64,000 nt of DNA from a phage. Made by a program: the position numbers and the translations under genes. Below the pieces are notes generated by a model. The model was not told the DNA's origin. It saw only the letters and a program-made list of their open reading frames with translations, and did no database searches. Of this stretch, positions 1 to 64,000 are shown piece after piece. Every line of letters starts with the position of its first letter. Positions within the stretch are counted from its first letter, which is position 1. The stretch lies in the sequence record PZ053912.1. The stretch is one strand, 5' to 3'.

Positions 1-189
1 ACTGTTATCTAAAGCCACCTTTAATGCATTGATAGACGGCATTGCATTATATTCGTTAACGTGGCTCTTTATAATTTTAAAGACATTTTTTGCCGGTCCA
101 CGCTCAAAATACTCAGAATCCATATAAGGCCAAACCTTAGAAAAATAAGCCTGGTCATATACTAGATGAGACAAAATAATTTCTACCAC
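1..189 (-). CDS. 41: DNA helicase gp41, N-terminal 63 codons only; gene runs off the window start; GTG start at 187-189
   Basis: Minus-strand translation from 189 gives VVEIILSHLVYDQAYFSKVWPYMDSEYFERGPAKNVF..., recalled as the T4 gp41 N-terminus; AAGGAG 7 nt upstream; synteny uvsX-40-41. Confidence 0.6.
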   Translation of the reverse strand, partial: MVEIILSHLVYDQAYFSKVWPYMDSEYFERGPAKNVFKIIKSHVNEYNAMPSINALKVALDNS

Positions 190-198
190 GATAACTCC

Positions 199-540
199 TT
201 AAAAGAATTTAAATTTTTTCTTGGTCCGTTCATTAAAAGCTTGTTGTACTTGCATTGTAACACATTTTTCAACATGTGGTGCAAGTTCTGCTTTTCTATC
301 CTGGTCAAGAACTGCAAAGTCCATTACGATTTTACCATCAACCCAGTCTAGTTTTGTAATATAGACTATATGATGAGAACCGTCTTCAAGTGTAATCAGA
401 ATCTCTTGAATGACATTTTCCATTGCTGAACGGATAATTTTAAGAGATTCATTAAACACTCGTTCTTTGCGAATGTCTTCCCCTTCCGAAGAAGGGGATT
501 CATCAACGATTTCTAGATTTAAATCATCGAGATTATTCAT
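199..540 (-). CDS. 40: gp40-like head vertex assembly protein; start taken at internal ATG 538-540 overlapping the uvsX stop
   Basis: ORF 199..561; 114 aa from MNNLDDLNLEIVD; position between uvsX and 41 as in T4. Confidence 0.6.
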   Translation of the reverse strand: MNNLDDLNLEIVDESPSSEGEDIRKERVFNESLKIIRSAMENVIQEILITLEDGSHHIVYITKLDWVDGKIVMDFAVLDQDRKAELAPHVEKCVTMQVQQAFNERTKKKFKFF

Positions 541-1705
541 CGAAATCTTCCATTTCGTCAAGGTCGTTTTCTATATCTGCTGCAGACGGAGCATCAGAAG
601 TTTTAACCGGAACTTTAGTTGTTGCTTTGCAATTAATAAGGTCATTAACAGCGTCATCAACTTCTTTAATAGAAGAGATAGCACCTAGTTTATATTTAGT
701 TTCAATTGCATCTCGGAAAGGTTTGTGTTTAAACAACGGTCCCCAGAATTCTACACAATCAGTAGCTTTAGCACGCCATGATTTCTCTTCACGAATCATT
801 TCGCCTGTTTCTTCGTCAAGGAATTCTCGAGCATACCAACCAGCTTTAGGCTTAACCACAAAACCGATTTCAGTTGCCATTTCTAACAAGCCACTGAATG
901 GGTCGATACCACCATCGAAATTAACCGTGATTGGGAAAGTAGATTTCTCTTTAACTGTACGAGATTTTTCTGCTTTCAACGTGAAGTCATAACCGGTCAA
1001 TTCTGTACCTTCTTTAACCTGACGTTTAGAGATAAAGAATACGGTGTTAGCAGAGTAAAGAATACCTGTGCCACCGCCCATAATCTCTTTAGGATACAAT
1101 CCGCCAATTTCCATTGCTGTATGGTTGATTGCAACACATGGAATATCTTTAATAGTCAGATAAGGAGTCACAATGCGGAACAGAGATTTAAGTGCCTTAG
1201 CACGAGACATATCACCTACGACTTTCTCGTTCAATGCATCTTCGGTTTCTTTCTTAGATGCAGTATTACCGATTGAATCGATAAAGATAATAACTTTATC
1301 ACCGCGTTCAATCGCGTCAAGCTGATTAGTCATATCAACTTTAAGTTGTTCGACAGATTGAATCGGAGTATGAACTACACGGTCTAAATCAACACCCATT
1401 GAACGAAAATAAGATTCTGAAGCACCAAATTCTGAATCATAGAACAAACAAATTGCATCTTTATATTTCTTCATATATGCTGCAACCATGGTCAGTCCAA
1501 ACAACGTTTTAAAGTGTTTAGAAGGAGCAGCAAAAATAGTTAAGCCTGATTGCAACCCGGCATTCAGTGCACCACCTAATGCAATATTCAACATCGGAAT
1601 ACGAGTAGGGACTTCATCGCGATTATTAAACAGCTTAGACTTAGTCAAGTCTGCAGTCATTTTAGAAGTAGAAGCTTTAATCAGACGAGATTTTAAATCA
1701 GACAT
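533..1705 (-). CDS. uvsX: UvsX RecA-like recombinase
   Basis: 390 aa; MSDLKSRLIKASTSKMTADL... and RecA-fold core recalled from T4 UvsX. Confidence 0.95.
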   Translation of the reverse strand: MSDLKSRLIKASTSKMTADLTKSKLFNNRDEVPTRIPMLNIALGGALNAGLQSGLTIFAAPSKHFKTLFGLTMVAAYMKKYKDAICLFYDSEFGASESYFRSMGVDLDRVVHTPIQSVEQLKVDMTNQLDAIERGDKVIIFIDSIGNTASKKETEDALNEKVVGDMSRAKALKSLFRIVTPYLTIKDIPCVAINHTAMEIGGLYPKEIMGGGTGILYSANTVFFISKRQVKEGTELTGYDFTLKAEKSRTVKEKSTFPITVNFDGGIDPFSGLLEMATEIGFVVKPKAGWYAREFLDEETGEMIREEKSWRAKATDCVEFWGPLFKHKPFRDAIETKYKLGAISSIKEVDDAVNDLINCKATTKVPVKTSDAPSAADIENDLDEMEDFDE

Positions 1706-1804
1706 TGTATTTTTCCATAGGCATCATTATATTTTACTCATGTTTAAAAGATAAGATGATTATATACTAAGGGTTATACAGCATTTAAAACTTTAAACAG
1801 GCTC

Positions 1805-2353
1805 TTAACGAGCCCATTTGATAATTTCTGTAATCAAATAATTACGTTCGCTTGCATTAAATCCTATAACTTTGTTAGCACCGTCATGATTAAGTAATTG
1901 ATACGTTTGGATTTTGTTATGAATTGCAAACTCTTCAAAATATGAAATGACTGTATTAAAACCGAATGAAGACAAAGTAATAAGATCGTCTTCAAAACTT
2001 TCAGTCATTTCGTTACGTGTTAAAATAATTGTGAACACATCATGGTTTTGGCAAAGACGAACATAATCCTGTTCATAAACGTCAAGAACCGAGTCCGCAT
2101 CTTGTCGAATACGTCCATAAACCCAGTTACTAATATATCCACGGTCTAACAGATAAATCTTAGTAGGGTCTAAATAATTCAACATCGTTTCGAAACAGCC
2201 AACTTCATTTCGAGACTTAACATCGAAACGTCCATCAACTGTTCGTTTAGGGAAATCAATCTTTACATATCTTTCACTAATTTCCATTATGTCATTAATG
2301 AAAGTTGTTTTACCAGCATTATCCGGGCCATCTACTAAAATAATTTTAGCCAT
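1805..2353 (-). CDS. P-loop NTPase, small kinase-like protein, substrate unknown
   Basis: 182 aa; Walker A GPDNAGKTT at residues 9-17; sits in the block between uvsX and gene 42. Confidence 0.5.
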   Translation of the reverse strand: MAKIILVDGPDNAGKTTFINDIMEISERYVKIDFPKRTVDGRFDVKSRNEVGCFETMLNYLDPTKIYLLDRGYISNWVYGRIRQDADSVLDVYEQDYVRLCQNHDVFTIILTRNEMTESFEDDLITLSSFGFNTVISYFEEFAIHNKIQTYQLLNHDGANKVIGFNASERNYLITEIIKWAR

Positions 2354-2354
2354 T

Positions 2355-3254
2355 TTATTCCTCGATTACGACATCTTCATATTTAGGTATATTATACGGC
2401 GAAGAAATTAAAGCGTTAAAGTAGATGAACTCGCCAAGACCTGGATGGAATACTTCTTCAGGATTTTCGAAATATTGAATCTTCGGCCGTCCTTTAAGAA
2501 TTTGATAGTACTCAGTTTTAGTTGGTTTAAAAATTCGAATCAGCGCTTCTTCAGGATACTTATTTCTGTCGAAGCTATTATTTGGATCGGTTATATAAAG
2601 CGGTTGGCCTAATTGAATTGCACATTCAACCACTTGTTCAAAACGATAGCACGGGTCACTAATTCGAAATGGATGAAAAATACCATCTAGATGAATAGGA
2701 GCCAAATCACCTACAAGACGCTGCATGATGGAAGGACGTATAACTTTCTGGGTTACGATAATCTTATTACCATCTGCACCTGCGTTAACCAGCACTTCTT
2801 TTTGACGTTCATTCAACACAGTAGTTTGAAGTGAACGATTAACCGACAACATATCAGTTTTTAAGAATTCGTCAATATAAAAACGTGGTTTATTAGGGTC
2901 TGCAGTGATATTGAAATTGAATTCCACATCAAAAGCGCCGTCATATCCGGTGATATCTGTGATTAGAAAATCACAATCATAATAAGCAATTAATGAATCA
3001 ACCACAAATTCATTTTCAGACCAGAAATATTTACGAGTGTTATACGCGTTATCTTTATACCATAATGGAACAAACTTAAATTCTGGAAAAAGACGTTCGC
3101 ATTCTTTAATATCAGATGCATTACGTGGATATGTAATCACATCACCCGGATTAGCACGGTGCAAATGAAGTTGGAAGTTGCCATCCTTAAGGATAGCATA
3201 CTGTCCAGTTTCATAAGACCGCATACTCAAGATAGGTACGCGGAAATTAGCCAT
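2355..3254 (-). CDS. Hypothetical protein at the locus where T4 has beta-glucosyltransferase; candidate DNA sugar transferase (inference only)
   Basis: 299 aa ORF tightly packed between the P-loop gene and gene 42; no resemblance to T4 beta-gt or any motif I recognise. Confidence 0.4.
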   Translation of the reverse strand: MANFRVPILSMRSYETGQYAILKDGNFQLHLHRANPGDVITYPRNASDIKECERLFPEFKFVPLWYKDNAYNTRKYFWSENEFVVDSLIAYYDCDFLITDITGYDGAFDVEFNFNITADPNKPRFYIDEFLKTDMLSVNRSLQTTVLNERQKEVLVNAGADGNKIIVTQKVIRPSIMQRLVGDLAPIHLDGIFHPFRISDPCYRFEQVVECAIQLGQPLYITDPNNSFDRNKYPEEALIRIFKPTKTEYYQILKGRPKIQYFENPEEVFHPGLGEFIYFNALISSPYNIPKYEDVVIEE

Positions 3255-3970
3255 TAGTCAAGGAATCCTTTAACATAATCAAAATCACGTTCAAACACAT
3301 GGGCACTTACCATGGTATGAGTATAATCACCAACTTCTACACCACATTCGTTAGCGATATAATGAAGTAATTTTCCTTGGAGATAAAAATCCAACTGCAT
3401 AACAACAGCACAGTTCTGAGAACGCATATGACAGTGGGTATAAAGCTTACCATCACGAATATAATAAGTCACTGAGTCAGTACATGGATATTCAAGTGTT
3501 TCGTCCGAATCAAGCAAAGCCTGATCTGAACTTTCAAGAATTTGAAACACAACTCTTCGAGAGTTAGGTTTCTCTTTAAGTTCTTTGAGAAGAGCTGGTA
3601 ATTGGGCCGCAATGCGAGGACCATAGAAAGTGTTGAAGTTCGCCGGCAAAACATCTGATTTTGGTTTAGAAATAAATTTAGCGACATTAGGATATGCCTT
3701 AAACGCTTCTTCTGCGTTGGTACCACCAGAAATCATAAACTTCCAGAAGTCTTCGGCATATTCATAAGAGATGCGGTTAATACGTGGGTCGGTCATTTTG
3801 AATGATGATGGAGTGTCAACAACTACTGTCATAGACCCAATTTCATTACAACGTCCAATACGAGAATCAGTTACGAATTCCGGGTTTTCTAAAATTTCAC
3901 GATTGACTGCTTTAAATGCGGTTTGAAAATCTGCGGCTTTGATATATTTCATTGTGTTATGTTTTCCCAT
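3254..3970 (-). CDS. 42: dCMP hydroxymethylase (thymidylate synthase family)
   Basis: 238 aa; CTDSVTYYIRDGKLYTHCHMRSQNCAVV resembles the active-site block of T4 gp42/thymidylate synthases; T4 position of gene 42. Confidence 0.8.
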   Translation of the reverse strand: MGKHNTMKYIKAADFQTAFKAVNREILENPEFVTDSRIGRCNEIGSMTVVVDTPSSFKMTDPRINRISYEYAEDFWKFMISGGTNAEEAFKAYPNVAKFISKPKSDVLPANFNTFYGPRIAAQLPALLKELKEKPNSRRVVFQILESSDQALLDSDETLEYPCTDSVTYYIRDGKLYTHCHMRSQNCAVVMQLDFYLQGKLLHYIANECGVEVGDYTHTMVSAHVFERDFDYVKGFLD

Positions 3971-3990
3971 GTTTACCTCAATACAATTTA

Positions 3991-4014
3991 TTATATACTC
4001 AATTCGTAAAGCTT
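3991..4014 (-). promoter_or_regulatory. Candidate MotA-type middle promoter upstream of gene 42
   Basis: Minus strand AAGCTTTAC (MotA-box-like) about 11 nt upstream of TATAAT, about 20 nt before the gene 42 ATG. Confidence 0.3.
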
Positions 4015-4146
4015 ATTTGAATTTCTTGACAATGTTGATATAACGTAAAGCTTCAGCATCGATACTTCCAAGAACACTATGAAGAAATGCATCAGCGTAG
4101 TATTCCAATTGAACAGGTTTCTTTAATCACTTTAGCCGCTTTAGTT

Positions 4147-4170
4147 TCAAACAGGCCCTTATGGGCCTGT
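4147..4170 (-). terminator. GC-rich perfect palindrome AAACAGGCCC-TTAT-GGGCCTGTTT (10-bp stem); terminator-like hairpin after the 386-aa gene
   Basis: Seen directly; no clear U tract. Confidence 0.35.
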
Positions 4171-4249
4171 TTAAGAATTTGTTCGTTGCTGTTAATTTTC
4201 ATAGTCAAAATCTCTTCATTAAGTTGGTGGTTAAAAGTTTTTCTAGAAA

Positions 4250-5410
4250 TCATTCCGGGTACCTCAAAGCGTCATCAGAGTTAGTTATATCAATAATAGA
4301 TATAGAGTTTTCTGCTAACCCATTTTTAGATAACTGACGTTTATAATATCTTTCACAATATGTACACGTCGTCCCGCAGATTTCATTAGCACAATCGAAA
4401 TCTGGATGTCTGAACCACCTTTTTTCTAAAAAGCCGTCTAACAAAGAGGTTTCAATATTTACTGTATGTGAAAACTCAATTTCGTTTTCAAGAGTGAAAA
4501 TAGTCTCTAAAGGCTTCCACAGTTCTAACAAATTACCTTCAAACTTTTCAGAAGCGTATGCTTCAAGAACTTTCAAAATGTAGTCTGTGCTACCTGTACG
4601 TCCTGAAACTTTGAATTGAGTGATACCAATATCATTATAAAGTTTCAAATCTTGAGGACGAACAAAACGAGTTCTCAACCAGTTAAATGGGTCTGTATCA
4701 CGAGCTTTAATACAGTGCTGCATAGGATATCCGTTTAAGGATTTAGCATCATCAGCTGTAACATCAGTACTATGGAAAATATAGCAAGAGTCACGATAGC
4801 TACAATGTGTTGTATACCCTTTACCAGCATTAGAACAGAACTCATTTACAAGAACTTCAAATATTATATTGTTCTTATTGCAAAACTCTGCTGCACGCTT
4901 CAGGAAAGAAACTGAACGGTTCTTATGAATTCCACAGCAGACCTTTTTGATATTATATTGGTCATGCAAATATTTGATTTGAGTTACAGCATCGACATGT
5001 AGAATTGTTGAAACTTCAATCTCAATGTCTTTATTGACTTCACGAACAATTTCCATAACAACAGGGTTAGCGATAGTAATACGCCATACGCCTATTGACC
5101 AAAGATACTGAACATAATCCTGAATAGCTTTCTTCTTCCACTCAACTAGTTCTCTTTTTGAACCAGGATTTATCGTGTTGAGTGTATAGTTAAAGCAAAT
5201 ACCTAATTCGTTACAACGTTTAACGTAATCTTCTAACATCTTTTTGTCAACGTCAGGAAGCCTAAAATCAGGTCTGGCTGCTACAAAAGCCATTTCTCTT
5301 GTAGAGCCGTATACTTCATTTATCAAGCTATTAGGATAAGTTTTATTGAGCTCTACGATTTTATCAAGAAGAGCTAAATCAAAATTCGTTCCGATTTTAA
5401 AAGTATTCAT
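4250..5410 (-). CDS. Cys-rich enzyme-like protein of unassigned family; possible Fe-S protein
   Basis: 386 aa; Cys clusters CSNAGKGYTTHCSYRDSC and C-terminal CANEICGTTCTYC (contains CxxxCxxC); lies inside the sugar-nucleotide gene block. Confidence 0.45.
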   Translation of the reverse strand: MNTFKIGTNFDLALLDKIVELNKTYPNSLINEVYGSTREMAFVAARPDFRLPDVDKKMLEDYVKRCNELGICFNYTLNTINPGSKRELVEWKKKAIQDYVQYLWSIGVWRITIANPVVMEIVREVNKDIEIEVSTILHVDAVTQIKYLHDQYNIKKVCCGIHKNRSVSFLKRAAEFCNKNNIIFEVLVNEFCSNAGKGYTTHCSYRDSCYIFHSTDVTADDAKSLNGYPMQHCIKARDTDPFNWLRTRFVRPQDLKLYNDIGITQFKVSGRTGSTDYILKVLEAYASEKFEGNLLELWKPLETIFTLENEIEFSHTVNIETSLLDGFLEKRWFRHPDFDCANEICGTTCTYCERYYKRQLSKNGLAENSISIIDITNSDDALRYPE

Positions 5411-5467
5411 TTTTTTACATCTCGCGTTAATTGATGCGATGGTTTTTTGCAGGTCTTACTTAAATTA

Positions 5468-5854
5468 TTATAGATTCGGTTTATATGATTTAAATGTTTC
5501 GAATTCGCCTTTATTCATAAGAGCTTTGAATTCGTCAGGACGCATAGCTTTGTCGTCGATAATCCAATCATATACTGGTTTATGTGTTAGCAAATTATGG
5601 TACTTCAAGCCAATGTTTGCCAAGTTCTGAATCAGACTTGGGAGAATGTCAATTGCTATACGACCAGGACCTACTGACTTCATACCACGAGCAGTGTAAA
5701 GCGTTATGGTATGCCCTGCATCATACAGGGCATTAATGGCAGACACCATTTCGACGTCTGGTTTGAAGTTCACGTAATCACGATTGTTATTCCACTCTGT
5801 TATACAATCATCGACATCAAAACAAAGATTAAGCATGTTTTCTACACGGTGCAT
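5468..5854 (-). CDS. HAD-superfamily phosphatase, small
   Basis: HAD motif I FDVDDCIT and C-terminal KPxxDWIIDD; start ambiguous (ATG at 5869, 5854 or 5836); 5854 gives a TAATG overlap with the upstream stop. Confidence 0.65.
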   Translation of the reverse strand: MHRVENMLNLCFDVDDCITEWNNNRDYVNFKPDVEMVSAINALYDAGHTITLYTARGMKSVGPGRIAIDILPSLIQNLANIGLKYHNLLTHKPVYDWIIDDKAMRPDEFKALMNKGEFETFKSYKPNL

Positions 5855-7542
5855 TAGATTCGTTCCCATTGATGAGTGATATCGCCACCGATTGGACGAT
5901 AGGAAACACCAGTTTCTTTATCAGTTAGTACCCATTTACCAGGATTTTTTGTAATCAGAGTAGCCGTTACAGGTTCTGCTACGTCATAACTAATAGAGCC
6001 GTCTTGAAGTACACGGCCCATGTTACGTAATTGCTTAGTCAGAAGTTCCATACCTTTATAATATGCGGCTACCGCTTTAAGTGGATTATTCTTGAAATAA
6101 CCACCTAATGCAATCCAGATAATTGCCACTGCCAAATGATGATACTCGTTAAACGAACTCATCTTTCCATATTTGTAAACTAATGGATTGATGTTAATAG
6201 TCACATTACAAGTTGTTTCATCAATAGTAAACTGTCCCCAGGTCGGATTAGCATTGAATTCATCATAACCTGAAACAGCATAAAGCACTTTAGCTTCATC
6301 GTACAATTTTGGCCCGTAAATCTTGGTTTCGCCAAAATATCCACGAGGGTCGATAAACTTGACTTCACCATTATCAGTAATCATAGTATTACTGAAGTTC
6401 GGGTCACCATGAATAACAGAGTACTGTCCCTGAGAACGGTTATGATAACGAATAAGGTGTTCTAAAGCTTGTTTCAACATTGGCTTCAGACGTCCAATCT
6501 TAGTGTAGTTCACATGTGTGATTTTACCGAATGAATCAATCAATGGTTGAATACTTTCACAACGATCAATAACTTTCGTATAGAACTCTTTAGTGAAATC
6601 ACGGCGAACAGTTTCAGGACTTACAAAATAAGTGTCTGTGCTGAATTTCAGTGCATCTAAAATTGCATCAACAATTTGTGGACGAGCAAGACTCGATTTG
6701 GATTTAATATATTCAAATGCCGGCTTACCTTTAATGCGTTCCATAATAAAGTGGCCGCCAGGATGATAACTTACAATCCGTGGAACTGAATCTGATTTAA
6801 CTTTCTTATACCAATTGACTTCATCTTTTTGAAGTGCAACGCCCTGTTCTGTTAAAGCAATCTTTGTTACCGTTTCTTCGCCAATTTCAACTGCATTAAA
6901 ACTACGATTAAGTTCACGAACTTCATGAGCTTTTTCAAGTTTAGGCATATCACCAAGGTCGATGATATTCATAAGCTCTGATTTATTGAATGCGCTGCCG
7001 TAAAGGAATTCTACGAAATCACGTCCTTTGCAGTATTCATGAATTTCCTCATCAGTAGAACCCATATAGAATTCCCAGTCTTTGAACTGATAAATTCCTA
7101 CAACATTACCACCTGTTGAACCTACATTAGTGATATTTTCACCGTCGAAATTATATCGACATTCGTCACCCTTAACATAGATTGCGTTAACATTCCAAGA
7201 CCACGAACCAAAATCAGGAATAATATCACACCAGTTAACAATTACATTATGGCCGTCTAAATCTTTGTGCAATTTAGCAAGAGCATAAGCAGAACCATAC
7301 GCTTCATCAACTGTACGAATAGTCACATTGAACCCTTCTTGCTCACAATAAGCTCGAACAGTTTCAGCAAATTTTGAATGAACTACTACAATAATTTCAT
7401 CTGCGCCAAGGTCAGAATAAATTGTATACAAATTGCTCAGAATAGTGTCTTGTTTATAGTTAACAAGCACCTTAGGAATATGATGCGTTATTGGATACAA
7501 ACGAGTTGCCAGTCCAGCACCAAGAATAACAGCTTTTTTCAT
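5854..7542 (-). CDS. Bifunctional sugar-phosphate nucleotidyltransferase (N-terminal) / APH-choline-kinase-fold kinase (central-C-terminal)
   Basis: 562 aa; N-terminal AVILGAGLATRL glycine-rich nucleotidyltransferase signature; later VIHGDPNFSN ... KFIDPRG resembles the catalytic loop of APH/choline kinases. Confidence 0.7.
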   Translation of the reverse strand: MKKAVILGAGLATRLYPITHHIPKVLVNYKQDTILSNLYTIYSDLGADEIIVVVHSKFAETVRAYCEQEGFNVTIRTVDEAYGSAYALAKLHKDLDGHNVIVNWCDIIPDFGSWSWNVNAIYVKGDECRYNFDGENITNVGSTGGNVVGIYQFKDWEFYMGSTDEEIHEYCKGRDFVEFLYGSAFNKSELMNIIDLGDMPKLEKAHEVRELNRSFNAVEIGEETVTKIALTEQGVALQKDEVNWYKKVKSDSVPRIVSYHPGGHFIMERIKGKPAFEYIKSKSSLARPQIVDAILDALKFSTDTYFVSPETVRRDFTKEFYTKVIDRCESIQPLIDSFGKITHVNYTKIGRLKPMLKQALEHLIRYHNRSQGQYSVIHGDPNFSNTMITDNGEVKFIDPRGYFGETKIYGPKLYDEAKVLYAVSGYDEFNANPTWGQFTIDETTCNVTININPLVYKYGKMSSFNEYHHLAVAIIWIALGGYFKNNPLKAVAAYYKGMELLTKQLRNMGRVLQDGSISYDVAEPVTATLITKNPGKWVLTDKETGVSYRPIGGDITHQWERI

Positions 7543-7723
7543 GTTGTGGTCCTCATTGGTAAGTAGGAGTATTGTACACTATTCTAGTTAAAGCATTCAT
7601 ACTTTGCTTGTAGTCCAATCATAATCCATCCAATTACAAGTGTTGGAATCATTACTGGAGCCGTTAAGCTCCAGTAGATAGTCATGACAAGCATCAATAG
7701 TAAAAGTCCTATTGTTATTGCTT

Positions 7724-8359
7724 TCATTGTTCGCCTCGTAACATGGCACCTAGTGCACCGCCAGGGTGGAACTTAAGGAAGTCATTAGAGGTAAATCCAC
7801 GCTCAGACGAAAGGTTGATAGCAAACGTATCGATAAGCGCTAACAACAATGTAGTGGACATGGTCGGAGCCAGAGAATTCTCATCAACCTCTACTGCGAT
7901 GCCTGTACAGAAAGAGTAATCAAAAAGGGCTTCATTTTCTTGTGGAATGTCCGGGTTACAATGCAACAGAATCTGTTTGACGTTCGGACGAATCATTTTA
8001 AGATGCTTAGCCACGCCTATCATTTCTTCAGTTTTACCAGAACGACTAATATGAATCAACACATCATTAGGCGCAATGAATCCTGCATCACCGTGAGAAT
8101 AATGCCCAGTGTTCAAGTACATACTCGGGATACCGAGTGAAGCAAATGTCTCAGAAGCTTTAGTTGCAATATTAGCATTCTTACCAACACCTGTAATAAT
8201 TACTCGGCTTTCATAATTACTAAGTCCTGGGCGTCGAAGAGTTTCTAGAATAGCATTATAACGAGCAGGGTTTTGACTAATTACTTTGGCCATAGCGGCC
8301 AAAGAAGAAGCTTGTTTTATGATTGCGTCAATAGCGATAGTAATAGGAGTAGTTTTCAT
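7724..8359 (-). CDS. SIS-domain sugar-phosphate isomerase, KdsD/GutQ-like arabinose-5-phosphate isomerase core without CBS domains
   Basis: 211 aa; GVGKNANIATKASETFASLG, HGDAGFIAP, ISRSGKTEE and C-terminal FHPGGALG match my memory of the KdsD SIS domain. Confidence 0.75.
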   Translation of the reverse strand: MKTTPITIAIDAIIKQASSLAAMAKVISQNPARYNAILETLRRPGLSNYESRVIITGVGKNANIATKASETFASLGIPSMYLNTGHYSHGDAGFIAPNDVLIHISRSGKTEEMIGVAKHLKMIRPNVKQILLHCNPDIPQENEALFDYSFCTGIAVEVDENSLAPTMSTTLLLALIDTFAINLSSERGFTSNDFLKFHPGGALGAMLRGEQ

Positions 8360-8399
8360 ATTTCTCTCATTTAATTAGTTTACCGTCCATGACATTATA

Positions 8400-11111
8400 T
8401 CAAAAATCGAACATATCGAACAGAGATGCTTTCTTCTCGTAATCGAGTTTCGCTGCTGATGTGAATCCTTCAAGTGGTTTAATAAATGTCTTCTCAAGGA
8501 GAACAGTGTAGTCCATCCAATGAAGTACGTCGTCTTTAATTAAATCGGTGATTTCAGTACCAGAAGGCCATGCGATACATTTATCACCGAATGGGTTTCC
8601 TTCACGTAAAGGCAGAACATATACTTTTTCACCTTCTACAACTTGCGGTGCATCGATATTACCTTTGATAGCCCGGTTATACGTCAGAATTCCACGAATA
8701 TGGAACGGGCATTTGGGACCAGGGAATCCACCTACATCATATTTAGCAATGTTATTCGCAGAAGATACCGACGCGATGCTAATATAATTCAATTGACGGA
8801 ATTCTTTTTCAAACTCTTTAAAATATTCTTGTAATGATTCTTCACCTTCTTGAAGCATACGACGAATACATTCTTTAAGAGCTTTCTGTACTGCTTTAGG
8901 AGTCGAAGATTTCTGAGTCTCTAGACCCATGATTTTGAGTTTAGGCTCAGCGTAACGAGTACCTTCCATATCCCACACGTTTAATGCATAACGTTTCTTA
9001 CCAGTCCAGAATCCACCAATACCTTTAGAACCGAGTGGAGGCCCAGCGATAGCTTCTCGGTCCATGAACATTAAGTGTTGTTTATTGTTCATGTATTCAC
9101 ACATTTCACGGAAACCTCTATCAATAGCTGGTTCCATACGTTCACGAGCGAACTTATCTAAGAAGTCTACCCAATGGTTGGTATCACGGAATTTAGATTC
9201 ACCAACCTTATCGATAATTTTATCAGCAGATACGTAAATAGAGTCTGTATCACCATAAAGAACGAAAGCTTCACCTTCTGTACCACAAACTTCATTCAGA
9301 TATTCATTAACTTTACGTTCAATCCACTGTAAAGCCATTTGACCAAATGTTGTGATTGCAGTAGCATTACGCAAATCATAATAACGGAACCAAACGTTGC
9401 CAAGTGCACCATAAAGTGAGTTGATAAGCAATTTACGGTTAATTTGGGCAGTCATACCTGCAACTTCAGTACGTTGAGCTCTAAACAACATTTCATTAAG
9501 AGATTTAGCAGACAACTTTTTAATCTTTTCTTTAATCTCATCGCTGAAGTCGAAACGATAATCAACATCTAATGGTTCGTCAACAGAAAGATTAGGATTA
9601 TGCAATGCCTCTTTAATTATTTCGCCATTACGTTGAGCCGCAAGCATATAACCTTTATGTTCTTTACGTTGATTAAAGACCTTAGTGATTTCAGTTGGAA
9701 CTACACCATCACGGTCTTTATAATACATCATGCCGTTAGGAGAGCAACTGTACACATCGGAAGGACGTTCAGCGATTGCGTTAATATAATCATGTAGTGG
9801 AGCTACTTTAAACGTTCCTGCTATTGTTTCTGGGCTAATATTCACTTGGCGAATAATACTTGGATACAGAGATGTAAGGTCGAAACTCATTACATATTTG
9901 TATCGATTTGGAATAGGTTCCTTAACAAAAGCGCCGGGATAAGGTTGAACCGGGTGAGAACGACCTTGTGGAATCACCTTGTTCTGCTCTTTAAGGCTAT
10001 TAAAAATAATAGCATCCCATGTTTTAATTGGGCTAAACACAGATTGAATCTGTATCTTAGCATAATAACCCATGTCCAAACTCAAGTTGATGAACTGACG
10101 CTTAGCATCAATTTGCAATACACGATACACGTCGATAATGTTATAAGAAATATATCGTTGGTGATTGCTTTCACGAAGCTTAGAAATAGGGCCGTCATAT
10201 TTCAGTTTACCAACGTTCAATTCAAATTCTGAAATGTAATCCAGAGAATATGACGGTTGATTGGTAAAAGAGAATTTTTTGTAAAGGTCAATGTAATCAA
10301 GAACAGAGATACCGAACAATGTAATGATTTCACGAGAACCATACATGTTTTCGATAACTTTAACACGAGTTTTACGATGTGGTGATAAACGTTTCGCAGT
10401 AGATTCGCCAAAAATATTCTTGATTCGGTTATACACATATGGAATATCAAATGACTCAACGTTCCATCCAGTCAAAATGACAGGAGTTTTCTGTTGCCAG
10501 AAGTTGAGATATTCCATCAACAATTCTTTTTCGTTATCGAACGGCATATAAATGATTTTATCGATAATTTCTGATGGAACTTCATCACCACCTTGTTCTT
10601 GAAGCTTAGCCGCAATTTCGATAGACCATTCTTCTACATTACCATATGGAGAATTCAATAGATCAAATACGTAGAACCTGTCATCAATTGAGTCATAATG
10701 GGTGATAGCATCAATCGGATGTTTTGCTTGCGACGGCTCAGGGAACCCATCCGGAGATGTTACTTCGATGTCGAAGTTAGCCACACGAATTTTTGTATGG
10801 TCGTATTTGATTTCATAGTTATAAGTGTCAGACAAATACGCCAATTTGAAATCGTCCATGCCAAGTGCTTCAAGTCCGATATCTTCCATGCGTTTAATCC
10901 ATTGGGAGGCATCACGCATATTAGCGAACAACTTACGAGTGCACGGCTTACCGTAGATATCGAAATATTTCGTAGCCTGACTTTCTGGACAATGAGCAAA
11001 CAGTGATGGTTTATATTCTACTTCACGAGTACGTTCACGACCATTAGAATCGATGTAACGTTCAAAAATTGAATCACCAATCTGTTCAACCGTTAAGTAA
11101 AATTCTTTCAT
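8400..11111 (-). CDS. 43: DNA polymerase gp43 (family B)
   Basis: 903 aa; MKEFYLTVEQIGDSIFERYIDSNGRERTREVEYKPSLF..., exo motif FDIEV, pol motifs SLYPS and YGDTDS; recalled as RB69-type gp43. Confidence 0.97.
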   Translation of the reverse strand: MKEFYLTVEQIGDSIFERYIDSNGRERTREVEYKPSLFAHCPESQATKYFDIYGKPCTRKLFANMRDASQWIKRMEDIGLEALGMDDFKLAYLSDTYNYEIKYDHTKIRVANFDIEVTSPDGFPEPSQAKHPIDAITHYDSIDDRFYVFDLLNSPYGNVEEWSIEIAAKLQEQGGDEVPSEIIDKIIYMPFDNEKELLMEYLNFWQQKTPVILTGWNVESFDIPYVYNRIKNIFGESTAKRLSPHRKTRVKVIENMYGSREIITLFGISVLDYIDLYKKFSFTNQPSYSLDYISEFELNVGKLKYDGPISKLRESNHQRYISYNIIDVYRVLQIDAKRQFINLSLDMGYYAKIQIQSVFSPIKTWDAIIFNSLKEQNKVIPQGRSHPVQPYPGAFVKEPIPNRYKYVMSFDLTSLYPSIIRQVNISPETIAGTFKVAPLHDYINAIAERPSDVYSCSPNGMMYYKDRDGVVPTEITKVFNQRKEHKGYMLAAQRNGEIIKEALHNPNLSVDEPLDVDYRFDFSDEIKEKIKKLSAKSLNEMLFRAQRTEVAGMTAQINRKLLINSLYGALGNVWFRYYDLRNATAITTFGQMALQWIERKVNEYLNEVCGTEGEAFVLYGDTDSIYVSADKIIDKVGESKFRDTNHWVDFLDKFARERMEPAIDRGFREMCEYMNNKQHLMFMDREAIAGPPLGSKGIGGFWTGKKRYALNVWDMEGTRYAEPKLKIMGLETQKSSTPKAVQKALKECIRRMLQEGEESLQEYFKEFEKEFRQLNYISIASVSSANNIAKYDVGGFPGPKCPFHIRGILTYNRAIKGNIDAPQVVEGEKVYVLPLREGNPFGDKCIAWPSGTEITDLIKDDVLHWMDYTVLLEKTFIKPLEGFTSAAKLDYEKKASLFDMFDF

Positions 11112-11155
11112 TTAATTTCCTTTAGACGAGTTATTGTCTTTTGTTTGTTGATGAA

Positions 11156-11189
11156 CTTATTATACTCCAAATGGGACCGAAGTCCCATT
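11156..11189 (-). promoter_or_regulatory. UUCG-tetraloop hairpin (AATGGGAC-UUCG-GUCCCAUU on the transcript) directly after the regA stop, abutting a TATAAT element upstream of gene 43
   Basis: Seen directly; hairpin 11170-11189, TATAAT (minus) at 11156-11161. Confidence 0.4.
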
Positions 11190-11192
11190 GCT

Positions 11193-11561
11193 TTAATTAC
11201 CAATTGTATATTTTGCTTTCAAAGTCCAGTCATCTTTCTGTTTAAAGGAGATAACACGGAAGTTATTAGTCAGGCCAAACAGATCTTCACGAGCAGAATC
11301 TTCAATAACAATCAATCCCCAGTCTTCAAGCAACTGAGCAATCGAATCACGTCGCTGATAGTCTTCACCGTCAATATCAACCTGACGTCCATCCATACGC
11401 AACATTTCTTTAAAGTGGACGATATAGTACTTACCTTGCTTTTGGAGGATATGACAAGACTGGTAAAGGACTTTATCCTTGTTATTAGCGATGCCCATGC
11501 GGGTCAAAGTCTCTTTGACTTTCAGAAAATCTTCAGGGTTCTTCAATTTAATTTCAATCAT
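11193..11561 (-). CDS. regA: RegA translational repressor
   Basis: MIEIKLKNPEDFLKVKETLTRMGIANNKDKVLYQSCHILQK... closely matches recalled T4 RegA; start at internal ATG overlapping the gene 62 stop. Confidence 0.9.
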   Translation of the reverse strand: MIEIKLKNPEDFLKVKETLTRMGIANNKDKVLYQSCHILQKQGKYYIVHFKEMLRMDGRQVDIDGEDYQRRDSIAQLLEDWGLIVIEDSAREDLFGLTNNFRVISFKQKDDWTLKAKYTIGN

Positions 11562-11563
11562 TT

Positions 11564-12127
11564 TTACCATTCCAATGCTAATTTTTTAAATTGTTTTTGT
11601 TCTTTCACATTTTTTGTAACTTCTTTGAGAAACTCATCAGTGACCATGGCCTTCAGTTCTTTAAGGACTATTGGCAACTTGTTATTTTTTTCAAGGAGCC
11701 ACTTATACTCAGTAGCATCATTCATGTTGATTGTGTAATGTTTCATCAACAGTTTGATAACTAGTAACTCTGAAGTGTCTTCGACTAGTTTAGCCCATTT
11801 AGAGAATCGACGACCACGCGGAATTGCCGCCATCATATAGTTGAAGTGCGCTTCATCACTTAATTCAGAACCGACTAAGTTCATCATGTAAACAGCTGGC
11901 ATACATTCTGGGAACTGGGATAATGAGTTCTCAACCATAAATTTTGAGTAGTCAACCTGAGCAATTGACATAGATTTCTTTTCATTAATAGCATTAATGA
12001 TTTTAAAGAATTCATTCTCAGGTTTTTCTTTAAACATATCAGCACATTTTTGAATCGCATCAGCGTCATTAGACTTCCATGCAATTTGGTGCTCGTTAAG
12101 CTGGACGTCATCATCGAATAAGTTCAT
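11564..12127 (-). CDS. 62: Clamp-loader small subunit gp62
   Basis: 187 aa; T4 position between regA and 44. Confidence 0.8.
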
Positions 12128-12128
12128 A

Positions 12129-13091
12129 TTATTTCCAAGTCAGTTCACAGGTCAGTTGAAGAAGCATATACATAACATGTAATTCAATATTACTTGCTAG
12201 TCCATGAAACTTATTATTTTCGCCTGCAATTTCGTAAAGCGAAATAATACTTTTACCAGGTGCAACTTGGTCATAACATTCTGAAACTAATTTATCGATG
12301 AACCATGAATAATCTGCAGCATATTTTGGAGCTAATGCACGAAGTTGTTTGATATCTTTGTTCTTCATTGCTTCAATAACATCAGAGACTGTGCCACGGT
12401 CATTAGTTACAATAGACAGAATACCTGCATCAAGAACACCTTTAGATGAGTACTGGTCTAATTGGCCAATTGTACGACGAAAGTCTGGGAAGTTCTTTTT
12501 AACAAGAGCTGCAACAACTTTCATATCAGCGATTTCGATATTTTCGTTCTTACAGATTTCAACCATACGATGAATCATTTTCTTCATCATCGAGATTTTA
12601 TCTTCTTCGGTTGGACGCCCGAATTCGATAACTCGACAACGACTACGTAATGGTTCAATAATTCCATCGATGTTGTTAGCAGTAATAATAATAGAACAGT
12701 TACTAGAGAATTCTTCCATAAACGTACGAAGGTGACGTTGTGATTCGGCGAGGCCACTACGGTCAAATTCATCGATAACAATAACTTTTGGCTTGCCTTC
12801 CATTGAGACTGAACGAGCAAATGCAGTTAATGGACCGCGTACAAAATCAATTTTACAATCGGAACCGTTGACGAACATCATTTCAGCGTTGATATCATTA
12901 CATAATGCTTTTGCTACGGTTGTTTTACCTGTACCAGGAGAAGGAGAGTGCAAAATAATATGAGGAAGTTTTCCTTTAGATACTAAAGACTTGAATGTTT
13001 CATGGTCATACGCAGGCAGAATACATTCGTCAATGGAAGAAGGACGATATTTCTGTTCTAGAATGTGTTCTTTGGAATTGATAGTAATCAT
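12129..13091 (-). CDS. 44: Clamp-loader large subunit gp44 (AAA+ ATPase)
   Basis: 320 aa; Walker [11 protein letters not shown]; synteny. Confidence 0.9.
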
Positions 13092-13116
13092 GTAATTTTC
13101 CTCATTATCATTAAAC

Positions 13117-13134
13117 TGGAGGATTTCTCCTCCA
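13117..13134 (-). promoter_or_regulatory. Hairpin UGGAGGA-GAAA-UCCUCCA in the 45-44 intergenic region
   Basis: Seen directly; 7-bp stem, GNRA-type loop on the minus-strand transcript, about 25 nt upstream of the gene 44 SD. Confidence 0.35.
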
Positions 13135-13166
13135 TAATCGTATCACAATAAACGTAAAGCTTTGAC

Positions 13167-13853
13167 TTAGAAGTCGTGAGTAGAATCGGCTTCCATCGCA
13201 ATAACATAACTTACTTGAGAGCTTTCAAACTTGGCTGCAACTTTATCACCAGCTCCCCACAACATTACTTTATAATTACCCGGCTGAATTTTCATATTAG
13301 CCATATTGATTACGAAGTTAAAGTTATTAGAACCATCATAATCGGTAAGAGTCAAAGAATACTTAGGACGAGTTAGTCCAGAATCTTCAACTTTATTATA
13401 GCCATTGATAACAATTTTACCATCTTTATTTGTAATAGCAATTGTATCAATCTGAAGACCACGTGAAACTCGAAGCAATTGTTGAAGGTCTTCAGCTTTA
13501 ATTTCAGTAATCACAGAAGCCACTGGGAATTGAATTGGCTTATTAGGAAAAACAATGGTGCTCTTGTCAGCGGCAGGCCAATAAACTGTGGAACGTGTAT
13601 CTGCAATTTTAATATTGCCATCAGTGTGCATTGAAATTTCAGCATCATCAGACACTAGACTCAAAATGCTTAAGAAGCTATTCAAATCATAAAGTGCTAC
13701 GTCAAAATCAATTTCATCAGAGATATTTGCTTCCGCATAAGTGGTGCCATTAACTGCACGAGTCATAATAAATTTACCTTGACTCAGCAGAATGCCAGAG
13801 TTAATAGAGGCAAAGTTTTTCAGAATAGCGATAGTATCTTTAGACAGTTTCAT
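13167..13853 (-). CDS. 45: Sliding clamp gp45
   Basis: MKLSKDTIAILKNFASINSGILLSQGKFIMTRAVNGTTYAEANISD... matches recalled T4 gp45; the ORF track start at 13868 is a TTG, so the ATG at 13853 is taken. Confidence 0.92.
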   Translation of the reverse strand: MKLSKDTIAILKNFASINSGILLSQGKFIMTRAVNGTTYAEANISDEIDFDVALYDLNSFLSILSLVSDDAEISMHTDGNIKIADTRSTVYWPAADKSTIVFPNKPIQFPVASVITEIKAEDLQQLLRVSRGLQIDTIAITNKDGKIVINGYNKVEDSGLTRPKYSLTLTDYDGSNNFNFVINMANMKIQPGNYKVMLWGAGDKVAAKFESSQVSYVIAMEADSTHDF

Positions 13854-13893
13854 TTTATTTCCTTTCAAGACAATTCAAAGTTTAACAAATTTA

Positions 13894-14310
13894 TTATGCA
13901 GCAACCATTTGCTTTTTGATAGCTTCAGGCAGTGATTCAATATATTCTGGAATTTTAGAAGCAACAATTTCGCCAGCTGCAATTAGTTGTTCGTCGGCAT
14001 CAACACAGTAGAGATCTTCCAGACGCTCAGAACCATCTTTATCAAGAACGATTTTTCCGCCGGCTTCAATAGAATCTTTATAGTGCTTACGCATCAGATG
14101 AATCCACATATCAGATACATCGTTATCAATAAAACCATAAATCATAAAACGAGTTTCTTGTGGCAAAGATTGGAGTTTTTTAGCACTTGCGTCATCACAA
14201 TGCAGGACCCATGCTTTACGAACACGATTATGGTTATGTGGGTTAGCGTCAGTACGGATAGAAGTAACTTTCAGATCAGCAGCAGTGAAACCTTTAGCAG
14301 TAGTAAACAT
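13894..14310 (-). CDS. rpbA: RpbA-like RNA polymerase-binding protein
   Basis: 138 aa ORF at the T4 rpbA position between 45 and 46; sequence not individually recognised. Confidence 0.55.
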   Translation of the reverse strand: MFTTAKGFTAADLKVTSIRTDANPHNHNRVRKAWVLHCDDASAKKLQSLPQETRFMIYGFIDNDVSDMWIHLMRKHYKDSIEAGGKIVLDKDGSERLEDLYCVDADEQLIAAGEIVASKIPEYIESLPEAIKKQMVAA

Positions 14311-14322
14311 ATTATTTCTCTC

Positions 14323-14523
14323 TTATTCGTAGAAGTCGGTAACTGTCCATGCGGAATTGCGATTAGACATTATTTTATTATACTCATCTTTAAAAGCAGA
14401 TTTGAGCATTTGTTCAGTAACAATATGTTCTTCACCTGAAAACGTATTGGTCAAAACATATTTTTTAATTTCAGGGACAACGAGAAGATGTTGGCCGGTT
14501 GAATACTCCATGTTGTTCTCCAT
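14323..14523 (-). CDS. Small hypothetical protein (45.2 position)
   Basis: 66 aa ORF; synteny only. Confidence 0.45.
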   Translation of the reverse strand: MENNMEYSTGQHLLVVPEIKKYVLTNTFSGEEHIVTEQMLKSAFKDEYNKIMSNRNSAWTVTDFYE

Positions 14524-14565
14524 TTAATTTGATGTGGTCATTATAACCACATCATGTTAAAGCGT

Positions 14566-16254
14566 TTATGAAACAGTCATTACCGTAAATCGTCCAACTT
14601 TGCTCATTTGAAGATGTTGTCCATAACGTTGAGGGTCATGGTCTCGATGAGAGATAATGAACACATTAGTATTTTGTAAACTTCCAAGAATGGTATCTAT
14701 AGCCTTAACAGCCTCAGAATCGACAGCACCATCAAAAACCTCATCAAGAATCAGAGTGTTGATTTTAACACCAGAGACCTTTTCAGCAATATCTCGCCAT
14801 GTAAACAACAATGCGATATCGATACGTGCCTTTTCACCTTGACTAAATGAAGCATAACTAAAATCTTCACGACCACGTGATTTTATAGATTCATTGAATT
14901 CTTCATCAATAGAAAACACGTAATCAGCTTCCATGATTTTAAGATAATAGTTAATCTGCTTGTTGAACAGAGGCACATATTTTTTAATGATAGCACCTTT
15001 AATACCAGAATCTTTTAACATATCTGTGATAATACCACGATGGTATTTTTCAAGAACGATATCTGATTTTGTTTTAATGATTTTATCAAGTTCTTTTTGA
15101 AGCAAAGCTATCTCATCAGCATGGTCGATAAATTCCGCCGAGGCTTGTTCTATTGCAGCTTTAACTTTCTTAGCTTTATCAATAGTGGCAATCATTGCTT
15201 GTTTCTTGGTACGAATATCAGATGCAAGGTCCTGTTTAGTCTTAACATTAGCTCTATATTCGTCCACTAGGACACTCAGATTATCTCTGTGACATGTAAG
15301 TTGCTCGAATGAGTGATTACATTCATGAAGCTTATCGGTAATCTTAGAGACAATAGGATCACCCTGGTGCAACTGCGATGCACAAGTAGGACATGTACCA
15401 CCATCATGATACATCTTAATAACTTTGTTATACGAGTCAATTTTAGATTTAATCAAGAATGCTTCTTGTCCTATCTTGTTGAATGCCTCAGTAGGGTCTT
15501 CATCAAGAACGATATTAAGTAGTCGCTCATTAGCTTCTTCGATTTCTGCTTTTAATGAACGAGCTTCTTTGGCTAGGTCGTCATACATATTCTGTAGACG
15601 CGCTACATTATCACCAGATAATTTCTTTTGACGTTCGATATTCTCGTTATAAATCTTAATTTGTTGGATAACACCATCTTTCTTGGCATCGAGAACTTGT
15701 CCCTGGGAATTAAGTTCTCGAACTTGAGACTTATTGATTTTATCCATTTCAGCGAGTGTGCCGACTTCTAAAAGGTCTTCGACAAGTTTTCTACGAGCAG
15801 GGGTGCTAAGAGCCATGAAAGGGGTATACCCTGCCGTCCCAAGCACAACGATTTGTTTAAAAGACGCGTATGACATTCCGATGCTACGTTCAAATTCTTC
15901 TTGGAAGTCACGACTGCTGGCAGATTCATCAAGACGAACACCGTCAACGGAGATTTCGAAAATATTGGGTTTTTGGCCACGTTTAATGAAGTATTTTTTA
16001 CCATCGAATTCCATCCAAAGCTCAACTAAGAGCTCTTTCTTGTTCGTGCTATTAATGATTTGCCCTTTCTTAACATCACGAAATGGTTTACCAAAAAGTC
16101 CGAAAGTAATGGCTTCTAACATCGTAGATTTACCACCACCATTTTTACCAGTGATTAATGTCTTTTGGACTTTATCTAATTGGATGTCAATAGGATTCCC
16201 ACCTACCGACATGATGTTTTGATAACGAACACGATTTAATTTAAATGATTTCAT
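14566..16254 (-). CDS. 46: Recombination endonuclease subunit gp46 (Rad50/SbcC-like ATPase)
   Basis: 562 aa; Walker A ITGKNGGGKST, long coiled-coil middle, C-terminal LILDEVFDG (Walker B-like). Confidence 0.9.
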   Translation of the reverse strand: MKSFKLNRVRYQNIMSVGGNPIDIQLDKVQKTLITGKNGGGKSTMLEAITFGLFGKPFRDVKKGQIINSTNKKELLVELWMEFDGKKYFIKRGQKPNIFEISVDGVRLDESASSRDFQEEFERSIGMSYASFKQIVVLGTAGYTPFMALSTPARRKLVEDLLEVGTLAEMDKINKSQVRELNSQGQVLDAKKDGVIQQIKIYNENIERQKKLSGDNVARLQNMYDDLAKEARSLKAEIEEANERLLNIVLDEDPTEAFNKIGQEAFLIKSKIDSYNKVIKMYHDGGTCPTCASQLHQGDPIVSKITDKLHECNHSFEQLTCHRDNLSVLVDEYRANVKTKQDLASDIRTKKQAMIATIDKAKKVKAAIEQASAEFIDHADEIALLQKELDKIIKTKSDIVLEKYHRGIITDMLKDSGIKGAIIKKYVPLFNKQINYYLKIMEADYVFSIDEEFNESIKSRGREDFSYASFSQGEKARIDIALLFTWRDIAEKVSGVKINTLILDEVFDGAVDSEAVKAIDTILGSLQNTNVFIISHRDHDPQRYGQHLQMSKVGRFTVMTVS

Positions 16255-16505
16255 ATGTATTCTCTTCGAATGAAGTCCTCTACATATTTTAACATGTCAT
16301 CTCTATCAGCAAAATATTCATCTAGTTCTGCATATATAACAACACCTGGCGCGTACTCACAGGTAACATACATTGTTCCAAAGAAACGAGGAGTTGATTC
16401 CTCGTAATTCTCAGTCCATTCAACGACGCCAATATAACCGTCACCAATACTAAATTCATGACGATGGATTTCATAATCAGTCTTCGTCATTATATGCATC
16501 CTCAA
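16251..16505 (-). CDS. Hypothetical protein (46.1 position)
   Basis: 84 aa ORF; overlapping stop-start arrangement. Confidence 0.45.
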   Translation of the reverse strand: MRMHIMTKTDYEIHRHEFSIGDGYIGVVEWTENYEESTPRFFGTMYVTCEYAPGVVIYAELDEYFADRDDMLKYVEDFIRREYI

Positions 16506-16734
16506 TACACGCTTCAGCCATTTTAAGAATAGAGCCAGGAGTATCGTTGTCCATTATATTAAAGCTAAATTCAATAGCCCAGTCGGTGCAGACATGAACT
16601 GCTTTAACTTCATTGCCTTCAACGCGTAATGGCTCAATCCAATACTTGATAGTGTTCTCGAATCCATCATCGTCTTTAACGTCCATTTCGACTTCAAGCC
16701 TGAGTCCAGCATTGTTAAATTCATCTAAAGTCAT
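16477..16734 (-). CDS. Hypothetical protein (46.2 position)
   Basis: 85 aa ORF. Confidence 0.45.
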   Translation of the reverse strand: MTLDEFNNAGLRLEVEMDVKDDDGFENTIKYWIEPLRVEGNEVKAVHVCTDWAIEFSFNIMDNDTPGSILKMAEACIEDAYNDED

Positions 16735-17750
16735 TGTGTTGCCTCAATATAAAGTTCGTTGGAATATTTGACCAGCGCTTCTCTGTCTTCGTCTGAGATA
16801 TCTGGAATCGCGTCAATATATTCTTTAATGATATCTTGAAGTGATTTAATCTCGATTTCCTGGTCGTCATCAGATTCAACACTGTTATCAACTTTAGAAA
16901 CCATACGAAGAGAGTGGACTACTTTTTCAAGTTCAGATTCAAACTTAGTCAACTCTGAATCAATTTCTGATACTATAACACGTAAGGCTAGATTAGTATA
17001 ATCAGAATAATTGATTTTGCCTTTAAACGGATAAGTGATTCGTCGATGCCATGTTGTTTCATTAGGAATAAATTCCATACGTTCAACATCAGTGTCAAAT
17101 ACCCAGAATCCGCGCGGGTCGTTCTCATCGCCTGCAGTAAGGGTCCATGGTGTCCCAATATATTTGACGTTAGCAGCTTCAGAGATTGTGTGGAAGTGGC
17201 CGGACCAGACTTGTTTATAGGTCTTTAAGAAATCAGGTTCAAGCCCATGAGACTTCATTCCTTTATAGAAATAAAAGCCATTCAGTTCCCAGTGCCCAAC
17301 ACAATACGCGGCAGAAGAAGTCTTGATGTGCTCTAAGATTTCACCTGTATTTTCTTCACACATCCATGGAACGATATCAATCAGACATCCGTCAAAATCT
17401 ACAGTAGTTGGATGCTCGTAAATAGTAAAGTTTTCAAATTGAGTTAACAATTCAGAAACAGTGTTAGGTGTTATTGTATTCTTGAACGCCATGTCATGGT
17501 TTCCTATCGTGACATGAACGTGAATGCCTGCTTTAGAAATCATATCAACGATTTCACGATTGAATTCCATTGTACGATGTGTTATTGCTTTACGGACGTC
17601 AAACCAATCACCATACTGAATCCAAGTTTTAATCCCGTGTTTCTTAGAGTATTCAATTGCTTGACGAATACCATCACGTTGAATATCTTGAACCCATGGG
17701 TCATCTTGTTTGACTCCGATATGGAAGTCGCCTAAGTGCAAAATTTTCAT
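16731..17750 (-). CDS. 47: Recombination endonuclease subunit gp47 (Mre11/SbcD-like phosphoesterase)
   Basis: 339 aa; MKILHLGDFHIG metallophosphoesterase motif I, later GNHD. Confidence 0.9.
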   Translation of the reverse strand: MKILHLGDFHIGVKQDDPWVQDIQRDGIRQAIEYSKKHGIKTWIQYGDWFDVRKAITHRTMEFNREIVDMISKAGIHVHVTIGNHDMAFKNTITPNTVSELLTQFENFTIYEHPTTVDFDGCLIDIVPWMCEENTGEILEHIKTSSAAYCVGHWELNGFYFYKGMKSHGLEPDFLKTYKQVWSGHFHTISEAANVKYIGTPWTLTAGDENDPRGFWVFDTDVERMEFIPNETTWHRRITYPFKGKINYSDYTNLALRVIVSEIDSELTKFESELEKVVHSLRMVSKVDNSVESDDDQEIEIKSLQDIIKEYIDAIPDISDEDREALVKYSNELYIEATQ

Positions 17751-17796
17751 ATTATTTCCTCATTAGTTAATTCATTCTATCATCCGTTTATAAAGC

Positions 17797-17820
17797 AAAA
17801 AAGGAACTCCGAAGAGTTCC
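17797..17820 (-). terminator. Rho-independent terminator: GGAACUC-UUCG-GAGUUCC followed by UUUUUU
   Basis: Seen directly; hairpin 17803-17820 with the U run at 17797-17802 on the minus strand; lies upstream of gene 47. Confidence 0.7.
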
Positions 17821-17993
17821 TATCCACATAGTACACCGTACAGAGGCTCATTTGAACTTTTAAATCGAATGGGCTTGTATGTAATAGTTCCTTCGGCTTT
17901 AGCTTTATCATAAGACTCTTTAAAACGTCTCATTCTTTCTGCTTTGCCTTTACGGATTTTATCGAAATTTTCAGAGGTCAGGTCGTTCGTCAT
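17820..17993 (-). CDS. Small ORF (57 aa) missing from the ORF track
   Basis: Minus ATG at 17991-17993 preceded by GAGGTGA; translates MTNDLTSENFDKIRKGKAERMRRFKESYDKAKAEGTITYKPIRFKSSNEPLYGVLCG; stop abuts the terminator hairpin. Confidence 0.45.
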   Translation of the reverse strand: MTNDLTSENFDKIRKGKAERMRRFKESYDKAKAEGTITYKPIRFKSSNEPLYGVLCG

Positions 17994-18032
17994 GCATAAT
18001 CACCTCTCAGAAAATACCTAAATCGATTTCTC

Positions 18033-18254
18033 TCATCGTTTCCACCATTTCTTAACTTGAAATGAATCAACCCACACGAGTTGTTTTGGGTCTGCCTTTA
18101 CAATAGGCGGACAAATTTCTGTAATAGAACCGTCGTGATATTCCTTTTCGGAAATTTTAACACAAAGAGGACCTCCCAATTTAAGGGTGAATCCTGCGTT
18201 CAGATTAAGACGTTTAAACTTTGTTTGAACTAGCGCCATTAATGATGTCCTCAA
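18033..18254 (-). CDS. Hypothetical protein
   Basis: 73 aa ORF. Confidence 0.4.
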   Translation of the reverse strand: MRTSLMALVQTKFKRLNLNAGFTLKLGGPLCVKISEKEYHDGSITEICPPIVKADPKQLVWVDSFQVKKWWKR

Positions 18255-18537
18255 TAGCCTGACGAGTAGTAATCCACTGGATTTTAATTAACTTGTCATT
18301 ATATGGTTGTCGTAGAATATCCCGAGATTTCTTAATAGCATATTCGTAAGCTTCGAAGTTGTTTTGAATTGCTGCTTCTTGAGCATGAGCATAAAGACGG
18401 TTTAGTTCAAAACGATTCTTTTTAAGAATCTTTTCGGATTTTTTACGTGCTTCAGCTTCATTTTTCTTTTGGATTTCTTGTAGCATTTTAGCTACTGCAT
18501 CTTCTGCTTCTTTATTTTCAATAATCTCGGTAGTCAT
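18214..18537 (-). CDS. Hypothetical protein
   Basis: 107 aa ORF. Confidence 0.45.
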   Translation of the reverse strand: MTTEIIENKEAEDAVAKMLQEIQKKNEAEARKKSEKILKKNRFELNRLYAHAQEAAIQNNFEAYEYAIKKSRDILRQPYNDKLIKIQWITTRQAIEDIINGASSNKV

Positions 18538-18538
18538 A

Positions 18539-18748
18539 TTATCTCATTAAATTAAAATAAAAACGTCCATCCTCTTCAATACAGAACTCATACTCAACCG
18601 GAGTCCCATTTATCGAAAATGACACGTCATGTGGGTTCAAAGGGTCGATGTCAAAATTAATTTTAAATTCACGACCCAACAGTTTTACCAAATAAGGGAT
18701 TGCTTCGTCAAAAGGTTCTTCTAAGTAGTTAGAGATGTCAATTGTCAT
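18539..18748 (-). CDS. Hypothetical protein; start trimmed to an internal Met to avoid a 95-nt overlap with gene 55
   Basis: ORF 18539..18832. Confidence 0.4.
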
Positions 18749-19295
18749 CCTCATATAAAAAATCCAAACTAGGCGAATCGCTAACAACTTCCTTCTTTTC
18801 AGCCCCAGGAGCTTTATAAGCGGATTCTTCATAATGCGTCATTTTATCGTAGATGTCTTGAATAAACGTTTCATCTACCAACGCTACCATATCATCGTCA
18901 TGACTGTCGTAGACATTATGAACGAAGTAACTATATTTCTTTGCAACTTCCTTACGTTCTTTTTTGATACGTTGGACAAAAGCATTAAAACAAGCTCGAG
19001 TTATGTATGCATGTGGGTTATTGTACTTAGTTTCGTCGAAATTATGAAGTCCCTTAATAGAGGCTTCAATCCCATCTGCAATCATCTCCTGCTTCCAAGA
19101 CTGGGTATATCCTGAAAAGTTGAAACGTTTGGACAGGCCTTCGGCGATAAGCATAATTGCTAAACCGATGGTATCATTCTGACGAATAATTTTGTTTGGG
19201 TCTTTATTATTTAAGAGCTCCTTTTTCCACTCGATTATAGCGGCGAGAAGCTCTTTATTATTCACATAGTTATTTTTAGGTTTTTGTTCAGTCAT
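18738..19295 (-). CDS. 55: Late-transcription sigma factor gp55
   Basis: 185 aa; [74 protein letters not shown]... matches recalled T4 gp55. Confidence 0.95.
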
Positions 19296-19335
19296 AAGTA
19301 CCTCTTAGCTCAATTCATAGGTCTATTATATCATA

Positions 19336-19359
19336 ATATTTAGAGACCTATCTTAAAGC
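19336..19359 (-). promoter_or_regulatory. Candidate MotA-dependent middle promoter upstream of gene 55
   Basis: Minus strand TGCTTTA (MotA-box consensus) at 19353-19359, 11 nt upstream of TAAATA; a second TATAAT lies at 19324-19329. Confidence 0.4.
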
Positions 19360-19450
19360 ACGAGATACTATCAAAGATACATAACTTTCATAAAGTTGTT
19401 GACTTAAAATTCACCAAACTTTTCTTCGGTTATAGCGATTCAAGATAGTT

Positions 19451-19678
19451 TCATTCTATTTCCTTTGCTGCAAATAAGGCAGCATCCAACGAATCAAATT
19501 GGTCAACGAAATCAATATTCAACGCATCGTCAACTGTAGCATATAACCACCATTGTTTGAATTCGTATTCAAGAATAAATCCAGGACCTTCAATCTGAGG
19601 AAGACCTAGGCTATTTGTACCAACTTCGTAACCAGCTAGACGCAGGTCATTAATCAAAGTTTCTGTTAATACGCTCAT
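19451..19678 (-). CDS. Hypothetical protein
   Basis: 75 aa ORF. Confidence 0.45.
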   Translation of the reverse strand: MSVLTETLINDLRLAGYEVGTNSLGLPQIEGPGFILEYEFKQWWLYATVDDALNIDFVDQFDSLDAALFAAKEIE

Positions 19679-20007
19679 TTTACCGCCTTAACAATTTTCA
19701 AGTCAGCGAATTTTTTCTTACGTTGATTTTTCATACGACGGATAGTTTTTTCAGAGATTTCATGTTTCTGATAAGCTTTAGATTCAACACCAAATGCAGC
19801 AACGTCAAATTCAGAAAGAATATATTGTACTAGAATTTCGCGAATAGAATTACGTCCAATTTTCTGGTCGTGTTTTTGCATGATTTCATAAAGACGGAAT
19901 TCCCACGCGTCAAGAACTTGAGGAGTAACAATATTGCCGGATTCCAGAAGAGCAACAACTTTATCGAAAGCGAAAGAATTAACTACGTTTTTGATTTTAG
20001 TAGACAT
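19675..20007 (-). CDS. Hypothetical protein; start at MSTKIKN after GAGGAAAA
   Basis: ORF 19675..20046; the first 13 codons of the track ORF translate the promoter cassette. Confidence 0.45.
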   Translation of the reverse strand: MSTKIKNVVNSFAFDKVVALLESGNIVTPQVLDAWEFRLYEIMQKHDQKIGRNSIREILVQYILSEFDVAAFGVESKAYQKHEISEKTIRRMKNQRKKKFADLKIVKAVK

Positions 20008-20037
20008 ATTATTTTCCTCGGTTGTTTTATTATCCAA

Positions 20038-20066
20038 TGAGAGCATTATACTCTGCTCTCAAGAGT
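20038..20066 (-). promoter_or_regulatory. Early sigma70-type promoter (TGTACA-17-TATAAT) with inverted repeat GAGAGCA/TGCTCTC flanking the -10
   Basis: Seen directly; near-identical 47-nt copy at 49741-49788. Confidence 0.5.
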
Positions 20067-20073
20067 TTGTACA

Positions 20074-20313
20074 TTATTTCGTGATAAGATAATGTAAATA
20101 GTTTGCTTGACGAACACTGATATCAACACCCATATCAAAGATACCTTTATAGAACGGGTATTTGTTTTCAGTAGAATCTAGACTAAAAGCCTTTCCACCA
20201 CAACTAACGGTAATAGCATCAGTTAAAGTGTCATATACAAACTTAATAGTTGAGCCATTCACTACGACTTCAAGACGTTTTTTCGATGTAGTAATGTCTA
20301 ATTCTTGTTCCAT
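20074..20313 (-). CDS. Hypothetical protein
   Basis: 79 aa ORF. Confidence 0.45.
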   Translation of the reverse strand: MEQELDITTSKKRLEVVVNGSTIKFVYDTLTDAITVSCGGKAFSLDSTENKYPFYKGIFDMGVDISVRQANYLHYLITK

Positions 20314-20334
20314 GATATTTTCCTCATTTTAAGA

Positions 20335-20363
20335 CGATAGGAATATAATAACATGTCTTCCTA
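20335..20363 (-). promoter_or_regulatory. Early promoter-like element (TGTACA-17-TATTAT) with 9-bp arms CGATAGGAA/TTCCTATCG flanking the -10
   Basis: Seen directly. Confidence 0.4.
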
Positions 20364-20376
20364 TCGTTGTACATTA

Positions 20377-20589
20377 TTAACCGAACTTTTTAGCGCCTTT
20401 CCAGCCTTCGTACATAACTGCGCAAGTCAGTAGTACAGCGTGCTGGCATTCTTTGTATTTGTAAATCCAGAACCAACGTAAAAAGTCTTCATCATCAACA
20501 CCGTTGAGTTTCATATTGGCAAAGAATTCGGCACGTTCTTCACGAAGTTGCCATGACACAATATTTTCAGGATTCATTTTGTGTTCCAC
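20377..20589 (-). CDS. Hypothetical protein
   Basis: 70 aa ORF. Confidence 0.4.
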   Translation of the reverse strand: MEHKMNPENIVSWQLREERAEFFANMKLNGVDDEDFLRWFWIYKYKECQHAVLLTCAVMYEGWKGAKKFG

Positions 20590-20801
20590 GCCCCATTTTC
20601 ATCGATGAACTTAATCCAGTCATTTACAGACCATTTAGTTGTATCACCCTTTGGATTAGCATTTAAAGTATATAATCCCTGCTTAAAAAGCATTCGTTTG
20701 ATATTCATAATTTCCTCAACTGTACCGATAACATTCGTTAGCTTTACGTTTGGCTTCAGTATGAGAAGTATTATAATCATAATCTTCTTTACTGTAAACA
20801 T
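20574..20801 (-). CDS. Hypothetical protein; start uncertain
   Basis: 75 aa ORF; hydrophobic N-terminal part may be spurious. Confidence 0.3.
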   Translation of the reverse strand: MFTVKKIMIIILLILKPNVKLTNVIGTVEEIMNIKRMLFKQGLYTLNANPKGDTTKWSVNDWIKFIDENGAWNTK

Positions 20802-21009
20802 CTTTTTTCAACTTACGAACTTCTTTGCGAAGTTGTCGATTCATTTCATTCTTGACTTCAGAATCAACGCCTTTCATACGTTTCCATTTATCTGAGCGGA
20901 AAATGTTTTCAACCATGTCTTTGTGGCTAACACCGTCAGGAGCTTTACGCTTACCAAAATAGTCGTAATCACGAACTTTCAAATCTTTACGACGATACGT
21001 TTTACCCAT
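20716..21009 (-). CDS. Hypothetical basic protein
   Basis: ORF 20716..21036; Lys/Arg-rich. Confidence 0.4.
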   Translation of the reverse strand: MGKTYRRKDLKVRDYDYFGKRKAPDGVSHKDMVENIFRSDKWKRMKGVDSEVKNEMNRQLRKEVRKLKKDVYSKEDYDYNTSHTEAKRKANECYRYS

Positions 21010-21016
21010 AGGTACC

Positions 21017-21265
21017 TCAGAGGTTGATTGATACAATGCGTTTGATAAAATTCACTTCACTTACTGAAAGGTCTTTAAGACCGATTGATTCTAAACGCTG
21101 AGTAAGCGTCAACATTGGGATATAGTCCCATTGTGTTTTAGACGTTTGATAAGTACGGACGCCATTAGCAATTTCAACATGCAAATCGGAAATGGTAATG
21201 AATATCAGACGTTCGTTGTTTACATTAAGAGTTAGAACAACTTTCTTTGAATCTAAACTAATCAT
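21017..21265 (-). CDS. Hypothetical protein; start at MISLDSK after GAGGAAAA
   Basis: ORF 21017..21385. Confidence 0.4.
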   Translation of the reverse strand: MISLDSKKVVLTLNVNNERLIFITISDLHVEIANGVRTYQTSKTQWDYIPMLTLTQRLESIGLKDLSVSEVNFIKRIVSINL

Positions 21266-21430
21266 TTTATTTTCCTCTATAGTAGATGGTTTAATCTTAA
21301 CACATCTATTGAGGATGTAAACTGTTTTATGAAAATATTTTCGATTTGAGAGGGGCACAAGGAGATAGTGAAGTGAAGATTCCAATGGATTATATTAGAA
21401 ATGAGATAAAGAAGACCAGGCGGCACCTGG

Positions 21431-21730
21431 TCAATCTTCTATGATATCAGAGTCATATCCTAATGAAATCAAGGACTTTTTAAACTCTGCAATATTCTTT
21501 TGTTTCTTATCATTTAAAAATATGACAGGATAACGAATATTAAGTGAAGTGAATCCTGCACGTTTAGCAAGAGATACGATTAAAGGACGGTCGTATTCAA
21601 TCTTACCATTATTAGTGAGGACTTTATAAAACGTATAAGGAGCATTGAGCTCCTTTAAAAGTTTTGTAACAGTATAACATCCCGGACAACGTCCTACTTC
21701 TTCAGGGATGCCATAAATTTCAATCTTGTT
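21431..21730 (-). CDS. Glutaredoxin/NrdH-like redoxin; start unresolved
   Basis: CPGC redox motif in IEIYGIPEEVGRCPGCYTVTKLL; the reading frame overlaps the upstream ORF 21720..22037 by about 160 nt and has no in-frame ATG after that ORF's stop. Confidence 0.5.
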   Translation of the reverse strand, partial: NKIEIYGIPEEVGRCPGCYTVTKLLKELNAPYTFYKVLTNNGKIEYDRPLIVSLAKRAGFTSLNIRYPVIFLNDKKQKNIAEFKKSLISLGYDSDIIED

Positions 21731-22037
21731 CTTTAAGTTCGAGTTTTGTTCCACGAGAAATAATTCCTTGGTAAGCCCAATAAGGAGGATTAACAGAATC
21801 CTCACCAGAGTTTTCTTCAGGAAAATAAACCTGGATAACAAATCCAGATTCATCAAAGGTAAAATAAACCGTAGGCAGTTCACCTAACAATTCGGCGCGA
21901 GCATTAATTTCTTCGAGATCTCGTTCACGTCCAGCCCAAAAACTAGGATTTAGATTACATTCGTAAAAATAATAGTCATTACCGAACATATCAAACCCAT
22001 TCCAACTCTCTACCACGTACCGCTCAAAACTAATCAT
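21720..22037 (-). CDS. Hypothetical protein
   Basis: 105 aa ORF. Confidence 0.45.
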   Translation of the reverse strand: MISFERYVVESWNGFDMFGNDYYFYECNLNPSFWAGRERDLEEINARAELLGELPTVYFTFDESGFVIQVYFPEENSGEDSVNPPYWAYQGIISRGTKLELKEQD

Positions 22038-22039
22038 AA

Positions 22040-22255
22040 TTAAGCCTTTTTATCAAGAACAGAATTCAGTTTGTTAGTAATTTTGTCCAAACGTTCATTG
22101 AATTCGCTGGAGGATAAACCCTTTTCCGGAGAAATTAAACTAATCAAGAAAAATACAACAGTAAAAGGAATAAGAAAAATAGCTCCAACTGCCATAAACA
22201 GAAAGAATGTTACAGTTGTAAGAAAATCAGCTAAACCTTTACGAAATTTATACAT
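22040..22255 (-). CDS. Small membrane protein
   Basis: 71 aa; one hydrophobic span. Confidence 0.45.
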   Translation of the reverse strand: MYKFRKGLADFLTTVTFFLFMAVGAIFLIPFTVVFFLISLISPEKGLSSSEFNERLDKITNKLNSVLDKKA

Positions 22256-22365
22256 ATTTACCCTTAATTAACTAAGCATTGATAAGCACTAAACTATATT
22301 GCGAATAAAATTCTGGACCAAAACGAAAAATCATATCATTTATAGTATCCATAATGTAATTCAAT

Positions 22366-22836
22366 TTAATCATGTTTCCACACCCCATCGGTATTTGACC
22401 AAAGTCGCTGATTATCTGATCCTCGCCACAGCTTTTTAGTCGGAAGATTTTTCTCATACTTCCCATCAATAATAACATCAACATATTTAAGCATTTCTAG
22501 TTGTTTAATATCTTCAAACTTATATCCTGTCCACAACCAAATGCTTTTATTAGGATAAAGATTTTTTACTGTTTGAACGATGCAATGAACAACATCTCGG
22601 TTGTCAGGATAGAGAGGGTCACCTCCGGTTATAGTCAATCCTTCTATATAATCATTATTCAAGCATTCAATTAATTGTTCTAGTGTCTCTCCAGTGAATG
22701 GAATGCCATTTCTAGCATTCCATGTTGATTTATTATAACACCCTTCGCATTTATGCAAACAACCTGTAACGAAAAGAACGACCCTGCATCCAGGGCCATT
22801 CACAAAATCGCAAGGATAAAATCTATCATAATTCAT
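22366..22836 (-). CDS. nrdG: Anaerobic ribonucleotide reductase activase NrdG (radical SAM)
   Basis: 156 aa; CLHKCEGCYN (CxxxCxxC); adjacent to nrdD. Confidence 0.9.
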   Translation of the reverse strand: MNYDRFYPCDFVNGPGCRVVLFVTGCLHKCEGCYNKSTWNARNGIPFTGETLEQLIECLNNDYIEGLTITGGDPLYPDNRDVVHCIVQTVKNLYPNKSIWLWTGYKFEDIKQLEMLKYVDVIIDGKYEKNLPTKKLWRGSDNQRLWSNTDGVWKHD

Positions 22837-24650
22837 TGGTGTTTAACCCTATGCATGATTTCTTTATTTTTACCGAGATTAAATCCGCGTTCGTTCGGAT
22901 TTCCCAAATAACCGCATGTTCTTCTTATGGTGTTCATCTTTTTAGGATCACTTTCTCCACAAATAGAACAAACAAATCCGTTTTCAGTAGGAGTCATTTC
23001 ATGGGTACTTCCACATGTAAAACATTTATCTACTGGCATATTAACACCAAAATAATCTAAATGCTGTGCAGCATAATCCCATACAGCCTCAAGACCTTTT
23101 AGGTTATTTTTCATATCAGGAAGTTCAACATAAGAAATGTGACCACCTGTTGCAATGAAATGATACGGGGCTTCGCGAGAAATCTTTTCAAACGGAGTAA
23201 TATTTTCTTCTACCGAAACGTGGAAACTATTAGTGTACCAGCCTTTATCAGTAACATCTTTTACACTTCCATATTTCTCAGTATCAAGTTTACAGAAGCG
23301 ATAGCACAGGTTTTCAGCAGGTGTAGAATACAAGCTAAAAGCAAAACCGGTTCTTTCAGTCCACTGCTTAAGACGAGCATTCATTTTAGTTAAAATTTCC
23401 TGTCCAATATCACGTCCGACAAGAATATTCAATTCGTGAATACCAATGTATCCTAGGGACACTGAACTTCTACCATTTTTAAATAACTCAATTATATCGT
23501 CATCAGGTTTAAGACGAACCCCGAATGCACCTTCTTGGTAAAGAATAGGAGCTACAGTTGCTTTAACACCCTTTAAAGAACTAATTCTACACATCAAAGC
23601 TTCAAAACACAGATCCATTCGTTCATTAAATAGCTCAACAAATTTCTGTTCATTGAATTGTGTTCCAATATAAGAATCTAATGCAATACGAGGAAGATTC
23701 AGTGTTACAACACCAAGATTATTACGTCCATCAAGAATTTCATTACCAGTCGAATCTTTCCATACGCTCAAGAAACTACGACAGCCCATCGGAGAAACAG
23801 GAACTGAAGAACCAGTAATAGCTTTATTATTCTTAACCGAAATAATGTCAGGATACATTCTTTTGCTTGCACATTCTAACGCAAGTTGTTTAATATCATA
23901 GTTCGGATCATCTTTATAAAGATTAACACCTTCTTCAACAAACATAACAAGTTTAGGAAAAATAGGAGTTATCCCATCACGACCAAGGCCTTTAATGCGG
24001 TTTTTAAGAATTGTCTTCTGAATAATTCGTTCAGTCCAGTCAGTTCCAGTACCAAATGTAATTGTCACAAAAGGCGTTTGTCCGTTTGAACTAAAGAGAG
24101 TATTTACTTCATATTCATAAGCTTGGAATGCATCGTATACGTCTTTTTCTGTTTTAGATTGGGCGTAATTCAACGCATCAGCGATTTGCCATTTTTCTGC
24201 ATCCTCAATATGTTTTGCATAGGTGCGTTTAACATAAGGAGAAAGTACTTTATCTACATTCGCAAATGTAGTTCCACCATACTGATGCGAAGCAACTTGT
24301 GCAGTAATTTGTGCCATAATTGCAGTAGCAACGCCAATAGATTTAGGCGTTTCAATTTGAGCATTGCCTAATTTAAATCCATTCTCAAGCATTCCTTTTA
24401 AATCTACTAAACAGCAATTAGTAAATGGAAGAGCAGGAGAATAATCAATATCATGGAAATGGATAATTCCGCTTTCATGTGCTTTCATAATAAAAGACGG
24501 GACCATATTTTTGGCAATGTGCTTAGACACAATACCAGCCATAAGGTCCCGTTGAGTTGGAAAAACACGAGAATCTTTATTAGCATTCTCGTTCAAAAGA
24601 TCTTTATTAGTTTTATGAATTAATCCTTCAATTTCTTTTTCAATTTTCAT
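22833..24650 (-). CDS. nrdD: Anaerobic ribonucleoside-triphosphate reductase NrdD (glycyl radical enzyme), uninterrupted
   Basis: 605 aa; C-terminal Cys cluster CFTCGSTHE...CSICGESD and glycyl-radical tail RTCGYLG. Confidence 0.95.
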   Translation of the reverse strand: MKIEKEIEGLIHKTNKDLLNENANKDSRVFPTQRDLMAGIVSKHIAKNMVPSFIMKAHESGIIHFHDIDYSPALPFTNCCLVDLKGMLENGFKLGNAQIETPKSIGVATAIMAQITAQVASHQYGGTTFANVDKVLSPYVKRTYAKHIEDAEKWQIADALNYAQSKTEKDVYDAFQAYEYEVNTLFSSNGQTPFVTITFGTGTDWTERIIQKTILKNRIKGLGRDGITPIFPKLVMFVEEGVNLYKDDPNYDIKQLALECASKRMYPDIISVKNNKAITGSSVPVSPMGCRSFLSVWKDSTGNEILDGRNNLGVVTLNLPRIALDSYIGTQFNEQKFVELFNERMDLCFEALMCRISSLKGVKATVAPILYQEGAFGVRLKPDDDIIELFKNGRSSVSLGYIGIHELNILVGRDIGQEILTKMNARLKQWTERTGFAFSLYSTPAENLCYRFCKLDTEKYGSVKDVTDKGWYTNSFHVSVEENITPFEKISREAPYHFIATGGHISYVELPDMKNNLKGLEAVWDYAAQHLDYFGVNMPVDKCFTCGSTHEMTPTENGFVCSICGESDPKKMNTIRRTCGYLGNPNERGFNLGKNKEIMHRVKHQ

Positions 24651-25120
24651 TTTAAACTCTTTCTAAGCTGCTTTTTGAATGAAGCTATTAATTGTGTTTT
24701 GGTATCAGATTCATTATATTCAAATCCTCTTTGAAGCATCTCGGACATCATTTCCTCTTTACCTAGTCTTGAGAACTCTTTAGTTTTGTCTGGAACAAAA
24801 TTAGGATGGATATTATTATCAGAATAATCTTGTTTCAAATAAGCAAGAAGAGCTTCAAGCCATTCGAGGTAGTCGACATCACGTCCTTTAAGACCGGAAC
24901 GGTTGAACTTATGCTTCATTTGACCTTCTGCTGCATTGCACAGATTACAGAGTAACCCACGAACTCTACCTGCTTTTGGCCCGTTTAATTCATGGTCGTG
25001 GTCAAGATGGTTACCTTGAACATCAGGGTCTAATTCACGGTGGCAAATAGGACACTTACCATTCTGTGCATCGTAAAATTTTTGTTTTTCTTCTTTATAT
25101 TTTGCGCCTGATAATAACAT
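24647..25120 (-). CDS. 49: Endonuclease VII (Holliday junction resolvase) gp49
   Basis: 157 aa; CPICHRELDPDVQGNHLDHDHELNGPKAGRVRGLLCNLCNAAEG matches recalled T4 endo VII. Confidence 0.9.
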   Translation of the reverse strand: MLLSGAKYKEEKQKFYDAQNGKCPICHRELDPDVQGNHLDHDHELNGPKAGRVRGLLCNLCNAAEGQMKHKFNRSGLKGRDVDYLEWLEALLAYLKQDYSDNNIHPNFVPDKTKEFSRLGKEEMMSEMLQRGFEYNESDTKTQLIASFKKQLRKSLK

Positions 25121-25159
25121 GATAAACCCTTACCTTAAATAGATAAGGGTATTTATAAT

Positions 25160-25585
25160 TTAGTAAACGTTATAAAAGTCTCGATGAAAACGTCTTTCTA
25201 AATATTCAATGTATTCCGCTGCGGCTTGCATCAGATTACCTTCATAACCGTCATTATTTTCTTGGGCGGCTAATTTAGCTAGAGCATAAGAAATACGTTC
25301 ACCTTCGAATTCGCCAACACAAACTACTTGGTCAATTTCTTCGAGTTCATCTATTGAATGGGATTCCCAGAAGCACCAAAGAGAAGTATCACGGTCATAG
25401 ATGCAAAGTTTCTCACCTGTGTTCAACATCACTTCGTTAATGCCATGGCCGCCATAACCATCTTCGGTAGTAGTACCAATTACCTTGATGAGTGTTCCTT
25501 TCTTTAATTCAGGAAACTTGACTTGTAGTTCTTCATCTTCTTTAACAATCTTGAACCATTTACCGCGAGTTTCAGAAATATTCAT
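25160..25585 (-). CDS. Hypothetical protein (T4 pin / 49.x position)
   Basis: ORF 25160..25723 trimmed to internal MNISETRGKW. Confidence 0.4.
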   Translation of the reverse strand: MNISETRGKWFKIVKEDEELQVKFPELKKGTLIKVIGTTTEDGYGGHGINEVMLNTGEKLCIYDRDTSLWCFWESHSIDELEEIDQVVCVGEFEGERISYALAKLAAQENNDGYEGNLMQAAAEYIEYLERRFHRDFYNVY

Positions 25586-25586
25586 A

Positions 25587-25757
25587 TCAATATTCTCTAT
25601 AAAAGTTACGATGAGAACGTTTAGCTTTGCGAAGCTGACGTTTAGTAGGACGAACTGTAAATGGTTGTCCAGAGAAAAAATTCGGATCGGTTTTAATAAG
25701 CAAATACCAATCATGCTTGCCATTTTTTAATAAACGGTACAATAATTTAACTTGCAT
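25587..25757 (-). CDS. Small basic hypothetical protein
   Basis: ORF 25587..25784. Confidence 0.3.
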   Translation of the reverse strand: MQVKLLYRLLKNGKHDWYLLIKTDPNFFSGQPFTVRPTKRQLRKAKRSHRNFYREY

Positions 25758-25885
25758 AATAATCTCTTCCCATTTCCATATCAATTAATTCATTTATTGA
25801 AGGTTCATCATAACACGTTTCTTCGTCATTGTAAACTGTTTCGACGTCTGGCTCGACTGTCTCCCATCGAGCCGAATACCACGGT

Positions 25886-26242
25886 TTAACCCCGGAGTTT
25901 ATTGAGCTCTTCATAATCAATCCAGGATTCTAGTCCGGATGGCAGGTCACATTCAATGTTCCACAGAAGCTCTTCAATGGCTTGCAGGCGATTATATTCT
26001 TCAACGGTAATGGTAACCATTGGTGCAACCGGTTCTGCCTTTTTAACCATCATATCGTTCATCAGGACGTAAAGGTCATCACGAACGACAGTGTCGTTCC
26101 AACCCCATGATTTGGCTTCGTAAGCTAATGATGAAGGGAGCACATTTAAAACTTCAATAATAGTTGGAGCATCAGGACCAAGTTCATTGGCACAAACTTC
26201 GTATACATCTTGGAAATCTTTAAGATTTAATGAATATGTCAT
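25886..26242 (-). CDS. Hypothetical acidic protein
   Basis: 118 aa ORF. Confidence 0.45.
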   Translation of the reverse strand: MTYSLNLKDFQDVYEVCANELGPDAPTIIEVLNVLPSSLAYEAKSWGWNDTVVRDDLYVLMNDMMVKKAEPVAPMVTITVEEYNRLQAIEELLWNIECDLPSGLESWIDYEELNKLRG

Positions 26243-26502
26243 TTAAAATATTCTCGTAGTTGGTCAAAGCCACCGATCGAAGTTCCATCAGGAGCAAACA
26301 CTTGAGGCATAGTCAATCCAACTTGTGATTCACGTCCAAGCTTAACCAGAAGCTCAGCAATTTTCTCATCATCGAACACACCTTTTTCTGGCATAACATT
26401 AATGAATTCGAATGGTTGTTTCTTAACAGTCAGCAATCGTTTCGCATTATCGCAATAAATGCATTTATGAATAGTAGAGTCATACCCGTACACTTTAAAC
26501 AT
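26239..26502 (-). CDS. nrdC: Glutaredoxin NrdC
   Basis: MFKVYGYDSTIHKCIYCDNAKRLLTVKKQPFEFINVMPEKG... matches recalled T4 NrdC; AAGGA before the internal ATG. Confidence 0.9.
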   Translation of the reverse strand: MFKVYGYDSTIHKCIYCDNAKRLLTVKKQPFEFINVMPEKGVFDDEKIAELLVKLGRESQVGLTMPQVFAPDGTSIGGFDQLREYFK

Positions 26503-26908
26503 TATTTTTCCTTTCATCGATTAAATATGCAATGCCAAATACAATACATATAATAAAACCTGTGATACAGATAGAAACCAACAACACTGTACCAAAGAAC
26601 CAAATCAAGTTATCTTTAGTAGTTTGTTTGATATCCATCTCACGAATTTCTATAGCTATCGTATCACCTTTATTCAGAAGCGTATAAAACGATGGCGATA
26701 CACGCCTGTCAAAAACTCGTCCTTGCTCATCTTTATAGACTGCAATAAATTCTAATTTAGAATATTTTCCTGTAGATTGGCCTGAGATTAATTCCACTAC
26801 CTCCACAGGAATTACTTTAGTTTCCATGTAAGTATTCTGGCTGTTCCAAATGAATGGAATAATAGCAAAAACTAAAGCTGCGATAAAACAACGAAGGCTA
26901 TATCTCAT
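26495..26908 (-). CDS. Membrane protein, hypothetical
   Basis: 137 aa; N- and C-terminal hydrophobic spans. Confidence 0.45.
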   Translation of the reverse strand: MRYSLRCFIAALVFAIIPFIWNSQNTYMETKVIPVEVVELISGQSTGKYSKLEFIAVYKDEQGRVFDRRVSPSFYTLLNKGDTIAIEIREMDIKQTTKDNLIWFFGTVLLVSICITGFIICIVFGIAYLIDERKNNV

Positions 26909-27213
26909 TATAATGTTCTCTCAAATTTGTGGAAGCATTTACGGCATTTCAATTTCAAGTTATCAGTGGTCCAGTTAACCAGTTGGACTTGGATAGTTCC
27001 ACATTCCGGGCACGGATGTTTTGCTGCCGATTTGGCAGCATTTTCACGTCGTTCAACCATTTTCATTATTTCGTTCCATGCCGGAGGAACGAACTCTTCT
27101 TCACCGTGGATTTTATCTCGCTGAACAAATTCAATCTTTGAACTATCGTCAATAAACTTAACCAAGCCGTGATTAGTGCTCATATCAATATCCTCTAAAA
27201 GACGTAGTTTCAT
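26908..27213 (-). CDS. Zn-ribbon-like hypothetical protein
   Basis: 101 aa; CPECG ... CRKCFHKF. Confidence 0.45.
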   Translation of the reverse strand: MKLRLLEDIDMSTNHGLVKFIDDSSKIEFVQRDKIHGEEEFVPPAWNEIMKMVERRENAAKSAAKHPCPECGTIQVQLVNWTTDNLKLKCRKCFHKFERTL

Positions 27214-28157
27214 TATAAAACCTCAATGGCATTTCGTAAACCATCAGCTTTTGCATTCAGAGCTTTTAATGATTTAGTTTGTTCTGCAATCTGGGCTTCG
27301 ACTTCTTTCAGGCGAGATTTGAGATATTCGCGTTCTTCTCTTAAGTTATCAACTTTTTCTGCTTTAGGCTCTTTAATAGGCTTATACTCGTTATGGTTCT
27401 TCAACTTAATTTGAATGCGAGAACTGTATAACATTGAACCATTATCTTCGGTTTCATCATACATTTCTACCACGTCCATGATTCTTAACATCATGCGAAG
27501 TTTATAAGACAGCGAACGAATGGTTTTGTTGTGCTTATTAATTTCTTCGGCTTTCATGGTACCGAGATTACGTGAGTAGTAATAAGGAACCTGGATATCA
27601 ATTGATAATGATGCGGTACCATTACCTGTTGGTTTGAACACTGCAGTAACCCAATCTTTAGCATGAACTGTATTTGTACGATCATCGCCACCTGTGAATA
27701 ATTTACGTGAATGTTTAAAAAGCATATTCACTTGGTTATTGAATTCACAAGCAAATTTATCAGCAAATTTAGTTTCAGGAATGGTAGATAACCAATCAGC
27801 CAAATGAGTCTTTTTAACATCGTTAATAATAGTAAATTCAACTAAATCAGTTTTAGATGTCACAGATTTAATAAAGCTCGGCTTCATAAAGTTTTTAATG
27901 TTATCACGAGCTACAGTAGAAGATAATAAACGAGAACGTTTGAACCATTGAAGCAGTGTCCCTAATGAATGAGAATATGCATTCTGAGTATCTTTACAGA
28001 TATGATTTTCTTGGCCTGTGTATGTACCAAAATCGCGAAGAATACCACTTACTACAACTCGGTGTGGAACATCAAATCCTAATGAACCAGAAGCACGTTG
28101 GGCATGAACGTTAGCGATAAGACCTGCAAAATAATCAATGTAATGTGAACGTGTCAT
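27213..28157 (-). CDS. Hypothetical protein with C-terminal coiled coil
   Basis: 314 aa ORF. Confidence 0.55.
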   Translation of the reverse strand: MTRSHYIDYFAGLIANVHAQRASGSLGFDVPHRVVVSGILRDFGTYTGQENHICKDTQNAYSHSLGTLLQWFKRSRLLSSTVARDNIKNFMKPSFIKSVTSKTDLVEFTIINDVKKTHLADWLSTIPETKFADKFACEFNNQVNMLFKHSRKLFTGGDDRTNTVHAKDWVTAVFKPTGNGTASLSIDIQVPYYYSRNLGTMKAEEINKHNKTIRSLSYKLRMMLRIMDVVEMYDETEDNGSMLYSSRIQIKLKNHNEYKPIKEPKAEKVDNLREEREYLKSRLKEVEAQIAEQTKSLKALNAKADGLRNAIEVL

Positions 28158-28185
28158 AATATTTTCCTCTCGTTAAGATAGAAAG

Positions 28186-28214
28186 ATTATACTCCAACCA
28201 TCCTTGGTTGTAAA
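28186..28214 (-). promoter_or_regulatory. Early promoter (TTTACA-17-TATAAT) with hairpin CAACCA-AGGA-UGGUUG inside the spacer
   Basis: Seen directly; same architecture at 29182-29210 and 50056-50084. Confidence 0.5.
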
Positions 28215-28219
28215 CTGAT

Positions 28220-29155
28220 TTATGATTTTAATGCATTCATTGCGTTAAAAAGTTTAGAGTACTGCAACTGGAGCTTGGTAACTACTTGTTGAGCATCACG
28301 AAGCTTAGCTTGTGCTTTGTCAAGTTCAACAGACAGTTGGTCCACAGTGGCTTTGATTTGATTATAATAGTAATCTTCGGCAGGAAGAAGACCGTTAGAG
28401 ATTTCCAGTTTAGTCGACGGTGAAGTGTATATAGATGGAGCAGTAAAATATGCACCTTGAACTTCAGCATTGCCAATTGGGGTTGTAGTAATTGACGCTT
28501 CGAACGTTGCATTTTCCTTTTTAAGATTTTTATAATATTCAGAGTCTTTGTGCCACCATGGCGCAGGAACCTTTTTACCAATAGATACACGAGCCTGGAT
28601 AGCGATATGGCCCTTATTCTTGATAGGGTTGATAATATTAAGCTCACGAGAATAAATTGCTTTAATCTGGTGAATATTATCACCTAACACTTCCAACGCT
28701 TGGTGGAATACACGAGCAACGTTATCATTCTTAGGTTTATACGTAAGAGTGAACTCGTTCTCACTGATAACCATGATTTCTAACTTATCGTAAGTATATT
28801 TCAAATGTTTCATGTTAATTGCTTGAGGACGAATACGAGAAGCAATGGCCATCAGATTGTTAAGGTTATTTCTGAACTGTTTAGCAAAATATTGTCCTTC
28901 ACCGCCAATACAAAAATTACGAAGTTTCTGTTTGGCTAATAAACGGCTGAACTCACCATTTTTAATGAACTCTTTAACGGGTGTGTTAGTAACGCATTCA
29001 AATTGAGTAAACTTACGAGAATTAATCCCATAATATGAACAGATTTCCTCAATCTCTTCAGGAGTCTTTACAGGCATACGGATAGGATTAGGTCCTGGGG
29101 TATATGCGTTCGAGGTAAATTCTTTGATAAGTTCTCTACGTGTAATAGAAGCCAT
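28220..29155 (-). CDS. Hypothetical protein
   Basis: 311 aa ORF. Confidence 0.55.
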   Translation of the reverse strand: MASITRRELIKEFTSNAYTPGPNPIRMPVKTPEEIEEICSYYGINSRKFTQFECVTNTPVKEFIKNGEFSRLLAKQKLRNFCIGGEGQYFAKQFRNNLNNLMAIASRIRPQAINMKHLKYTYDKLEIMVISENEFTLTYKPKNDNVARVFHQALEVLGDNIHQIKAIYSRELNIINPIKNKGHIAIQARVSIGKKVPAPWWHKDSEYYKNLKKENATFEASITTTPIGNAEVQGAYFTAPSIYTSPSTKLEISNGLLPAEDYYYNQIKATVDQLSVELDKAQAKLRDAQQVVTKLQLQYSKLFNAMNALKS

Positions 29156-29181
29156 TTTATATTCCTCATGTTGAAAAATTT

Positions 29182-29210
29182 ATTATACTCCAACCATCCT
29201 TGGTTGTACA
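29182..29210 (-). promoter_or_regulatory. Early promoter (TGTACA-17-TATAAT) with the CAACCA-AGGA-UGGUUG spacer hairpin
   Basis: Seen directly. Confidence 0.5.
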
Positions 29211-30206
29211 TCATTCCTTAAGAAGTTTTACTACCTGAATAAGATTAGCTCGTTCTGTTTTATTTTTACTGTTTAAGCCTGCTAATCGTGAGATTTCATC
29301 GTCAGTCTGTTGAATAGTTACATTAAGTTCGTTAATCAAAGCTTCAAAGTATTTGATTTGCTCAGCATGTTTTGATTCGAATTTCTGAACCGGAATAACG
29401 TCTTGGTTTAGTTCATCAATAAGGTCTTTAAGAGCATCTTCTTGGTTGATATCATATTCAACTTCTTTTATTTCTTCAACGAGCTCGTCTTTATATCTAA
29501 CGTCTTTTAGTCCTGGTGCTGGTCCTGAAATCTCTTCTTTAAGAGTACAAACATATCCAATACGGTATCCAATGCTGTCTCGCTTGATATCAACTTCGTC
29601 GATAAATCCACAATGTTTAAGTCCAGAGCCGATTAGGTCAAAATATCCTTGACGTCGTCCTTCAAACGTTACACGAACTACTAAGACAGTTTTACCTGCG
29701 ACCTTTTGAAGCTCACATTTATAAAAGTCTGTTGAACCTGAATAACGTGGATGAGTTTTAAAGTTCATCTGACGATCTAGGCCCATTTGTAAGCGTGCTG
29801 ATACGGCCATAAAACGTGTTTGATTCTCGTTAAGATGAGCAACAATCCATTTCAAAGGCATTTTACACTGTTCACGACCGAACAAATCAGTACGTCCTAG
29901 ATTACGCAGGATGTTGTTAGAGTTAATCATCGACAGAACGTTAAGTTTATTCAGCGCGCTGAAGATTCCATCGGCCATTGATTTTCCGTAACCTTTACAC
30001 GCTTTAATAAGCGCTCGTGGTAGGTTAGTATAGATTTCAGACGGCATATGAAAATCAAATTTACTAGTCAGTAATTGATGAACTTGGATAGCAATTTGCT
30101 CATAATTAAGTGCTCTGCGATCATTATGGTCTTTAAACCACACTTTAATCTGTGAAGCACATAAACCGTTAATTTCATGTTTTACCGCATCAGATGTAAT
30201 GCTCAT
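29211..30206 (-). CDS. Hypothetical protein
   Basis: 331 aa ORF. Confidence 0.55.
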   Translation of the reverse strand: MSITSDAVKHEINGLCASQIKVWFKDHNDRRALNYEQIAIQVHQLLTSKFDFHMPSEIYTNLPRALIKACKGYGKSMADGIFSALNKLNVLSMINSNNILRNLGRTDLFGREQCKMPLKWIVAHLNENQTRFMAVSARLQMGLDRQMNFKTHPRYSGSTDFYKCELQKVAGKTVLVVRVTFEGRRQGYFDLIGSGLKHCGFIDEVDIKRDSIGYRIGYVCTLKEEISGPAPGLKDVRYKDELVEEIKEVEYDINQEDALKDLIDELNQDVIPVQKFESKHAEQIKYFEALINELNVTIQQTDDEISRLAGLNSKNKTERANLIQVVKLLKE

Positions 30207-30268
30207 AACTATTTCCTCAGATTGAATTGGAACTCAAAACCATTATAACCCGTCCTTGGGTAAAGCGT

Positions 30269-30796
30269 TTATGCGTGAACCGTCTTTAAACGTTCTTCAA
30301 ATTTCCGAAGAGTACTAATACGTTCTGCTTTCTGTTTTGTATAGTTTGCAATACGTTCTGAAGTGAGAGCGTATCGTTCGTTTACTGTTTCTTTCATGAA
30401 GTCAGGGATTTCACGAGAAGCTTTAATTTCATCAAACTTATCGAGTACTGCCTGGTCTTCAGCAATTAAATTTTCGTACATCTCGATATCTTTCTTGATG
30501 AAGTCGATATCTTCCTGGGTTACTTTGGATAAACGAGATGCTTTATCCTTTTTGTACTGCTCGTTAGTTTCACGAGACCAGAATAATGTACGTTTTTTGT
30601 TAGTGTTTTTGTAGACTTCCACAATTCCAACTGAATCGATGATAACAATCCAATTCCAGCGAGATTTGAAAATCTGACCTCCGTCCACGGTAATCTCGTT
30701 ACCATAAGCAACGTCATTAAAGAACTTGCTTTGTGCTTCAGATTTAAATTTACCGTCGTTATAATTTACCAGGTTGAAAATATCTTTAGCGTTCAT
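30269..30796 (-). CDS. Hypothetical protein
   Basis: 175 aa ORF. Confidence 0.55.
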   Translation of the reverse strand: MNAKDIFNLVNYNDGKFKSEAQSKFFNDVAYGNEITVDGGQIFKSRWNWIVIIDSVGIVEVYKNTNKKRTLFWSRETNEQYKKDKASRLSKVTQEDIDFIKKDIEMYENLIAEDQAVLDKFDEIKASREIPDFMKETVNERYALTSERIANYTKQKAERISTLRKFEERLKTVHA

Positions 30797-30823
30797 GTTT
30801 TACCTCCAGTAGTTGATAGGTCT

Positions 30824-30852
30824 ATAATAACATAAACATAGACCTTGTAAAC
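30824..30852 (-). promoter_or_regulatory. Early promoter (GTTTAC-17-TATTAT) with AGGTCTAT/ATAGACCT arms around the -10
   Basis: Seen directly. Confidence 0.45.
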
Positions 30853-30854
30853 AA

Positions 30855-31142
30855 CTAAAAGAAACTTTTTTCGGTATTTTTTCCACTGAACCAAACCGAC
30901 TTCGGGACTTTCTGTAATTTTTCGGATTTAAGTTTCTCTTCCTGTTCTTTCTTATATGCATCCTTGTCGTACTGGAACAACTCTAGGGCATTCTTTTGCA
31001 AACGATCTAAGGTAATTAAGGCTTTAGTTTTTCCTTTCAAGGAAGAGTCCTGGCGAACCTCCTCGCTATATTGCATCGTAGAACTAACCATACGATGAGC
31101 ATAGAGTTCTACTGCGGCTTTAATTTTTTGCATAAAATCCAT
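30855..31142 (-). CDS. Hypothetical protein
   Basis: 95 aa ORF. Confidence 0.45.
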   Translation of the reverse strand: MDFMQKIKAAVELYAHRMVSSTMQYSEEVRQDSSLKGKTKALITLDRLQKNALELFQYDKDAYKKEQEEKLKSEKLQKVPKSVWFSGKNTEKSFF

Positions 31143-31280
31143 AACATATCCTCTTTGATTTGTACATCATTATTTTTAAATATTTCTATGCCCTCAGTAG
31201 GTTCCTGGTGTCCTTATTTGAGGTAAGCCATATGATTATTCATCTTTATGGCTTTTGTTACCTCAGGACTTCCTGTAAGC

Positions 31281-32261
31281 TTATTTCAGTAAAGTTACTT
31301 CAGAGATTTCCTCCCAACCATCTTTATCAGTTGAAATAAAATCTGCTACGTAAAGAGCCGTACGTAATGATACATTGCGAAGACGAGATACGTTAGCCTT
31401 CATCCAGGACAATGCTTTATACGTTTCTGCATCCGTCAGACCACGTTTCTGCATCATGTCAGTAGATAATATTACATCTTCAACTCGAACCATAATCTCT
31501 TCATTAGAGTGTACTCCAAGGTCGAGATACACTGAACGAGATACTAAAGCTTGAAGGTGTGGGGCAAGTTTCGAACCGCGTTCTAACTCTTTATCGATAT
31601 CAACGTTAGTAATGAAAACGATAGTACCTTCAAACTCAAATTCTTTATCAATACCCTTATCATCGAGATAAGATGACGCAGTGCTCCAACAAACTTTGCG
31701 TTTATCTCCAGTATCTAATGCTGCTTTAAGAAGGTTCAAGATGTCCATATCTGAGAATACGTCAACGTCGTCGATTAAGAGAACGCTGTCTGCATCACGG
31801 TTGAGCCAAAGTTGTTCGTAAAGGCCGATACCAGAGATTTTACCATTAATGCTTTTGTATTTGATGAAACCATTATCATTAGCGTTATTAAGTGCTTTAT
31901 CCAGAGAATACGTCTTACCAATACCGGCTGCACCTGAAATAATGAGTGAACGAATTTTGCCATCAATAATGCCATTCGTCATCATGTTCATTACTTTAAA
32001 GCGTTTGTTGATACGAGTTTTCATATCTTCAGTGCTTTCAACAACTGCAACTGGTGACGTCTCAACTCCTTCCATTACGATGTCTGATTTGAAGACCCAT
32101 ACTCCACGTTCAGAACCATCAATCATAACGAAAATTTTGCCATCACCTAAGTGGGAACATTCAGGATTAAGCTTTGCCGGGAACCAGGTCTTTGTGGCAA
32201 CATAAGAACCAGAGATTTCGTTATTACGATAGATACCTTTTTTGATTTGAACGTTGAACAT
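31281..32261 (-). CDS. P-loop ATPase (AAA-like), hypothetical
   Basis: Walker A ISGAAGIGKT and Walker B-like LLIDDVD; start moved to MFNVQIK after GAGGAGAA. Confidence 0.6.
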   Translation of the reverse strand: MFNVQIKKGIYRNNEISGSYVATKTWFPAKLNPECSHLGDGKIFVMIDGSERGVWVFKSDIVMEGVETSPVAVVESTEDMKTRINKRFKVMNMMTNGIIDGKIRSLIISGAAGIGKTYSLDKALNNANDNGFIKYKSINGKISGIGLYEQLWLNRDADSVLLIDDVDVFSDMDILNLLKAALDTGDKRKVCWSTASSYLDDKGIDKEFEFEGTIVFITNVDIDKELERGSKLAPHLQALVSRSVYLDLGVHSNEEIMVRVEDVILSTDMMQKRGLTDAETYKALSWMKANVSRLRNVSLRTALYVADFISTDKDGWEEISEVTLLK

Positions 32262-32289
32262 TTTATTCTCCTCTTGTTTTGATAGGTCT

Positions 32290-32318
32290 ATAATAACATA
32301 TCCTAAAAGCATGTACAC
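32290..32318 (-). promoter_or_regulatory. Early promoter-like element (TGTACA-16/17-TATTAT)
   Basis: Seen directly; lies inside the N-terminal extension of track ORF 31281..32318. Confidence 0.4.
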
Positions 32319-32347
32319 TACTTTTTTAAAAATATTTTAACCCCATA

Positions 32348-32365
32348 AAGGGCCCGAAGGCCCTT
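32348..32365 (-). terminator. Hairpin AAGGGCC-UUCG-GGCCCUU directly after the stop of the 328-aa gene
   Basis: Seen directly; weak U-rich tail. Confidence 0.45.
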
Positions 32366-32366
32366 A

Positions 32367-33353
32367 TCATTTATAGTATGAATTGTGGTTTTCTAAGTAG
32401 ACTTGCTCAAGGAAGTCATCCCAGAAACTCATATCTACTTTTTGTTGCATACCATTCTTGGCAGCTTGTTCTGACGCATGTTCAACTTGGTCAACGATAT
32501 CTTCTAGGAATTCTTGTACAGTTTTAAACGTATGTTTACCAAGCTTAACATCGAGAATAAATGGAGCATCCTGAAGTGGGTAAACCAGGTCGCCGGTTTT
32601 GTAAATTTCCAATAGTTGAAGTCCACCGCGACATGCATGACTCAGTGCTTTCCAGTCAATACCTTCGTTAGCTTCTGCCTTACGAGCACGTTCACCATAG
32701 TTCTCTTCCAGTTTAACCAGGATGGCATTGAACTCTTTATTGGTTAACGTGTCTTGGAATTTACGGTCTAACAGATTATAGAATGTTTGCTTACCTGTTT
32801 TCTCGTTTTCGGTTTCAACCCATGAAGCAAATTCACCTACAGGCAGAACATTCTTCATATGTGATAAACGAATTACTGCACCATTATCAAAGTATTGTCC
32901 CCATTCATTAGAACGTTTAAGGGCTTGACGAAGAACAGCCAGTCGAGAACCCTTGACACCGTATTTAGAAGCTTGCTTACGGACATACCCTAAATAAGAT
33001 TTCATGTTAGTGGTATAGAAACGAGACCTGTTGTCTTGAATATACTTCCATACATCAGGCAAATCGGATTTAACTACTAAACTTGGCGGAGTGTGAAGCA
33101 TATCTAATGCGACAGTTTCACCATCCGCAGCTAGTTTAAAGAAATATTTGAGACTATACAACTCATGGTCCACGTCGTCTTTTGTGTTCTTAGAAGATGT
33201 GTTATTCGTGTTCTTGCTCATGTGTTCTTTAACGTTACCGGTCAAGATATCACGAGCATGAGGGACATAAATTTCTTTAAAATCGACGTCAGATTCAGGA
33301 GTAGACGTTCCATAAAGGTGGCTACCAAAGTAAGCCTTAACAATCGTTTTCAT
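32367..33353 (-). CDS. Nucleotidyltransferase-fold protein (pol-beta superfamily-like)
   Basis: 328 aa; N-terminal GSHLYGTSTPESDVDF resembles the G[SG]...DxD nucleotidyltransferase signature. Confidence 0.5.
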   Translation of the reverse strand: MKTIVKAYFGSHLYGTSTPESDVDFKEIYVPHARDILTGNVKEHMSKNTNNTSSKNTKDDVDHELYSLKYFFKLAADGETVALDMLHTPPSLVVKSDLPDVWKYIQDNRSRFYTTNMKSYLGYVRKQASKYGVKGSRLAVLRQALKRSNEWGQYFDNGAVIRLSHMKNVLPVGEFASWVETENEKTGKQTFYNLLDRKFQDTLTNKEFNAILVKLEENYGERARKAEANEGIDWKALSHACRGGLQLLEIYKTGDLVYPLQDAPFILDVKLGKHTFKTVQEFLEDIVDQVEHASEQAAKNGMQQKVDMSFWDDFLEQVYLENHNSYYK

Positions 33354-33826
33354 TATTTAGCCTTATATTCAAGAGTAGGACAGACTTTTTCTTTACGAGC
33401 TTTAAGGTATTCACCTATTAATGATTTCTTACGTTCAATAGGTTCAAGTCCATTTTTAATTCGTTCTTGGTTTTGCGCAATGAGCTCAATTTCTTTATAA
33501 TATTTTCTGTCGTTATATTTGTCTAACAACCAAGACGGACCAATTACCAACCCGGTAGAAATAAAAGCCATGACTGATACCATTAAAATGCCTACACCAA
33601 TTGAGGCCGGAACTAATGTCCATAGACTGCTAAAAACAAAGAATCTAGTTAAAATTTCCTGACCAATGATTATGACTGCTGCTAAAATCGCAAATCCAAT
33701 AATTGAAACAGACAATACTGGGATTAACGTTTTCCAAAAATAAGCACACAACGTTTTCGGGCGATTCCATGTACTATTGAACGCGGCATAAATTTTAAAG
33801 TGCCAAGAGTTTTCATTGATAATCAT
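33353..33826 (-). CDS. Membrane protein, hypothetical
   Basis: 157 aa; multiple hydrophobic spans. Confidence 0.45.
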   Translation of the reverse strand: MIINENSWHFKIYAAFNSTWNRPKTLCAYFWKTLIPVLSVSIIGFAILAAVIIIGQEILTRFFVFSSLWTLVPASIGVGILMVSVMAFISTGLVIGPSWLLDKYNDRKYYKEIELIAQNQERIKNGLEPIERKKSLIGEYLKARKEKVCPTLEYKAK

Positions 33827-33835
33827 AATAATTCC

Positions 33836-34378
33836 TTATTTCAAAGTCGGGATAATAGAATCAAGATAAGCTTTAAGAGCAACTGCTTCATCTTTGTCTA
33901 ATGTAACGATATGTTGACGAAGGTCATCAATTTGACGAATAACTACGACATCACCATCTTCATACGAAGGATTAACGCCTAGGACTGTTGTATAGTCAGG
34001 GTGGTCCTGATTTGTAATAAAAGCATTACGGCATTTAGCCCATTGAAGTTTGGCCTTTTTGGCTGTTTCAGATTCCATTAATTCTTTCACCTTAGTGACG
34101 AATGTTTTCCAATTATTAATAGAAAAACATTCGTCTTCAGTTTCGATATTAACCCCACTATAAAGTCCATGATAAAAACGAACTTGGAGGTCTTCACCAA
34201 TGTTAATTACAGATGCATGGCCGGGTGGATTGAGTTTCAAAATCTTGTCTAGTTCCATAGGAAGAATAGTAGCAGCATCATCTTCTTGTGTCAGAACATA
34301 CACATAACCGCGTTTTTCGATACATAAATCACCAAACAACTCGGTTGTTTCAATTACAGTTTTCATATTATTCACCAA
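33836..34378 (-). CDS. Hypothetical protein
   Basis: 180 aa ORF. Confidence 0.5.
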   Translation of the reverse strand: MVNNMKTVIETTELFGDLCIEKRGYVYVLTQEDDAATILPMELDKILKLNPPGHASVINIGEDLQVRFYHGLYSGVNIETEDECFSINNWKTFVTKVKELMESETAKKAKLQWAKCRNAFITNQDHPDYTTVLGVNPSYEDGDVVVIRQIDDLRQHIVTLDKDEAVALKAYLDSIIPTLK

Positions 34379-34645
34379 TTAAAGTTTCGACAAAATTCAC
34401 CAAAGCGTTCTGGCAAGCATCAACCTGATTTCTATAAAATTAAATAAGATCCATCAATTTATTAGCTTGTTCACGGGTCATTTTACCATACTCGTTTCAA
34501 TAAGATTCACTATGCCGTTTACCATGTTATAAGTAAACATCGGATAATTGTATTGTACTACAACATAAGCGATAAGCAAAAGTTTCATTTTGTTCTCCAT
34601 TTGTTTTGGTAGGATTACTATATCATAGTCCTACCAAGACGTAAA

Positions 34646-34879
34646 CTACCGATTGTGTTTTAAATGTTGATAAAGTTCTTCAACTTGTTTAGGGTCTAAA
34701 ACAATTAAGTCATTTTCTTGGCGAAGATAAATCCATCCCTTATCCCCAGGGCCATTTTTACAAAACATCACCACCATATCGTCATCTTCAGCGCTTTCAG
34801 GTAAAAGTTCAAGTACGCCGTCTTCAGATTTTCCAGTATAATCGTAAAGCATAATATCCTCACATAATCTCGTTAACAT
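34646..34879 (-). CDS. Hypothetical protein
   Basis: 77 aa ORF. Confidence 0.45.
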   Translation of the reverse strand: MLTRLCEDIMLYDYTGKSEDGVLELLPESAEDDDMVVMFCKNGPGDKGWIYLRQENDLIVLDPKQVEELYQHLKHNR

Positions 34880-35038
34880 ACATTTGCAATTCGGTGTGGG
34901 CTTCGGTCATCTTTTTCATAGCTCTGTTAATGTCGATGTCTCCATCTTCGCAACCATGAGCATTTTCCCAATCGGACACCGCATTAGCGTACTCTTCAAT
35001 CAAAAACATTAACTTAGAAATTTTTTCTTTACGTGTCA
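34860..35038 (-). CDS. Small hypothetical protein; start at MTRKEKISK after GAGGAGAA
   Basis: ORF 34860..35108 trimmed; the upstream part is promoter/hairpin sequence. Confidence 0.45.
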
Positions 35039-35043
35039 TAACG

Positions 35044-35095
35044 TTCTCCTCTAGTAAGTAAGATCTACTATAACACAACCTGAGGAGAAGTAAAC
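35044..35095 (-). promoter_or_regulatory. Early promoter (GTTTAC-17-TATAGT) enclosed by 8-bp arms that pair the SD (GAGGAGAA) with an upstream anti-SD
   Basis: Seen directly; arms at 35044-35051 and 35082-35089, -10 at 35067-35072. Confidence 0.5.
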
Positions 35096-35105
35096 TGATA
35101 GATGC

Positions 35106-35135
35106 CAAAAAGCCCCAACCTTTCGGAAGGGGCTT
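35106..35135 (-). terminator. Rho-independent terminator (GCCCC...GGGGC stem plus U5) after the 185-aa gene
   Basis: Seen directly; near-copies at 35729-35757 and 51369-51396. Confidence 0.6.
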
Positions 35136-35138
35136 TGA

Positions 35139-35696
35139 TTAGTTTTTGTAATATCGTAAAGGGTTAATATGGAATGAAAGCATTGCGCGTGGAATAGGAC
35201 GACTCAAAAGACTCTTAAGTTTCCAACCACAGTAAACACGCAGATAAAATGTAATACCACCAACCTTAAGATAAGGTATAGCAGCGAATAATCCCCATGC
35301 CGACTCGTTCCAAACTAAAAGATATCCATGATGTGCCGGATCAGGAGATCCAGATTTAGTTTCGGCGTTGCCTTTATAGTGCCATTCTGATGAAGCTTCG
35401 CGACCTAAAACATGATACGAAAAATTATATGCTTTGTTGCGCCATAGCCAAGCTACGCGTTGAGCATATTTACCTATAACAGGAATTTTACGTATTTTAG
35501 ACCAACGTTCAACATGGCCGCGGTCACCATCGATAGGATTATCGTAAGTCATCATCCAGTCAAAGCCATAAGGTAGTTTACCGGTTTTTTCACTATGGAA
35601 TGGAACTACAAATGGTGCTAGAATAATTGCTAAAATCGCTGCGATCCAATCTATAGGAACAAGAACAACCCAACTTATGTATTTTAAAAATTTCAT
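35139..35696 (-). CDS. Membrane-anchored hypothetical protein, apparently late-expressed
   Basis: 185 aa; N-terminal transmembrane span; TATAAATA late promoter 25 nt upstream. Confidence 0.55.
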   Translation of the reverse strand: MKFLKYISWVVLVPIDWIAAILAIILAPFVVPFHSEKTGKLPYGFDWMMTYDNPIDGDRGHVERWSKIRKIPVIGKYAQRVAWLWRNKAYNFSYHVLGREASSEWHYKGNAETKSGSPDPAHHGYLLVWNESAWGLFAAIPYLKVGGITFYLRVYCGWKLKSLLSRPIPRAMLSFHINPLRYYKN

Positions 35697-35720
35697 ATAT
35701 CCTCTCTTAGTTTACAAGGA

Positions 35721-35728
35721 TATTTATA
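35721..35728 (-). promoter_or_regulatory. T4-type late promoter TATAAATA
   Basis: Exact consensus on the minus strand, immediately downstream of a terminator and about 25 nt before the ATG at 35696. Confidence 0.6.
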
Positions 35729-35757
35729 CAAAAAAGCCCCAACCATAAGGAAGGGGC
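35729..35757 (-). terminator. Rho-independent terminator (GCCCCUUCC...GGUUGGGGC plus U6)
   Basis: Seen directly; follows the stop of gene 35765..36067. Confidence 0.6.
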
Positions 35758-35764
35758 AGGTAAA

Positions 35765-36067
35765 TTAGATAGATGTAGGCTCTAATTTTATTTTCATGAA
35801 CTCTGCAAATTGTCTGGCAGTTTTTATGCCTTGTTCATGACATTCAAATGCATCATCACAGGGGCTATTTTTGTAATGCTTTGCCATATACTTATAGAAT
35901 TTTTCAGAATTCTCGACATTTTGAATTTCAAACAAAGTATATACGTTTTTAATCCCTGATTCCATAAAGTTGTCAAAATATGGGTCGGTGTACGCAGTAC
36001 CAACGATAGGAGTTGTTGCTGCAAAAAACCCCAGCATCGCCATGACAGCTATCGCTCTTAAGGCCAT
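35765..36067 (-). CDS. Secreted or periplasmic small protein
   Basis: 100 aa; N-terminal signal-peptide-like MALRAIAVMAMLGFFAATTPIVGTA. Confidence 0.5.
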   Translation of the reverse strand: MALRAIAVMAMLGFFAATTPIVGTAYTDPYFDNFMESGIKNVYTLFEIQNVENSEKFYKYMAKHYKNSPCDDAFECHEQGIKTARQFAEFMKIKLEPTSI

Positions 36068-36079
36068 ATAGGCCTCCTG

Positions 36080-36292
36080 TTAATTTTGGCCAGTATTTAT
36101 TTTTCGCCTTTGGACGGCCTTAACATCTGTGAGGTATTTTTCCAGCTTGCGCTTGCGTGTATAATCAGCTTTAGAACCAGTTTGACGGATATCCTCGTTT
36201 AAATGAGAAATAGAATGTCCTAATTCTCTTCGGATTTCATCCAGTTGGGTTACAGTAAGATTACGAAGTTGTCTTTCGTTTAATTGCTGCAT
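36080..36292 (-). CDS. Hypothetical protein
   Basis: 70 aa ORF. Confidence 0.4.
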
Positions 36293-36319
36293 ATATACCT
36301 CTTGGTTAGATATTAGTAT

Positions 36320-36901
36320 TTATAACAACCCTGTCAAATCATTCCAATGCTTCCGGCATAATGACACATATCTATCAGTATCACCAATTTCAATTTGACT
36401 GCCATCTGTAATTGGAAGTCCGTCTTCCGTGACTCTAGCTACCATTGTGGCCTTTTTACCACAATGACAGACACCTTTAAGTTCAACAAGCTTATCGGCA
36501 ATAGCCATTAACGCTTGAGAACCTTCAAATAGATTACCTTTAAAATCTGTTCGTAGTCCATATGCCATTACCGGCACATTGTATACGTCAACAATACGAC
36601 TAAGTTGATACACCTTTTCAGTAGTTAAGAATTGAGCTTCGTCAACAAATACACAATGAATATCCTTTTGTGCTGCAGCCCATTTATAGAACTCAAAAAT
36701 ATCCATGTCTTTTGTAATTATATTGGCGTCCTGACGAATACCAATACGAGAGACTATTTCACCTTTTGAATCGCGAGTATCAATAGCCGGTTTAAGAACT
36801 AATACACCCATGCCACGTTCTTTATAGTTATGTGCGGCCGTAAGTAATGAAGCAGACTTACCAGCGTTCATAGCGGCATATGTAAAAATTAAACTAGCCA
36901 T
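36320..36901 (-). CDS. tk: Thymidine kinase
   Basis: 193 aa; Walker A AAMNAGKS; C-terminal Cys pairs CHCG ... LCRKH typical of type II thymidine kinases. Confidence 0.92.
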   Translation of the reverse strand: MASLIFTYAAMNAGKSASLLTAAHNYKERGMGVLVLKPAIDTRDSKGEIVSRIGIRQDANIITKDMDIFEFYKWAAAQKDIHCVFVDEAQFLTTEKVYQLSRIVDVYNVPVMAYGLRTDFKGNLFEGSQALMAIADKLVELKGVCHCGKKATMVARVTEDGLPITDGSQIEIGDTDRYVSLCRKHWNDLTGLL

Positions 36902-37091
36902 AAGAGTCCTTAGTTAAATTTTCTAAATATGTTTCTAAATCATTTTCAGCTTTATCGATAGATTTTACTAATTCGTAGTATGTTTCAGCATCTCCATAAT
37001 CCGAAGCCAATTCAAAAGATAAATCTCGTTCTAAACTAATAATTTCGCTGATTAAAAATCGTATTTCATTCTTTTGTTCGCGAGTAATCAT
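36894..37091 (-). CDS. Hypothetical protein
   Basis: 65 aa ORF. Confidence 0.4.
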   Translation of the reverse strand: MITREQKNEIRFLISEIISLERDLSFELASDYGDAETYYELVKSIDKAENDLETYLENLTKDSYG

Positions 37092-37294
37092 AAGGAATTT
37101 ATATAATCAATAAGTTCTTGTTCTTTATCGTCGAAATCTTTACACAGTTCTTCGTATTCATCGGTATTAAAAGGACCGCATTCATCGCAAACTTTTTCCA
37201 ATTCACTATTTTTATCCATAACTTCGTGAATAAGAGAAAACAGTCTGTCTTTTTGTTCTTTACTTAAACTCATAACCATGTAACCTTTAAGCAA
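37088..37294 (-). CDS. Hypothetical protein
   Basis: 68 aa ORF. Confidence 0.4.
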   Translation of the reverse strand: MLKGYMVMSLSKEQKDRLFSLIHEVMDKNSELEKVCDECGPFNTDEYEELCKDFDDKEQELIDYINSL

Positions 37295-37497
37295 TATTCT
37301 TCTACATGTTGTTTACGACCTTTCTTATCAATAAAGGTATATTCAACGAATGTTCCAATATAGTCTTTATCTACATCATGTGGACTATTAATTGGGCATT
37401 TAGTACGGCAAATACGTTCCCATTGACGAATAATTACTGCCTTATTCTTTGGGTCATATGGATGTGGATAATGTATATTCATAATAATGGTTCCCAA
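37270..37497 (-). CDS. Hypothetical protein
   Basis: 75 aa ORF. Confidence 0.4.
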   Translation of the reverse strand: MGTIIMNIHYPHPYDPKNKAVIIRQWERICRTKCPINSPHDVDKDYIGTFVEYTFIDKKGRKQHVEEYCLKVTWL

Positions 37498-37976
37498 TCA
37501 ACAATCACAATTTCTAGTTTAGTGGAATACGTATCTAAAATCTCTTCGATGACATCCCAGTTTCCACCACCGATACCTGCACCAATTCTTGGCATATAAA
37601 TTACAGGCTTTGTTATCTTATTCTTTCCGAATTCATTTAATTCTATTATACAATTCATTAAAGCAGAGTACTCAAAATTAGGTCCCGGCTCAAACTGCGT
37701 ATAAAGATTAAAGCAATAAGCTTTATGGGTCTTAAAATATTTTTCATAAACTGAATAAGTCCCGAGTTTAGACTCGTCTCCGAATTCGGTTTGAAGTTTA
37801 TCGGCTTCTAAAATTTTTGGATAAGCCTTTGCTAATTGTCCTGCCACACCAGCGCCCATTGTATGAAAACAATTACACCCATGAGCAATATTATTACCTT
37901 TAGAAAACAGGGCGACAATATCGCCCTTGATATAGTTTTTAATCACTTGCTGCAAGTCCTCTAGTATAAGAGTCAA
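37479..37976 (-). CDS. Macro-domain protein (ADP-ribose binding/processing)
   Basis: 165 aa; GNNIAHGCNCFHTMGAGVAGQLAKAYP and IGAGIGGGNW resemble macro-domain glycine-rich loops. Confidence 0.6.
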   Translation of the reverse strand: MTLILEDLQQVIKNYIKGDIVALFSKGNNIAHGCNCFHTMGAGVAGQLAKAYPKILEADKLQTEFGDESKLGTYSVYEKYFKTHKAYCFNLYTQFEPGPNFEYSALMNCIIELNEFGKNKITKPVIYMPRIGAGIGGGNWDVIEEILDTYSTKLEIVIVDWEPLL

Positions 37977-38286
37977 CTAGACGGTCCACCATAGAATTGC
38001 ATGCTGCCTTATCTTTAGGTTCCGCCACCGAGCATTCTAATATTTGCCATTTTTTATAGTATCTTTTAATTAAGGTAGACGCCTTGAACCTACTAGACGC
38101 CCCATCTTTTTCTCCGTCTTTATACGCATATAACAATTTTTGTGAAAAATCTACTTTACACTCTTGACTTTTACCACAATAATCAGACGCTGTTCTGTTT
38201 GTATACTCCGTTACATCAGTATATGTAGTATTAGCAAGAGCGTTAAATGAAACCAAGCCAACTATTAAAGCCAACATTTTGGTCAT
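37939..38286 (-). CDS. Secreted small protein
   Basis: 115 aa; signal-peptide-like MTKMLALIVGLVSFNALA. Confidence 0.45.
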   Translation of the reverse strand: MTKMLALIVGLVSFNALANTTYTDVTEYTNRTASDYCGKSQECKVDFSQKLLYAYKDGEKDGASSRFKASTLIKRYYKKWQILECSVAEPKDKAACNSMVDRLVDSYTRGLAASD

Positions 38287-38825
38287 TCTTTTATTTCCAG
38301 TAGTTTATTTGATTTAAGGTAATTAGCCTTTTCTAGGACTTCAGAAGCATATTTACTTCCAGCACTTGTCTTCCATCCCGCATTATATGAGGATATAGCT
38401 TTTCTTATATCCCCATTATGTATATTTAACCAATAAGAAAATTCGATATAAGCCCATCTGGCTGAATTAGACCGCTTAGATAGCATTTTCTTAATTTGGG
38501 CATCAGTCATATTATAACCAAGCTGGTTAATTCTTGCCCTCATTGTTGGTAGATAATTTTGGAACATTCCATACGCATGGTGACCTTTCTTATTTTTAAG
38601 ATTAATACCGGCAGATGATTCCTGCCATAGTATTGCGGCCATTATGTATCCAAGTCCTTTCTTATGCATATTTTCATGCGTTTTAAATTTTCCGTCCTTA
38701 GAAAACTGTTCCCCAAACTGATAAGCATAATTCAAGTTATCGAGTTGGACATTACTAAAAGTATGCTCGGAGCTATGTGCTGATAATGAAAGAGCAAATA
38801 GACCAGCGAGTAGTGCTTTTCTCAT
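38283..38825 (-). CDS. Exported lytic transglycosylase-like protein (SLT domain)
   Basis: 180 aa; signal peptide MRKALLAGLFALSLSAHS; motifs WQESS, AYGMFQ, YNAG. Confidence 0.55.
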   Translation of the reverse strand: MRKALLAGLFALSLSAHSSEHTFSNVQLDNLNYAYQFGEQFSKDGKFKTHENMHKKGLGYIMAAILWQESSAGINLKNKKGHHAYGMFQNYLPTMRARINQLGYNMTDAQIKKMLSKRSNSARWAYIEFSYWLNIHNGDIRKAISSYNAGWKTSAGSKYASEVLEKANYLKSNKLLEIKE

Positions 38826-38833
38826 GTTTACCT

Positions 38834-39292
38834 CTAGATTTTAATCACTGCTTTAGAAGCTTTTCCTGGTAGTCGTTTACTGTTAATAATAGCCATTCTG
38901 CATTGAAGAGTCTTCATTTTGAATGCTGGATTTTCGCGACAAACTGTAAGTCCTAACCAAAGATTTCCATCAGTTATTTCTAAACGGCCTGGACGATATT
39001 CGACACCTTCGACAAAATCTTCATCAACATCTGGACGTGCCGGCATTGATAAAAATTCTGCAACTTCTTTAACATGATTTTTTACTTTACGAAATAATTC
39101 AAAAACGTAATTCTCATCTATTTCTCTCTGGATGGCACGATCTAAGAGATGTTGAGAATACTTGATATGAAAGCCTGGTAGTCCAAGAGACTTTGCAGCA
39201 TCTTTTATACCGGCATTTATTTTGCGGAACTCCGTTTCAAAGATTCGACGGAGTTTATTACGGCGGATAAAAACGTCAGAATTGATAGTCAT
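38834..39292 (-). CDS. regB: RegB sequence-specific endoribonuclease
   Basis: MTINSDVFIRRNKLRR...HIKYSQHLLDRAIQREIDENYVFELF...YRPGRLEITDGNLWLG...CRMAIINSKRLPGKASKAVIK matches recalled T4 RegB. Confidence 0.9.
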   Translation of the reverse strand: MTINSDVFIRRNKLRRIFETEFRKINAGIKDAAKSLGLPGFHIKYSQHLLDRAIQREIDENYVFELFRKVKNHVKEVAEFLSMPARPDVDEDFVEGVEYRPGRLEITDGNLWLGLTVCRENPAFKMKTLQCRMAIINSKRLPGKASKAVIKI

Positions 39293-39300
39293 TTTTGATT

Positions 39301-39350
39301 TCTCCTCTAGTTGACAGGTCTATAGTAACACATCTAGAGGAGAAGTAAAC
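39301..39350 (-). promoter_or_regulatory. regB early promoter (GTTTAC-17-TACTAT) enclosed in a 10-bp hairpin pairing the regB SD with an anti-SD in the promoter spacer
   Basis: Arms UCUCCUCUAG (39334-39343) and CUAGAGGAGA (39301-39310); -10 at 39322-39327. Confidence 0.55.
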
Positions 39351-39354
39351 AACT

Positions 39355-39570
39355 TTATTGATAAAATGGAGTTAAAGCCCAAGATTCTTTAGATACCATA
39401 TCGGCGAAATGCCTCATCTCTTCGATTTGGCGACGACGTTGGTCAGCATAGTCTTCTTCGCCTTCTTCCTTACAATCATCAAGGTCTTCTTCAAGATACT
39501 TTAAGTATTCACTACAAATTTTGTTGACCTTTTCTTGAAAGTCCAATAACCCAGTAATAGTAGAAGCCAT
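39355..39570 (-). CDS. Hypothetical acidic protein
   Basis: 71 aa ORF. Confidence 0.45.
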   Translation of the reverse strand: MASTITGLLDFQEKVNKICSEYLKYLEEDLDDCKEEGEEDYADQRRRQIEEMRHFADMVSKESWALTPFYQ

Positions 39571-39836
39571 TAGTATTTTTCCTCAGGTCGAAATACTGCA
39601 CGGCATGCCCACATGCTGGCTTCTTTTAGATGTTGCTTAGCATACTTAAGAGCCTGCACTGCATCCATATCTTCTTTGGTTTGTTGCTCTGATTCATTTT
39701 CTTTCAAGATATATGCTTCTTCAATCAGAGCATCAAACATCAATCCAAGACGGACTTCTGCATCTTTAATAGCGTTCACTTTACTGATTTTATCATCGGT
39801 ATGCGGCTTGTAGCCTTTGATGTCTTCAATCGACAT
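39570..39836 (-). CDS. Hypothetical protein; start trimmed to MSIEDIKG
   Basis: ORF 39570..40004 overlaps the upstream ORF by 180 nt in another frame. Confidence 0.4.
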   Translation of the reverse strand: MSIEDIKGYKPHTDDKISKVNAIKDAEVRLGLMFDALIEEAYILKENESEQQTKEDMDAVQALKYAKQHLKEASMWACRAVFRPEEKY

Positions 39837-40050
39837 AAGGAATTTCCTCATCGGTGGCAAGGTCATATTCGACCAATTGGATAGGCTCATTAATACCATA
39901 TCCACGTACAGTGATATCGGTTGTCGGATATTTTCCAGTAATATCACCCATTCTAAATGCTTCAATGAATGATTGCTCGCCTGAGCAACTAAACCAGGCG
40001 GCAAAACATTTTAAAACATCTTCAGACCCTTCTATAATCAATTTAGCCAT
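39826..40050 (-). CDS. Hypothetical protein
   Basis: 74 aa ORF. Confidence 0.45.
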   Translation of the reverse strand: MAKLIIEGSEDVLKCFAAWFSCSGEQSFIEAFRMGDITGKYPTTDITVRGYGINEPIQLVEYDLATDEEIPYVD

Positions 40051-40412
40051 TATAGACTCTCAGTAAAGGTACGAGCGATAACATCGCGCTGCTGTTCCGG
40101 AGTCAGAGAGTTAAAGCGAACTGCATAACCGGATACACGGATGGTCAGCTGCGGATATTTTTCCGGATGCTTAACTGCATCTTCCAGAGTTTCACGACGC
40201 AGAACGTTAACGTTCAGGTGTTGACCACCTTCAATTTTAACTTTAGGTTGATGTTCAATTTCAATTTCACGGGCATTCAAACCGTAGAAAATTTCCGGGT
40301 CTACAATAGCGTCTTCTTTAAAAGTCTTAGAGACAATAATCCGGGCTTGAGTACCGTCTTCAAAATAAATAGTGCCTTTATGTGCACCTTCAAGAATTTG
40401 ATATGCTTTCAT
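40050..40412 (-). CDS. Autonomous glycyl-radical cofactor (GrcA/YfiD-like; T4 Y06I-type)
   Basis: 120 aa; C-terminal [43 protein letters not shown] with the RVSGY glycyl-radical motif. Confidence 0.8.
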
Positions 40413-40418
40413 ATAACC

Positions 40419-40727
40419 TCAATTAGAAAATAAATTTATCCAAGATTTTTCTTTAATCAAAAATGGGTCGGAATTAAACGCCATTAAACTTTGAGTGATT
40501 AATCCCTTAAATGGCCCATCAATAAATTCCATTTTGAAATGCGGAATACTAGTCATCAACCGTGCATTAGGAGCAGTACAAAGAACATGCTGCCCTGCGA
40601 ACGGACCTTTAGTCAAACGATATCGTTTAGGTTTAAAATGGTAAATCTCGTAATTTTCTACAAGAGCCCTTTTATTGCATGCTGGGCTGTTATAACAATA
40701 CTCAAAAACTTCAATAGTGGTCATCAT
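40419..40727 (-). CDS. Hypothetical protein
   Basis: ORF 40419..40775; start uncertain. Confidence 0.4.
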   Translation of the reverse strand: MMTTIEVFEYCYNSPACNKRALVENYEIYHFKPKRYRLTKGPFAGQHVLCTAPNARLMTSIPHFKMEFIDGPFKGLITQSLMAFNSDPFLIKEKSWINLFSN

Positions 40728-41263
40728 TGCATTCCAATCACAAAAAATTGAGGACGAGCAATACCGCCTATGCAATATTTGCTTTTGCAGCAGTGCTGTA
40801 CTGATTTAATATGGACATTGTAAATCTTATCCATATCAGGAGCTTTAATAGGCTCGTCAATTATGTATAGAATACGAGAAAGCGTTAATCCACGGAATTT
40901 AGAACCTTCATTGCCAATAAAACTACGGACAGAATCAGTAAATAAACGGAATCGAATATCATCGCTAGAATAACGAGAAAATTCTTTTTTAATGTTGCCA
41001 GCAGAAATTTTAGCATAAGCTGAAGTATTAGAAAGAACAATAACTGTTCCATCGTCGTGCAGCCAATTAGCAGCAAAATTAGTTACTGCAGTGGATTTAC
41101 CTGATTGTCTGCCACCGTCTAAACGAAGTGTACAGTACTGCTTGAGTATGTCTTCAAATGGTGGGACATAACCGTTCTTACAAATTTCTTCTACTCTAGC
41201 ATCAGAATGGTGTGTAAAAGCATTCATCAGGGATAGATAAGGTCCAGTTAAAAATGTTTTCAT
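40724..41263 (-). CDS. P-loop NTPase, hypothetical
   Basis: Walker A GGRQSGKST; start taken at MKTFLTGP after GAGAGAA. Confidence 0.5.
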   Translation of the reverse strand: MKTFLTGPYLSLMNAFTHHSDARVEEICKNGYVPPFEDILKQYCTLRLDGGRQSGKSTAVTNFAANWLHDDGTVIVLSNTSAYAKISAGNIKKEFSRYSSDDIRFRLFTDSVRSFIGNEGSKFRGLTLSRILYIIDEPIKAPDMDKIYNVHIKSVQHCCKSKYCIGGIARPQFFVIGMQ

Positions 41264-41535
41264 TTTGTTCTCTCTAAGTTTGGGCCATTCCATGGCACAT
41301 GAATTGTCCATTTCTGTATTTACCCATTACCGCACTTGGGCTCGACCTTATTACAGGTTGGCGGGAATCCCTCATAGAATCATGAGGTCCAGCTTGTTCC
41401 CATGTTATTTGAATGTAAATATTTTTGCCTTAATACTTATACCAGTGTGGCTTCATTAAAATTTTTTCATCGAGTCATTTTACCTCTCCAAGTAATTATG
41501 ATTATACTATCACAATTCTAGGAGAAAGTAAACTG
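41264..41535 (-). other. 272-nt untranslated leader with an early promoter-like element near 41500-41530, a 3-codon uORF and internal hairpins
   Basis: No ORF longer than 8 codons on the minus strand; hairpin CCUCAU-GAUUCU-AUGAGG. Confidence 0.35.
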
Positions 41536-41838
41536 TTATTTACCTTTAATTACTTTAGCTGCTTCGATAGCCGCTTGCTGAAGGTCATCCATAGACATAC
41601 CGAATTTAGAAGCAAAGTTATCAATTTTCTTTTCAACAGCATTCAAAGGCTTGGCCTGTTTACCTTCATTAGCGCCAGGAAGAGCGAGAATACGCTCTTT
41701 GTCAATATAAAGGCTTACAAGTTTCTTACGGTCTTTATCGGACAAATCGTGAAATGAATGGGCCTTTTTATTTATAGCGGCTTCTAATTTACCTGCACTC
41801 ACTCGCGCTTCAGTAATAAATTCTTGATATGTTTTCAT
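41536..41838 (-). CDS. ipIII: Internal head protein IPIII-like, with N-terminal capsid-targeting sequence
   Basis: MKTYQEFITEARVSAGKLEAAINKKAHSFHDL...; the leader MKTYQEFI-x-E is the recalled T4 CTS. Confidence 0.8.
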   Translation of the reverse strand: MKTYQEFITEARVSAGKLEAAINKKAHSFHDLSDKDRKKLVSLYIDKERILALPGANEGKQAKPLNAVEKKIDNFASKFGMSMDDLQQAAIEAAKVIKGK

Positions 41839-41929
41839 TTTTGTTTCCTTGTTTGTTTTGATAGAGTAATTATACCATATTAATACTTAAGCGTAAACTG
41901 TTTAAGCTTTACCATCGCAACCTTTTTCC

Positions 41930-42343
41930 TTAGTAAATTGATTTACCATAGTATTTGTACCAAGTAGGACGTTGAGCAATTTTTTCATCTAAACGAGCTT
42001 GACTTATCGCAATGGACGCTTCGGTCGGGACATAATTATTACGAAATTCGGCAGGGATGTCGGAAATATCTTGGACAGTCGTGTCCTTGATTTTGAAACC
42101 ACGTTTCAAGCATTCAGCGATTAGCTCGATTTGACGTAAACGTAAAAATTCGAGTTTGTCGTAAAAGAATGTTACATGACCTGTGCCTAAGATAAATGTC
42201 GGGGAGATTTTAAAATCCTTTACACGTTTACCGTTTTGAACATGTTTACGGACTGCACCAAATACGCGTGGTAATTCACGATACTCAGCCATAAGATGTT
42301 GGTCGGTCAGTTCAGAAACAAGTGTTAAATTGATACGAGTCAT
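41930..42343 (-). CDS. denV: Endonuclease V (pyrimidine-dimer DNA glycosylase) DenV
   Basis: [34 protein letters not shown]... matches recalled T4 DenV; start at internal ATG after GGAGGAA. Confidence 0.9.
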
Positions 42344-42346
42344 AAT

Positions 42347-42400
42347 TTCCTCCAAGTAGTTGATGAATGTATAGTATCAAAACCCTTGGAGGAAGTAAAC
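42347..42400 (-). promoter_or_regulatory. denV early promoter (-10 TACTAT at 42371-42376) enclosed in a 10-bp hairpin pairing the denV SD with an anti-SD at the -35/spacer
   Basis: Arms ttcctccaag (42347-42356) and cttggaggaa (42385-42394) on the plus strand. Confidence 0.5.
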
Positions 42401-42401
42401 A

Positions 42402-42683
42402 CTATTTTTCTGAAGCGCCTGAAATATATTTTTCAAGACGTTGTTTCATCAGCGAGCCATTCTTAGCGATTTCTTCCGGTTTATCACACATACGCAACAA
42501 GGCTTCAAGCTTAACGATATCACTGGTGCGCTCAAATTTGCGAGTATCTATCTTACTAGCAAGTTCAGAAATACGTGCTAATAGACTTTCAGCTTCAACC
42601 AAAGCTGCACCTAGCTTGGTTGCAAATGTGTCAGTAGCTTCGTTAAGAATAGATTCTGATAAAAATTCACTATATGTTTTCAT
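42402..42683 (-). CDS. ipII: Internal head protein IPII-like, with capsid-targeting sequence
   Basis: [15 protein letters not shown]...; start at the internal Met of ORF 42402..42698. Confidence 0.75.
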
Positions 42684-43168
42684 ATATACGCTTTCCAAGT
42701 TCCTGTTTTAAATGTTGAGATTACGCGTTTCGCGCGATTAGGTGTCTGACGATACCATTTAGATTGGGCTAGATTTACTGCCGCTTCATCCCAACGTTTC
42801 TGTTGAAGCATACGAAGAGAATTAGTAAAACCTGCGACGCCTGCTACACCCATTTGGAAGACCATATTGACCAATGCACATCGACGAACTGCATCTAAAG
42901 AATCATATACCGGTTTAAGTTTAGCATTACCCAAGATTCCGCGAACGGCTTTATCAACGTCTTCATTAAATAGCTTTTCAGCCTCATCAAGGGTAATTGT
43001 ACCGTTGCATTTACGACCGATCATTCTGTCAAGTTCAGCTTTAGCTACGGCTAAAGACGGGTTCTTTGTTACTAAATGGCCTATGCCAATCGTCCAAAAG
43101 CCTTCGGTGTCTTTGTATAAAGTCAGTCTAAGACCTTCGTCATTACGAAGCATTTCAAATATATTCAT
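42680..43168 (-). CDS. e: Endolysin (T4 lysozyme, gene e)
   Basis: [32 protein letters not shown]... matches recalled T4 lysozyme, including the catalytic Glu and the DTEG block. Confidence 0.95.
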
Positions 43169-43170
43169 AA

Positions 43171-43194
43171 TACCTCCCACGTTTATAGGAGGTA
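43171..43194 (-). promoter_or_regulatory. Hairpin sequestering the gene e ribosome-binding site, with a late-promoter-like TATAAACG in the loop
   Basis: Arms UACCUCC and GGAGGUA, loop UAUAAACGUG; the same arrangement is documented for T4 gene e. Confidence 0.6.
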
Positions 43195-43202
43195 TTTATT
43201 AC

Positions 43203-43661
43203 TTATAGGAGGGTAGTGAGCACCTTATATAATGATTTGCCCATTACATATTCCCATTGAGAAGGTTTAATTAAAGCGAATGCATCAAATTCAGGAATCT
43301 GTCGTCCGTCTGGGAATGTATGATAGGAATTACAAACACTGTTTCTGAATTGCTCGTGCTCTACAGGGATGGTATATAGGAACAGATGAATATTCTTATT
43401 GTCTGAGTAATGATGTTCACCTAGGTCTTTCAGGAAGGCAGGGTCATATTGTGTAAACCCAGTTTCTTCTTCGCATTCGCGAATAGCGGCTTCAATAGGA
43501 GATTCGGCGGGCTCGACACGTCCTTTAGGAATATCCCACCGATGAGCTAAAGAACCTTTAGGACGAGAACCAGTTACACGCCCCATGAATAATTCTTTAT
43601 CTTCGGTAAGGAAAATAATACCGGCTGATAGTTCTTTCACTTTATTTTTCTTACTCATCAT
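43203..43661 (-). CDS. nudE: Nudix hydrolase NudE
   Basis: 152 aa; Nudix box GRVEPAESPIEAAIRECEEETG. Confidence 0.85.
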   Translation of the reverse strand: MMSKKNKVKELSAGIIFLTEDKELFMGRVTGSRPKGSLAHRWDIPKGRVEPAESPIEAAIRECEEETGFTQYDPAFLKDLGEHHYSDNKNIHLFLYTIPVEHEQFRNSVCNSYHTFPDGRQIPEFDAFALIKPSQWEYVMGKSLYKVLTTLL

Positions 43662-43902
43662 CTCGGTCCCATGATTTAGCCATTAATTCGGACATAAATT
43701 CTTCAATGCGCGTTTCTTTAGATGGACTTTCACTATTAGAGACCGCAAGTTTGTAATCTGCAATAGGACAGAACATATCAAGGTCCATATTAAGATCGTC
43801 TTTGATTTTTTCTTCTGACACGTCTTTATCGTATGTGTACAGATAACTATCACATGATTCTGATTTAATGTAAATTGCTATACTCATCTCAAATTCCTGC
43901 AT
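43651..43902 (-). CDS. Hypothetical acidic protein
   Basis: 83 aa ORF. Confidence 0.45.
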   Translation of the reverse strand: MQEFEMSIAIYIKSESCDSYLYTYDKDVSEEKIKDDLNMDLDMFCPIADYKLAVSNSESPSKETRIEEFMSELMAKSWDRDDE

Positions 43903-44375
43903 TCGGTAATAAAACGTTCAACTTCATTATTCTTGGCCTTTATCTTGGCTTTATGTTCTTGTAAACTACTTTTAATAAGATTAATAATGATGGCGGCGGT
44001 ACCGCCGCCAATGATGCCACCAACAACACTTATGATACTAGATGCTAATAAGATGGCAATAATATCAACAAAACCGAAAGAACTCACCTTAGTACTGAAA
44101 AACCATATAGACGGTACAAATATAATCCATCCTGTTATCCATTGGCACTTATTGAAAAACTTTTCAAGCTCAGCTTGAGTTGTTCGTATTACTTCATCGA
44201 TAGGTTGATATCCATTAATGTATCTGTTCACGATAATACCTGCTGGCTGGTCGATTTTAAATTCTTGGCAAATATGTTTCACTAAGTAGGATGGACATCC
44301 TGTCCAATCTACTGAATAGTATGAAATACCTTCGTTGCCATCGTCTATATTAGACCAATATGTTTTGCTAATCAT
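43884..44375 (-). CDS. Membrane protein, hypothetical
   Basis: 163 aa; central hydrophobic spans. Confidence 0.45.
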   Translation of the reverse strand: MISKTYWSNIDDGNEGISYYSVDWTGCPSYLVKHICQEFKIDQPAGIIVNRYINGYQPIDEVIRTTQAELEKFFNKCQWITGWIIFVPSIWFFSTKVSSFGFVDIIAILLASSIISVVGGIIGGGTAAIIINLIKSSLQEHKAKIKAKNNEVERFITECRNLR

Positions 44376-45061
44376 TACCAGCCTTCCATAGGGAATTCCA
44401 GATAAACTTGAGCGTTGACACGAATTTCATTGGTAATCTTTTTAACTCGGTCTGTATTACGAGATACACGGCCGAACCAACGCCATCCATTACTAATTGC
44501 ACGAGAACCAGTGTGCCATGTTTGCCAATCAAACTGAAGAAGAGTACGATCTGGAGCTTCCCATTTCTCTAGTTCGCCTTTTTCGATTTTTTCGAGGACT
44601 TCTTTGTGCCACTGGCGATAGATAAGTTCGCCATCAGGAATCTGACTGAACTCTGCAGTTCCTGTTGCAAAATGAGTAGGACACACATCAGCGTTAACAA
44701 GACCAAGAATATGTTCAGACAAATAGCGAGGATTGTCATAATCAGGTTGTCCCGCAGTAATAAAGTGCTGACCAACTGGAATATCAGGGCGTGGTACGTC
44801 ATCATGGTGATATCCAGGAATAGCAGGATACCAACCAGGCATCAGCATGTGGACTCGTGAATCAAATACAACCTGGTCGGTGTTCCAATCATCAGGCAAG
44901 TTCATGATGAAGCTGCGAGTAATAGGACCACCGTTATTATAAGCAAATTCTAAACTACAGTTGAAGAACATAGGCTCGTTTTTAATCTGGTCATTTTTAA
45001 TCGCATGAGCAAAACCACCTACTGCACGAGCTTGACTATTAAACACTTTAGAACTATTCAT
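44375..45061 (-). CDS. Hypothetical protein
   Basis: ORF 44375..45088 trimmed to the ATG after GAGGAAAA. Confidence 0.5.
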   Translation of the reverse strand: MNSSKVFNSQARAVGGFAHAIKNDQIKNEPMFFNCSLEFAYNNGGPITRSFIMNLPDDWNTDQVVFDSRVHMLMPGWYPAIPGYHHDDVPRPDIPVGQHFITAGQPDYDNPRYLSEHILGLVNADVCPTHFATGTAEFSQIPDGELIYRQWHKEVLEKIEKGELEKWEAPDRTLLQFDWQTWHTGSRAISNGWRWFGRVSRNTDRVKKITNEIRVNAQVYLEFPMEGW

Positions 45062-45062
45062 A

Positions 45063-45368
45063 TTATTTTCCTCGACATTCTTTAACAAAATTTTCTAAAT
45101 CTGTTGATTCAATAGCTTTTTTACGAGCTTCAGCGTGTTCTTCTTCAGTTAATCTACGTTTAAACTTGACCCAAACATTATGGTCGAAACCTGTTGTCGC
45201 GTATAATAACAGAGCACCAACGAATAACAAAAACGGTGATAAAAATACACAACCAGGAACACCGTCCATGCCATAGGCCTTTTGTAATACTGCAACAGAA
45301 AGCACAGCATAAAAAGGTGATGTAAGTATCGTTAAAAGGCCAATTCGGTTGGTTTCTGTTAATTTCAT
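45063..45368 (-). CDS. Membrane protein, hypothetical
   Basis: 101 aa; two hydrophobic spans. Confidence 0.45.
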   Translation of the reverse strand: MKLTETNRIGLLTILTSPFYAVLSVAVLQKAYGMDGVPGCVFLSPFLLFVGALLLYATTGFDHNVWVKFKRRLTEEEHAEARKKAIESTDLENFVKECRGK

Positions 45369-45396
45369 ATTATTCTCCTCATGTTTTAATAGGACT

Positions 45397-45425
45397 ACTA
45401 TAACATAGCCCTATCAATTTGTACA
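45397..45425 (-). promoter_or_regulatory. Early promoter (TGTACA-17-TATAGT) with arms ATAGGGCUA/UAGUCCUAU flanking the -10
   Basis: Seen directly; same cassette at 46950-46978 and 53685-53713. Confidence 0.5.
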
Positions 45426-45426
45426 C

Positions 45427-45627
45427 TTATTTTGACATTTCTTCGATATCACGACGATACCCGTCACGAACTTCACGAAGAGCTTCAAGGCCACACATAG
45501 GCTCGATGCCAGTAATGTGAACTTGATTAATCTGATACTCTACATCTTCTAACTGAGCGAAAATGTAACGACGTTCTGCTGCACAGCCAGGTTTAGCTTT
45601 ACCGAAACGTTTATTCAAAGTAGTCAT
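45427..45627 (-). CDS. Small hypothetical protein
   Basis: ORF 45427..45648 trimmed to MTTLNKRF. Confidence 0.4.
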   Translation of the reverse strand: MTTLNKRFGKAKPGCAAERRYIFAQLEDVEYQINQVHITGIEPMCGLEALREVRDGYRRDIEEMSK

Positions 45628-45664
45628 TTTGTATCTCCATTCACTCATTTGTTTTGATAGGTCT

Positions 45665-45693
45665 ATAGTATCAACAACTACAGACCTTGTAAA
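45665..45693 (-). promoter_or_regulatory. Early promoter (TTTACA-17-TACTAT) with arms GGUCUGUAG/CUAUAGACC
   Basis: Seen directly. Confidence 0.45.
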
Positions 45694-45706
45694 CAGTTTG
45701 GTGAAA

Positions 45707-46663
45707 TTATTTGAAAGGTTTTACCATATGGAAATTTTGTTTGAAACGTTTGACGTAATCATCATGTCCTAAGCTTTGGTACATACTTACTACTTTGCTG
45801 TAGTTCTCCCAGGCATACTCACGGAACCAGCCTGATGTGATTGAAGTACAGACCTTTTCTAATGCCATCATAAAACTATCACGAGGATGGATTTCAAAGC
45901 CATTAGGAATCTGAGAACGTTCTAATGCTAGTACACATGATTCTTCATATACACCGGCCAATTTGACCATTTCTGGTAACGATTCGAACTTCTCGCGTGA
46001 GGTCATGACTTCAGAACCGTCTTTCATATAAAATGTATATGCTGGACGGTCTGTTAGTGCAATGGCTTCATGAATAGTATCATGGTCATATGTATAGATG
46101 TCATCTTTAAAGAACGCACTTTTAGAAGTGTCAAGAACTGGGTGAGCATAGTTCAAGGTTTCTTTCTGACGTTTCAGCATAATTTCAGTAAGTTCATCAT
46201 TCAGTTTAACACCTTTACCACGAAGATACTGAATATGGTTCATAGTCTTTAAAAAGAATGGATTATTTTTCTTGAAACGATGAGACATCTTAATTGCAAG
46301 GCACATCTCAGGAGTTGCCCAGTAAAACCCGTTCAAACGGTCTTTAGTCAAATTTTTCTTGGCGTATTTTAAAAGGTCATAAGAAGACGTGAAATCTTCA
46401 GGAGTGAGTTCACCGACTAGTTCACGGACATTAGTGATTGCCGGAACAATATATGCTTCAAAATGAGTTTCGCGTCCGTTATGGAAGCATTTGAAAACTT
46501 GGACATCAGGGTTATCTTGATGAACATATATACCCATCATTTGATTTTTGAATGCATTCCAAGAACCTTGGTCTGCAATAAAGTCCCAGTCACTATTTTT
46601 GATAGCGTTAGAATCAATAAGACCGTGATAGTGAAGTGCACGAGAACCAATAACTAACATCAT
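45707..46663 (-). CDS. Hypothetical protein
   Basis: 318 aa ORF. Confidence 0.55.
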   Translation of the reverse strand: MMLVIGSRALHYHGLIDSNAIKNSDWDFIADQGSWNAFKNQMMGIYVHQDNPDVQVFKCFHNGRETHFEAYIVPAITNVRELVGELTPEDFTSSYDLLKYAKKNLTKDRLNGFYWATPEMCLAIKMSHRFKKNNPFFLKTMNHIQYLRGKGVKLNDELTEIMLKRQKETLNYAHPVLDTSKSAFFKDDIYTYDHDTIHEAIALTDRPAYTFYMKDGSEVMTSREKFESLPEMVKLAGVYEESCVLALERSQIPNGFEIHPRDSFMMALEKVCTSITSGWFREYAWENYSKVVSMYQSLGHDDYVKRFKQNFHMVKPFK

Positions 46664-46691
46664 AATATTTTCCTCGGATTAATTCATTAAC

Positions 46692-46943
46692 TTAAATTTC
46701 ACGACATGCGGTATCATATTCATCCCAGAGGTCGTCATGTGAAGCCTCTACCAATGGAACGATTGTACCATTTATATCTTCATTATAAGGGCAAATTGTA
46801 CAATGTGCATCTTCGAATCGGATGCCTTTGTGTTCAGATTTTTTATAACGCATATCGAATATCTTTGCAAACTTTTCACGAGTAATGGTTTTAGCAACCA
46901 CTTCGGTTCCAACACTTTCGTAATAAATCATTGTGGACTCCAT
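46692..46943 (-). CDS. Hypothetical protein
   Basis: 83 aa ORF. Confidence 0.45.
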   Translation of the reverse strand: MESTMIYYESVGTEVVAKTITREKFAKIFDMRYKKSEHKGIRFEDAHCTICPYNEDINGTIVPLVEASHDDLWDEYDTACREI

Positions 46944-46949
46944 TTAATT

Positions 46950-46978
46950 TGATAGGACTACTATAACATAGCCCTATC
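46950..46978 (-). promoter_or_regulatory. Early promoter (TTTACA-17-TATAGT) with arms ATAGGGCUA/UAGUCCUAU
   Basis: Seen directly. Confidence 0.5.
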
Positions 46979-46993
46979 TTGTTGTAAACTGTT

Positions 46994-47191
46994 TTAGCAA
47001 GAATAACTAGATGATACCCAGCCTTGAACAGTAATACTATTATTTGATACCGAGATTGCGTTCTGGAGATTCAGACCTGCGTTATCTTCAATCCATAATG
47101 TAACTTCTTCGTGTTCTTCTGTTGCAATTTGGAACAGGTTTTCCAGGGCAGCTACTGCCGTACGTACAGCACAATCTAATTCACGAGACAT
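46994..47191 (-). CDS. Hypothetical protein
   Basis: 65 aa ORF. Confidence 0.4.
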   Translation of the reverse strand: MSRELDCAVRTAVAALENLFQIATEEHEEVTLWIEDNAGLNLQNAISVSNNSITVQGWVSSSYSC

Positions 47192-47200
47192 ATGGTTTCC

Positions 47201-47473
47201 TTAGCAAGTGTGAGAAGATGCAATCCAACCACCAGTTTCGAGGCTCAGGTTGTAGTCGTATTGGTAAACGTCAGCCCATTCGGCATAGCCGTTTTTTGTA
47301 CAACGTTCAAGATCGGCTTTAAGTTGTCCGGGTGAATGATAGGTTCCACCCATACCATAAGCTGGATACAAGTCGAATGATGTGTTTTGTTTATCAGCAA
47401 TTTCTTTGGCAGCCTCAATAGCTGCATAGATTTTTGCTACAGCTTCAGCCAGTTCGGTTTGTTCTTTAGACAT
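47201..47473 (-). CDS. Hypothetical protein
   Basis: 90 aa ORF; shares the C-terminal ...WIASSHTC / ...WVSSSALC theme with its neighbours, suggesting local paralogs. Confidence 0.45.
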   Translation of the reverse strand: MSKEQTELAEAVAKIYAAIEAAKEIADKQNTSFDLYPAYGMGGTYHSPGQLKADLERCTKNGYAEWADVYQYDYNLSLETGGWIASSHTC

Positions 47474-47482
47474 AGTGATTCC

Positions 47483-47788
47483 TTAGCACAACGCAGAAGA
47501 CGAAACCCAAGCACCTTCAGTAATAACGTAACCATTACCTTCACGCTTAACATCGCCACCGTTATTTTCAATTTCATCTTTCATCCACTGGGATACAATT
47601 TCACCCTTAGGATAATAAGTACGACCGCTACCATAATCACCTACAGAAAATGATACAGCATATTGGTCTGCGATCTTTGTTGCTTCTTCTTCGATACGTT
47701 CAGCTTGATTCAGAAGTTTATAAATTGCATCTGAAGCGGATTTAGCATCATTAAACTCTGGTACTTTAATTTCAATAATCTTACTCAT
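47483..47788 (-). CDS. Hypothetical protein
   Basis: 101 aa ORF; C-terminal GAWVSSSALC. Confidence 0.45.
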   Translation of the reverse strand: MSKIIEIKVPEFNDAKSASDAIYKLLNQAERIEEEATKIADQYAVSFSVGDYGSGRTYYPKGEIVSQWMKDEIENNGGDVKREGNGYVITEGAWVSSSALC

Positions 47789-48144
47789 TTTCTACATTCC
47801 TTAATAAAGTTTTCTATTGTTTCATTTTCACGTCTAGCTAGGAGTTCATTATAACTAATCATTTGAGAAGCGTAAACCTTTTTATTTTTCTTGTTATGGT
47901 TTATAAAATCGTAGTAAAAATAGACTACAGTACAAAATGATGCGATAGATGCAAAAGCTTGGGTGTATCTTAGGTCCTGCCATTGGTCTGTGAATCCACC
48001 TGTATTCCCTATAAATCCTAACACAACTCCGTCAATAAGAAATCCAACTAATCCAAAGGCAAATCCCATGCCAATACTCATAATAAAAATTAGAATGTTC
48101 TCACCAAGAGACGGCCATACGGTTAAGAGTTGAGGCTTTTGCAT
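47785..48144 (-). CDS. Membrane protein, hypothetical
   Basis: 119 aa; hydrophobic spans. Confidence 0.45.
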   Translation of the reverse strand: MQKPQLLTVWPSLGENILIFIMSIGMGFAFGLVGFLIDGVVLGFIGNTGGFTDQWQDLRYTQAFASIASFCTVVYFYYDFINHNKKNKKVYASQMISYNELLARRENETIENFIKECRK

Positions 48145-48548
48145 CTTATTTCCTTAACGAATTCCATAGCTTCTTCATATTCATACTTTTTAACAGCTTC
48201 ATCATATTGAGCTTGGGCTTTTGCGCACTGAACTTTCCATTCTCTTAATCGGGCTCTGTGATGACGGCCTTGGTGCCAATATCCTACCCAATTAATAGGC
48301 ATTAATAAAAACGGTACAATAAGTGGTGCGACGAACATTAATGAAAATGCTGCATCAGACGATATAACTTTATTGGAATCTAAAATAGCTCCTATAATCA
48401 TAAAGATTAAAAATGCTAAAGCTAAAATAGGACCAAACAACACTTCATTAGGAATTAGTTTACGTTTGTATTCGTATGCCCAGGGCTTAATTGGCATGTA
48501 TAGGGTTGGCTTTGACATATTCTCTACATTCCATAATAAATTGCTCAA
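48123..48548 (-). CDS. Membrane protein, hypothetical
   Basis: 141 aa; hydrophobic spans. Confidence 0.45.
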   Translation of the reverse strand: MSNLLWNVENMSKPTLYMPIKPWAYEYKRKLIPNEVLFGPILALAFLIFMIIGAILDSNKVISSDAAFSLMFVAPLIVPFLLMPINWVGYWHQGRHHRARLREWKVQCAKAQAQYDEAVKKYEYEEAMEFVKEIRCKSLNS

Positions 48549-49104
48549 GGATTAAATTGTTAGTGAAATTAGGACTAACAACCATGGTTTCATAAAGCGC
48601 ATCAATAGCACTTAAAGCATCAACTCTTTTAAGCAAAGGCTTGCCTTCATACATAGTTTCAGAATCGACGATTAACGTAAAGTAATATTTTTTATTATCG
48701 ACTAGAACTTCAGTATCGATATAAAACATGTTAGACCTTAAGAGCTTATCTCTAAAACCATAATAATCTTCAGAGCGTTCACTGATATAGTCCCATTCAG
48801 TGTTTAAACAACAAACAGACCACGTAGGAGCAACGAAATCAGTGAATCTAATATCATGGTCCGCAACTAGTTTAGCAATAGCTCCGATATCATGAATCAT
48901 AATACCTGGGGCTAATAAAGATTTTCGGTTATTTGCATATTCAGTTGTCTCATAAGAAGACGACCAGTACCATTTACGTCCAGTTGCAACATATCGTAAT
49001 GAATCAACTAAAGACGTAGGTGGATTTACCTTATCTCGGAACTCTTCGAACATTGAGTCAATATCATTATTTTGGTTTCGCATGTTAACTCCTTTATTAT
49101 CCAA
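48487..49104 (-). CDS. Hypothetical protein
   Basis: 205 aa ORF; start uncertain. Confidence 0.5.
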   Translation of the reverse strand: MDNKGVNMRNQNNDIDSMFEEFRDKVNPPTSLVDSLRYVATGRKWYWSSSYETTEYANNRKSLLAPGIMIHDIGAIAKLVADHDIRFTDFVAPTWSVCCLNTEWDYISERSEDYYGFRDKLLRSNMFYIDTEVLVDNKKYYFTLIVDSETMYEGKPLLKRVDALSAIDALYETMVVSPNFTNNLILEQFIMECREYVKANPIHAN

Positions 49105-49132
49105 AAGGAGGACCGGAGTCCTCCGTATTATT

Positions 49133-49726
49133 TTATTTCAAAGAGTTAATATATTCTTGTACATCAGCAGAAGTGGTTTCGACACCGGCTGGAGTACCAT
49201 TGAACGTTTCAACACGAGTCAGAGTGTCTTCGATATCAACCTTAGTCAGTGCAGCGATTTCAATTACATCATCGGCCGTAGAGATACCAAGGGCATTGGC
49301 TGCTCGAGTTTCACGAATGTATTCGAGTTTGATTGCCAGATTCTGACGAGCATCGTCAAGTTCAACCACCTTACGAGCAATTTCAATTCGCATAGCAGCG
49401 TACCCGTCAGCTTTTGTATTAAGTTGTTCGGCAGTTCGACGATACAGAAGACCAAGCTTAGCATGCATGGTAACATCTTGTCCTTCAGCCAGGAGCTTAC
49501 GAATTTCACGTTCCTTAGAAGCGGCTTGCTTATTCTTTTCAATAACAAGTTCGCGAATACGTTTTTCTTCATTAATAGATTTAACAGAAGCCGTTTTTAG
49601 TTCTTTGATTTGGGTAATCAACTTATCTGCAGCTGCGTTATACTGTTCTTCGACAGTCAGATTTTTAGCCATAGCAGTACCCAGTTTAGTGCGGATGAAT
49701 TCAACAAGTTTCTTCAGTGTGTTCAT
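49133..49726 (-). CDS. Coiled-coil hypothetical protein; start at [10 protein letters not shown]
   Basis: ORF 49133..49771; the first 15 codons of the track ORF translate the promoter cassette. Confidence 0.5.
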
Positions 49727-49759
49727 ATTATTACCTTTCAATTGGTGGTGTTTATTATC

Positions 49760-49788
49760 CAATGAGAGCATTATACTCTGCTCTCAAG
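49760..49788 (-). promoter_or_regulatory. Early promoter (TTTACA-17-TATAAT) with the GAGAGCA/UGCUCUC arms; copy of the cassette at 20038-20066
   Basis: Seen directly. Confidence 0.5.
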
Positions 49789-49798
49789 AGTTTGTAAA

Positions 49799-50026
49799 TT
49801 ATTTTTTAATCAAATTGACATAAAACTCGGCGTCTTCCGGGTGCATGCCTTCGCAGTATTCTTCAACCATGAACTTCTTAACGGCTTCATAAGGACCACT
49901 CAGATTAAGCTCAGTTGTCCAGAACTTGGAATCTTGGACTGAATCGATACGAACTTCAGGGTGACGGTTGCGAATAACTTCTTCGGTGTATTCATAATCA
50001 ACGACATCAATACTAACTGTAGCCAT
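49799..50026 (-). CDS. Hypothetical protein
   Basis: 75 aa ORF. Confidence 0.45.
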   Translation of the reverse strand: MATVSIDVVDYEYTEEVIRNRHPEVRIDSVQDSKFWTTELNLSGPYEAVKKFMVEEYCEGMHPEDAEFYVNLIKK

Positions 50027-50055
50027 TTTGTTTCTCCTCTGTAGTTGATAAGTCT

Positions 50056-50084
50056 ATAGTATCACCATCCTTGGTGCTTGTACA
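50056..50084 (-). promoter_or_regulatory. Early promoter (TGTACA-17-TACTAT) with spacer hairpin CACCA-AGGA-UGGUG
   Basis: Seen directly. Confidence 0.45.
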
Positions 50085-50588
50085 TCATTTATTTTTAATT
50101 TTGCAAATTTTTTCTGCTTCAACAATTGCAGCGTCAATGATGCTTTGTGCAATTTTATTACTAGTTGACCTGGCAATCACACTAAGAACAATTTCTTTTT
50201 CTTCACCACCCCAACCCCAAGTCCTTTGTTCGTGGGTACCTTTAACTACAGCTGAAACTTCAACAGAACGTCCGCCATCAGAAGTTTTAACATCTACAAC
50301 CCAATCACCATCTTTCTCTTCTACCCTTGATTTATCCCAAGAAATACTAATATATGATTCGCTATCAATAGAAGTCGCCTGGTTTTTCTCTACCGTAAGA
50401 CCTTCACTTTCCAGCCATTCAATAGTATTTGCGCATAAATCAGAAGAACACCTCATCGGAAACTGGCAAGATTTTTCACCTTTAGATGCAGCGTTATACA
50501 TCTTTTCTAAAATACGCTTTTGCACGTTTTTAAAAATAGTTTCAGCGGATTCTTCAGATTTTTTATTCAGTTCAGTATAAAGACTCAT
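50085..50588 (-). CDS. Hypothetical protein
   Basis: 167 aa ORF. Confidence 0.5.
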   Translation of the reverse strand: MSLYTELNKKSEESAETIFKNVQKRILEKMYNAASKGEKSCQFPMRCSSDLCANTIEWLESEGLTVEKNQATSIDSESYISISWDKSRVEEKDGDWVVDVKTSDGGRSVEVSAVVKGTHEQRTWGWGGEEKEIVLSVIARSTSNKIAQSIIDAAIVEAEKICKIKNK

Positions 50589-50616
50589 AATATTCTCCTC
50601 ATGTTTTAATAGGACT

Positions 50617-50645
50617 ATAGTAACACATCTAGGGAAGAAGTAAAC
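50617..50645 (-). promoter_or_regulatory. Early promoter (GTTTAC-17-TACTAT)
   Basis: Seen directly. Confidence 0.45.
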
Positions 50646-50673
50646 AACTTTTTCAGTAAGTTATAGACCCCCT

Positions 50674-50695
50674 AATGGGGACCGAAGTCCCCATT
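50674..50695 (-). terminator. Hairpin AAUGGGGAC-UUCG-GUCCCCAUU directly after the stop of the IPI-like gene; no U tract
   Basis: Seen directly; near-identical to the hairpin at 11170-11189. Confidence 0.4.
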
Positions 50696-50697
50696 CT

Positions 50698-51324
50698 TTA
50701 CTTACGAGTTTTTGCATACTGAGCAGCGTCAGCAGCCAAACGACCTGCCTGACGAAGTTTTTCTTTAATCGCATCGTGAAGTGGTTGAGTATACTTCAAA
50801 CCTTCGATAGTCAAATAAAGACGATAAAGGTCTGGGGTATCAAGGTTGTTGATATGTTGGCCATTACGAAGACTGTTGAATTCACGAACGAGTGAAGATG
50901 TATCGGATTCAATATCACGAACAAGCGAAGATAGTTGTTTATATTTTTTTTCCAGGCTAGAAGTATCAAACTTAAGAGCAGGAGCTTTAGGAGTTGCTTT
51001 TACTTCCGGCTTAGGCTCAGGTTTTGCTATTGCTTTAGGGGTCGCAGGCTTAGGAACGGTAGGAGCAGGTTTTACTTTAGGCGAACCCGATTTAGCAGAA
51101 ACACCGCCACTAACAATATCTTTGAATGCTTTAGAAGCTCTGTAATATTCTTTTTGGCTGGAAGTGTCGATACCATACATGGCTTGAACGTTTTTGAAAA
51201 ACTCTGTACTAGTTTTTGTACCAGAAATAGCATCGTAAGCAGCTTGCCATTTCTCTTTTGTCATACGTACACCGGCTTCGGTGATTACTTCCGTTTCGGC
51301 TAAAAATTCATTAAAAGTATACAT
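50698..51324 (-). CDS. Candidate internal (injected) head protein: CTS-like N-terminus plus Pro/Lys/Ala-rich linker
   Basis: 208 aa; MYTFNEFLAETEV resembles the MKTYQEFIAE capsid-targeting leader; late promoter TATAAATA upstream; T4 ipI sits at this locus. Confidence 0.5.
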   Translation of the reverse strand: MYTFNEFLAETEVITEAGVRMTKEKWQAAYDAISGTKTSTEFFKNVQAMYGIDTSSQKEYYRASKAFKDIVSGGVSAKSGSPKVKPAPTVPKPATPKAIAKPEPKPEVKATPKAPALKFDTSSLEKKYKQLSSLVRDIESDTSSLVREFNSLRNGQHINNLDTPDLYRLYLTIEGLKYTQPLHDAIKEKLRQAGRLAADAAQYAKTRK

Positions 51325-51359
51325 TGATGGTCCTTAGAAAGTAGGTTTATTGTTTACTA

Positions 51360-51367
51360 TATTTATA
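51360..51367 (-). promoter_or_regulatory. T4-type late promoter TATAAATA
   Basis: Exact consensus on the minus strand, about 36 nt upstream of the ATG at 51324 and just downstream of a terminator. Confidence 0.55.
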
Positions 51368-51368
51368 C

Positions 51369-51396
51369 AAAAAAGCCCCAACCTTTCGGAAGGGGC
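51369..51396 (-). terminator. Rho-independent terminator (GCCCCUUCC-GAAA-GGUUGGGGC plus U6)
   Basis: Seen directly; same element as 35106-35135. Confidence 0.6.
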
Positions 51397-51440
51397 TATA
51401 TACCTTGTTGGGGTTTCCACCTACTAAGGCAAGTGTTTGT

Positions 51441-51531
51441 ACGAAACGCCGGGATTCGAACCCGGTTATTAAGCAGTTGACGCTACTCAATATTTTTAAA
51501 AGGCCATATCTCGACCATATCCGAACGTTCC
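51441..51531 (-). ncRNA. tRNA-like element: canonical T-arm and a 7-bp acceptor stem can be drawn but no convincing D or anticodon arm; degenerate tRNA or stable-RNA 3' end
   Basis: Minus strand CCGGG-UUCGAAU-CCCGG followed by CGUUUCG, which pairs with CGGAACG 91 nt upstream. Confidence 0.3.
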
Positions 51532-51700
51532 GTCAAAAACGCTACTCGGCTTACGGCAAAGATATTTCCTCGAATCGATAATTCTTTGCGCCGTTTCTGC
51601 TGTGATGTAAGGGGATATTAACAAATCATAAAGATTTATTAAGACCAGTCCTTACTCAGGGAACATCAGTCCGACGACTTGCCGGTAGCGACCCGGCTTC

Positions 51701-52045
51701 TTATTTTGACATATCATCAATTTGTTCTCTACGTCTACGCCATAGATTAATTACTTCATCAACACATTCAGCATTTGGTATATGACGACAATAGTATAGT
51801 GATTCGCGTTTCTGGAACCGATGTTGTAATGGAATTTCGTTTAAAAGGTCTTTACGGTCAAAGTATTCAAAACTAGTTAACCCGGAACGGTTTTTAAGAA
51901 ACTTCCAATGTCCGAATTCATTTTGAAAATAAACGTAATCAGCGTGTTGATATAACGAATTAATCAACCGATCGGAAATAACTGTATCCTGTTCGTTAAA
52001 ATAAAACGTTAAATCATGAACTACCAAATAAATATTGCCTTTCAT
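51701..52045 (-). CDS. Hypothetical protein in the tRNA region
   Basis: ORF 51701..52093 trimmed to MKGNIYLVV so that it does not overlap tRNA-Arg. Confidence 0.45.
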   Translation of the reverse strand: MKGNIYLVVHDLTFYFNEQDTVISDRLINSLYQHADYVYFQNEFGHWKFLKNRSGLTSFEYFDRKDLLNEIPLQHRFQKRESLYYCRHIPNAECVDEVINLWRRRREQIDDMSK

Positions 52046-52055
52046 ATTTTCCTCA

Positions 52056-52132
<77 letters not shown>

Positions 52133-52136
52133 ATGC

Positions 52137-52210
52137 CTCGAATTGGTGACCCTGGCTGGTTTCGATCCAGCTACCTATCAGTTATGAGCTGACAGCTCTC
52201 CCATTGAGCT
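52137..52210 (-). tRNA. tRNA with CAU anticodon (Met, or Ile if lysidine-modified)
   Basis: Cloverleaf drawn by hand: acceptor GGCCCUG/CAGGGUC, D-arm GCUC/GAGC, anticodon loop CUCAUAA, T-arm GCUGG-AUCGAAA-CCAGC, encoded CCA. Confidence 0.8.
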
Positions 52211-52297
52211 ACAGGGCCTAAATAACTTTCTATTATGAAAGGCACTTTAGAGTACCTTTGGTAATAGAGGGTATGAATTAATAATAACACATAATTC

Positions 52298-52813
52298 TTA
52301 AAGCAAATCAATCATTTTAACAGTCGGCAAAACAATTTCTTCTTCAATATAAGCGAATTCAACACGTTCAACTACACGCAAGAAATCATAGTCGTAGTAT
52401 TCAGAAGCATAGCCAAGAATATCAATAAGGCCTTGGGATATCTCATCGCCTTTCACAAAGAACAGGTCGAATACACGCGATTCGTCTTCTTCAGATTTAT
52501 TACCAAGGTCGACTTCAATATCAAAGACCTTTTTAATGAATTCTGGATAAAGCTGGTCTGAGAACAGTCCTTCAACCAAGTATTCATAGATTAAAAGCGA
52601 GCAATCACTGAATGGTGTATTACCACAGTAACGTTCAGCTTTAGTGCTAGAATGACGACTCTTAAATTTCTTCAAGAGATATTTAAACTGTTGGAGCTCA
52701 TGCTCTTCTACACCAAATAATGTTTTGGTTTTATAGTTGTCGCCGTCATTTTCCCAAGTAGTGACATCAATTACGTAACCTTTAGGAATTGTACTGCCTA
52801 AACAAATATTCAT
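52298..52813 (-). CDS. Hypothetical protein
   Basis: 171 aa ORF. Confidence 0.5.
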   Translation of the reverse strand: MNICLGSTIPKGYVIDVTTWENDGDNYKTKTLFGVEEHELQQFKYLLKKFKSRHSSTKAERYCGNTPFSDCSLLIYEYLVEGLFSDQLYPEFIKKVFDIEVDLGNKSEEDESRVFDLFFVKGDEISQGLIDILGYASEYYDYDFLRVVERVEFAYIEEEIVLPTVKMIDLL

Positions 52814-52817
52814 TTAC

Positions 52818-53108
52818 TCACCGTACCATATTAATGTAATTATATTCAATGCAACATAATTTCAAAGGATTCTTGAAAATATCATATTCAAGAGGACCTT
52901 TTTCTGTTTCAATAAAGAAATCAAAGTTCACACTATTAAATTTGCGGTCTTCCCAAAGTAATTTAACCTGTGAAGATGAACGGTCGACGTAAACCTTTTC
53001 AACTTCAAAGTGGGTCAAAATACCATAGTAATCGACTAGTGCTTTAGCTGCAGCTCGGTCGCTTTCATATCCATTCTCAACGGATTTTACCTTAGCATAA
53101 AGAATCAT
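52818..53108 (-). CDS. Hypothetical protein
   Basis: 96 aa ORF. Confidence 0.45.
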   Translation of the reverse strand: MILYAKVKSVENGYESDRAAAKALVDYYGILTHFEVEKVYVDRSSSQVKLLWEDRKFNSVNFDFFIETEKGPLEYDIFKNPLKLCCIEYNYINMVR

Positions 53109-53485
53109 GAATGTTCCACCATTTCAAAGGTATGAGCATCAACAATATGATACCAGTCGAAATTTTCTTCAGCGTTCTTATATATTTCACGAAGAGCTTC
53201 GACAGTTTTACCTTTAGCGTAAAGGTCGTCGATACCACCATAAGGATAGTATTCATAACCAGCAAACAGAAGGAAATTAATAGTTTCCGTAGGGGCTGGA
53301 TGCAGTGTACCATTGTCATCGACTACTTCAAAGAACATATAACCGGGTGATTTAGATTTAATCCAGTGCCATGCTTCTGTGGCTGAATCAAACGGTTCAC
53401 GTAACAAACGACAATCAGGGTCTTTAGAAGGATTAGCTTCAAAATCAGAATATACATGATATTTCATTTTACTCACCTTTTGCAA
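53105..53485 (-). CDS. Hypothetical protein
   Basis: 126 aa ORF. Confidence 0.45.
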   Translation of the reverse strand: MQKVSKMKYHVYSDFEANPSKDPDCRLLREPFDSATEAWHWIKSKSPGYMFFEVVDDNGTLHPAPTETINFLLFAGYEYYPYGGIDDLYAKGKTVEALREIYKNAEENFDWYHIVDAHTFEMVEHS

Positions 53486-53654
53486 TTTTATCCATAACGA
53501 TGGCGATTAAGCCGATTAGAAATGCCACTACCAATGAGATAGAGTTTTCGGTTGTCGTCAGTAGTCCACAAATGAATCCTACAAACATCGAAAAACTAAA
53601 AGCCATTGAAGCAATTACTACAGCAACATTACGAATCAGTTCAGCGCGTTTCAT
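53469..53654 (-). CDS. Small membrane protein
   Basis: 61 aa; hydrophobic. Confidence 0.4.
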   Translation of the reverse strand: MKRAELIRNVAVVIASMAFSFSMFVGFICGLLTTTENSISLVVAFLIGLIAIVMDKIAKGE

Positions 53655-53684
53655 TTTATTATCCTCTCATGTTTTGATAGGACT

Positions 53685-53713
53685 ACTATAACATAGTCCT
53701 ATCATCATGTAAA
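53685..53713 (-). promoter_or_regulatory. Early promoter (TTTACA-17-TATAGT) with perfect 9-bp arms AUAGGACUA/UAGUCCUAU flanking the -10
   Basis: Seen directly; arms at plus 53677-53685 and 53694-53702. Confidence 0.5.
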
Positions 53714-53716
53714 CTA

Positions 53717-53980
53717 TTAAATACCAGCTTCGCGTTTAACATAATCGACGTAAGCTTGGATAGCTTTCTTGCTGGTAATTTTTACCTGACCACGACCATT
53801 GCCTTCTTTAGAGTTTTTCTTAACAACTACATTACCATCTTTAACACCCCATACATGGACGTAAGTACCGATGTTTCGGTCGTAGAACATTGCATGGTCG
53901 TTGTTGTAAGAGAATGATTCGTAGTTCTCTGTCAGAGTAGAAGATTGAGATTCGGCGATAAATTCTTTATAGGTTTTCAT
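53717..53980 (-). CDS. Internal head protein IPI-like, with capsid-targeting sequence
   Basis: 87 aa; MKTYKEFIAESQS is a near-consensus CTS; small and basic as expected for an injected internal protein. Confidence 0.65.
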   Translation of the reverse strand: MKTYKEFIAESQSSTLTENYESFSYNNDHAMFYDRNIGTYVHVWGVKDGNVVVKKNSKEGNGRGQVKITSKKAIQAYVDYVKREAGI

Positions 53981-54014
53981 TTTATTTCCTTGAGGCTGTT
54001 TATTTGATAGGATG

Positions 54015-54043
54015 ATAGTAACACACCATCATCCTTATGTAAA
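54015..54043 (-). promoter_or_regulatory. Early promoter (TTTACA-17-TACTAT) with arms GGAUGAU/AUCAUCC flanking the -10
   Basis: Seen directly. Confidence 0.45.
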
Positions 54044-54057
54044 CTGTTTTGTGAAAA

Positions 54058-54743
<686 letters not shown>

Positions 54744-54747
54744 TTTA

Positions 54748-55482
54748 TTACCTTAAGATTGTTTCAATTTTAGAATAAAGCTCTTCTAAAGAGCCGTCGT
54801 TTGTAATAACTAAATCGCCTTCTTCAATAGGCAACCCAGCTTCTGTAATATGTTTATCAGTGGATTCCGTACCAGAGCGAACCACATGAATAACTGTAGC
54901 ACCCATCGCTCTAGCGGTTTCCATTTCATGGACTTGACGTGTATCTGTTACAACATAGTAATCGAAATCACTTCCAATATAATCCATATAGTTTAATGCA
55001 AAAAGCTTAACCCAATACATACGGTCAAATAAATTAACGACAACATCCGTACCGAGGGCTTGCATAAGACGGCGGATTGACCATGTGTCGTTGATATTAT
55101 TTATAGCTTCACGCAGGGCTTCGTATGGTTTAATATCTAGATACGAATATCCACCTTCTAACGATGATAATACTTTAACATTATTAATTGGTAAATATTG
55201 ACTTTGCAAATAAATTAGCGCTTCTTCCAATAATTCAATAACATCCAACTTATTGAGATTTAATGGTGTTTCACGGTCGTATCCAATGCCTTCAAAGTAT
55301 TCGTATTTCAACTCTGTGAATACATCAGGGTTTTCAGCATGCCTACGTCCCCAGGCTATTGCTAGAGCGTCTTTAATCGGATATGCCAATTGGTATTTTA
55401 CGGATTTAAAGTTTGAATTGATGTAATCAGCAGTAGTGTCTTTACCACTACGTTTGATGCCACTTAAAAAGATTAGCTCCAT
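54748..55482 (-). CDS. 1: Deoxynucleoside monophosphate kinase gp1
   Basis: 244 aa; IFLSGIKRSGKDTTAD and RRLMQALGTDVVVNLFDRMYWVKLFAL... match recalled T4 gp1. Confidence 0.93.
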   Translation of the reverse strand: MELIFLSGIKRSGKDTTADYINSNFKSVKYQLAYPIKDALAIAWGRRHAENPDVFTELKYEYFEGIGYDRETPLNLNKLDVIELLEEALIYLQSQYLPINNVKVLSSLEGGYSYLDIKPYEALREAINNINDTWSIRRLMQALGTDVVVNLFDRMYWVKLFALNYMDYIGSDFDYYVVTDTRQVHEMETARAMGATVIHVVRSGTESTDKHITEAGLPIEEGDLVITNDGSLEELYSKIETILR

Positions 55483-55535
55483 AGGTTTTCCTCATATAAT
55501 TTATGAGTGATTATAACATACGGAGCTAGAAGCGA

Positions 55536-56126
55536 TTAACGCAAGGAAGGGTGTCTAGAAATGGATTTAGATTCGACAGCTTGGCGTGGTTGTTGAGATA
55601 CAATGACTTCGCCATCCTTTTCTATCGTCATATACGCGTAGTGAATAGTTGCTACGCACGTAACGGCAGGGTCAGAGTCTTCGGTGTAACTAAATTCAAT
55701 TTCACTCAAATCAGAAATCCATGGTTTATAGAAATTTGCCGTCAAAACTACTTCGGTCTTATTGTTGTTTAAAATGTGCAAAGTAACAAACTCAGGACCA
55801 TCAGAGTGGGCCGTATTATGGCCGGTTATATAGTTATTAGTGCTGAGCATCCATTTATACATGTTCATCCAGGACGTCATGTCTTCATCAACTATAAATC
55901 GTACAATAAAAGGGTCATATTCAAATGTGGTGCCTGCACGCATTGCACGCCCTAGCCCCATTGTGCCTGTCACAGTTTCAACAACAGGAATTCTCACACC
56001 TGGCAATGGAGCCGTTTGGGCATTGAGCACAAAACCTGAAGTTCGTGTACTATCTGGGATATCCACAACAAAGTTTGTTATATTTGTTTGGTTAAAAATC
56101 TGTCTCGCTGGACGAGTCATAAGCAC
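55536..56126 (-). CDS. 3: Tail completion / sheath stabiliser gp3
   Basis: 196 aa ORF at the T4 gene 3 position; start may be internal. Confidence 0.65.
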   Translation of the reverse strand: MLMTRPARQIFNQTNITNFVVDIPDSTRTSGFVLNAQTAPLPGVRIPVVETVTGTMGLGRAMRAGTTFEYDPFIVRFIVDEDMTSWMNMYKWMLSTNNYITGHNTAHSDGPEFVTLHILNNNKTEVVLTANFYKPWISDLSEIEFSYTEDSDPAVTCVATIHYAYMTIEKDGEVIVSQQPRQAVESKSISRHPSLR

Positions 56127-56222
56127 CTCAAAAACGCTTTAATAAAAATGCAGTATAATGGTTTTAGGTCTCTTCCATTAATCCGGTTCAATAGAATATC
56201 AGACGAACGGAAGAGAATAGAA

Positions 56223-57044
56223 TTAAGATTTCCAAACAGTATTCGCAGAGAAACGTTTTCCTTTTGACATAAACTGTTGAGTAGGTAACATGATTATGTT
56301 AGCCCAGTCTTTAGGAGCTATTTCTGTTATTGTTCCTCTAATGTGGCCTGGCAGGTATGCTTTAATCATTTTGTCAGCACCTTGAAATCCTTTCACCTTG
56401 CTCCAGTCTATCTTCAACTTTGTGTTATTAGTAATAGTAGTTGTGCTAGCATATTGCTTCAGCAATTCTTCAAGAAACTGTTGACGTGCTTTAGGTGGGA
56501 TATAGTGCAAGTTTAACCCATACATCAAATTATGTTTACCTAATCCTAAATAAATAATCAAAGGATATCGGTCCCAGTATGGCAGAGTATCTTTATGTTT
56601 AGCATCATACACGTAAGTATAAATTTTGCCTGGCGTAGGCTTGACTACTTTATGACCTTTTACACTTTTCTTAATTGTTTCAACAAACCACTTAGATGAT
56701 TTGTTGTTTACTGCTGCGCCTTCATTTCTAATCTTTTCTCGTATTGAACTGCGAAACGAGTTTATCATCAGAAGTTGACGTTCTTGCTTATTGAGTTTAT
56801 TTTTAGGTTTAGATTCAAGCGTTTCAATTTTCTGTGCAATCTTAATAGATGATGCATATCTAGACATTGCAGATGTAAACGACGAGTATTTTATTCCTTT
56901 TGATTCTGCAAATGCTTTTGCAGTGATTCCTTTCTCTTTAGCTTTCCTGTATTCTAATCCTATCTCAATCCATTTTCTTTCATTCATAGACTGAGCAATC
57001 TTAGGGGCTTGTACGCCTTCAGATATAATTTGGAATATGCTCAT
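56223..57044 (-). CDS. 2: DNA end protector gp2
   Basis: 273 aa, basic; T4 position between 3 and 4. Confidence 0.75.
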
Positions 57045-57046
57045 AA

Positions 57047-57496
57047 TTACCCCTTGTATCCGAGTTTTCTAAGTCCGTCTTCGGTTAGAACTCGAAATTT
57101 TATATTTCTCTTTTCAGCAACAGCTGAGGCAGCTTTCCATTTGTCACAGTTCACAGACCACGTGTAGATTTCATTCATATAACGTTTCTTAGCCGCAGTT
57201 GTAAGATTCACCGGTTTAATAGGTGGCTGAGTTTCTTTCTTTGGTTTTATTTCTACAAAGAACTCTTGACCTGATGCATCTTTCATCCATATGTCCATAT
57301 AGTATCGACGTTTCTTACCTTCAGCATTACAAAAATATGGAATTACTGCTGTTTCACTACCCCATGCAATAATTTCTGGATTTTTATCTAACCATTCGAA
57401 AAAGAATTTTTCCCAGTTTGAACGATACGTTATTTTGGTATGGTCTCCACGGTATTTTTTTAAATTTTTTGGGACCCATTTACCAGAGTAGGCCAT
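57047..57496 (-). CDS. 4: Head completion protein gp4
   Basis: 150 aa from the ATG at 57494-57496 preceded by AAGGAGGA; the longer track ORF would run through the divergent promoter and into gene 53. Confidence 0.75.
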
Positions 57497-57506
57497 GTTG
57501 TCCTCC

Positions 57507-57514
57507 TTATAAAT
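57507..57514 (+). promoter_or_regulatory. Late promoter TATAAATA for gene 53
   Basis: Exact consensus on the plus strand, 44 nt upstream of the gene 53 start. Confidence 0.55.
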
Positions 57515-57521
57515 AGTATTA

Positions 57522-57529
57522 TTATTTAT
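57522..57529 (-). promoter_or_regulatory. Late promoter TATAAATA for gene 4 (divergent from the gene 53 promoter)
   Basis: Exact consensus on the minus strand, 26 nt upstream of the gene 4 ATG. Confidence 0.55.
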
Positions 57530-57557
57530 ACCAATTTCATATTGGAAGGAGACTATC

Positions 57558-58133
57558 TTGTTATTTACATTCTTCGACCCAATAGGATATAGTGCTAAAA
57601 CAGTTAATAAGAACGCACCTACTATTCCTATGACAGACATATTTCGTAACTATAAAGAGTACTTTAAGCGTGTTGCTGCCAATTATAGATTACGTTCTTA
57701 TTATATTAAAGGCTCTCCGCGTCCTGAAGAACTAGCAAATATAATTTATGGCAACCCTCAATTATACTGGGTCCTTTTGATGTGTAATGACAACTATGAT
57801 CCGTATTATGGTTGGATTACATCTCAGGAAGCAGCGTATCAAGCTTCTATTCAGAAATATGCTAATGCTGGCGGTGACCAAATTCTTTATCATATTAACG
57901 AGAACCGTGAGAAATTTTACAATTTGGTTTCATATCCGGACGAGCCTTTAGTGTGGTACGATAAAGGTGATGAAGCTCGTAAGTATCCGCAATATAAAGG
58001 ACCTTTAGCTGCAGTAGATACTTATGAAGCGGCAGTATTAGATAATGAAAAACTTCGTAAAATAAAAATTGTTGCAAAAGAAGATATAAACTCGTTTATC
58101 ACAGATTTGATTCGTGAGATGGAGATTGCATAA
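57558..58133 (+). CDS. 53: Baseplate wedge protein gp53
   Basis: 191 aa; MLFTFFDPIGYSAKTVNKNAPTIPMTDIFRNYKEYFKRV matches recalled T4 gp53. Confidence 0.85.
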   Translation: MLFTFFDPIGYSAKTVNKNAPTIPMTDIFRNYKEYFKRVAANYRLRSYYIKGSPRPEELANIIYGNPQLYWVLLMCNDNYDPYYGWITSQEAAYQASIQKYANAGGDQILYHINENREKFYNLVSYPDEPLVWYDKGDEARKYPQYKGPLAAVDTYEAAVLDNEKLRKIKIVAKEDINSFITDLIREMEIA

Positions 58134-59866
58134 TGGAAATGATTAGCAGTAGCCTTAATTGGTTCGTGGGTGTTGTCGAGGACAGAATGGACCCATTAAA
58201 ACAAGGGCGAGTTCGAGTTCGAGTCGTTGGTCTTCATCCGGCACAGAGAACACAAGGTGATGTACAAGGTATTCCTACAGAAAAACTTCCATGGATGACT
58301 GTTATTCAACCTATTACGTCTGCATCAATGTCAGGTATTGGTGGTTCTGTTACAGGTCCTGTTGAAGGAACTCGAGTATATGGTCATTTCTTAGACAAAT
58401 GGAAAACAAACGGGATTGTACTTGGTACATACGGTGGAATAGTACGTGAAAAACCTAATAGACTTGAAGGTTTTTCAGACCCGACAGGTCAGTATCCGCG
58501 ACGTTTAGGTAATGATACGAACGTATTAAACCAAGGTGGTGAAGCTGGTTATTATTCGAACTCTAACGTAATTCAAGATAACAACTTGGATTATGGTATA
58601 AACCCAGACGATACAGATTTAGCAAATATTCCAGAAGATGATGACCCTAATTTTACAATAACAGAAATGTTACGTCGTGACGAAGGTCTTCGTGATAAAG
58701 TGTATTGGGACCATCTCGGATATCCTACAGTAGGTATTGGACACCTTATAGTAATGGAAAAAACCCGAGATATGTCTCGAATTAATAAATTGTTATCTGA
58801 TCAAGTAGGGCGTGAAGTAACAGGAAATCCGGGAACTATTACATTAGAAGAAGCAACAGCGTTATTTGAGAAGGACCTTGCTAAGATGCAGAAAGACATT
58901 CGTTCTAATTCTAAAGTAGGTCCTGTTTATGCTAAAATGAACAGATCTCGCCAAATGGCATTAGAAAACATGTGCTTCCAGATGGGCGTTGGTGGTGTAG
59001 CAAAATTCAATACTATGCTTAAAGCAATGGCCACAGGTGATTGGAAAACCGCATACAAATCTGGACGCGATTCGTTATGGTTCCAACAGACTAAAGGGCG
59101 TGCTTCACGTGTAACAACAATTATTTTAACTGGTAACATGGAATCATATGGCGTTCCTGTTAAAACACCACCTTCACCAGGAGTTGGTGCTGATTTAGTT
59201 ACTAGAAATACCGATCCAGAAGACCCAGCTGGTCCTCCTGTTCCGTTAGATTCACGCATCCTTTTTAAAGAACCGGAATCAAGTTATCGTGGTGAGTATC
59301 CATACGTTCATGCTATGGAAACAGAAAGCGGTCATATCCAAGAATTTGACGATACTCCAGGTAATGAACGTTATCGCTTAGTTCATCCAACAGGGTCATA
59401 TGAGGAAGTTTCTCCGTCTGGGCGTCGTACTCGTAAAACTGTAGAAGACCTTTTTGACATCACTAATGGCGATGGGAACTTCTTGATTTCTGGTGATAAG
59501 CTTGTTAACGTTGGTGCTAACGAAATATATTATAACATGGCAGACCGCCTCCATCAAATAGATGGCAATGACACAATCTTTATTCGCGGTAACCAATCTA
59601 AAACTGTTGAAGGCGATGGAACTCTTTACGTTAAGGGTAATATCAAAATAGTTGTTGACGGAAATGCAGATATTCTTGTTAAAGGTGATGCTAAAACTCA
59701 GGTCGAAGGGAATCATGATTACACCGTCAACGGAAACGTTAAATGGACTGTTAATGGTAATGTTGATATGACTGTTGCCGGGGATTGGGCAGAAACAATG
59801 ACTACAATGAGCTCAGTAGCTTCAGGACAATACACTGTTGACGGATCTCGTATTGATATTGGGTAA
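58133..59866 (+). CDS. 5: Baseplate hub / cell-puncturing protein gp5 with lysozyme domain
   Basis: 577 aa; T4-lysozyme-like block TEMLRRDEGLRDKVYWDHLGYPTVGIGHL; C-terminal VxGxxxxxV beta-helix repeats. Confidence 0.95.
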   Translation: MEMISSSLNWFVGVVEDRMDPLKQGRVRVRVVGLHPAQRTQGDVQGIPTEKLPWMTVIQPITSASMSGIGGSVTGPVEGTRVYGHFLDKWKTNGIVLGTYGGIVREKPNRLEGFSDPTGQYPRRLGNDTNVLNQGGEAGYYSNSNVIQDNNLDYGINPDDTDLANIPEDDDPNFTITEMLRRDEGLRDKVYWDHLGYPTVGIGHLIVMEKTRDMSRINKLLSDQVGREVTGNPGTITLEEATALFEKDLAKMQKDIRSNSKVGPVYAKMNRSRQMALENMCFQMGVGGVAKFNTMLKAMATGDWKTAYKSGRDSLWFQQTKGRASRVTTIILTGNMESYGVPVKTPPSPGVGADLVTRNTDPEDPAGPPVPLDSRILFKEPESSYRGEYPYVHAMETESGHIQEFDDTPGNERYRLVHPTGSYEEVSPSGRRTRKTVEDLFDITNGDGNFLISGDKLVNVGANEIYYNMADRLHQIDGNDTIFIRGNQSKTVEGDGTLYVKGNIKIVVDGNADILVKGDAKTQVEGNHDYTVNGNVKWTVNGNVDMTVAGDWAETMTTMSSVASGQYTVDGSRIDIG

Positions 59867-59869
59867 TAT

Positions 59870-60385
59870 ATGGCACAAATACTTCCTTTAAATACCGACT
59901 TAGGAGAAGACATGGAAGGGGCGTCTATTGACGTCCTTTTTACTCCACAGTTAGAAACAACCGAAACTTTAGTGTCAATAAATATAACAGATTATGAACC
60001 GACACAAGGCATTACGGTAGACGGTAATCGTTTATATGGAACATATGAAAGTGTGTTTAGCTTTTCTTCGGATGCATTGAAATACCGATTAAATGATGAT
60101 TTTGAAACCGCATCTTCATGGGATGATTTACCAAAAGATGAATCCACACAGTTATATTTGTGGAGAGCTCCTCAGAATCTTCGTAAAGTGTTTAGTTATA
60201 CGGTTGAAATGATTTATAACTACCAAGAAGAAAGTTCATCAGGCGGTTCTAGAAGTGACTCTGGTACAGAACCTCCACCGGCTCCAGTACAAAAAACTCT
60301 TACTAAGGTTTATACAAAAACTATAGTAGGAAATTGGAGCAAATGGGCTCAACAATTACGAAACTATGTTTATGTGAGGCCGTGA
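59870..60385 (+). CDS. 5.1: gp5.1-like baseplate-region protein
   Basis: 171 aa ORF immediately after gene 5. Confidence 0.6.
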
Positions 60386-60387
60386 AA

Positions 60388-60681
60388 ATGTCTGGCTTAA
60401 GTTACGACAAGTGCGTTACAACAGGTCATGAAGCATGGCCTCCTACTGTGATAAATGCTTCCCAATCTAAAGTGTTCACCGGTGGTATTCCTGTTCTTGT
60501 GGCAGGAGACCAAATAACACCTCATACAGAAATTAAAAAACCATACGAGACTCATGGAGGTGTTACTGAACCTCGTACATCCAAAGTATACGTCACCGGT
60601 AAAAAGGCCGTTCAAATGGCCGACCCAATTTCATGCGGGGATACTGTTTCTCAGGCCTCGTCAAAAGTCTTTATAAAATAG
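60388..60681 (+). CDS. 5.4: PAAR-repeat spike-tip protein gp5.4
   Basis: 97 aa from [14 protein letters not shown]...; small Gly/Thr-rich PAAR-like protein; the track ORF start at 60334 overlaps 5.1. Confidence 0.7.
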
Positions 60682-60689
60682 GAATTAAA

Positions 60690-62663
60690 ATGGCAAACAC
60701 TCCTGTAAATTATCAATTAACACGAACAGCGAATGCTATTCCCGAGATTTTTATCGGGGGCACATTTGCCGAAATCAAACAGAACATTATCGAATGGCTC
60801 AATGGACAGAATGAATTTCTTGATTATGATTTTGAAGGTTCGCGTTTAAACGTATTATGTGACCTTTTAGCATATAACACTCTTTACATCCAACAGTTTA
60901 GTAATAGTGCAGTGTATGAAAGTTTTATGCGTACTGCAAACTTGCGTAGTTCTGTTGTACAAGCGGCTCAAGATAACGGATATCTGCCTTCATCTAAATC
61001 AGCAGCACAAACAGAAATTATGCTCACATGTACGGATGCATTAAATAGAAACTATATCACCATTCCACGTGGCACTCGTTTCTTAGCATACGCTAAAGAT
61101 ACTTCTGTTAACCCGTATAACTTTGTTTCTACTGAAGATGTCATTGTAGTTAAAGACAAAAATAACCAATATTTTCCACGTCTTCGATTAGCTCAAGGAC
61201 GTATTGTTCGCACTGAATTAACATTCGATAGATTAAAACCTATCATTATTCGTGATAAGAATATTGACCGTAATTTGGTTAAGTTGTATGTTGACGGAGC
61301 AGAATGGATTAACTGGACTCGTAAGTCGATGGTTCACGCTGGTTCTACGTCAACAATCTATTATATGCGTGAAACAGTTGATGGGAACACCGAATTTTAT
61401 TTTGGTGAAGGCGAAATCTCTATTAACACATCAGAAGGTGCGTTAACATCTAACTATATTGGTGGCCTTAAACCTGTTCAGGGTTCTAAAATCGTAATTG
61501 AGTATATTTCTACTAACGGCGCAGATGCTAACGGTGCTGTAGGATTTTCTTATGCTGATACATTAGCTAATATCACGGTAATCGGTATTAACGAGAACCC
61601 TAGCAATAACCCAGACTTTGTTGGGGCTGATGGTGGTGGCGACCCTGAAGATATTGAACGTATCCGCGAATTAGGCACAATTAAACGCGAAACTCAACAA
61701 CGTTGTGTAACTGCTTCCGACTATGACACATTCGTCTCTGAGCGGTTTGGTTCTATTATTCAAGCGGTTCAAACATTCACAGATTCATCTAAACCAGGGT
61801 ACGCATTTATTGCTGCTAAACCTAAGTCTGGGTTGTATTTGACTTCTGTTCAACGTGATGATATCAAAAACTATTTAAATGATTATAACTTAGGGACTAT
61901 TACACCTGTTGTTATTTCGCCTGATTATTTGTTTATCAAAATGAATATCAAAGTTACGTACGCGTTGAATAAACTCCAAGAATCAGAACAATATCTTGAA
62001 GGGCAGATTATTAATAAAATAGACCGTTATTATATTGAAGATGTAGAAATTTTTAACTCATCGTTTGCAAAATCTAAAATGCTAACTTATGTCGATGATG
62101 CAGATATTTCTATTATTGGTTCTTCAGCTACTATTCAAATGGTTCGCGAAGTACAAAACTTCTATAAAACGCCTGAGGCCGGTATTAAATACAATAATCA
62201 GATTAAAGATAGATCGATGGAATCTAATATATTCTCGTTTGATTCACACAGACCTAATCCAGAAAATGCAAACGAAACTATTAAATACGGTGTTCGCATA
62301 GTATCTTCTGACCGTAATGACCGTGGCATAGGTCAAGTTATTATTGGTCCATTTGCAGACGGCGATGTTGTTGAAAACGAAAATATACAACCTTATACAG
62401 GTAATGATTTTAATAAACTTACTGTTACTGACGGACGAAACAAATACTATTCAATTGGTGAAGTGAATTATCCTGCCGATTCGATTTATTGGAACATTGC
62501 TAAAATTGACCTCACTTCAGACCGTTTTGAAGTTCAAACAATTGAACTTTATTCCGACCCTGCAGATGATATTATTTTTACAAAGGATGGTTCTTTAATC
62601 GTATTCGAAAATGACTTACGTCCTCAGTACTTAACTATAGATTTGGAGCCTATTTCACAATGA
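60690..62663 (+). CDS. 6: Baseplate wedge protein gp6
   Basis: MANTPVNYQLTRTANAIPEIFIGGTFAEIKQNIIEWLNGQNEF... recalled as T4 gp6; start at the ATG after GGAATTAAA. Confidence 0.88.
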   Translation: MANTPVNYQLTRTANAIPEIFIGGTFAEIKQNIIEWLNGQNEFLDYDFEGSRLNVLCDLLAYNTLYIQQFSNSAVYESFMRTANLRSSVVQAAQDNGYLPSSKSAAQTEIMLTCTDALNRNYITIPRGTRFLAYAKDTSVNPYNFVSTEDVIVVKDKNNQYFPRLRLAQGRIVRTELTFDRLKPIIIRDKNIDRNLVKLYVDGAEWINWTRKSMVHAGSTSTIYYMRETVDGNTEFYFGEGEISINTSEGALTSNYIGGLKPVQGSKIVIEYISTNGADANGAVGFSYADTLANITVIGINENPSNNPDFVGADGGGDPEDIERIRELGTIKRETQQRCVTASDYDTFVSERFGSIIQAVQTFTDSSKPGYAFIAAKPKSGLYLTSVQRDDIKNYLNDYNLGTITPVVISPDYLFIKMNIKVTYALNKLQESEQYLEGQIINKIDRYYIEDVEIFNSSFAKSKMLTYVDDADISIIGSSATIQMVREVQNFYKTPEAGIKYNNQIKDRSMESNIFSFDSHRPNPENANETIKYGVRIVSSDRNDRGIGQVIIGPFADGDVVENENIQPYTGNDFNKLTVTDGRNKYYSIGEVNYPADSIYWNIAKIDLTSDRFEVQTIELYSDPADDIIFTKDGSLIVFENDLRPQYLTIDLEPISQ

Positions 62664-64000
62664 CAGTAAAAGCGCCAGCAGTCACAAGTCTCAGAATATC
62701 CAAGTTGTCCGCTAACCAAGTTCAAATACGCTGGGATGACGTTGGTGCTAATTTCTACTATTTCGTAGAAATCGCTGAGACTAAAACGGCAGACGGGGAA
62801 ATAATTCCCCTTGCCAGCTACAGATGGATAAATTTAGGATATACTCCTAATAGCGACTGGTTCGAAAGTAGCTTAGACCCATTAACTTCTTATATTATTC
62901 GTGTATCAACTGCCGCCGAAGGCTTCGAGAGATCTGATTGGGTATATACCGAAATATTTGAATCATTTCAGACCAACGCGTATACATTTCAACATATGAT
63001 TGAAATGCAATTGGCTAACACTTTTATTAGAGAAAAATTTACAAATAACAACACGGCTTATGTCGATTTTAATAACGACACTATAATGGCAGCTCTAATG
63101 AATGAATCGTTCCAATTTAGCCCTGCTTATGCGGATATTTCATCTATTAAAAATTTCATTATTGGCGAAAATGAGTATCATGAAATTCAAGGTTCGATTC
63201 AACAGGTGTGTCATGATATAAACCGCGTTTATTTGATGGAATCCGAAGGAGTTCTTTATTTGTTTGAACGGTACCAGCCTGTGGTTAAAGTCTCTAATGA
63301 TAAGGGACAAACCTGGAAATCGGTTAAATTGTTTAATGACCGTGTAGGGTACCCTGTATCAAGAACAGTGTATTACCAGACAGATCACACCACGTATGTT
63401 CTTGGGTATGATAAATTATTTTACGGCCGTAAATCAACTGACGTTCGTTGGTCTGCTGATGATGTGAGATTTAGTTCTCAAGATATAACATTTGCTAAAA
63501 TTGGCGACCAATTAAATTTAGGATTTGATGTAGAAATATTTGGTAACTACGCATCATTACCTGCTAACGTATCGCGTATTGCAGAAGCTATCGTTTGCAA
63601 TGACGATTATGTATACGTTGCTGCTCGAGATAAAGTTCGTTTTATTAAAACTAGTAATGCCCCTATTGATTCGGACCCATTATCTCCGACATATTCCGAA
63701 CGTTTATTTGAACAAGAAACATTTAACATCACAGGTAACCCTAAGGCAGTTTGCTATAAAATGGATTCTGTCGGTGGTAAAATATTTGCACTGATTATCG
63801 GTGAAGTTGTTAATCTTAATGACGACCCGAGGACCACTCCTATTGTTGATTCTGTTGATAAGGGTGTTTACGTTCTAGACCATGATGCTGGCACATTTAA
63901 ACGTGTGTTTGGTAATACTGAAGAAGAACGCCGTCGTATTGAACCTGGGTACACCAGTATGTCTACTGATGGTGTTGAGTTATCTATTTCATCTAGTAAT
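62660..64000 (+). CDS. 7: Baseplate wedge protein gp7, N-terminal 446 codons; continues beyond the window end
   Basis: ATG at 62660 overlapping the gene 6 stop (ATGA); hand translation MTVKAPAVTSLRISKLSANQVQIRWDDVGANFYYFVEIAET... stays open to the end of the window. Confidence 0.85.
   Translation, partial: MTVKAPAVTSLRISKLSANQVQIRWDDVGANFYYFVEIAETKTADGEIIPLASYRWINLGYTPNSDWFESSLDPLTSYIIRVSTAAEGFERSDWVYTEIFESFQTNAYTFQHMIEMQLANTFIREKFTNNNTAYVDFNNDTIMAALMNESFQFSPAYADISSIKNFIIGENEYHEIQGSIQQVCHDINRVYLMESEGVLYLFERYQPVVKVSNDKGQTWKSVKLFNDRVGYPVSRTVYYQTDHTTYVLGYDKLFYGRKSTDVRWSADDVRFSSQDITFAKIGDQLNLGFDVEIFGNYASLPANVSRIAEAIVCNDDYVYVAARDKVRFIKTSNAPIDSDPLSPTYSERLFEQETFNITGNPKAVCYKMDSVGGKIFALIIGEVVNLNDDPRTTPIVDSVDKGVYVLDHDAGTFKRVFGNTEEERRRIEPGYTSMSTDGVELSISSSN

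Follow-up and report, generated by a model that had tools for sequence, protein, structure and literature searches.

Hairpins that make translation dependent on where a transcript begins have been described in T4 and related phages. In T4 gene e, a hairpin that includes the Shine-Dalgarno (SD) sequence cuts lysozyme synthesis ~100-fold, and control of the same type has been described for T4 soc, 49 and I-TevI and for mobE of phage Aeh1 (PMC3014915). In these systems the SD and/or the AUG is held in a helix on RNA started far upstream, and RNA from a local promoter is made without the 5' strand of that helix and is translated (PMC3014915). In the known cases the local promoter is a late one (TATAAATA), and expression is delayed to late infection.

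Two other systems resemble the locus that we describe here. The PeSLs (promoter-early stem-loops) of T4-like phages (Arbiol et al. 2010; Comeau et al. 2014) are cassettes located between the stop codon of one gene and the SD and ATG of the next, in which an early sigma-70-like promoter carries a stem-loop between or over its -35 and -10 elements, and which show signs of cassette exchange. The stem-loops have been described as G-run/C-run hairpins that serve as terminators or attenuators and as recombination sites, with SD pairing not part of the description in the accessible portions of the reports, and PeSLs have been placed next to ORFans in hyperplastic regions. The other system is autoregulation by the endoribonuclease RegB. 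This enzyme needs its RNA to be single-stranded, secondary structure being inhibitory, and its preferred target is GGAG followed by an A-rich stretch; the RegB/S1 consensus is GGAGAAUAAAA (PMC1702504). In T4, regB is transcribed from an early promoter that is shut off after 2-3 min, and in T4 and its relatives RegB cleaves the SD of its own promoter-proximal mRNA, at the same GGAG that is discussed below. This autoregulation acts in trans, through the protein. In contrast, the hairpin considered here is a cis element, and would withdraw a subpopulation of the RNA from both translation and cleavage.

The DNA that we analysed, referred to below as the window, is the whole of a 64,000-nucleotide stretch of the phage sequence record PZ053912.1. 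It derives from an RB69-like member of the T-even phages, genus Mosigvirus: over the 746 bases that surround the regB hairpin, identity was 99.1% to Escherichia phage S143_2, also a Mosigvirus, and 73% to T4. The RegB protein encoded in the window matched Pfam REGB_T4 over its full length (E = 8.8e-69, residues 3-151 of 152) and is 76% identical to T4 RegB. On the minus strand, 62 bases separate the regB ATG from the stop codon of an upstream 71-aa ORF, for which a Pfam search gave no match. The features of this junction are listed below in the order in which they would be transcribed.

39355..39570, minus strand: upstream ORF (71 aa, position of T4 vs.3), from the ORF list
39357-39355, minus strand: TAA stop of the upstream ORF, 4 nt ahead of the -35 hexamer
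39345..39350, minus strand: -35 hexamer GTTTAC of the T4 early type, adjacent to the hairpin but not part of it
39334..39344, minus strand: 5' arm UUCUCCUCUAG (anti-SD), nt 1-11 of the 17-nt promoter spacer
39322..39327, minus strand: -10 hexamer TACTAT, in the hairpin loop, separated from the -35 hexamer by the 17-nt spacer
39315..39315, minus strand: predicted transcription start G39315, seventh base past the -10 hexamer, from promoter geometry
39300..39310, minus strand: 3' arm CUAGAGGAGAA, which includes GGAG and is followed by the A-rich AAUCAAAA and the AUG (39292), from the sequence
39305-39302, minus strand: GGAG, Shine-Dalgarno element and RegB target, from the sequence
39292-39290, minus strand: regB ATG, from the sequence
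38834..39292, minus strand: regB coding sequence (152-aa endoribonuclease RegB), from the ORF list and Pfam REGB_T4

Read along the minus strand, the junction is caaTAA agtt GTTTAC TTCTCCTCTAG atgtgt TACTAT agacctgtcaa CTAGAGGAGAA atcaaaa ATG, in which TTCTCCTCTAG and CTAGAGGAGAA are the 11-mer arms. A preliminary description of this region, made from the window sequence, had placed the regB SD in a perfect 10-bp hairpin with the regB promoter in its loop. We observed that the SD and anti-SD arms are indeed perfectly complementary, in a helix that is 11 bp and not 10 bp long (arms 39344-39334 and 39310-39300, with 23 nt between them), and that the -10 hexamer and the predicted start do lie in the loop. 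The -35 hexamer, however, lies outside the hairpin, and the 5' arm itself occupies the promoter spacer, where it directly adjoins the -35 hexamer. Beyond one A·A mismatch, 2 further pairs could extend the helix. The predicted start is in the loop, 4 nt ahead of the 3' arm; transcripts from the regB promoter are predicted to have a 23-nt leader without the 5' arm, which is contained only in RNA started upstream. The promoter, GTTTAC-17-TACTAT, is of the early sigma-70 type and is not a T4 late promoter, and its TACTAT hexamer is shared with several further early promoters of the T4 type in the window. The locus differs from gene e in these respects, namely that the internal promoter is an early one and that its -35/-10 spacer is the anti-SD, with a translational effect that is predicted and that would confine expression to the first minutes of infection. 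With its sigma-70-like early promoter and stem-loop between the upstream stop codon and the SD and ATG, the regB cassette also has the layout of a PeSL as described (PMC2839356). In contrast to the ORFans flanked by PeSLs, regB is a conserved gene. A search of Rfam gave no covariance-model match in positions 39150-39500 at E-values up to 1.

The inverted repeat by itself is only mildly unusual. With loops restricted to 3-40 nt, the window contains 3 perfect inverted repeats of 11 bp or more, as compared with 0.92±0.94 in 60 dinucleotide shuffles, and 10 of 10 bp or more, as compared with 3.3±1.7 in such shuffles; the predicted fold of the 75-nt hairpin region (-20.2 kcal/mol) has a z of -2.7. 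About 0.9 perfect 11-bp repeats with short loops are, in other words, expected per window of such composition, and these numbers could be taken to mean that a pyrimidine-rich spacer is complementary to a purine-rich SD by chance. Yet the hairpin stands well above chance by virtue of its exact placement, SD against promoter spacer, and of its conservation with compensatory change among phages.

The comparison drew on viral contigs, metagenomes and GenBank phages, which together supplied 67 regB loci with 38 unique promoter-to-ATG sequences and ~17 arm types; the metagenome scan contributed a single new arm type, L072. In almost all enterobacterial types an anti-SD follows the -35 hexamer directly, and the anti-SD sequences differ from each other, each of them matching its own SD region. 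Representative arm pairs (5' arm / 3' arm) are as follows.

T4: UUUUCCUCUUGAC / GUUAAGAGGAGAA, with two G·U pairs
STML-198-like (Salmonella-phage type): UUUCUCCUCUUUAU / AUAAAGAGGAGAAA
Citrobacter CF1: UCUCCUGUAAG / CUUACAGGAGA
Kanagawavirus: AUCUCCUUUUAG / CUAAAAGGAGAU
Dhakavirus: AUCUCCUGUAG / CUACAGGAGAU
L044: AUCCUCAUUUG / CAAAUGAGGAU, SD moved to GAGGA and spacer matched to it
L072: AUCCUCUCUG / CAGAGAGGAU, SD moved to GAGGA and spacer matched to it

The helix formed between spacer and leader averaged 9.9 bp for cognate combinations and 6.7 bp for non-cognate ones, a difference that was reached in 0 of 100,000 permutations (p < 1e-5). Individual pairs were counted on arms excised in register by means of their TCC/GGA core, since MAFFT alignments of the full promoter-to-ATG region misregistered the GGAG cores and were excluded from this use. 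On arms anchored in this way, a procedure that is biased towards structure and was applied to related sequences, 72.3% of the cells were paired, as compared with 57.5±1.6% when the letters of the 3' arm were dealt among the sequences, and changes on both sides were seen in 13 of the 16 pairs, as compared with 9.5±1.0 in the shuffles (0 of 500 shuffles in each case). The covariation score was 0.323, as compared with 0.107 for shuffled arms and 0.05-0.10 for registers slid by 1-3, and a separate count agreed. Three or four kinds of Watson-Crick pair occur at single positions; at position 8, for example, C-G, G-C and U-A are all found. Matched change can also be seen between close variants, and in every regB cassette the two arms stay matched to each other: between CF1 and Dhakavirus, for instance, one arm differs by an inserted A and its partner by an inserted U. 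On these sequence comparisons, pairing appears to have been maintained by compensatory change across genera. The comparative data contradict a chance origin of the regB repeat; with both-side changes in 13 of 16 pairs and a cognate test that no permutation equalled, we regard chance complementarity as scarcely credible.

The same data bear on whether the repeat acts as DNA, either as a cruciform or as a palindrome bound by a protein, to control the early promoter (its shut-off, for instance). Inverted repeats that flank the -10 element are common in such promoters, and the mechanism of early-promoter shut-off has been described as not fully understood. However, the arm sequences vary freely among phages, which leaves no conserved sequence for a protein to recognize, and the 3' arm is always at the SD or the AUG. 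In addition, some G·U pairs that keep the sense-strand helix continuous are fixed throughout their clades, two such pairs in the T4-like phages, one in Jiaodavirus and one in the Aeromonas phages; they correspond to A·C mismatches on the other strand. Only G·U pairs within continuous helices were considered for this purpose, as the tally over all positions (11 G·U as compared with 16 A·C) is uninformative. By these criteria an action at the DNA level is very unlikely.

Not all regB loci have an anti-SD after the -35 hexamer. In Gaprivervirus, the -10 region and the next six bases (GUUAUGAUUAUC) pair instead with GAUAAUCAUGAC, which spans the end of the SD through the AUG, and in a Yersinia-phage type, also without the anti-SD, the -10 region pairs with AAUAUUAUG in the SD-AUG stretch. 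In Karamvirus and Jiaodavirus, SD pairing is limited to 5-7 bp, and the arms are drawn together by a nested hairpin of 7-8 bp formed around the -10 element. The element that appears constant across regB orthologues is the occlusion of the SD or the AUG, putatively achieved with quite different arms; the geometry in which the start is predicted to lie between the arms is common to all of the arm types. In Aeromonas phage loci, the anti-SD is weak or absent, and in phages 25 and 44RR a clear terminator (GGGCUC-UUCG-GAGCCC followed by a U-run) lies directly upstream of the regB promoter. Although it concerns two lineages only, this is the pattern to be expected of an arm whose role is confined to loci with read-through.

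Such read-through seems plausible in the window, judging from the arrangement of its genes and promoters. The next same-strand early promoters upstream of regB are at 41898 and 42400, ~2.5-3 kb away, and the nearer of them is a likely source of read-through into regB:

41869..41898, minus strand: nearest upstream early-type promoter, GTTTAC-18-TATAAT

From denV to regB the genes run contiguously along a single strand, and between the 41898 promoter and regB there are only weak, in-ORF terminator-like matches; a terminator scan found none between the upstream ORF and regB. In the enterobacterial regB types the upstream stop codon is 0-8 nt from the -35 hexamer or overlaps it, and there is therefore no room for a terminator. 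A scan for MotA boxes detected no middle promoter between denV and regB, and thus gave no sign of middle-mode read-through.

We used RNA folding to compare the two predicted kinds of transcript. In RNA that contains both arms, the mean pair probability of the helix was at least 0.95 and P(GGAG paired) was 1.00 in contexts of 75, 171, 321 and 601 nt, in agreement with the earlier proposal that the SD would be sequestered on read-through RNA. For RNA beginning at the predicted start, P(GGAG paired) was 0.30, and 0.65 with 60 nt of coding sequence added, by way of weak pairings of the -2 kcal/mol type; the SD of such promoter-proximal RNA is thus predicted to be mostly free. A contrast of the same kind between long and short RNAs was predicted in most clades, with P(SD paired) of ~1.00 as compared with 0.05-0.45. 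As a positive control, gene e of the window (ATG 43168) folded into the expected SD hairpin, which is homologous to the T4 structure that has been validated by experiment. The predicted energies of the minimal hairpins in the window were -12.7 kcal/mol for gene e, -16.4 kcal/mol for regB and -18.2 kcal/mol for denV. The regB helix might be opened by ribosomal protein S1, or by ribosomes that terminate at the upstream stop codon, 11 nt ahead of the 5' arm.

Our overall reading of these observations, which we hold to be reasonably probable, is that translation of regB is gated by the origin of its transcript, through a cis-acting RNA hairpin whose anti-SD strand is encoded in the spacer of an early promoter. 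Polymerase arriving from the upstream early promoters (those of the denV / vs.8-vs.3 operon) would copy both arms, and the 11-bp helix would lock the regB SD on the polycistronic RNA against the 30S subunit, with no RegB made from such RNA. As RegB needs a single-stranded GGAG, the double-stranded regB GGAG of read-through RNA should also escape cutting by RegB. Transcripts from the regB promoter, starting in the loop and without the 5' arm, would have an open SD, and would be both translated and exposed to self-cleavage by RegB; the window regB site, GGAGAAAUCAAAA, with its GGAG and A-rich 3' sequence, fits the RegB/S1 preference. The net effect would be to tie RegB synthesis to a single promoter whose activity is confined to the first minutes of infection, with self-cleavage in addition. 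In its main lines the preliminary interpretation of the hairpin is supported. The parallel that it drew to T4 gene e is correct as to principle (PMC3014915), although the local promoter of regB is early and not late, so that the timing differs. All of the transcripts concerned here would be early ones, and the benefit of gating is accordingly less obvious than it is for lysozyme.

The principle of gene e control and the existence of PeSL cassettes were known already. What is new is the variant with an early promoter whose spacer serves as the anti-SD, together with its compensatory conservation across genera, the consequence for RegB targeting, and the recurrence of the design at other early genes. 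The 2010 review of gene e-type cases does not include regB among them (PMC3014915), and in the literature that we searched we found no description of the regB hairpin. An abstract of Valerie et al. (1986) reportedly stated that stable stem-loops were possible before ipIII, ipII, denV and orf61.9. We take orf61.9 to be regB, presumably, from its map position, in which case the T4 stem-loop as such has been on record for 40 years. RegB is the enzyme by which early T4 messages are shut down, and its dose is believed to be kept within narrow limits. Over and above promoter shut-off and self-cleavage, a conserved cis element that ties RegB synthesis to one short-lived promoter would be a third layer of control. 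Such an element would also show the gene e principle at work in the early period of infection, with a regulatory arm carried in a promoter spacer that is usually deemed sequence-neutral. If the gating mechanism is correct, regB mRNA would consist of two pools, one sensitive to RegB and translatable, and the other immune to RegB and silent.

The arrangement seen at regB is also found elsewhere in the window. The motif GTTTAC-N16-18-TAnnnT precedes 22 genes on the minus strand, and at only 5 of these 22 early promoter-gene junctions are all of the SD bases paired with bases that precede the predicted start, as compared with most of the regB types. The 5 are the junctions of regB, of denV and of three functionally uncharacterized genes whose promoters are at 35095, 30852 and 21322. 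At the window denV, which reads GTTTAC UUCCUCCAAG ... CUUGGAGGAA auu AUG, the helix is a perfect 10 bp. Among 23 junctions in the first 80 kb of T4, those of motB.2, nrdC.4, nrdC.8, regB, denV and e.8 have the design, and that of modB has it in part. The T4 denV arms are UCUCCUGUAG / CUACAGGAGA. It has been reported that the GGAG of T4 denV is resistant to RegB in vivo for lack of an A-rich element, and becomes cleavable once such an element is grafted in; the grafting experiment also shows that RNA from denV's own promoter exists and that its SD is accessible.

These other genes are informative about the role of RegB cleavage. The preliminary description had linked the hairpin to the cutting of GGAG by RegB, and the GGAG of the regB SD does fit the RegB target; the design, however, is not special to regB. 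One could suppose that the helix was selected to spare the vs.x-regB-vs.1-vs read-through mRNA from RegB, with translational silence as a secondary effect. Sixteen structured GGAG sites of T4 are resistant to RegB, which needs a single strand (PMC1702504), the regB SD and its A-rich tail come close to the RegB consensus, and T4 motB.2 and nrdC.8, which RegB cuts, have the design as well. But T4 denV also has it, although its GGAG, without the A-rich element, is intrinsically a poor RegB substrate; so has the window gene at 21322, whose SD is GAGGAA and contains no GGAG; and many near-consensus GGAGAAUAA SDs in the window are without a hairpin. As denV and the other genes share the design, the link to RegB cutting is probably a consequence of it and not its reason, and we think it unlikely that shielding from RegB was the selected function.

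More tentatively, we suggest that T-even phages may possess a class of early-promoter cassettes that can be exchanged and whose -35/-10 spacer is at the same time an anti-SD, so that translation would proceed only from RNA of the cassette's own promoter, with silence on the abundant read-through ('delayed-early') RNA. Members of such a class may include regB, denV and the three further genes of the window, and motB.2, nrdC.4, nrdC.8, regB, denV and e.8 of T4. If the suggestion is true, the class would constitute an unrecognised layer of early gene control, and could account for some of the RegB-resistant GGAG sites and for some of the mismatch in timing between early mRNAs and proteins. The presence of the design at denV and other early genes also suggests a general and portable way of uncoupling translation from read-through in dense phage operons, which would be relevant to transcriptome and proteome time courses of phage infection and to the re-use of T4 early promoters in synthetic constructs.

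Exchange of cassettes raises the possibility that the regB element is simply of the PeSL type, i.e. that its stem-loop attenuates or terminates upstream transcription and/or serves as a recombination module, and that the SD falls in the 3' arm merely because the leader is short. Such early-promoter cassettes, with stem-loops between or over -35 and -10 and then an SD and ATG, have been shown to recombine (Arbiol 2010; Comeau 2014). Many other early promoters of the window likewise have inverted repeats that bracket the -10 element, and there the 3' arm is the transcript start and not the SD. Against this interpretation, no U-tract follows the stem in any regB arm type (GGAGAAAUCAAAAAUG and similar), which is not expected of an intrinsic terminator, and regB orthologues constantly occlude the SD or AUG, as compared with involvement of the SD at 5 of the 22 window promoters. 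SD pairing is also not among the functions proposed in the accessible portions of the 2 papers. We accordingly give a purely PeSL-type role limited credence, and note that it is compatible with gating, as a cassette can be both mobile and translation-gating. Two conventional roles for the stem were rejected. In the window the stem is followed by AAUCAAAAAUG, with no U-run, and it was absent from the terminator scan, as it would not be if it were an intrinsic terminator; the stem is too short to be an RNase III site. PeSL stems, it should be noted, were assayed for termination by reporter and not by a sequence rule (PMC2839356).

With transcript-origin gating retained as our preferred reading, the sequences nevertheless contain signs of shuffling. 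The T4 denV cassette, GTTTAC AUCUCCUGUAG guauga TACTAT agaccuaucaa CUACAGGAGA, is almost identical to the regB cassette of Dhakavirus. By such comparisons, the anti-SD promoter elements look like shuffled cassettes related to PeSLs, and part of the covariation among regB orthologues is the result of whole-cassette swapping and not of stepwise compensation. Variation in the neighbouring genes points in the same direction: in the Mosigvirus loci L062 and L063, the gene upstream of regB differs and the cassette is the same.

The arrangement proposed for regB, with an anti-SD arm in the -35/-10 spacer of an early promoter and the predicted start between this arm and its complementary SD arm, was also observed at denV of the window (42341-42400, - strand), with the following elements.

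Elements of the denV leader in the window
42400-42395, - strand: -35 box, GTTTAC
42394-42385, - strand: 5' arm, UUCCUCCAAG
42376-42371, - strand: -10 box, TACTAT
42356-42347, - strand: 3' arm, CUUGGAGGAA
42343, - strand: denV ATG

The 2 denV arms are perfectly complementary over 10 bp, with a predicted stability of -18.2 kcal/mol, and T4 denV exhibits the same design with other arm sequences, UCUCCUGUAG / CUACAGGAGA. Gene e of the window (ATG at 43168, - strand; 81% identity to T4 lysozyme) served as a positive control, and its SD-sequestering hairpin, ACCUCC...GGAGGU, was present as expected at 43167-43193 (- strand), with a late-promoter-like UAUAAA lying within and ahead of the 5' strand of the hairpin. 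The opposite strand carries a second lysozyme-like coding region at 58658-59149 (+ strand), with 40% identity to T4 gpe across 158 residues.

Besides regB and denV, the whole SD is predicted to pair with bases preceding the transcript start at 3 early promoter-gene junctions of the window, each followed by a protein that belongs to a PHROG of unknown function.

Further junctions in the window
35039-35095, - strand: promoter 35095, arms UUCUCCUC / GAGGAGAA, product of 59 aa
30796-30852, - strand: promoter 30852, product of 175 aa
21265-21322, - strand: promoter 21322, arms UCCUCaAUAG / CUAUaGAGGA, product of 82 aa

The same scan of positions 1-80000 of the T4 record (our loci L085/L086) detected SD-to-promoter pairing at six genes, and partial pairing at one more.

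T4 genes with SD-to-promoter pairing (T4 record)
ATG 8161: motB.2
ATG 50915: nrdC.4
ATG 53885: nrdC.8
ATG 62740: regB
ATG 65355: denV
ATG 70623: e.8
ATG 13130: modB, partial pairing

The RegB-cut sites named in PMC1702504 include motB.2 and nrdC.8. Also, the regB cassettes of the Dhakavirus phages JS98, VR5 and MX01 (L033/L043/L083) are nearly identical to the T4 denV promoter-leader cassette (1157-1215, - strand, of the T4 denV upstream sequence L084), and this sequence likeness suggests that whole promoter/anti-SD/SD cassettes have been swapped between genes. Aeromonas phages have a weak regB anti-SD arm (UCCAUGU / AUAUGGA) or, as in 44RR, none, and in these phages a strong terminator hairpin, GGGCUC UUCG GAGCCC followed by a U-run, occurs directly 5' to the regB promoter, about 60-90 nt 5' of the ATG (L058-L061, L077).

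Inverted repeats that flank the -10 box on both sides were common among early promoters of the window, at 54044, 53714, 46989, 45694, 45426, 30852, 20374 and 20074 (all - strand). Transcripts from these promoters begin with the 3' arm of the repeat (arms AGUCCUAUC / AGACCUAUC), and the repeats look like PeSLs, the promoter-early stem-loop cassettes of T4-like phages.

Examples of -10-bracketing repeats in the window
53675-53704, - strand: perfect 11-bp repeat
20334-20367, - strand: 10-bp repeat

Two other perfect inverted repeats were seen in the window.

34097-34135: 12 bp, GACGAAUGUUUU / AAAACAUUCGUC, 15-nt loop
4149-4172: G+C-rich and terminator-like, AAACAGGCCC / GGGCCUGUUU, 4-nt loop

Downstream of regB, in the tk.4 region, the MotA-box-like stretch TGCTTTA-N13-TAGAAT of the window (37668, - strand) is conserved in T4 (L001, 3188) and may be a middle promoter.

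Follow-up and report, generated by a model that had tools for sequence, protein, structure and literature searches.

Host-identical glycyl-radical tract in vs.6, a grcA-like gene of an RB69-like T-even phage

The vs.6 gene and its product

The gene vs.6 is located on the minus strand of the window, i.e., the whole stretch of 64,000 nucleotides of phage DNA that was analysed. The features assigned in and next to the gene are given below, with the basis of each assignment in parentheses.

40050..40412, minus strand: vs.6 / Y06I ortholog, a GrcA-like CDS of 120 aa (ORF, Pfam, PHROG, T4 identity)
40235..40412, minus strand: phage-type 5' half, codons 1-60, a GrcA N-terminal region diverged from the host (codon alignment)
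40060..40234, minus strand: host-identical tract, gene nt 179-353, codons 60 (position 2) to 118 (position 2), encoding the glycyl-radical domain (codon alignment)
40125..40139, minus strand: RVSGY glycyl-radical motif, codons 92-96 (sequence and PflB alignment)
40128..40130, minus strand: radical glycine Gly95, corresponding to E. coli GrcA Gly102 and PflB Gly734 (alignment)
40050..40059, minus strand: phage-type 3' end, from codon 118 position 3 to the stop (three synonymous differences from the host)
40417..40420, minus strand: Shine-Dalgarno GAGG, 6 nt 5' of the vs.6 ATG (sequence reading)
39826..40050, minus strand: vs.5 homolog, translationally coupled to vs.6 (ORF; PHROG 1986, E=2e-39)

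The gene starts with ATG and encodes a product of 120 aa. Its stop codon overlaps the start codon of vs.5 (TAATG), and the likely ribosome-binding site of vs.5 (GAGAG) is also located inside the 3' end of vs.6. The order of the minus-strand block is tk ... vs, vs.1, regB, vs.3-like, vs.4, vs.5, vs.6, vs.7, vs.8, denV, e, nudE, which is the order in T4 and also matches RB69 and G53. The vs.5 homolog is 99% identical to RB69 vs.5 at the nucleotide level. The records closest to the window phage are Mosigviruses, with vB_EcoM_G53 at 99.2% nucleotide identity; membership in the genus Tequatrovirus was rejected, as the phage is RB69-like. A scan for promoters and terminators around vs.6 yielded eight promoter-like sites, compared to 8.8 in shuffled sequence, and nothing above expectation.

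The Gly_radical domain (Pfam PF01228) was identified at aa 60-101 of the vs.6 protein (E=2e-18, 67.3 bits at a cutoff of 22.2), and the PHROG 1209 profile covers residues 1-120 (E=9e-63). The best matches among solved structures are PDB 6OWR, E. coli YfiD (E=2e-42), and, by phmmer, PflB 696-759 (E=3e-26). Against the NCBIfam GrcA equivalog (TIGR04365 spare_glycyl; IPR011140) the protein scored 159.1 bits, below the cutoff of 170, because its N-terminal half has diverged; positions 23-126 of the 126 in that profile were matched. The protein has the architecture and the motif of GrcA, being small and stand-alone, with a C-terminal glycyl-radical domain and RVSGY. The full-length match to PHROG 1209, the identity of 113 of 120 residues with T4 and the conserved synteny place it in the T4 vs.6/Y06I family. 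An earlier reading made from the sequence only had named the glycyl-radical motif in a 120-aa protein and had compared the product with GrcA/YfiD and T4 Y06I. Both points are borne out, with Gly95 as the radical glycine of RVSGY and with Y06I as the ortholog. The gene vs.6 is a T4-type Y06I/GrcA spare-part gene, and neither the gene nor its function is new. It was listed among the conserved T4-like ORFs with a Gly_radical domain by Nolan et al. 2006, and the RefSeq annotation of T4 vs.6 reads "autonomous glycyl radical cofactor GrcA".

T4 Y06I (vs.6) is likewise 120 aa long, is 94% identical at both the amino acid and the nucleotide level, carries an E. coli-identical 3' tract and is also flanked by vs.7 and vs.5 within the regB-denV block. 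It differs in that the window allele is of the RB69/Mosigvirus type, and in that T4 has His73 where the window has Arg73, as does E. coli. E. coli GrcA (YfiD, 6OWR) is also a stand-alone glycyl-radical cofactor; its residues 68-127 are 100% identical to the phage protein, with about 99% identity in the DNA, and its N-terminal landmarks R30, K35 and D41 have equivalents in the phage protein. In contrast, the N-terminal half of the phage protein is only about 25% identical to that of GrcA and 7 residues shorter, and vs.6 is carried by a virulent phage and has phage codon usage in its 5' half. The C-terminal domain of PflB (696-759) shares fold and motif with the phage protein, with 76% identity over 64 residues, but the phage module consists of a detached 60 residues and is not part of a 760-aa enzyme.

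When 58 homologs from phages and bacteria were aligned, R24 was invariant and Q5, K29 and D34 were nearly so, which indicates that the N-terminal half is still homologous to GrcA. An AlphaFold2 (AF2) model based on this alignment predicts a five-stranded beta domain for residues 1-50 (pLDDT about 90), whereas residues 1-60 of YfiD are disordered by NMR. The pLDDT of the radical domain is 62-80; a lower value is expected for this domain, as the module needs PFL. Foldseek searches with the model recovered 6OWR and PFL for the C-terminal half, and weak KOW/SH3-like matches (E>=0.06) for the N-terminal domain.

Identity of the 3' half with E. coli grcA

The last 60 residues of the vs.6 protein are the same as residues 68-127 of E. 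coli GrcA (60/60). The sequence-only reading had suspected near-identity to the host over the C-terminal 60 or so residues and had proposed pairwise alignments with E. coli GrcA and T4 Y06I; these alignments gave near-identity, and the DNA alignment was decisive. Gene nt 179-353 match the chromosomal grcA of E. coli at 174 of 175 positions. Over the last 60 codons, 176 of 180 nt are identical to grcA, compared to about 144 of 180 for pflB. Codons 1-60, in contrast, differ from E. coli grcA at 107 of 180 nt and have about 25% of their amino acids in common with it. The switch from head to tract at codon 60|61 is sharp within two bases, and the 5' end of the tract coincides exactly with the onset of phage-host nucleotide homology (EGGQHLNV...).

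Each of the 5,426 complete E. coli genomes matched the host-identical tract at 95% identity or more. Within the 64-kb window, host-like DNA in a search of these 5,426 genomes is limited to the vs.6 tract; the remaining 63.6 kb gave zero megablast matches in the same set. Apparent classes of E. coli matches at 99.4% and 98.3% represent a strand-dependent effect of alignment trimming and not polymorphism. No allele with the private variant of the window (GAT at codon 110) was present among the E. coli matches listed.

The composition of the tract also differs from that of the phage. The tract has a G+C content of 0.49, compared to 0.35 for the head and 0.37 for the window as a whole. Leucine is encoded by CTG at five of six codons in the tract, compared to a phage usage of 10%. 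Ranked against 1,276 windows of sixty codons, the tail is at the 9.5th percentile for phage-CAI and at the 91st for GC3, whereas the head, with a GC3 of 0.23 and a phage-CAI at the 94th percentile, has the codon usage of the phage. A comparison of codon usage with that of the neighbouring phage genes, also proposed from the sequence, is no more than suggestive when taken alone.

A stretch of 175 nt identical to the propagation host resembles a chimeric read, and host contamination or a chimeric assembly might have placed E. coli DNA in the phage contig. The probability of such an artefact is negligible. In 643 phage records, among them the reference phages T4, T2 and RB69, the tail reaches an identity of at least 95% with E. 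coli grcA; these independent records share the same in-frame junction, which is also carried by IMG/VR contigs, and the tract lies inside one ORF with phage sequence on either side.

For the identification of the donor, a 165-nt core (codons 61-115) was compared with grcA from 82 bacterial sources plus K. pneumoniae. The core differs from E. coli grcA at one position in the window and in T4, at none in T2 and FL34, and at two in RB69. The cores of the window, T4, T2 and RB69 show 13-14 differences from Citrobacter, 29-30 from Salmonella and 20-21 from K. pneumoniae. The nearest host of the tract is the Escherichia coli clade, in 1000 of 1000 bootstraps. By this comparison the donor of the tract is SPECIFICALLY Escherichia. 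The cores of E. coli and Salmonella grcA differ at 29 of 165 positions, so that the tract must be far younger than the E. coli-Salmonella split.

Identity at this level might also be explained with no transfer at all, by an old homology in which the tail was kept the same by purifying selection, by convergent codon optimisation for the tRNAs of the host, or by both. Constraint on the radical domain is indeed extreme, with 39 invariant positions among the 58 phage and bacterial sequences and a dN of about 0 between RB16 and E. coli. RB16 itself provides the counterexample. Its tail is 100% identical to E. coli GrcA as a protein, but only about 83% identical as DNA, and in the Pseudotevenvirus phages RB16 and EC-F2, with tail proteins identical to GrcA, only 30-31 of 55 codons are shared with the host. 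Phage codon usage together with an identical protein predicts 22.9 matching codons of 55; the window has 54 (Poisson-binomial P about 5e-24), T4 also has 54, and T2 and FL34 have all 55. Protein constraint thus does not explain the identity of the tract. The codons common to tract and host include CAA, AAG, CAT and GTA. These are non-preferred codons in E. coli, which speaks against convergent codon optimisation. In addition, Klebsiella phages carry the synonymous sites of K. pneumoniae instead (see below). An explanation with no transfer is scarcely credible on this evidence. The near-identity of the protein, which had been read as implying a recent event, is by the same example of RB16 no proof of recency when taken alone. 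An identical protein does not equal a recent transfer, and a comparison at the DNA level is needed.

Mosaic origin and a second host

The head of vs.6 follows the phage lineages, with 1 nt difference from RB69 and 19 nt from T4. The same type of head is present in the related Tevenvirinae Karamvirus and Kosakonia phage Kc304, which have tails with phage codons, and in the Klebsiella phages of the genus Jiaodavirus, which have a Klebsiella-type tail. The tails of Karamvirus and Kc304 have a GC3 of 0.25-0.32 and show at least 33 differences in 165 positions from every host sampled. By distance and composition, these tails are the unconverted state.

Jiaodavirus represents a second converted lineage. 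The head type is shared with T4 and RB69 (48-51 of 180 nt different), and the boundary of the tract is again codon 60|61. KP17 served as the representative of the Klebsiella type, as the gene of KPV15 is split by a frameshift in its record. The core of KP17 differs at 4 of 165 positions from K. pneumoniae grcA, compared to 19 from E. coli, and GC3 in Jiaodavirus is 0.58-0.60 in the tail versus 0.22 in the head. The E. coli-type and Klebsiella-type phages are 19-20 of 165 positions apart in the core, which equals the distance between the two hosts (20/165). The grcA tail of K. pneumoniae is matched at 95-99% identity by 106 phage records. Compared with a single K. pneumoniae allele, the Jiaodavirus tract reached 96-98% identity and not about 100%, and its donor may have been another Klebsiella lineage. 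A search of phages with the Salmonella grcA tail gave none above 90% identity, and no Salmonella-specific conversion was visible.

In both converted lineages the last three to five codons are phage-type, at the site where the start and the likely ribosome-binding site of vs.5 overlap vs.6. The host tract is thus internal to the ORF with phage sequence on both sides, which argues for conversion of a homologous patch and not for illegitimate capture. The 5' half would be an old, phage-evolved N-terminal region of GrcA, into which the E. coli grcA tract would have been pasted when phage and host DNA recombined at homologous sequence in the course of a lytic infection (patch gene conversion). The tract would stop a few codons before the end of vs.6 because the overlapping downstream gene needs phage sequence there. 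Recombination is the mechanism that we infer from this sequence pattern. T-even phages degrade the DNA of their host, so that the time for recombination would be limited.

It is very improbable that the phage recently captured the complete grcA gene of its host and that the N-terminal half then diverged quickly. Such an event would agree with the gapless alignment of vs.6 with GrcA over its full length (offset 7), with the conservation of R24, K29 and D34 across phage and bacterial GrcAs, and with the near-identity of the tail to the host. It does not agree with a head that differs at 107 of 180 nt directly adjoining a tract that differs at 1 of 175, with a boundary within 2 nt, nor with the occurrence of the same head next to unconverted tails in Karamvirus and Kc304 and next to a Klebsiella-type tail in Jiaodavirus. 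The codon usage of the head is also wholly phage-like. The recent acquisition from the host that had been proposed from the sequence accordingly stands for the 3' half, which is host-derived DNA, and not for the 5' half, with its divergence from the host, its phage codons and its distribution along the phage lineages. The best reading is that the radical-domain half of an older phage gene was overwritten by host grcA at least two independent times. Together with the role as a PFL spare part (see below), the overwriting of the radical-domain half by host grcA forms a joint explanation that is very probably correct.

The E. coli-type tract appears to have a later history of its own. The genes neighbouring vs.6 (tk, vs, vs.1, regB, denV, e, nudE) are 63-80% identical at the nucleotide level between the window and T4. 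Codons with synonymous differences between the two phages amount to about 0.3 per codon in these neighbours, 0.18 in the head of vs.6 and 0.02 in the core. In the core this is one of 55 codons, compared to about 18 expected at the rate of the neighbours and about 10 at that of the head. As the core is far below the divergence of both, the E. coli-type tract would have entered, been recopied or spread after the T4/RB69 split. The tract of the E. coli T-even phages was thus probably homogenised after that split; conversion may have recurred, or a single converted allele may have spread from phage to phage. The variants in ten alleles of the T4 and RB69 types are private singletons, except for mixed patterns in codons 116-120; these phage-private singletons are absent from the E. 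coli matches listed.

A more far-reaching proposal, for and against which the chances appear evenly balanced, is that in virulent T-even phages the grcA-like radical half evolves in concert with the chromosome of whatever host species is infected, by recurrent conversion. Recombination during lytic infection would repeatedly overwrite codons ~61-117 with the resident grcA, so that Tequatrovirus and Mosigvirus would have the E. coli type and Jiaodavirus the K. pneumoniae type. Strong constraint on the protein would preserve the homology, and conversion would in this way be self-reinforcing.

Intragenic recombination between host and phage is reportedly known for the photosynthesis genes psbA and psbD of cyanophages. 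These are also auxiliary metabolic genes of virulent T4-like phages, in which patches are said to be exchanged with the host copy. Given this patchy exchange in psbA, the phenomenon would not be categorically new. The present case differs in the enteric host and in phages that have hydroxymethyl-C DNA and degrade host DNA, and further in that half of a tiny gene is affected, with a fixed 5' boundary and about 100% identity to the host in hundreds of isolates. In the literature searched, no description of a mosaic at the nucleotide level or of host-specific tracts was found, and an earlier notice may exist.

Role as a spare part and biological meaning

According to Andorfer et al. 2021 (PMC8683613), only two proteins have been validated as spare parts of PFL, namely E. 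coli YfiD and T4 Y06I. In these proteins the glycyl radical is installed by the PFL-activating enzyme (PFL-AE), and the activated protein together with O2-cleaved PFL restores activity (PMC8683613). In YfiD, residues 61-127 fold like PFL 693-759; the first 60 residues are disordered, yet contribute to the binding of cleaved PFL and to activation (PMC8683613). For T4 Y06I, activation by PFL-AE and rescue of O2-cleaved PFL in vitro are given there with reference to Wagner et al. 2001.

The radical domain of the window protein is identical to that of GrcA, in itself a duplicate of PflB 696-759, and the whole protein is 94% identical to T4 Y06I, so that the same mechanism is likely. Docking and activation of the window protein would proceed as follows. 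Oxygen would cleave the pyruvate formate-lyase of the host at Gly734, and the phage protein would dock, replacing the lost C-terminus of PflB. The PFL-activating enzyme of the host, PflA, would put the radical on Gly95 of the phage protein, and PFL activity would resume, yielding acetyl-CoA and formate and feeding ATP production. Fermentative metabolism could in this way be kept going in a gut host that would be unable to induce its own grcA after phage shut-off. The benefit to the phage would be a continued PFL flux in its host.

The sequence-only reading had described vs.6 as encoded alongside the anaerobic reductase NrdD. NrdD and its activase are present in the window:

22833..24650, minus strand: NrdD, anaerobic ribonucleotide reductase (Pfam NRDD, 2e-170; Gly_radical, 1e-25)
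22366..22836, minus strand: NrdG, activase of NrdD (NCBIfam TIGR02491, 198 bits at a cutoff of 126)

The presence of NrdD in the window was thus correct, but the two genes are 15.4 kb apart, and BLASTP between their products gave E=2.6. The vs.6 protein might nevertheless act as a spare part or radical reservoir for the phage NrdD via NrdG, rather than for the PFL of the host. NrdD is a glycyl-radical enzyme and is cleaved by oxygen at its radical glycine, and NrdG is encoded in the same window. In Aeromonas phage phiAS5, a distant homolog of vs.6 directly follows nrdD-nrdG and precedes nrdC-nrdH, and a role of vs.6 in nucleotide metabolism was speculated upon by Nolan et al. 2006. Against this role, the radical loops remained unaligned in the BLASTP comparison with NrdD; the motif of NrdD is RTCGY and not RVSGY; the tail of vs.6 is closest to GrcA and PflB, with the identities given above; and the gene lies apart from nrdD in the regB-denV cluster, here as in T4. 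T4 Y06I, moreover, rescued PFL with PFL-AE, as far as is reported in PMC8683613. An RTCGY-like C-terminus and adjacency to nrdD-nrdG, which would be specific for NrdD, were not found for vs.6, and the adjacency was seen only in phiAS5. A function for NrdD is therefore improbable, and PFL is the preferred partner of the vs.6 protein.

GrcA-like genes are also present in unrelated virulent phages, i.e., T4-like, T5-like and jumbo Klebsiella phages, which supports the view that the upkeep of PFL under fluctuating oxygen matters to gut phages. In evolutionary terms, conversion of the radical domain from the host, at least two times, in lytic T-even phages is well supported by the sequence comparisons. 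It would provide a quantified case of host-to-phage gene conversion within one small gene, in obligately lytic phages that degrade host DNA, and from at least two host species. If recurrent conversion is true, host-tracking by gene conversion would operate in phages regarded as destroyers of host DNA, and it would create a 175-bp stretch of perfect homology between phage and host as well as between phages.

The phage-type half of vs.6 and its neighbourhood

The 5' half of vs.6, the GrcA-like spare-part gene (codons 1-60; window 40233..40412), is 89% identical to its T4 counterpart (L002 6741..6920); the neighbouring genes of the window, a Mosigvirus sequence, are 63-80% identical to those of T4. 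Judged from these sequences, exchange of vs.6 as a whole between phage genera may be more recent than that of the genes around it, and the identical tract that the two have in common may have seeded such an exchange. Residues 1-50 (window 40235..40412, minus strand) were modelled with AF2 from a 58-sequence alignment as a five-stranded beta domain with a pLDDT of about 90. The N-terminal half is predicted to be folded, whereas the equivalent residues 1-60 of YfiD (E. coli GrcA) are reported to be disordered by NMR. Only weak similarity of this half to KOW/SH3-like folds was detected with Foldseek.

Two genes downstream of vs.6 lies the following gene:

window 39570..39836, minus strand: vs.4 homolog with an Acb2/Tad1 hairpin domain (PF24729, E=8e-18)

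This domain is that of an anti-CBASS/anti-Thoeris nucleotide sponge. Contigs resembling Kosakonia phage Kc304 and Jiaodavirus also carry vs.6 followed by the same Acb2/Tad1-type vs.4 gene.

A hybrid tail motif and the quality of the records

The 3' half (tail) of one Jiaodavirus-like allele has a hybrid motif:

L190 301..663 (Logan contig, SRR33405499): Jiaodavirus-like vs.6 allele, hybrid tail motif LLDAVKH

GC3 is 0.56 in its tail versus 0.13 in its 5' half. Because the tail core (codons 61-115) differs at 15 of 165 nucleotides from K. pneumoniae grcA and likewise at 15/165 from Pseudocitrobacter, its sequence may point to a third, unsampled enterobacterial donor.

PLSDB served as a source of K. 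pneumoniae grcA; several whole chromosomes or chromosome fragments carry a 'plasmid' label there, L179 (CP125156.1) among them, one example being a K. pneumoniae 'plasmid unnamed2' of 5.37 Mb. In Klebsiella phage KPV15 (L181 322..683), a frameshift splits vs.6 into two annotated CDS, and the record of K. aerogenes NCTC10006 (L180) shows a frameshift in grcA as well; a sequencing error is the probable cause in each case. A typical enterobacterial grcA, 91% identical to E. coli GrcA, stands under the Firmicutes label 'Vagococcus sp. WN89Y' (L032, NZ_JBQPOM010000029.1), likely through mislabelling or contamination.

GrcA-like genes in other phages and the surroundings of nrdD

GrcA-like genes whose tails have phage codon usage also occur in Demerecviridae, jumbo Klebsiella K64-1-like phages and Schizotequatrovirus, which are virulent but unrelated. 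The carriers include:

L090, L091: T5-like phages
L123-L126: contigs of ~350 kb
L093: Vibrio phage PVA23

The T5-like tails look more PflB-like (LLDAQKH...TREQQND...TQAM).

Two features concern the surroundings of nrdD:

window 24647..25120, minus strand: T4 endonuclease VII (gp49) ORF (PF02945, 5e-20; PF09124, 1e-31)
L094 1501..1878: distant GrcA-like gene of Aeromonas phage phiAS5 (43% amino acid identity, RISGY)

The gp49 ORF lies directly upstream of nrdD, in agreement with the T4 order 49-nrdD-nrdG. The phiAS5 gene overlaps the nrdG stop, directly after nrdD-nrdG and before nrdC-nrdH, and is the only case found in which a spare-part gene truly adjoins NrdD. Its position there may be a sign of an NrdD-related role in the phiAS5 lineage.

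Follow-up and report, generated by a model that had tools for sequence, protein, structure and literature searches.

The endonuclease V gene denV of a T4-related phage is preceded by a promoter that is contained in a hairpin, and from the predicted folding of the RNAs we consider it probable that this cassette lets the RNA from denV's own promoter be translated and silences the RNA that reads through from upstream genes. The stem would consist of the denV Shine-Dalgarno (SD) sequence and an anti-SD sequence set in the -35/-10 spacer of the promoter itself. RNA polymerase starting at about position 42364 would produce an mRNA that begins in the loop and is without the 5' arm, and the free SD of this mRNA would be translated. 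RNA from upstream, either early read-through or the later e and internal-protein transcripts, would carry both arms and fold into a hairpin of about -18 kcal/mol, and with the SD buried in this hairpin denV would be poorly translated. Since the own-promoter RNA would be translated without the anti-SD and the upstream RNA would be folded, the synthesis of DenV would be tied to the brief firing of its own short-lived early promoter and would be insulated from neighbouring transcription. The sequence anatomy of the cassette, the difference in predicted folding, and the conservation and covariation of the leader are described below; together they give strong, though indirect, support to the case for a silent read-through RNA and an active local RNA.

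The window, the whole stretch of 64,000 nucleotides that was analysed, comes from a Tequatrovirus, a relative of T4 (best match, phage ECCR664, 99.5% over 821 nt). On its minus strand, denV runs from an ATG at 42343 to a stop at 41930 and encodes 137 amino acids plus the stop. The product is endonuclease V, a pyrimidine-dimer glycosylase, and it matches phrog_1183 (endonuclease V, 1e-62), in agreement with the annotated denV of related phages. Upstream on the same strand lie the lysozyme gene e (43168..42680) and an internal head protein gene (42683..42402; phrog_3499, 1.2e-46), whose ATG overlaps the e stop as ATGA (42683-42680) and which ends at a TAG (42404-42402). The ipII ortholog (41838..41536, minus strand; phrog_7857) lies downstream. 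There is no promoter between e and the next internal-protein gene (ATGA, 42680-42683), the place where T4 has ipIII with its own cassette after e; the ipIII slot has therefore been replaced in the phage of the window. The gap between the internal-protein gene and denV is 58 nt and is wholly occupied by the cassette.

On the minus strand, the gap reads TAG, t, GTTTAC, TTCCTCCAAG, ggttttga, TACTAT, acattcatcaacta, CTTGGAGGAA, att, ATG. The -35 element of a T4-type early promoter, GTTTAC, is recognized by its sequence at 42400-42395. The 5' arm, the anti-SD TTCCTCCAAG (42394-42385), makes up the first 10 nt of the spacer, and the 3' arm, CTTGGAGGAA (42356-42347), carries the denV SD, GGAGG (42353-42349). 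The two arms form an exact inverted repeat of 10/10 bp with 28 nt between them, and the -10 hexamer TACTAT (42376-42371), which is the same in T4, sits between the arms in the hairpin loop. These features agree with the original prediction, made from the sequence alone, which had described exactly complementary arms of 10 bp at 42347-42356 and 42385-42394, one holding the SD and the other the anti-SD, with the -10 in the loop. The same prediction had placed the GTTTAC over the upstream arm; this part needs correction, as GTTTAC is directly adjacent to the perfect arm and its sole overlap is with a weak extension of the repeat (19 nt, 79%). Its comparison with regB was borne out, since the regB cassette also has a GTTTAC, arms of 11 bp and a TACTAT in the loop. 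An A-rich stretch directly before the -35, cagaaaaatagt (42401..42412, minus strand; agaaaaatagt before GTTTAC), holds the upstream TAG and may be an UP-like element, for which it is a candidate.

We infer the transcription start, by rule-of-thumb sigma-70 spacing, at the A that is the 7th nt after the -10 (42364), a position 21 nt past the 5' arm. In the window the -35 and the -10 are 18 nt apart, and in T4 17 nt. By its sequence, an 18-nt spacer with TACTAT is a non-ideal sigma-70 promoter, and the denV promoter was absent from the list of a generic promoter scan. A MotA-dependent middle promoter was considered and rejected: tGTTTAC ends 18 nt before TACTAT, whereas the MotA box, TGCTTtA, has its centre at -30 and stands 11-13 bp from the -10; in spacing and sequence the denV promoter matches the early promoters and not the middle ones (PMC2988021). 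A figure legend of PMC1702504 describes a primer-extension stop on denV RNA from T4-infected cells, which was attributed to a promoter. The T4 record AF158101.6 has only CDS features in the denV region, with no annotated promoter or start. Rfam gave no RNA family match for 41000-44000 at E <= 1. The abstract of Valerie et al. 1986 reportedly already points out possible stem-loops ahead of ipIII, ipII, denV and orf61.9.

The inverted repeat at denV exceeds chance. Perfect inverted repeats with arms of >=10 bp and a loop of 3-45 nt number 11 in the window, compared with 3.75 +/- 1.9 expected from 100 dinucleotide shuffles, and the predicted fold of the 101-nt denV leader had a z of -3.2, none of 200 shuffles being equally stable. 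The hairpin alone, at -18.2 kcal/mol, was more stable than that of the e leader in the same window (-15.3 kcal/mol). The 5' arm TTCCTCCAAG was paired in both the minimum-free-energy and the centroid folds, and it covaries with the 3' arm (see below). The predicted mean unpaired probability of the denV GGAGG was 0.0001 in the read-through RNA (-110 to +30) and 0.41 in the RNA from the predicted start, and shifting the start by +/-2 nt left the predicted accessibility unchanged. In this model the SD of the local transcript is only moderately open (0.41). When the segment 5' of the predicted start was shuffled alone, the median unpaired probability of the SD was 0.25, and 1 trial in 500 buried the SD as deeply. 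Over the 92 genes called heuristically in the window the median was 0.30, and denV, regB and e were the three with the most buried SD. From these values and the arrangement of the genes, we infer the size of the translational effect and the actual occurrence of read-through.

The overlap of the e stop with the ATG of the internal-protein gene, together with the empty result of a scan for terminator-like sites on the minus strand from e to denV, makes read-through into denV plausible at the level of the sequence, and the internal-protein gene is a likely source of such RNA. A point against the lock is that the TAG stands just 1 nt ahead of GTTTAC, and ribosomes that end there could melt the hairpin of the read-through RNA for a short time and so lead to some coupling. 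In T4, denV and regB belong to the early-RNA/early-protein class, and e, ipII and ipIII to the early-RNA/late-protein class (supplement of PMC9697503); since T4 transcriptomics puts the denV RNA plainly in the early class, there may be little late read-through RNA. According to PMC1702504, T4 denV RNA tested in vitro had no structure around GGAG.

The hairpin resembles an intrinsic terminator in that a stable hairpin stands at the end of the upstream gene. We rejected this candidate: there is no T-run (the tail is AAAUUAUGAC), the loop is 28 nt, the stem overlaps the denV SD, and a consensus scan missed it.

To examine the conservation of the cassette, we compared 80 IMG/VR loci with DenV homologs, and T4. 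All 29 of the 29 distinct denV leaders that are not of the GTTGAC type have a GTTTAC-like -35 and a TAnnnT -10, 17-18 nt apart, directly before denV; the -35 is GTTTAC in 25 of the 29 and ATTTAC or GTTGTA in the rest. In the same 29 leaders, the predicted unpaired probability of the SD in the long RNA was <=0.10 in 28 (0.10 in three sequences and <=0.02 in the others, mostly <0.01; the exception, L034, had 0.40), and in the short RNA it ranged from 0.16 to 0.74. The arms themselves differ: T4 has TCTCCTGTAG/CTACAGGAGA compared with TTCCTCCAAG/CTTGGAGGAA in the window, and other lineages have further pairs such as CTCCGTTTG/CAAACGGAG and TCTCCTGTG/CACAGGAGA. Several lineages show a second, non-homologous layout, in which the anti-SD overlaps or directly follows the -10 (for example, ATGTCCTCCTA/TAGGAGGACAT, GATGTCTTCC/GGAGGACATC and TAGTAGCCT/AGGCTACTA) and remains upstream of the predicted start.

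We also aligned the denV leaders of the first layout only, anchored by the analyst on CTCC and GGAG, and searched for covariation. In this anchored alignment, compensatory changes were found at 7 of the 13 helix pairs. The number of double-change cells was 25, compared with 11.6 +/- 2.4 in shuffles (0 of 500 reached 25) and 2-9 when the partner was slid, and the covariation score was 0.379, compared with <=0.143 for the slid versions. By sequence comparison, then, what is conserved in the denV leaders is the pairing of the SD and not a sequence. The conservation of the pairing argues against a protein-binding DNA palindrome and, together with the missing T-run, against a plain terminator; the two layouts and the differing arms likewise argue, as far as sequences can tell, that selection acts on SD pairing rather than on a terminator or a DNA site.

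The same comparison bears on the reading that the inverted repeat acts as DNA, either as the operator of a dimeric repressor around the -10 (for example, for the shut-off of early promoters) or as a cruciform, which we regard as highly improbable. A palindrome around the -10 is a classic operator layout, repeats around the -10 occur at many early promoters of the window, and the mechanism of T4 early-promoter shut-off is still unexplained (PMC2988021, PMC3014915). However, the arm sequences vary from phage to phage and from promoter to promoter, and complementarity alone is conserved; one arm is always the SD, and several lineages place the arms asymmetrically to the -10. Moreover, G-U-compatible substitutions in denV leaders and in T4 regB keep the RNA helix and not the DNA one.

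The lock predicted from SD pairing was confined to part of the comparison set. The jumbo-phage loci (L024-L029, L033) have TTGAC promoters, a separate G+C hairpin and an open SD, with no lock of the denV type; loci L037-L042 have an open SD and no lock; and in the marine loci (L043-L081) denV overlaps the upstream ORF and there is no promoter. As the DenV loci of these three sets are without the design, it is limited to the T4-like (GTTTAC) group.

The cassette has counterparts in the window. That of regB (39300..39350, minus strand) has GTTTAC at 39350-39345, the arms TTCTCCTCTAG (39344-39334) and CTAGAGGAGAA (39310-39300), TACTAT in the loop and the ATG at 39292; its hairpin is -16.4 kcal/mol, and the predicted unpaired probability of the SD was 0.000 in the long RNA and 0.36 in the short RNA. 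The stem of T4 regB (L001 240-300, minus strand) is 15 bp long and includes two G-U pairs (TTTTCCTCTTGACTG/CAGTTAAGAGGAGAA, -20.9 kcal/mol), so the arms of regB differ between T4 and the window while the pairing persists. A third cassette, with GTTTAC, TTCTCCTC, TATAGT and GAGGAGAA in this order (35044..35095, minus strand), stands before a 59-aa ORF (ATG 35039), for which the predicted values were 0.001 in the long RNA and 0.63 in the short RNA.

In a census of the window, 17 minus-strand promoters of the form GTTTAC-N16-18-TAnnnT had an identifiable downstream start. In 5 of these 17, the predicted accessibility of the SD dropped more than 100-fold on the read-through RNA; their ATGs, all on the minus strand, are at 42343 (denV), 39292 (regB), 35039 (59-aa ORF), 21265 (82-aa ORF) and 45627 (66-aa ORF). 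In the remaining 12 the predicted drop was just 1-5-fold. This bimodal distribution suggests that the SD-sequestering cassettes are a distinct subclass. The possibility that TTCTCC after the -35 is a mere early-promoter consensus was rejected: of the 18 GTTTAC promoters in the window, only about 6 carry it, and 4 of those 6 are SD-sequestering (denV, regB, ORF59 and ORF82). The other two are the promoter of the deleted-denV remnant and the promoter at 50645, which is non-sequestering.

At the promoters at 54044, 53714, 46989, 45694, 34646 and 30852 (minus strand), an inverted repeat brackets the -10 (for example, GATAGGACTA and TAGTCCTATC at 53714), ends near +1 and leaves the SD untouched, and CCTATCAA is conserved directly after the -10; such stems of T4-type PeSLs (a cassette class described below) are without a T-run. 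The stems of most other early promoters of the window are off the SD, indicating that a stem can exist for other reasons. Strongly buried SDs were also seen before two other genes on the minus strand: the SD of the ATG at 19295 stands behind a MotA-box-like TGCTTTA and a TATAAT, and that of the ATG at 57496 stands with a late-type TATAAATA and GTCTCCTTCC, followed by GGAGGAC. These two may be the middle- and late-promoter versions of the denV-type design.

Leaders that sequester the ribosome-binding site (RBS) are known in T4-type phages. For e, soc, gene 49, I-TevI/II/III, segB and Aeh1 mobE, a transcript from a distal promoter has its RBS sequestered, whereas a proximal promoter placed within or after the 5' strand gives transcripts with a free RBS (PMC3014915, PMC2988022), and the T4 e hairpin cuts lysozyme synthesis 100-fold (PMC3014915). 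In this class, the 3' strand of the helix holds the SD and/or the AUG; transcripts from the proximal promoter are without the 5' strand and those from the distal promoter have it, so that only the distal ones fold and are poorly translated. The denV leader is similar to those of e, soc, gene 49 and I-TevI in that its SD is the 3' strand of the helix and the 5' strand is at or upstream of a predicted proximal promoter. In all the published cases, however, the proximal promoter is late (middle/late for I-TevII/III) and translation is delayed to late infection, whereas the internal promoter at denV is of the early GTTTAC type, GTTTAC-N18-TACTAT standing in place of a late promoter, and the anti-SD lies in the promoter spacer. 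The expected timing is also the opposite of that in e and I-TevI, in that denV would be translated only from the immediate-early RNA. The review by Edgell states that the known RBS-sequestering leaders 'are all late genes' (PMC2988022), and neither denV nor regB is among the cases listed in PMC3014915 (2010) or PMC2988022.

The late-promoter sequence TATAAATA was not found on the minus strand from 42300 to 44500. The e leader of the window, 0.8 kb upstream of denV, has the hairpin AATACCTCC/GGAGGTATT (43169..43196, minus strand), with a late-promoter-like sequence in and before its 5' arm, and its T4 counterpart is experimentally proven (PMC3014915). In this leader (43169-43220, minus strand), the two T4 late boxes TATAAATA read AATAAATA and TATAAACG.

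The denV cassette also fits a class that has already been described in T4-type phages and that the original prediction did not name, the PeSLs (promoter-early stem-loops; Arbiol et al. 2010, PMC2839356; Comeau et al. 2014, PMC4122927). PeSLs are intergenic and have an AT-rich stretch, a stem that lies in the -35/-10 spacer or across the -10, and an SD and ATG at the 3' end; their T4/PST consensus, TTTACW-N17-TAYWAT, is sigma-70-like; and they lie in hyperplastic regions beside indels, the internal-protein locus being the earliest cited example (PMC2839356, PMC4122927). In the window, the cassette fills the gap from the upstream stop to the ATG (TAG 42404-42402, GTTTAC 42400, ATG 42343), its promoter reads GTTTACT-N18-TACTAT after the AT-rich agaaaaatagt, and its stem (-18.2 kcal/mol) has the 5' arm in the spacer and the -10 in the loop. 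It lies in the internal-protein locus, where a second PeSL and a deleted denV were found and where the internal-protein genes beside denV differ. In the typical T4/PST PeSL stem (AGNA-loop-TCNT), as at 53714 and 46989, the 3' arm ends near +1 and off the SD, whereas in the denV cassette the 3' arm is the SD itself.

The authors who described PeSLs read the stems as a terminator or attenuator and a recombination site (PMC2839356), and the words 'translation' and 'ribosome' are absent from that 2010 paper. Applied to denV, the cassette would be a terminator/attenuator with a patch of homology, and the overlap with the SD would be incidental, CTCC and GGAG being an easy stem. Besides the fit to the definition, one RB49 PeSL stem, the only stem that the authors tested, terminated transcription in a reporter (PMC2839356). 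The locus has also been shuffled, as seen in the second PeSL with the internally deleted denV (41533-41408) and in the two different internal-protein genes that flank denV, and the same inner stem, AATTGTGA/TCACAATT, stands in the ipIII leader of T4 and in the denV leader of one of the compared loci (L019). On the other hand, the stem is without a T-run behind it (AAATTATGAC), and a scan for terminators was empty there. The SD is in the helix of every T4-like denV leader despite the shifted stem, which neither a terminator nor a homology patch needs, and the bimodal predicted effect across the promoters of the window points to a designed subclass and not to an accidental overlap. We therefore consider it unlikely that the first interpretation of PeSLs accounts for the denV stem. 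Its recombination part is probably also true: the cassette appears to serve as a recombination module too, the role already proposed for PeSLs, and this role is compatible with the translational lock.

Several observations in the locus concern the mobility of these cassettes. A second early-promoter/stem-loop cassette lies at 41408-41533 (minus strand), with GTTTAC, tttctcctagaattgtga and TAGTAT, followed further on by cttggagagg; it continues with ATGACTCG and then with the last ~65 nt of denV, and is thus an internally deleted denV pseudogene. This deleted denV matches L019 in two blocks at 93-94%, and the blocks overlap by 9 nt, the sequence suggesting a microhomology junction. It directly follows the true ipII ortholog, where the ancestral junction of ipII and denV lay, and the intact denV stands one gene upstream, behind a different internal-protein gene. 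The leader of T4 ipIII (L001 3950-3995, minus strand) and that of denV in L019 (1446-1503) are alike in AATTGTGA/TCACAATT and in the -10 TAGTAT. These near-identical cassettes are direct evidence that promoter-stem modules move between genes.

A further reading is that the hairpin governs the fate of the RNA, shielding the GGAG of the read-through RNA from RegB, or serving as a 5'/3' stabiliser or processing site. PMC3014915 and PMC1702504 describe RegB as cutting GGAG in the SDs of early genes and as easily inhibited by secondary structure. The SD context in the window, GGAGGAAAUUA, partly fits the RegB/S1 consensus GGAGRAYARAA as given in PMC1702504, which also states that GGAGG boosts cleavage, and regB, which shares the cassette, is itself known to be cleaved at its SD (PMC3014915). 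However, the SD of T4 denV is RegB-resistant through its 3' context, according to PMC1702504, and its hairpin is equally strong; a hairpin kept at a resistant SD makes protection from RegB unlikely as the conserved purpose. In addition, the local, translatable transcript is the one that would be unprotected. As is generally known, an interrupted stem of 10-13 bp is a poor substrate for RNase III, which speaks against a processing site. We regard control of RNA fate as quite improbable, more so than the terminator/recombination reading.

Sequestration of the SD on read-through RNA is thus the reading that we prefer, and the denV leader would be an early-promoter version of the e/I-TevI design, placed in a known PeSL cassette; the mechanism itself is not new. 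More tentatively, and going by predicted SD accessibility, roughly one in three early-promoter cassettes of the T4 type (in the window, 5 of 17) may be a translational insulator that carries an anti-SD in or beside its own promoter, with the gene translated only from own-promoter RNA, a generalization that we put forward as possible but somewhat doubtful. If true, such insulators would keep potentially harmful enzymes, such as a glycosylase that nicks DNA and a nuclease that cuts mRNA, within the first minutes of infection despite ongoing read-through, the e/soc paradigm would widen from 'late-only' to 'immediate-early-only' translation, and PeSL stems would gain a second function. As lock and key would be held in one module of ~60 nt, the control would travel with the gene in PeSL-mediated shuffling.

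If confirmed, T4-type phages would apply one hairpin trick in both temporal directions: the hairpins of e, soc and I-TevI silence the early read-through of late genes, and those of denV and regB would keep immediate-early genes silent on read-through RNA that is later or foreign. This would help to explain the sharp stop of early-protein synthesis while the coding regions stay transcribed. It would also add a translational role to PeSLs, which are known as promoter/terminator and recombination modules, and for annotation and phage engineering it would mean that a cassette that is moved, deleted or given a new gene alters translation as well as transcription.

Follow-up and report, generated by a model that had tools for sequence, protein, structure and literature searches.

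Introduction

The internal proteins are, to our knowledge, the only phage proteins in the cell at the instant of DNA entry. The two whose roles are known, IPI and IPIII of phage T4, are counter-defence factors, and polymorphic proteins bearing a capsid-targeting sequence (CTS) have been known since the 1990s, meaning that no new principle is put forward here. IPI/IPI* is an inhibitor of the type IV restriction enzyme GmrSD that is packaged and injected (PMC3012670). IPIII is injected as well and needed to infect E. coli ECOR17; it acts in the cytoplasm, and the leaderless protein is active if the host itself expresses it (PMC9391042). Passages in PMC3012670 (citing Repoila et al. 1994) and PMC9026906 treat polymorphic leader-bearing proteins in T-even phages as an established concept.

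The leader of T4 reads MKTYQEFIAE (PMC8442874). Mutagenesis of the IPIII leader assigned targeting to the aromatic residues 4 and 7, and processing to residues 8 (Leu or Ile) and 10 (Glu) (PMC9026906). This 10-residue leader suffices for the packaging of foreign proteins (PMC3012670, PMC9026906, PMC8442874). Authentic gp21 cleavage sites are found in Alt at ITE-6 and LTE-619 (PMC5694885).

We analyzed a gene for a 208-residue protein in a window of 64 kb, i.e. the whole stretch of 64,000 nucleotides of phage DNA. We give a slightly better than even chance to the reading that this gene codes for an internal head protein, previously unannotated and the fourth in this T4-like coliphage. The first-pass annotation had described a late, leader-bearing candidate injected protein. 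This description withstood the tests on the sequence, while its arguments from genomic location and from exceptional size did not.

The gene and its genomic setting

The open reading frame was called correctly: it lies on the minus strand at 50698..51324 and runs from ATG to TAA (stop codon 50698..50700). Its product has 208 amino acids (23.1 kDa, pI 9.5) and is a member of phrog_2280. The phage is a JS09/HX01-like Mosigvirus: approximately 1.3 kb around the reading frame shows 99% identity with the Escherichia phages JS09 and HX01 and their relatives (Mosigvirus, RB69-like T-even phages). According to the gene order of JS09 and Mizar, e.6/frd.3-like genes are located on one side and the tRNA cluster on the other. 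The gene annotated as “IpI” in this order adjoins 57B, about 2.4 kb from the gene of interest; its counterpart next to 57B in the window is the reading frame at 53717..53980. The earlier statement that the 208-residue protein is encoded where T4 has ipI must therefore be given up, as the ipI slot is 53717..53980 and our gene follows rnaC some 2.4 kb away. It also lies outside the tRNA.4 to 57B location of the IPI family.

The slot of the gene is immediately downstream of rnaC, where the tRNA cluster ends. The homologue of rnaC (species 1 RNA; 51440..51578, minus strand) is identical to T4 rnaC at 137 out of 139 positions (alignment A3), and neither ARAGORN nor Rfam gave a match for it; rnaD was placed at about 51585..51704 by alignment with T4. 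With the rnaC homologue the tRNA/stable-RNA transcription unit comes to its end, a short distance upstream of the cassette described below. The same slot in T4 is an empty gap of 285 bp between rnaC and e.8. T4 retains the hairpin that precedes the promoter of our gene, and its sequence departs after GGTAT, within the TATAAATA of phiD1 and the window. This indicates that the junction of gain or loss lies in the promoter.

A self-contained late cassette

Upstream of the gene a terminator-like hairpin was found by folding (AGCCCCUUCCGAAAGGUUGGGGCU plus U-run, minus strand, 51369..51397; stem 51374..51397, U-run 51369..51373). Its minimum free energy is -16.5 kcal/mol (hairpin in the centroid structure -16, z = -2.4), and it would shield the gene from tRNA/rnaC transcription arriving from upstream. 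It is followed by an exact coding-strand match to the T4-type late promoter TATAAATA (51360..51367, minus strand), 36 nt upstream of the ATG, and by a Shine-Dalgarno sequence, AAGGA, read from the sequence at 51331..51335 (minus strand), 6 nt 5' of the ATG. Written as mRNA strand, the region 5' of the gene is ...AGCCCCUUCCGAAAGGUUGGGGCUUUUUUG-UAUAAAUA-...-UAAGGACCAUCA-AUG, corresponding to hairpin and U-run, late octamer, and Shine-Dalgarno sequence. Directly 3' of the stop codon a UUCG-tetraloop hairpin is present (50674..50695, minus strand, fold and pattern scan; minimum free energy -16 kcal/mol, centroid hairpin -14.5), which putatively marks the transcript's 3' end, stabilises it or acts as an attenuator. 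The next gene has an early-type promoter, GTTTAC-N17-TACTAT, located after this hairpin. This order of hairpin, late promoter, Shine-Dalgarno sequence, reading frame and second hairpin is an argument for a self-contained late cassette amid early and middle genes.

While one must keep in mind that TATAAATA occurs 8 times in the 64-kb window compared to 8.2 expected occurrences, and is not enriched, the promoter is credible because of its position and the conservation of hairpin plus promoter at homologous loci. The arrangement of hairpin and TATAAATA is exact in PG7, ValerieMcCarty04 and phiD1; one-base variants of TATAAATA occur in Marfa, Kosakonia 305, L010 (a metagenomic contig) and RB69, and the hairpin itself was also found in phiD1, T4, PG7 and ValerieMcCarty04 (VMC04). 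The element reads as a canonical late promoter, and the earlier claim that the gene has one of its own holds at this level. Promoter sequence, placement behind a terminator and conservation all point to late synthesis, as is typical of T4-type internal proteins.

A capsid-targeting-like leader with two cleavage motifs

The product starts with MYTFNEFLAETEV (longer N-terminus: MYTFNEFLAETEVITEAGVRMTK). Codons 1-16 (51277..51324, minus strand) code for a leader, MYTFNEFLAE|TEVITE|, delimited by motif and alignments. Compared to the T4 leader (Y4 and F7), the relevant residues are F4, F7, L8 and E10, so that all positions mapped by experiment in the capsid-targeting sequence of T4 (4, 7, 8 and 10) are matched; the two aromatic targeting residues and a leader-terminal [LI]-x-E are both in place. 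Two prohead-protease motifs of the form [LI]xE occur in the leader, LAE-10 and ITE-16. The leader of T4 IPI, MKTFKEFTSTTTPVSTITE, ends with ITE, as do residues 14-16 here.

To estimate how often such a leader is to be expected by chance we searched the starts of 692 Met-started reading frames of at least 40 aa for a strict pattern, M..[YF].[EDQ]F[LI].E, with the expectation calculated from residue frequencies. Four matches were observed in the window compared to 0.003 expected. Besides our gene these are an IPII-like “internal virion protein” (phrog_7857, 41536..41838), a 93-residue “internal head protein” (phrog_3499, 42402..42683) and the ipI-slot gene (53717..53980). The other three are annotated internal-protein genes. 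The resemblance to MKTYQEFIAE noted earlier is thus far beyond chance. The 93-residue protein carries a double-site leader of the same layout as that of the 208-residue protein.

A signal peptide or membrane role was also considered and rejected, as the N-terminus is acidic and contains no hydrophobic segment.

The leaders of these four genes have 20-25 out of 30 nucleotides in common. This may be taken as a sign that the leader is a by-product of cassette recombination, in which the 5' coding sequence and the promoter with its hairpin serve as linkers, and that the protein is a late cytoplasmic one which is never packaged. Cassettes of hairpin plus promoter are indeed recombination substrates in T4-type genomes (PMC2839356), and the T4 junction described above falls within the promoter. 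We consider such an origin without packaging very unlikely. The 10-residue leader of T4 packages foreign proteins, so a leader that matches it at the critical positions is expected to work whatever its origin. In addition, the genera agree in the residues that targeting and cleavage require and differ in the adjoining leader residues, which indicates selection on the peptide and not on the DNA.

Predicted architecture of the protein

Cleavage after residue 10 or residue 16 would leave mature forms of 21.9 kDa or 21.2 kDa, respectively, with a pI of 9.7-9.8 and a net charge of +12 to +14, i.e. a small basic protein as in other internal proteins. The annotation had called it much larger than these. 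This is true within the window, where the others have 87-100 residues, but not in general, as T4 IPIII has 193.

An AlphaFold2 model was built with an alignment of 37 sequences (mean pLDDT 75.8). The leader is modelled as a helix at residues 4-11 followed by disorder at 11-18, so that leader and both cleavage motifs lie in or beside a disordered segment before the first folded domain. The N-domain (residues 17-75; 51100..51276, minus strand; delimited by alignment A2 and the model) consists of three helices, 23-31, 39-50 and 57-72 (pLDDT 83-89). Residues 76-117 form the Pro/Ala/Lys-rich basic linker (50974..51099, minus strand; SAKSGSPKVKPAPTVPKPATPKAIAKPEPKPEVKATPKAPAL) with nine Lys/Arg, two Asp/Glu and a pI of 10.3; the model is disordered from about 74 to 118 (pLDDT about 41-50), in line with composition and with the linker that had been noticed at first sight. 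The C-domain of “type A” (residues 118-208; 50701..50973, minus strand) is again helical in the model, with helices 122-153, 164-177 and 180-207 (pLDDT 85-96, mostly above 90) and a conserved loop, NNLDTPDLY (RNGQHINNLDTPDLY). The model thus predicts a small helical domain at either end of a disordered Pro/Ala/Lys linker.

None of the fold and family matches gives a biochemical activity. Foldseek found no match below E = 2 in the PDB, only generic hairpins like those of WXG100/EsxA, and only family members in BFVD. A sequence-profile search of the PDB returned only designed antiparallel coiled coils and the Pro/Ala/Lys tails of myosin light chains. No Pfam family was matched, apart from a sub-threshold hit to SIX1_SD and scattered coiled-coil noise across the 37 members, and in NCBIfam only a compositional match to the TonB Pro-rich spacer was obtained (17 bits compared to a cutoff of 315).

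These matches bear on the question whether the protein has a host target at all. The matches of the linker, to TonB-type and myosin-light-chain-type Pro/Ala/Lys spacers, are purely compositional, which would suit a packaged, DNA-associated filler that neutralises charge, organises the genome or helps the DNA to exit by means of its basic segment. The T4 internal proteins amount to about 1000 basic molecules within the DNA (PMC3012670), and the family analyzed here is strongly basic throughout, with the composition of the linker kept and its sequence not. We regard the role of a filler as unlikely, however, since the two well-folded domains show position-specific conservation (R20, T22, W26, F42, Y50, G51 and Y60; NNLDTPDLY) that argues for specific interactions. 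The wholesale replacement of the C-domain and the presence or absence of the gene among near-identical phages, both described in the next section, point in the same direction, as does the fact that the phage already has three further internal proteins.

A modular family in T4-like phages

The 208-residue protein matches the phrog_2280 profile (“unknown function”) with an E-value of 1.1e-57, residues 1-203 aligning to positions 1-178. A tblastn search with this type-A protein gave 144 phage records, all annotated as hypothetical, from genera including Mosigvirus, Dhakavirus (JS98), Kanagawavirus, Winklervirus, Karamvirus, Marfavirus and Tegunavirus. An exhaustive HMMER search of 1.8 billion representatives gave only 13 clusters, all from T4-like phages, and one low-complexity match. 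The same slot after the tRNA cluster is used in PG7, Marfa, Kosakonia 305, phiA85 and ValerieMcCarty04. A full-text literature search for phrog_2280 and for family members by accession number or locus tag found no paper; the coverage of a preprint on Mosigvirus AV110 is of T4-homologous early genes only.

Four modules can be distinguished in the alignments, i.e. leader, conserved N-domain, Pro/Ala/Lys linker and a C-domain of two unrelated types. The N-domain is the most conserved of them, with G51, Y60 and A66 invariant and R20, T22, W26, F42, Y50, F67, K68 and G74 at least 90% conserved (alignment A2). The linker differs in length and sequence among homologues and retains its composition. 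The C-domain of type A is exchanged for an unrelated type B in Jiaodavirus-type relatives, and a different N-domain is combined with a linker and a type-A-like C-domain in P0056 and in g140 of phiD1.

The leader is retained across homologues of only 24-40% overall identity. The N-terminus is complete in 35 members, and 34 of these possess an [LI]xE at residue 9-10; the exception, P0047, has TSE-10 and yet keeps ITE-17. In total only two or three [LI]xE motifs are present, and the conserved ones occur in the leader only. The mature forms of all 37 members are basic (pI 9.4-9.9, net charge +8 to +17).

Two further sequence types of the same PHROG occupy the slot. The RB69 type is split by a frameshift in RB69 itself (ORF149c and ORF148c), so that laboratory growth does not depend on the gene; its intact form was found in 165 records, and RB69 (Mosigvirus) and many Tequatroviruses are 93-97% identical in this type. 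The g140 type was found in 512 records, including RB51 (feature RB32ORF132c). The respective phrog_2280 scores are E 4e-60 for g140 and E 6e-49 for the fused RB69 reading frame, and hhalign aligned the type-A profile with g140 over the full length (probability 94.5%, E 8e-8).

The presence of the gene varies even between near-identical genomes: ValerieMcCarty04 has it, its sister ValerieMcCarty03 (VMC03) does not, and T4 lacks it as well. This variation, together with the domain swaps and with the RB69-type allele shared by a Mosigvirus and many Tequatroviruses, is the pattern to be expected of host-range determinants in an arms race.

Virion proteomes of relatives

Virion proteomics had been proposed as a check on packaging, and published data give a divided answer for relatives only: one relative was found in particles and another was not. 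In Yersinia phage fD1 (= phiD1, Tequatrovirus) g140 is particle-associated at the authors' strict threshold, in contrast to g138 and g139 next to it (PMC8309999 Table S3); this must be read with the low specificity of the dataset, a fully tryptic search in which 113-137 out of 277 gene products were called particle-associated (PMC8309999). In CsCl-purified virions of the Klebsiella phage ValerieMcCarty04 the type-B relative WKM80661.1 has no peptide-spectrum match (PSM), compared to 66 and 26 for the two annotated internal proteins (PMC13119998). The accession-sorted PSM table jumps from WKM80658 to WKM80662, and none of the six expected tryptic peptides of WKM80661.1 is found in the supplement (PMC13119998). 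This protein has the same type of leader, the N-domain and the exact late promoter. The same table contains no genuine peptide of the ipI-slot CTS protein WKM80674.1 either (PMC13119998), and the non-detection of WKM80661.1 is a weak negative for this reason. The fPS-phage paper contains no proteome.

The negative result in ValerieMcCarty04, besides favoring an unpackaged protein, would also be explained by a transient component of the prohead core that is recruited by its leader, has its role in head assembly and is expelled or degraded after cleavage like gp22, gp67 and gp68, leaving none in mature virions. Here the relative went undetected in spite of an exact late promoter, and the predicted all-helical, coiled-coil-like structure is reminiscent of scaffolding proteins. 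Core proteins are cut to small fragments (PMC5694885), whereas only two or three [LI]xE motifs are present here, with the conserved pair in the leader. Moreover, g140 of fD1 is present in particles, and a gene that is absent in T4 and some close relatives and frameshifted in RB69 is not needed for assembly. Taken together, a transient core component appears to us improbable.

A substrate cleaved at multiple sites in the manner of a scaffold was likewise considered as the main reading and rejected, conserved [LI]xE motifs being confined to the leader.

Proposed mechanism and significance

For a packaged and processed internal protein we propose the following course of events. The gene would be transcribed late from its own TATAAATA promoter, to judge from the sequence. 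The match to the IPIII leader suggests that the 23-kDa precursor may join the prohead scaffolding core via the 10-residue leader. The homologue of gp21 could then cut after LAE-10 and/or ITE-16 and produce a basic protein of 21.2-21.9 kDa. By analogy with IPI, IPII and IPIII of T4, the mature protein would be kept in the head with the DNA and ejected with the genome, its Lys/Pro/Ala linker probably lying along the DNA as an extended basic segment of the histone-H1 or TonB type. Taken jointly, these four steps seem probable to us.

A further hint concerns what might happen in the host. The protein could act at time zero in counter-defence or takeover, with the conserved N-domain and the exchangeable C-domain binding the target. 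Counter-defence comes to mind because of the precedents of IPI and IPIII, and because of presence/absence and domain swapping. This fifth step is the weakest, since it builds on analogy and an evolutionary pattern, and we put forward a host-specific role of either kind as a tentative possibility.

In a wider sense, T-even-type phages might in general possess a fourth, mobile internal-protein locus in the slot downstream of rnaC, a late-promoter cassette for modular injected effectors. The leader would then be the address, the conserved N-domain and the basic linker would hold the protein to the DNA, and the exchangeable helical modules, C-terminal and at times also N-terminal, would each counter a different first-line defence of the host. 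Loss of the cassette in T4, the model phage, would account for the lack of any earlier description of the system. We offer this generalisation as a speculative one.

What is new is that phrog_2280 can be recognised, from its sequences, as a putative leader-bearing, late-promoter, modular family, and that its conserved cassette downstream of rnaC, which T4 is missing, occurs widely among the T4-like phages sequenced. The three sequence types in the slot cover 144, 165 and 512 records of T4-like phages, many of which are therapeutic candidates. Their probable injected status turns them into a short list of new candidates for anti-defence functions. The leader may also serve as a second natural variant for the T4 protein-packaging technology.

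Comparison to described systems

IPI of T4 shares with the 208-residue protein a leader of the CTS type ending with ITE and provides the paradigm of packaged and injected counter-defence. The similarity does not go further: BLASTP gave E = 34, i.e. no homology to IPI, and IPI* is a compact alpha/beta protein of 76 residues (two sheets, two helices), in contrast to the all-helical 208-residue model with its disordered linker. The initial idea of anti-restriction by likeness to IPI is pure analogy and loses its footing beyond the leader. The ipI-slot reading frame of the window (53717..53980) is a separate gene, which itself resembles T4 IPI in the leader only.

IPIII of T4 (193 residues) is similar in size, in its 10-residue leader ending with [LI]-x-E, in being basic, and in that its gene is non-essential and belongs to a variable region. 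Only about the first 25 residues align (hhalign probability 3.9%), which does not amount to homology, and a comparison with e.7 by hhalign likewise gave no homology beyond the leader. The IPIII locus adjoins e, whereas our gene lies downstream of rnaC and codes for two domains and a linker.

Closer are the relatives within phrog_2280. The proteins fD1/phiD1 g140, RB32ORF132c, RB69 ORF149c plus 148c and JS98 gp135 share the PHROG, the slot after rnaC, the cassette of hairpin and late promoter, the leader and the order of modules. They differ in that the N-domains of the g140/P0056 type and of the RB69 type cannot be aligned by BLAST to the N-domain of our protein, and that g140, with 157 residues in total, has a much shorter linker; these relatives are annotated as hypothetical only. 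The type-B relatives (Jiaodavirus and others; ValerieMcCarty04 gp131, phiA85_00006, P0042-P0052) have the same leader, linker, slot and late promoter. Their N-domain is homologous to ours (33-43% identity), but their C-domain, KYGSIIGS...SQG...GLSYTI, is unrelated (10-13% identity).

With respect to organization, a parallel is offered by the mobile PeSL (promoter-early stem-loop) cassettes of RB49 and phi1, in which a single accessory reading frame with a stem-loop terminator and its own promoter is gained, lost or swapped at conserved intergenic junctions (PMC2839356). The PeSL promoter is an early one of the sigma-70 type, whereas the cassette of the 208-residue protein carries a late promoter, TATAAATA.

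Alleles in the target slot

The slot which in the window holds the target, the candidate internal head protein gene, is occupied in RB69 by ORF149c and ORF148c (NC_004928, 9429..9991). Both ORFs are halves of a single leader-bearing gene (MKTYAEFLTE...) whose reading frame is broken by a frameshift in the RB69 reference record, and the unsplit gene of approximately 186 aa was found in 165 other phage records. The RB69-type allele shares 93-97% identity between the Mosigvirus RB69 and many Tequatroviruses, implying that the cassette of hairpin, late promoter and ORF has been exchanged recently between these two genera. ValerieMcCarty03 and ValerieMcCarty04 are Jiaodaviruses of about 95% nucleotide identity with different slot content: ValerieMcCarty04 (L008, 9202..9786) carries a family member with the alternative C-terminal domain (type B) and a 57-aa ORF, ValerieMcCarty03 (L006, 2038..2409) an unrelated 123-aa ORF without leader.

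Flanking features

Upstream of the target, on the minus strand, the T4 stable RNAs rnaC (51440..51578, 137/139 identical) and rnaD (approximately 51585..51704, 95/119 identical) both have homologues, which are annotated neither in the JS09 nor in the Mizar record. The region 51440..51704 contains the tRNA-like T-arm GGTTCGAATCC and was missed by ARAGORN and by Rfam (no family above threshold). Downstream, a single 167-aa ORF (50085..50588, minus strand) has the same form in phage Mizar, and its two halves match several PHROGs of unknown function. JS09 (JS09_036, JS09_037) and RB69 (ORF145c/146c) each have a pair of smaller annotated ORFs in its place, suggesting that these records either contain a frameshift or were annotated differently.

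Promoters of the leader-bearing genes

A canonical late promoter adjoins only one of the four leader-bearing genes in the window, the target. The upstream regions of the IPII-like gene (41839..41950 for the gene at 41536..41838) and of the ipI-slot gene (53981..54090 for 53717..53980), all on the minus strand, hold early-type promoters (GTTTAC-N17-TATAAT/TACTAT) immediately 5' of the genes, and TATAAATA is absent from the 110 nt upstream of either. The octamer TATAAATA was also observed within the IPII-like coding sequence, roughly 20 codons past the start (41769..41776, minus strand); this may be a chance occurrence.

Comparison with T4

The product of the ipI-slot gene, named IpI in RB69/JS09-type phages, resembles T4 IPI in its 19-residue leader only, and the BLASTP alignment covers residues 1-18. 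Judged from sequence the gene is an analogue by position and not a homologue, and annotations of the "nuclease inhibitor" type, as in Mizar, are therefore unsupported. For the leader-bearing ipI-slot protein of ValerieMcCarty04 (WKM80674.1, MKSYQEFLMETEALLES..., L008 15897..16280) no genuine peptide occurs in the published CsCl-virion proteome of this phage, reflecting either a very low packaged copy number of some leader-bearing proteins or under-sampling by the dataset.

T4 (NC_000866) retains the terminator hairpin upstream of the cassette in the gap between e.8 and rnaC (8625..8908), and its divergence begins past GGTAT, a point within the TATAAATA which the window and the Tequatrovirus phiD1 carry there. 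Compared with these two, the deletion/insertion junction of the cassette in T4 thus falls within the late promoter.
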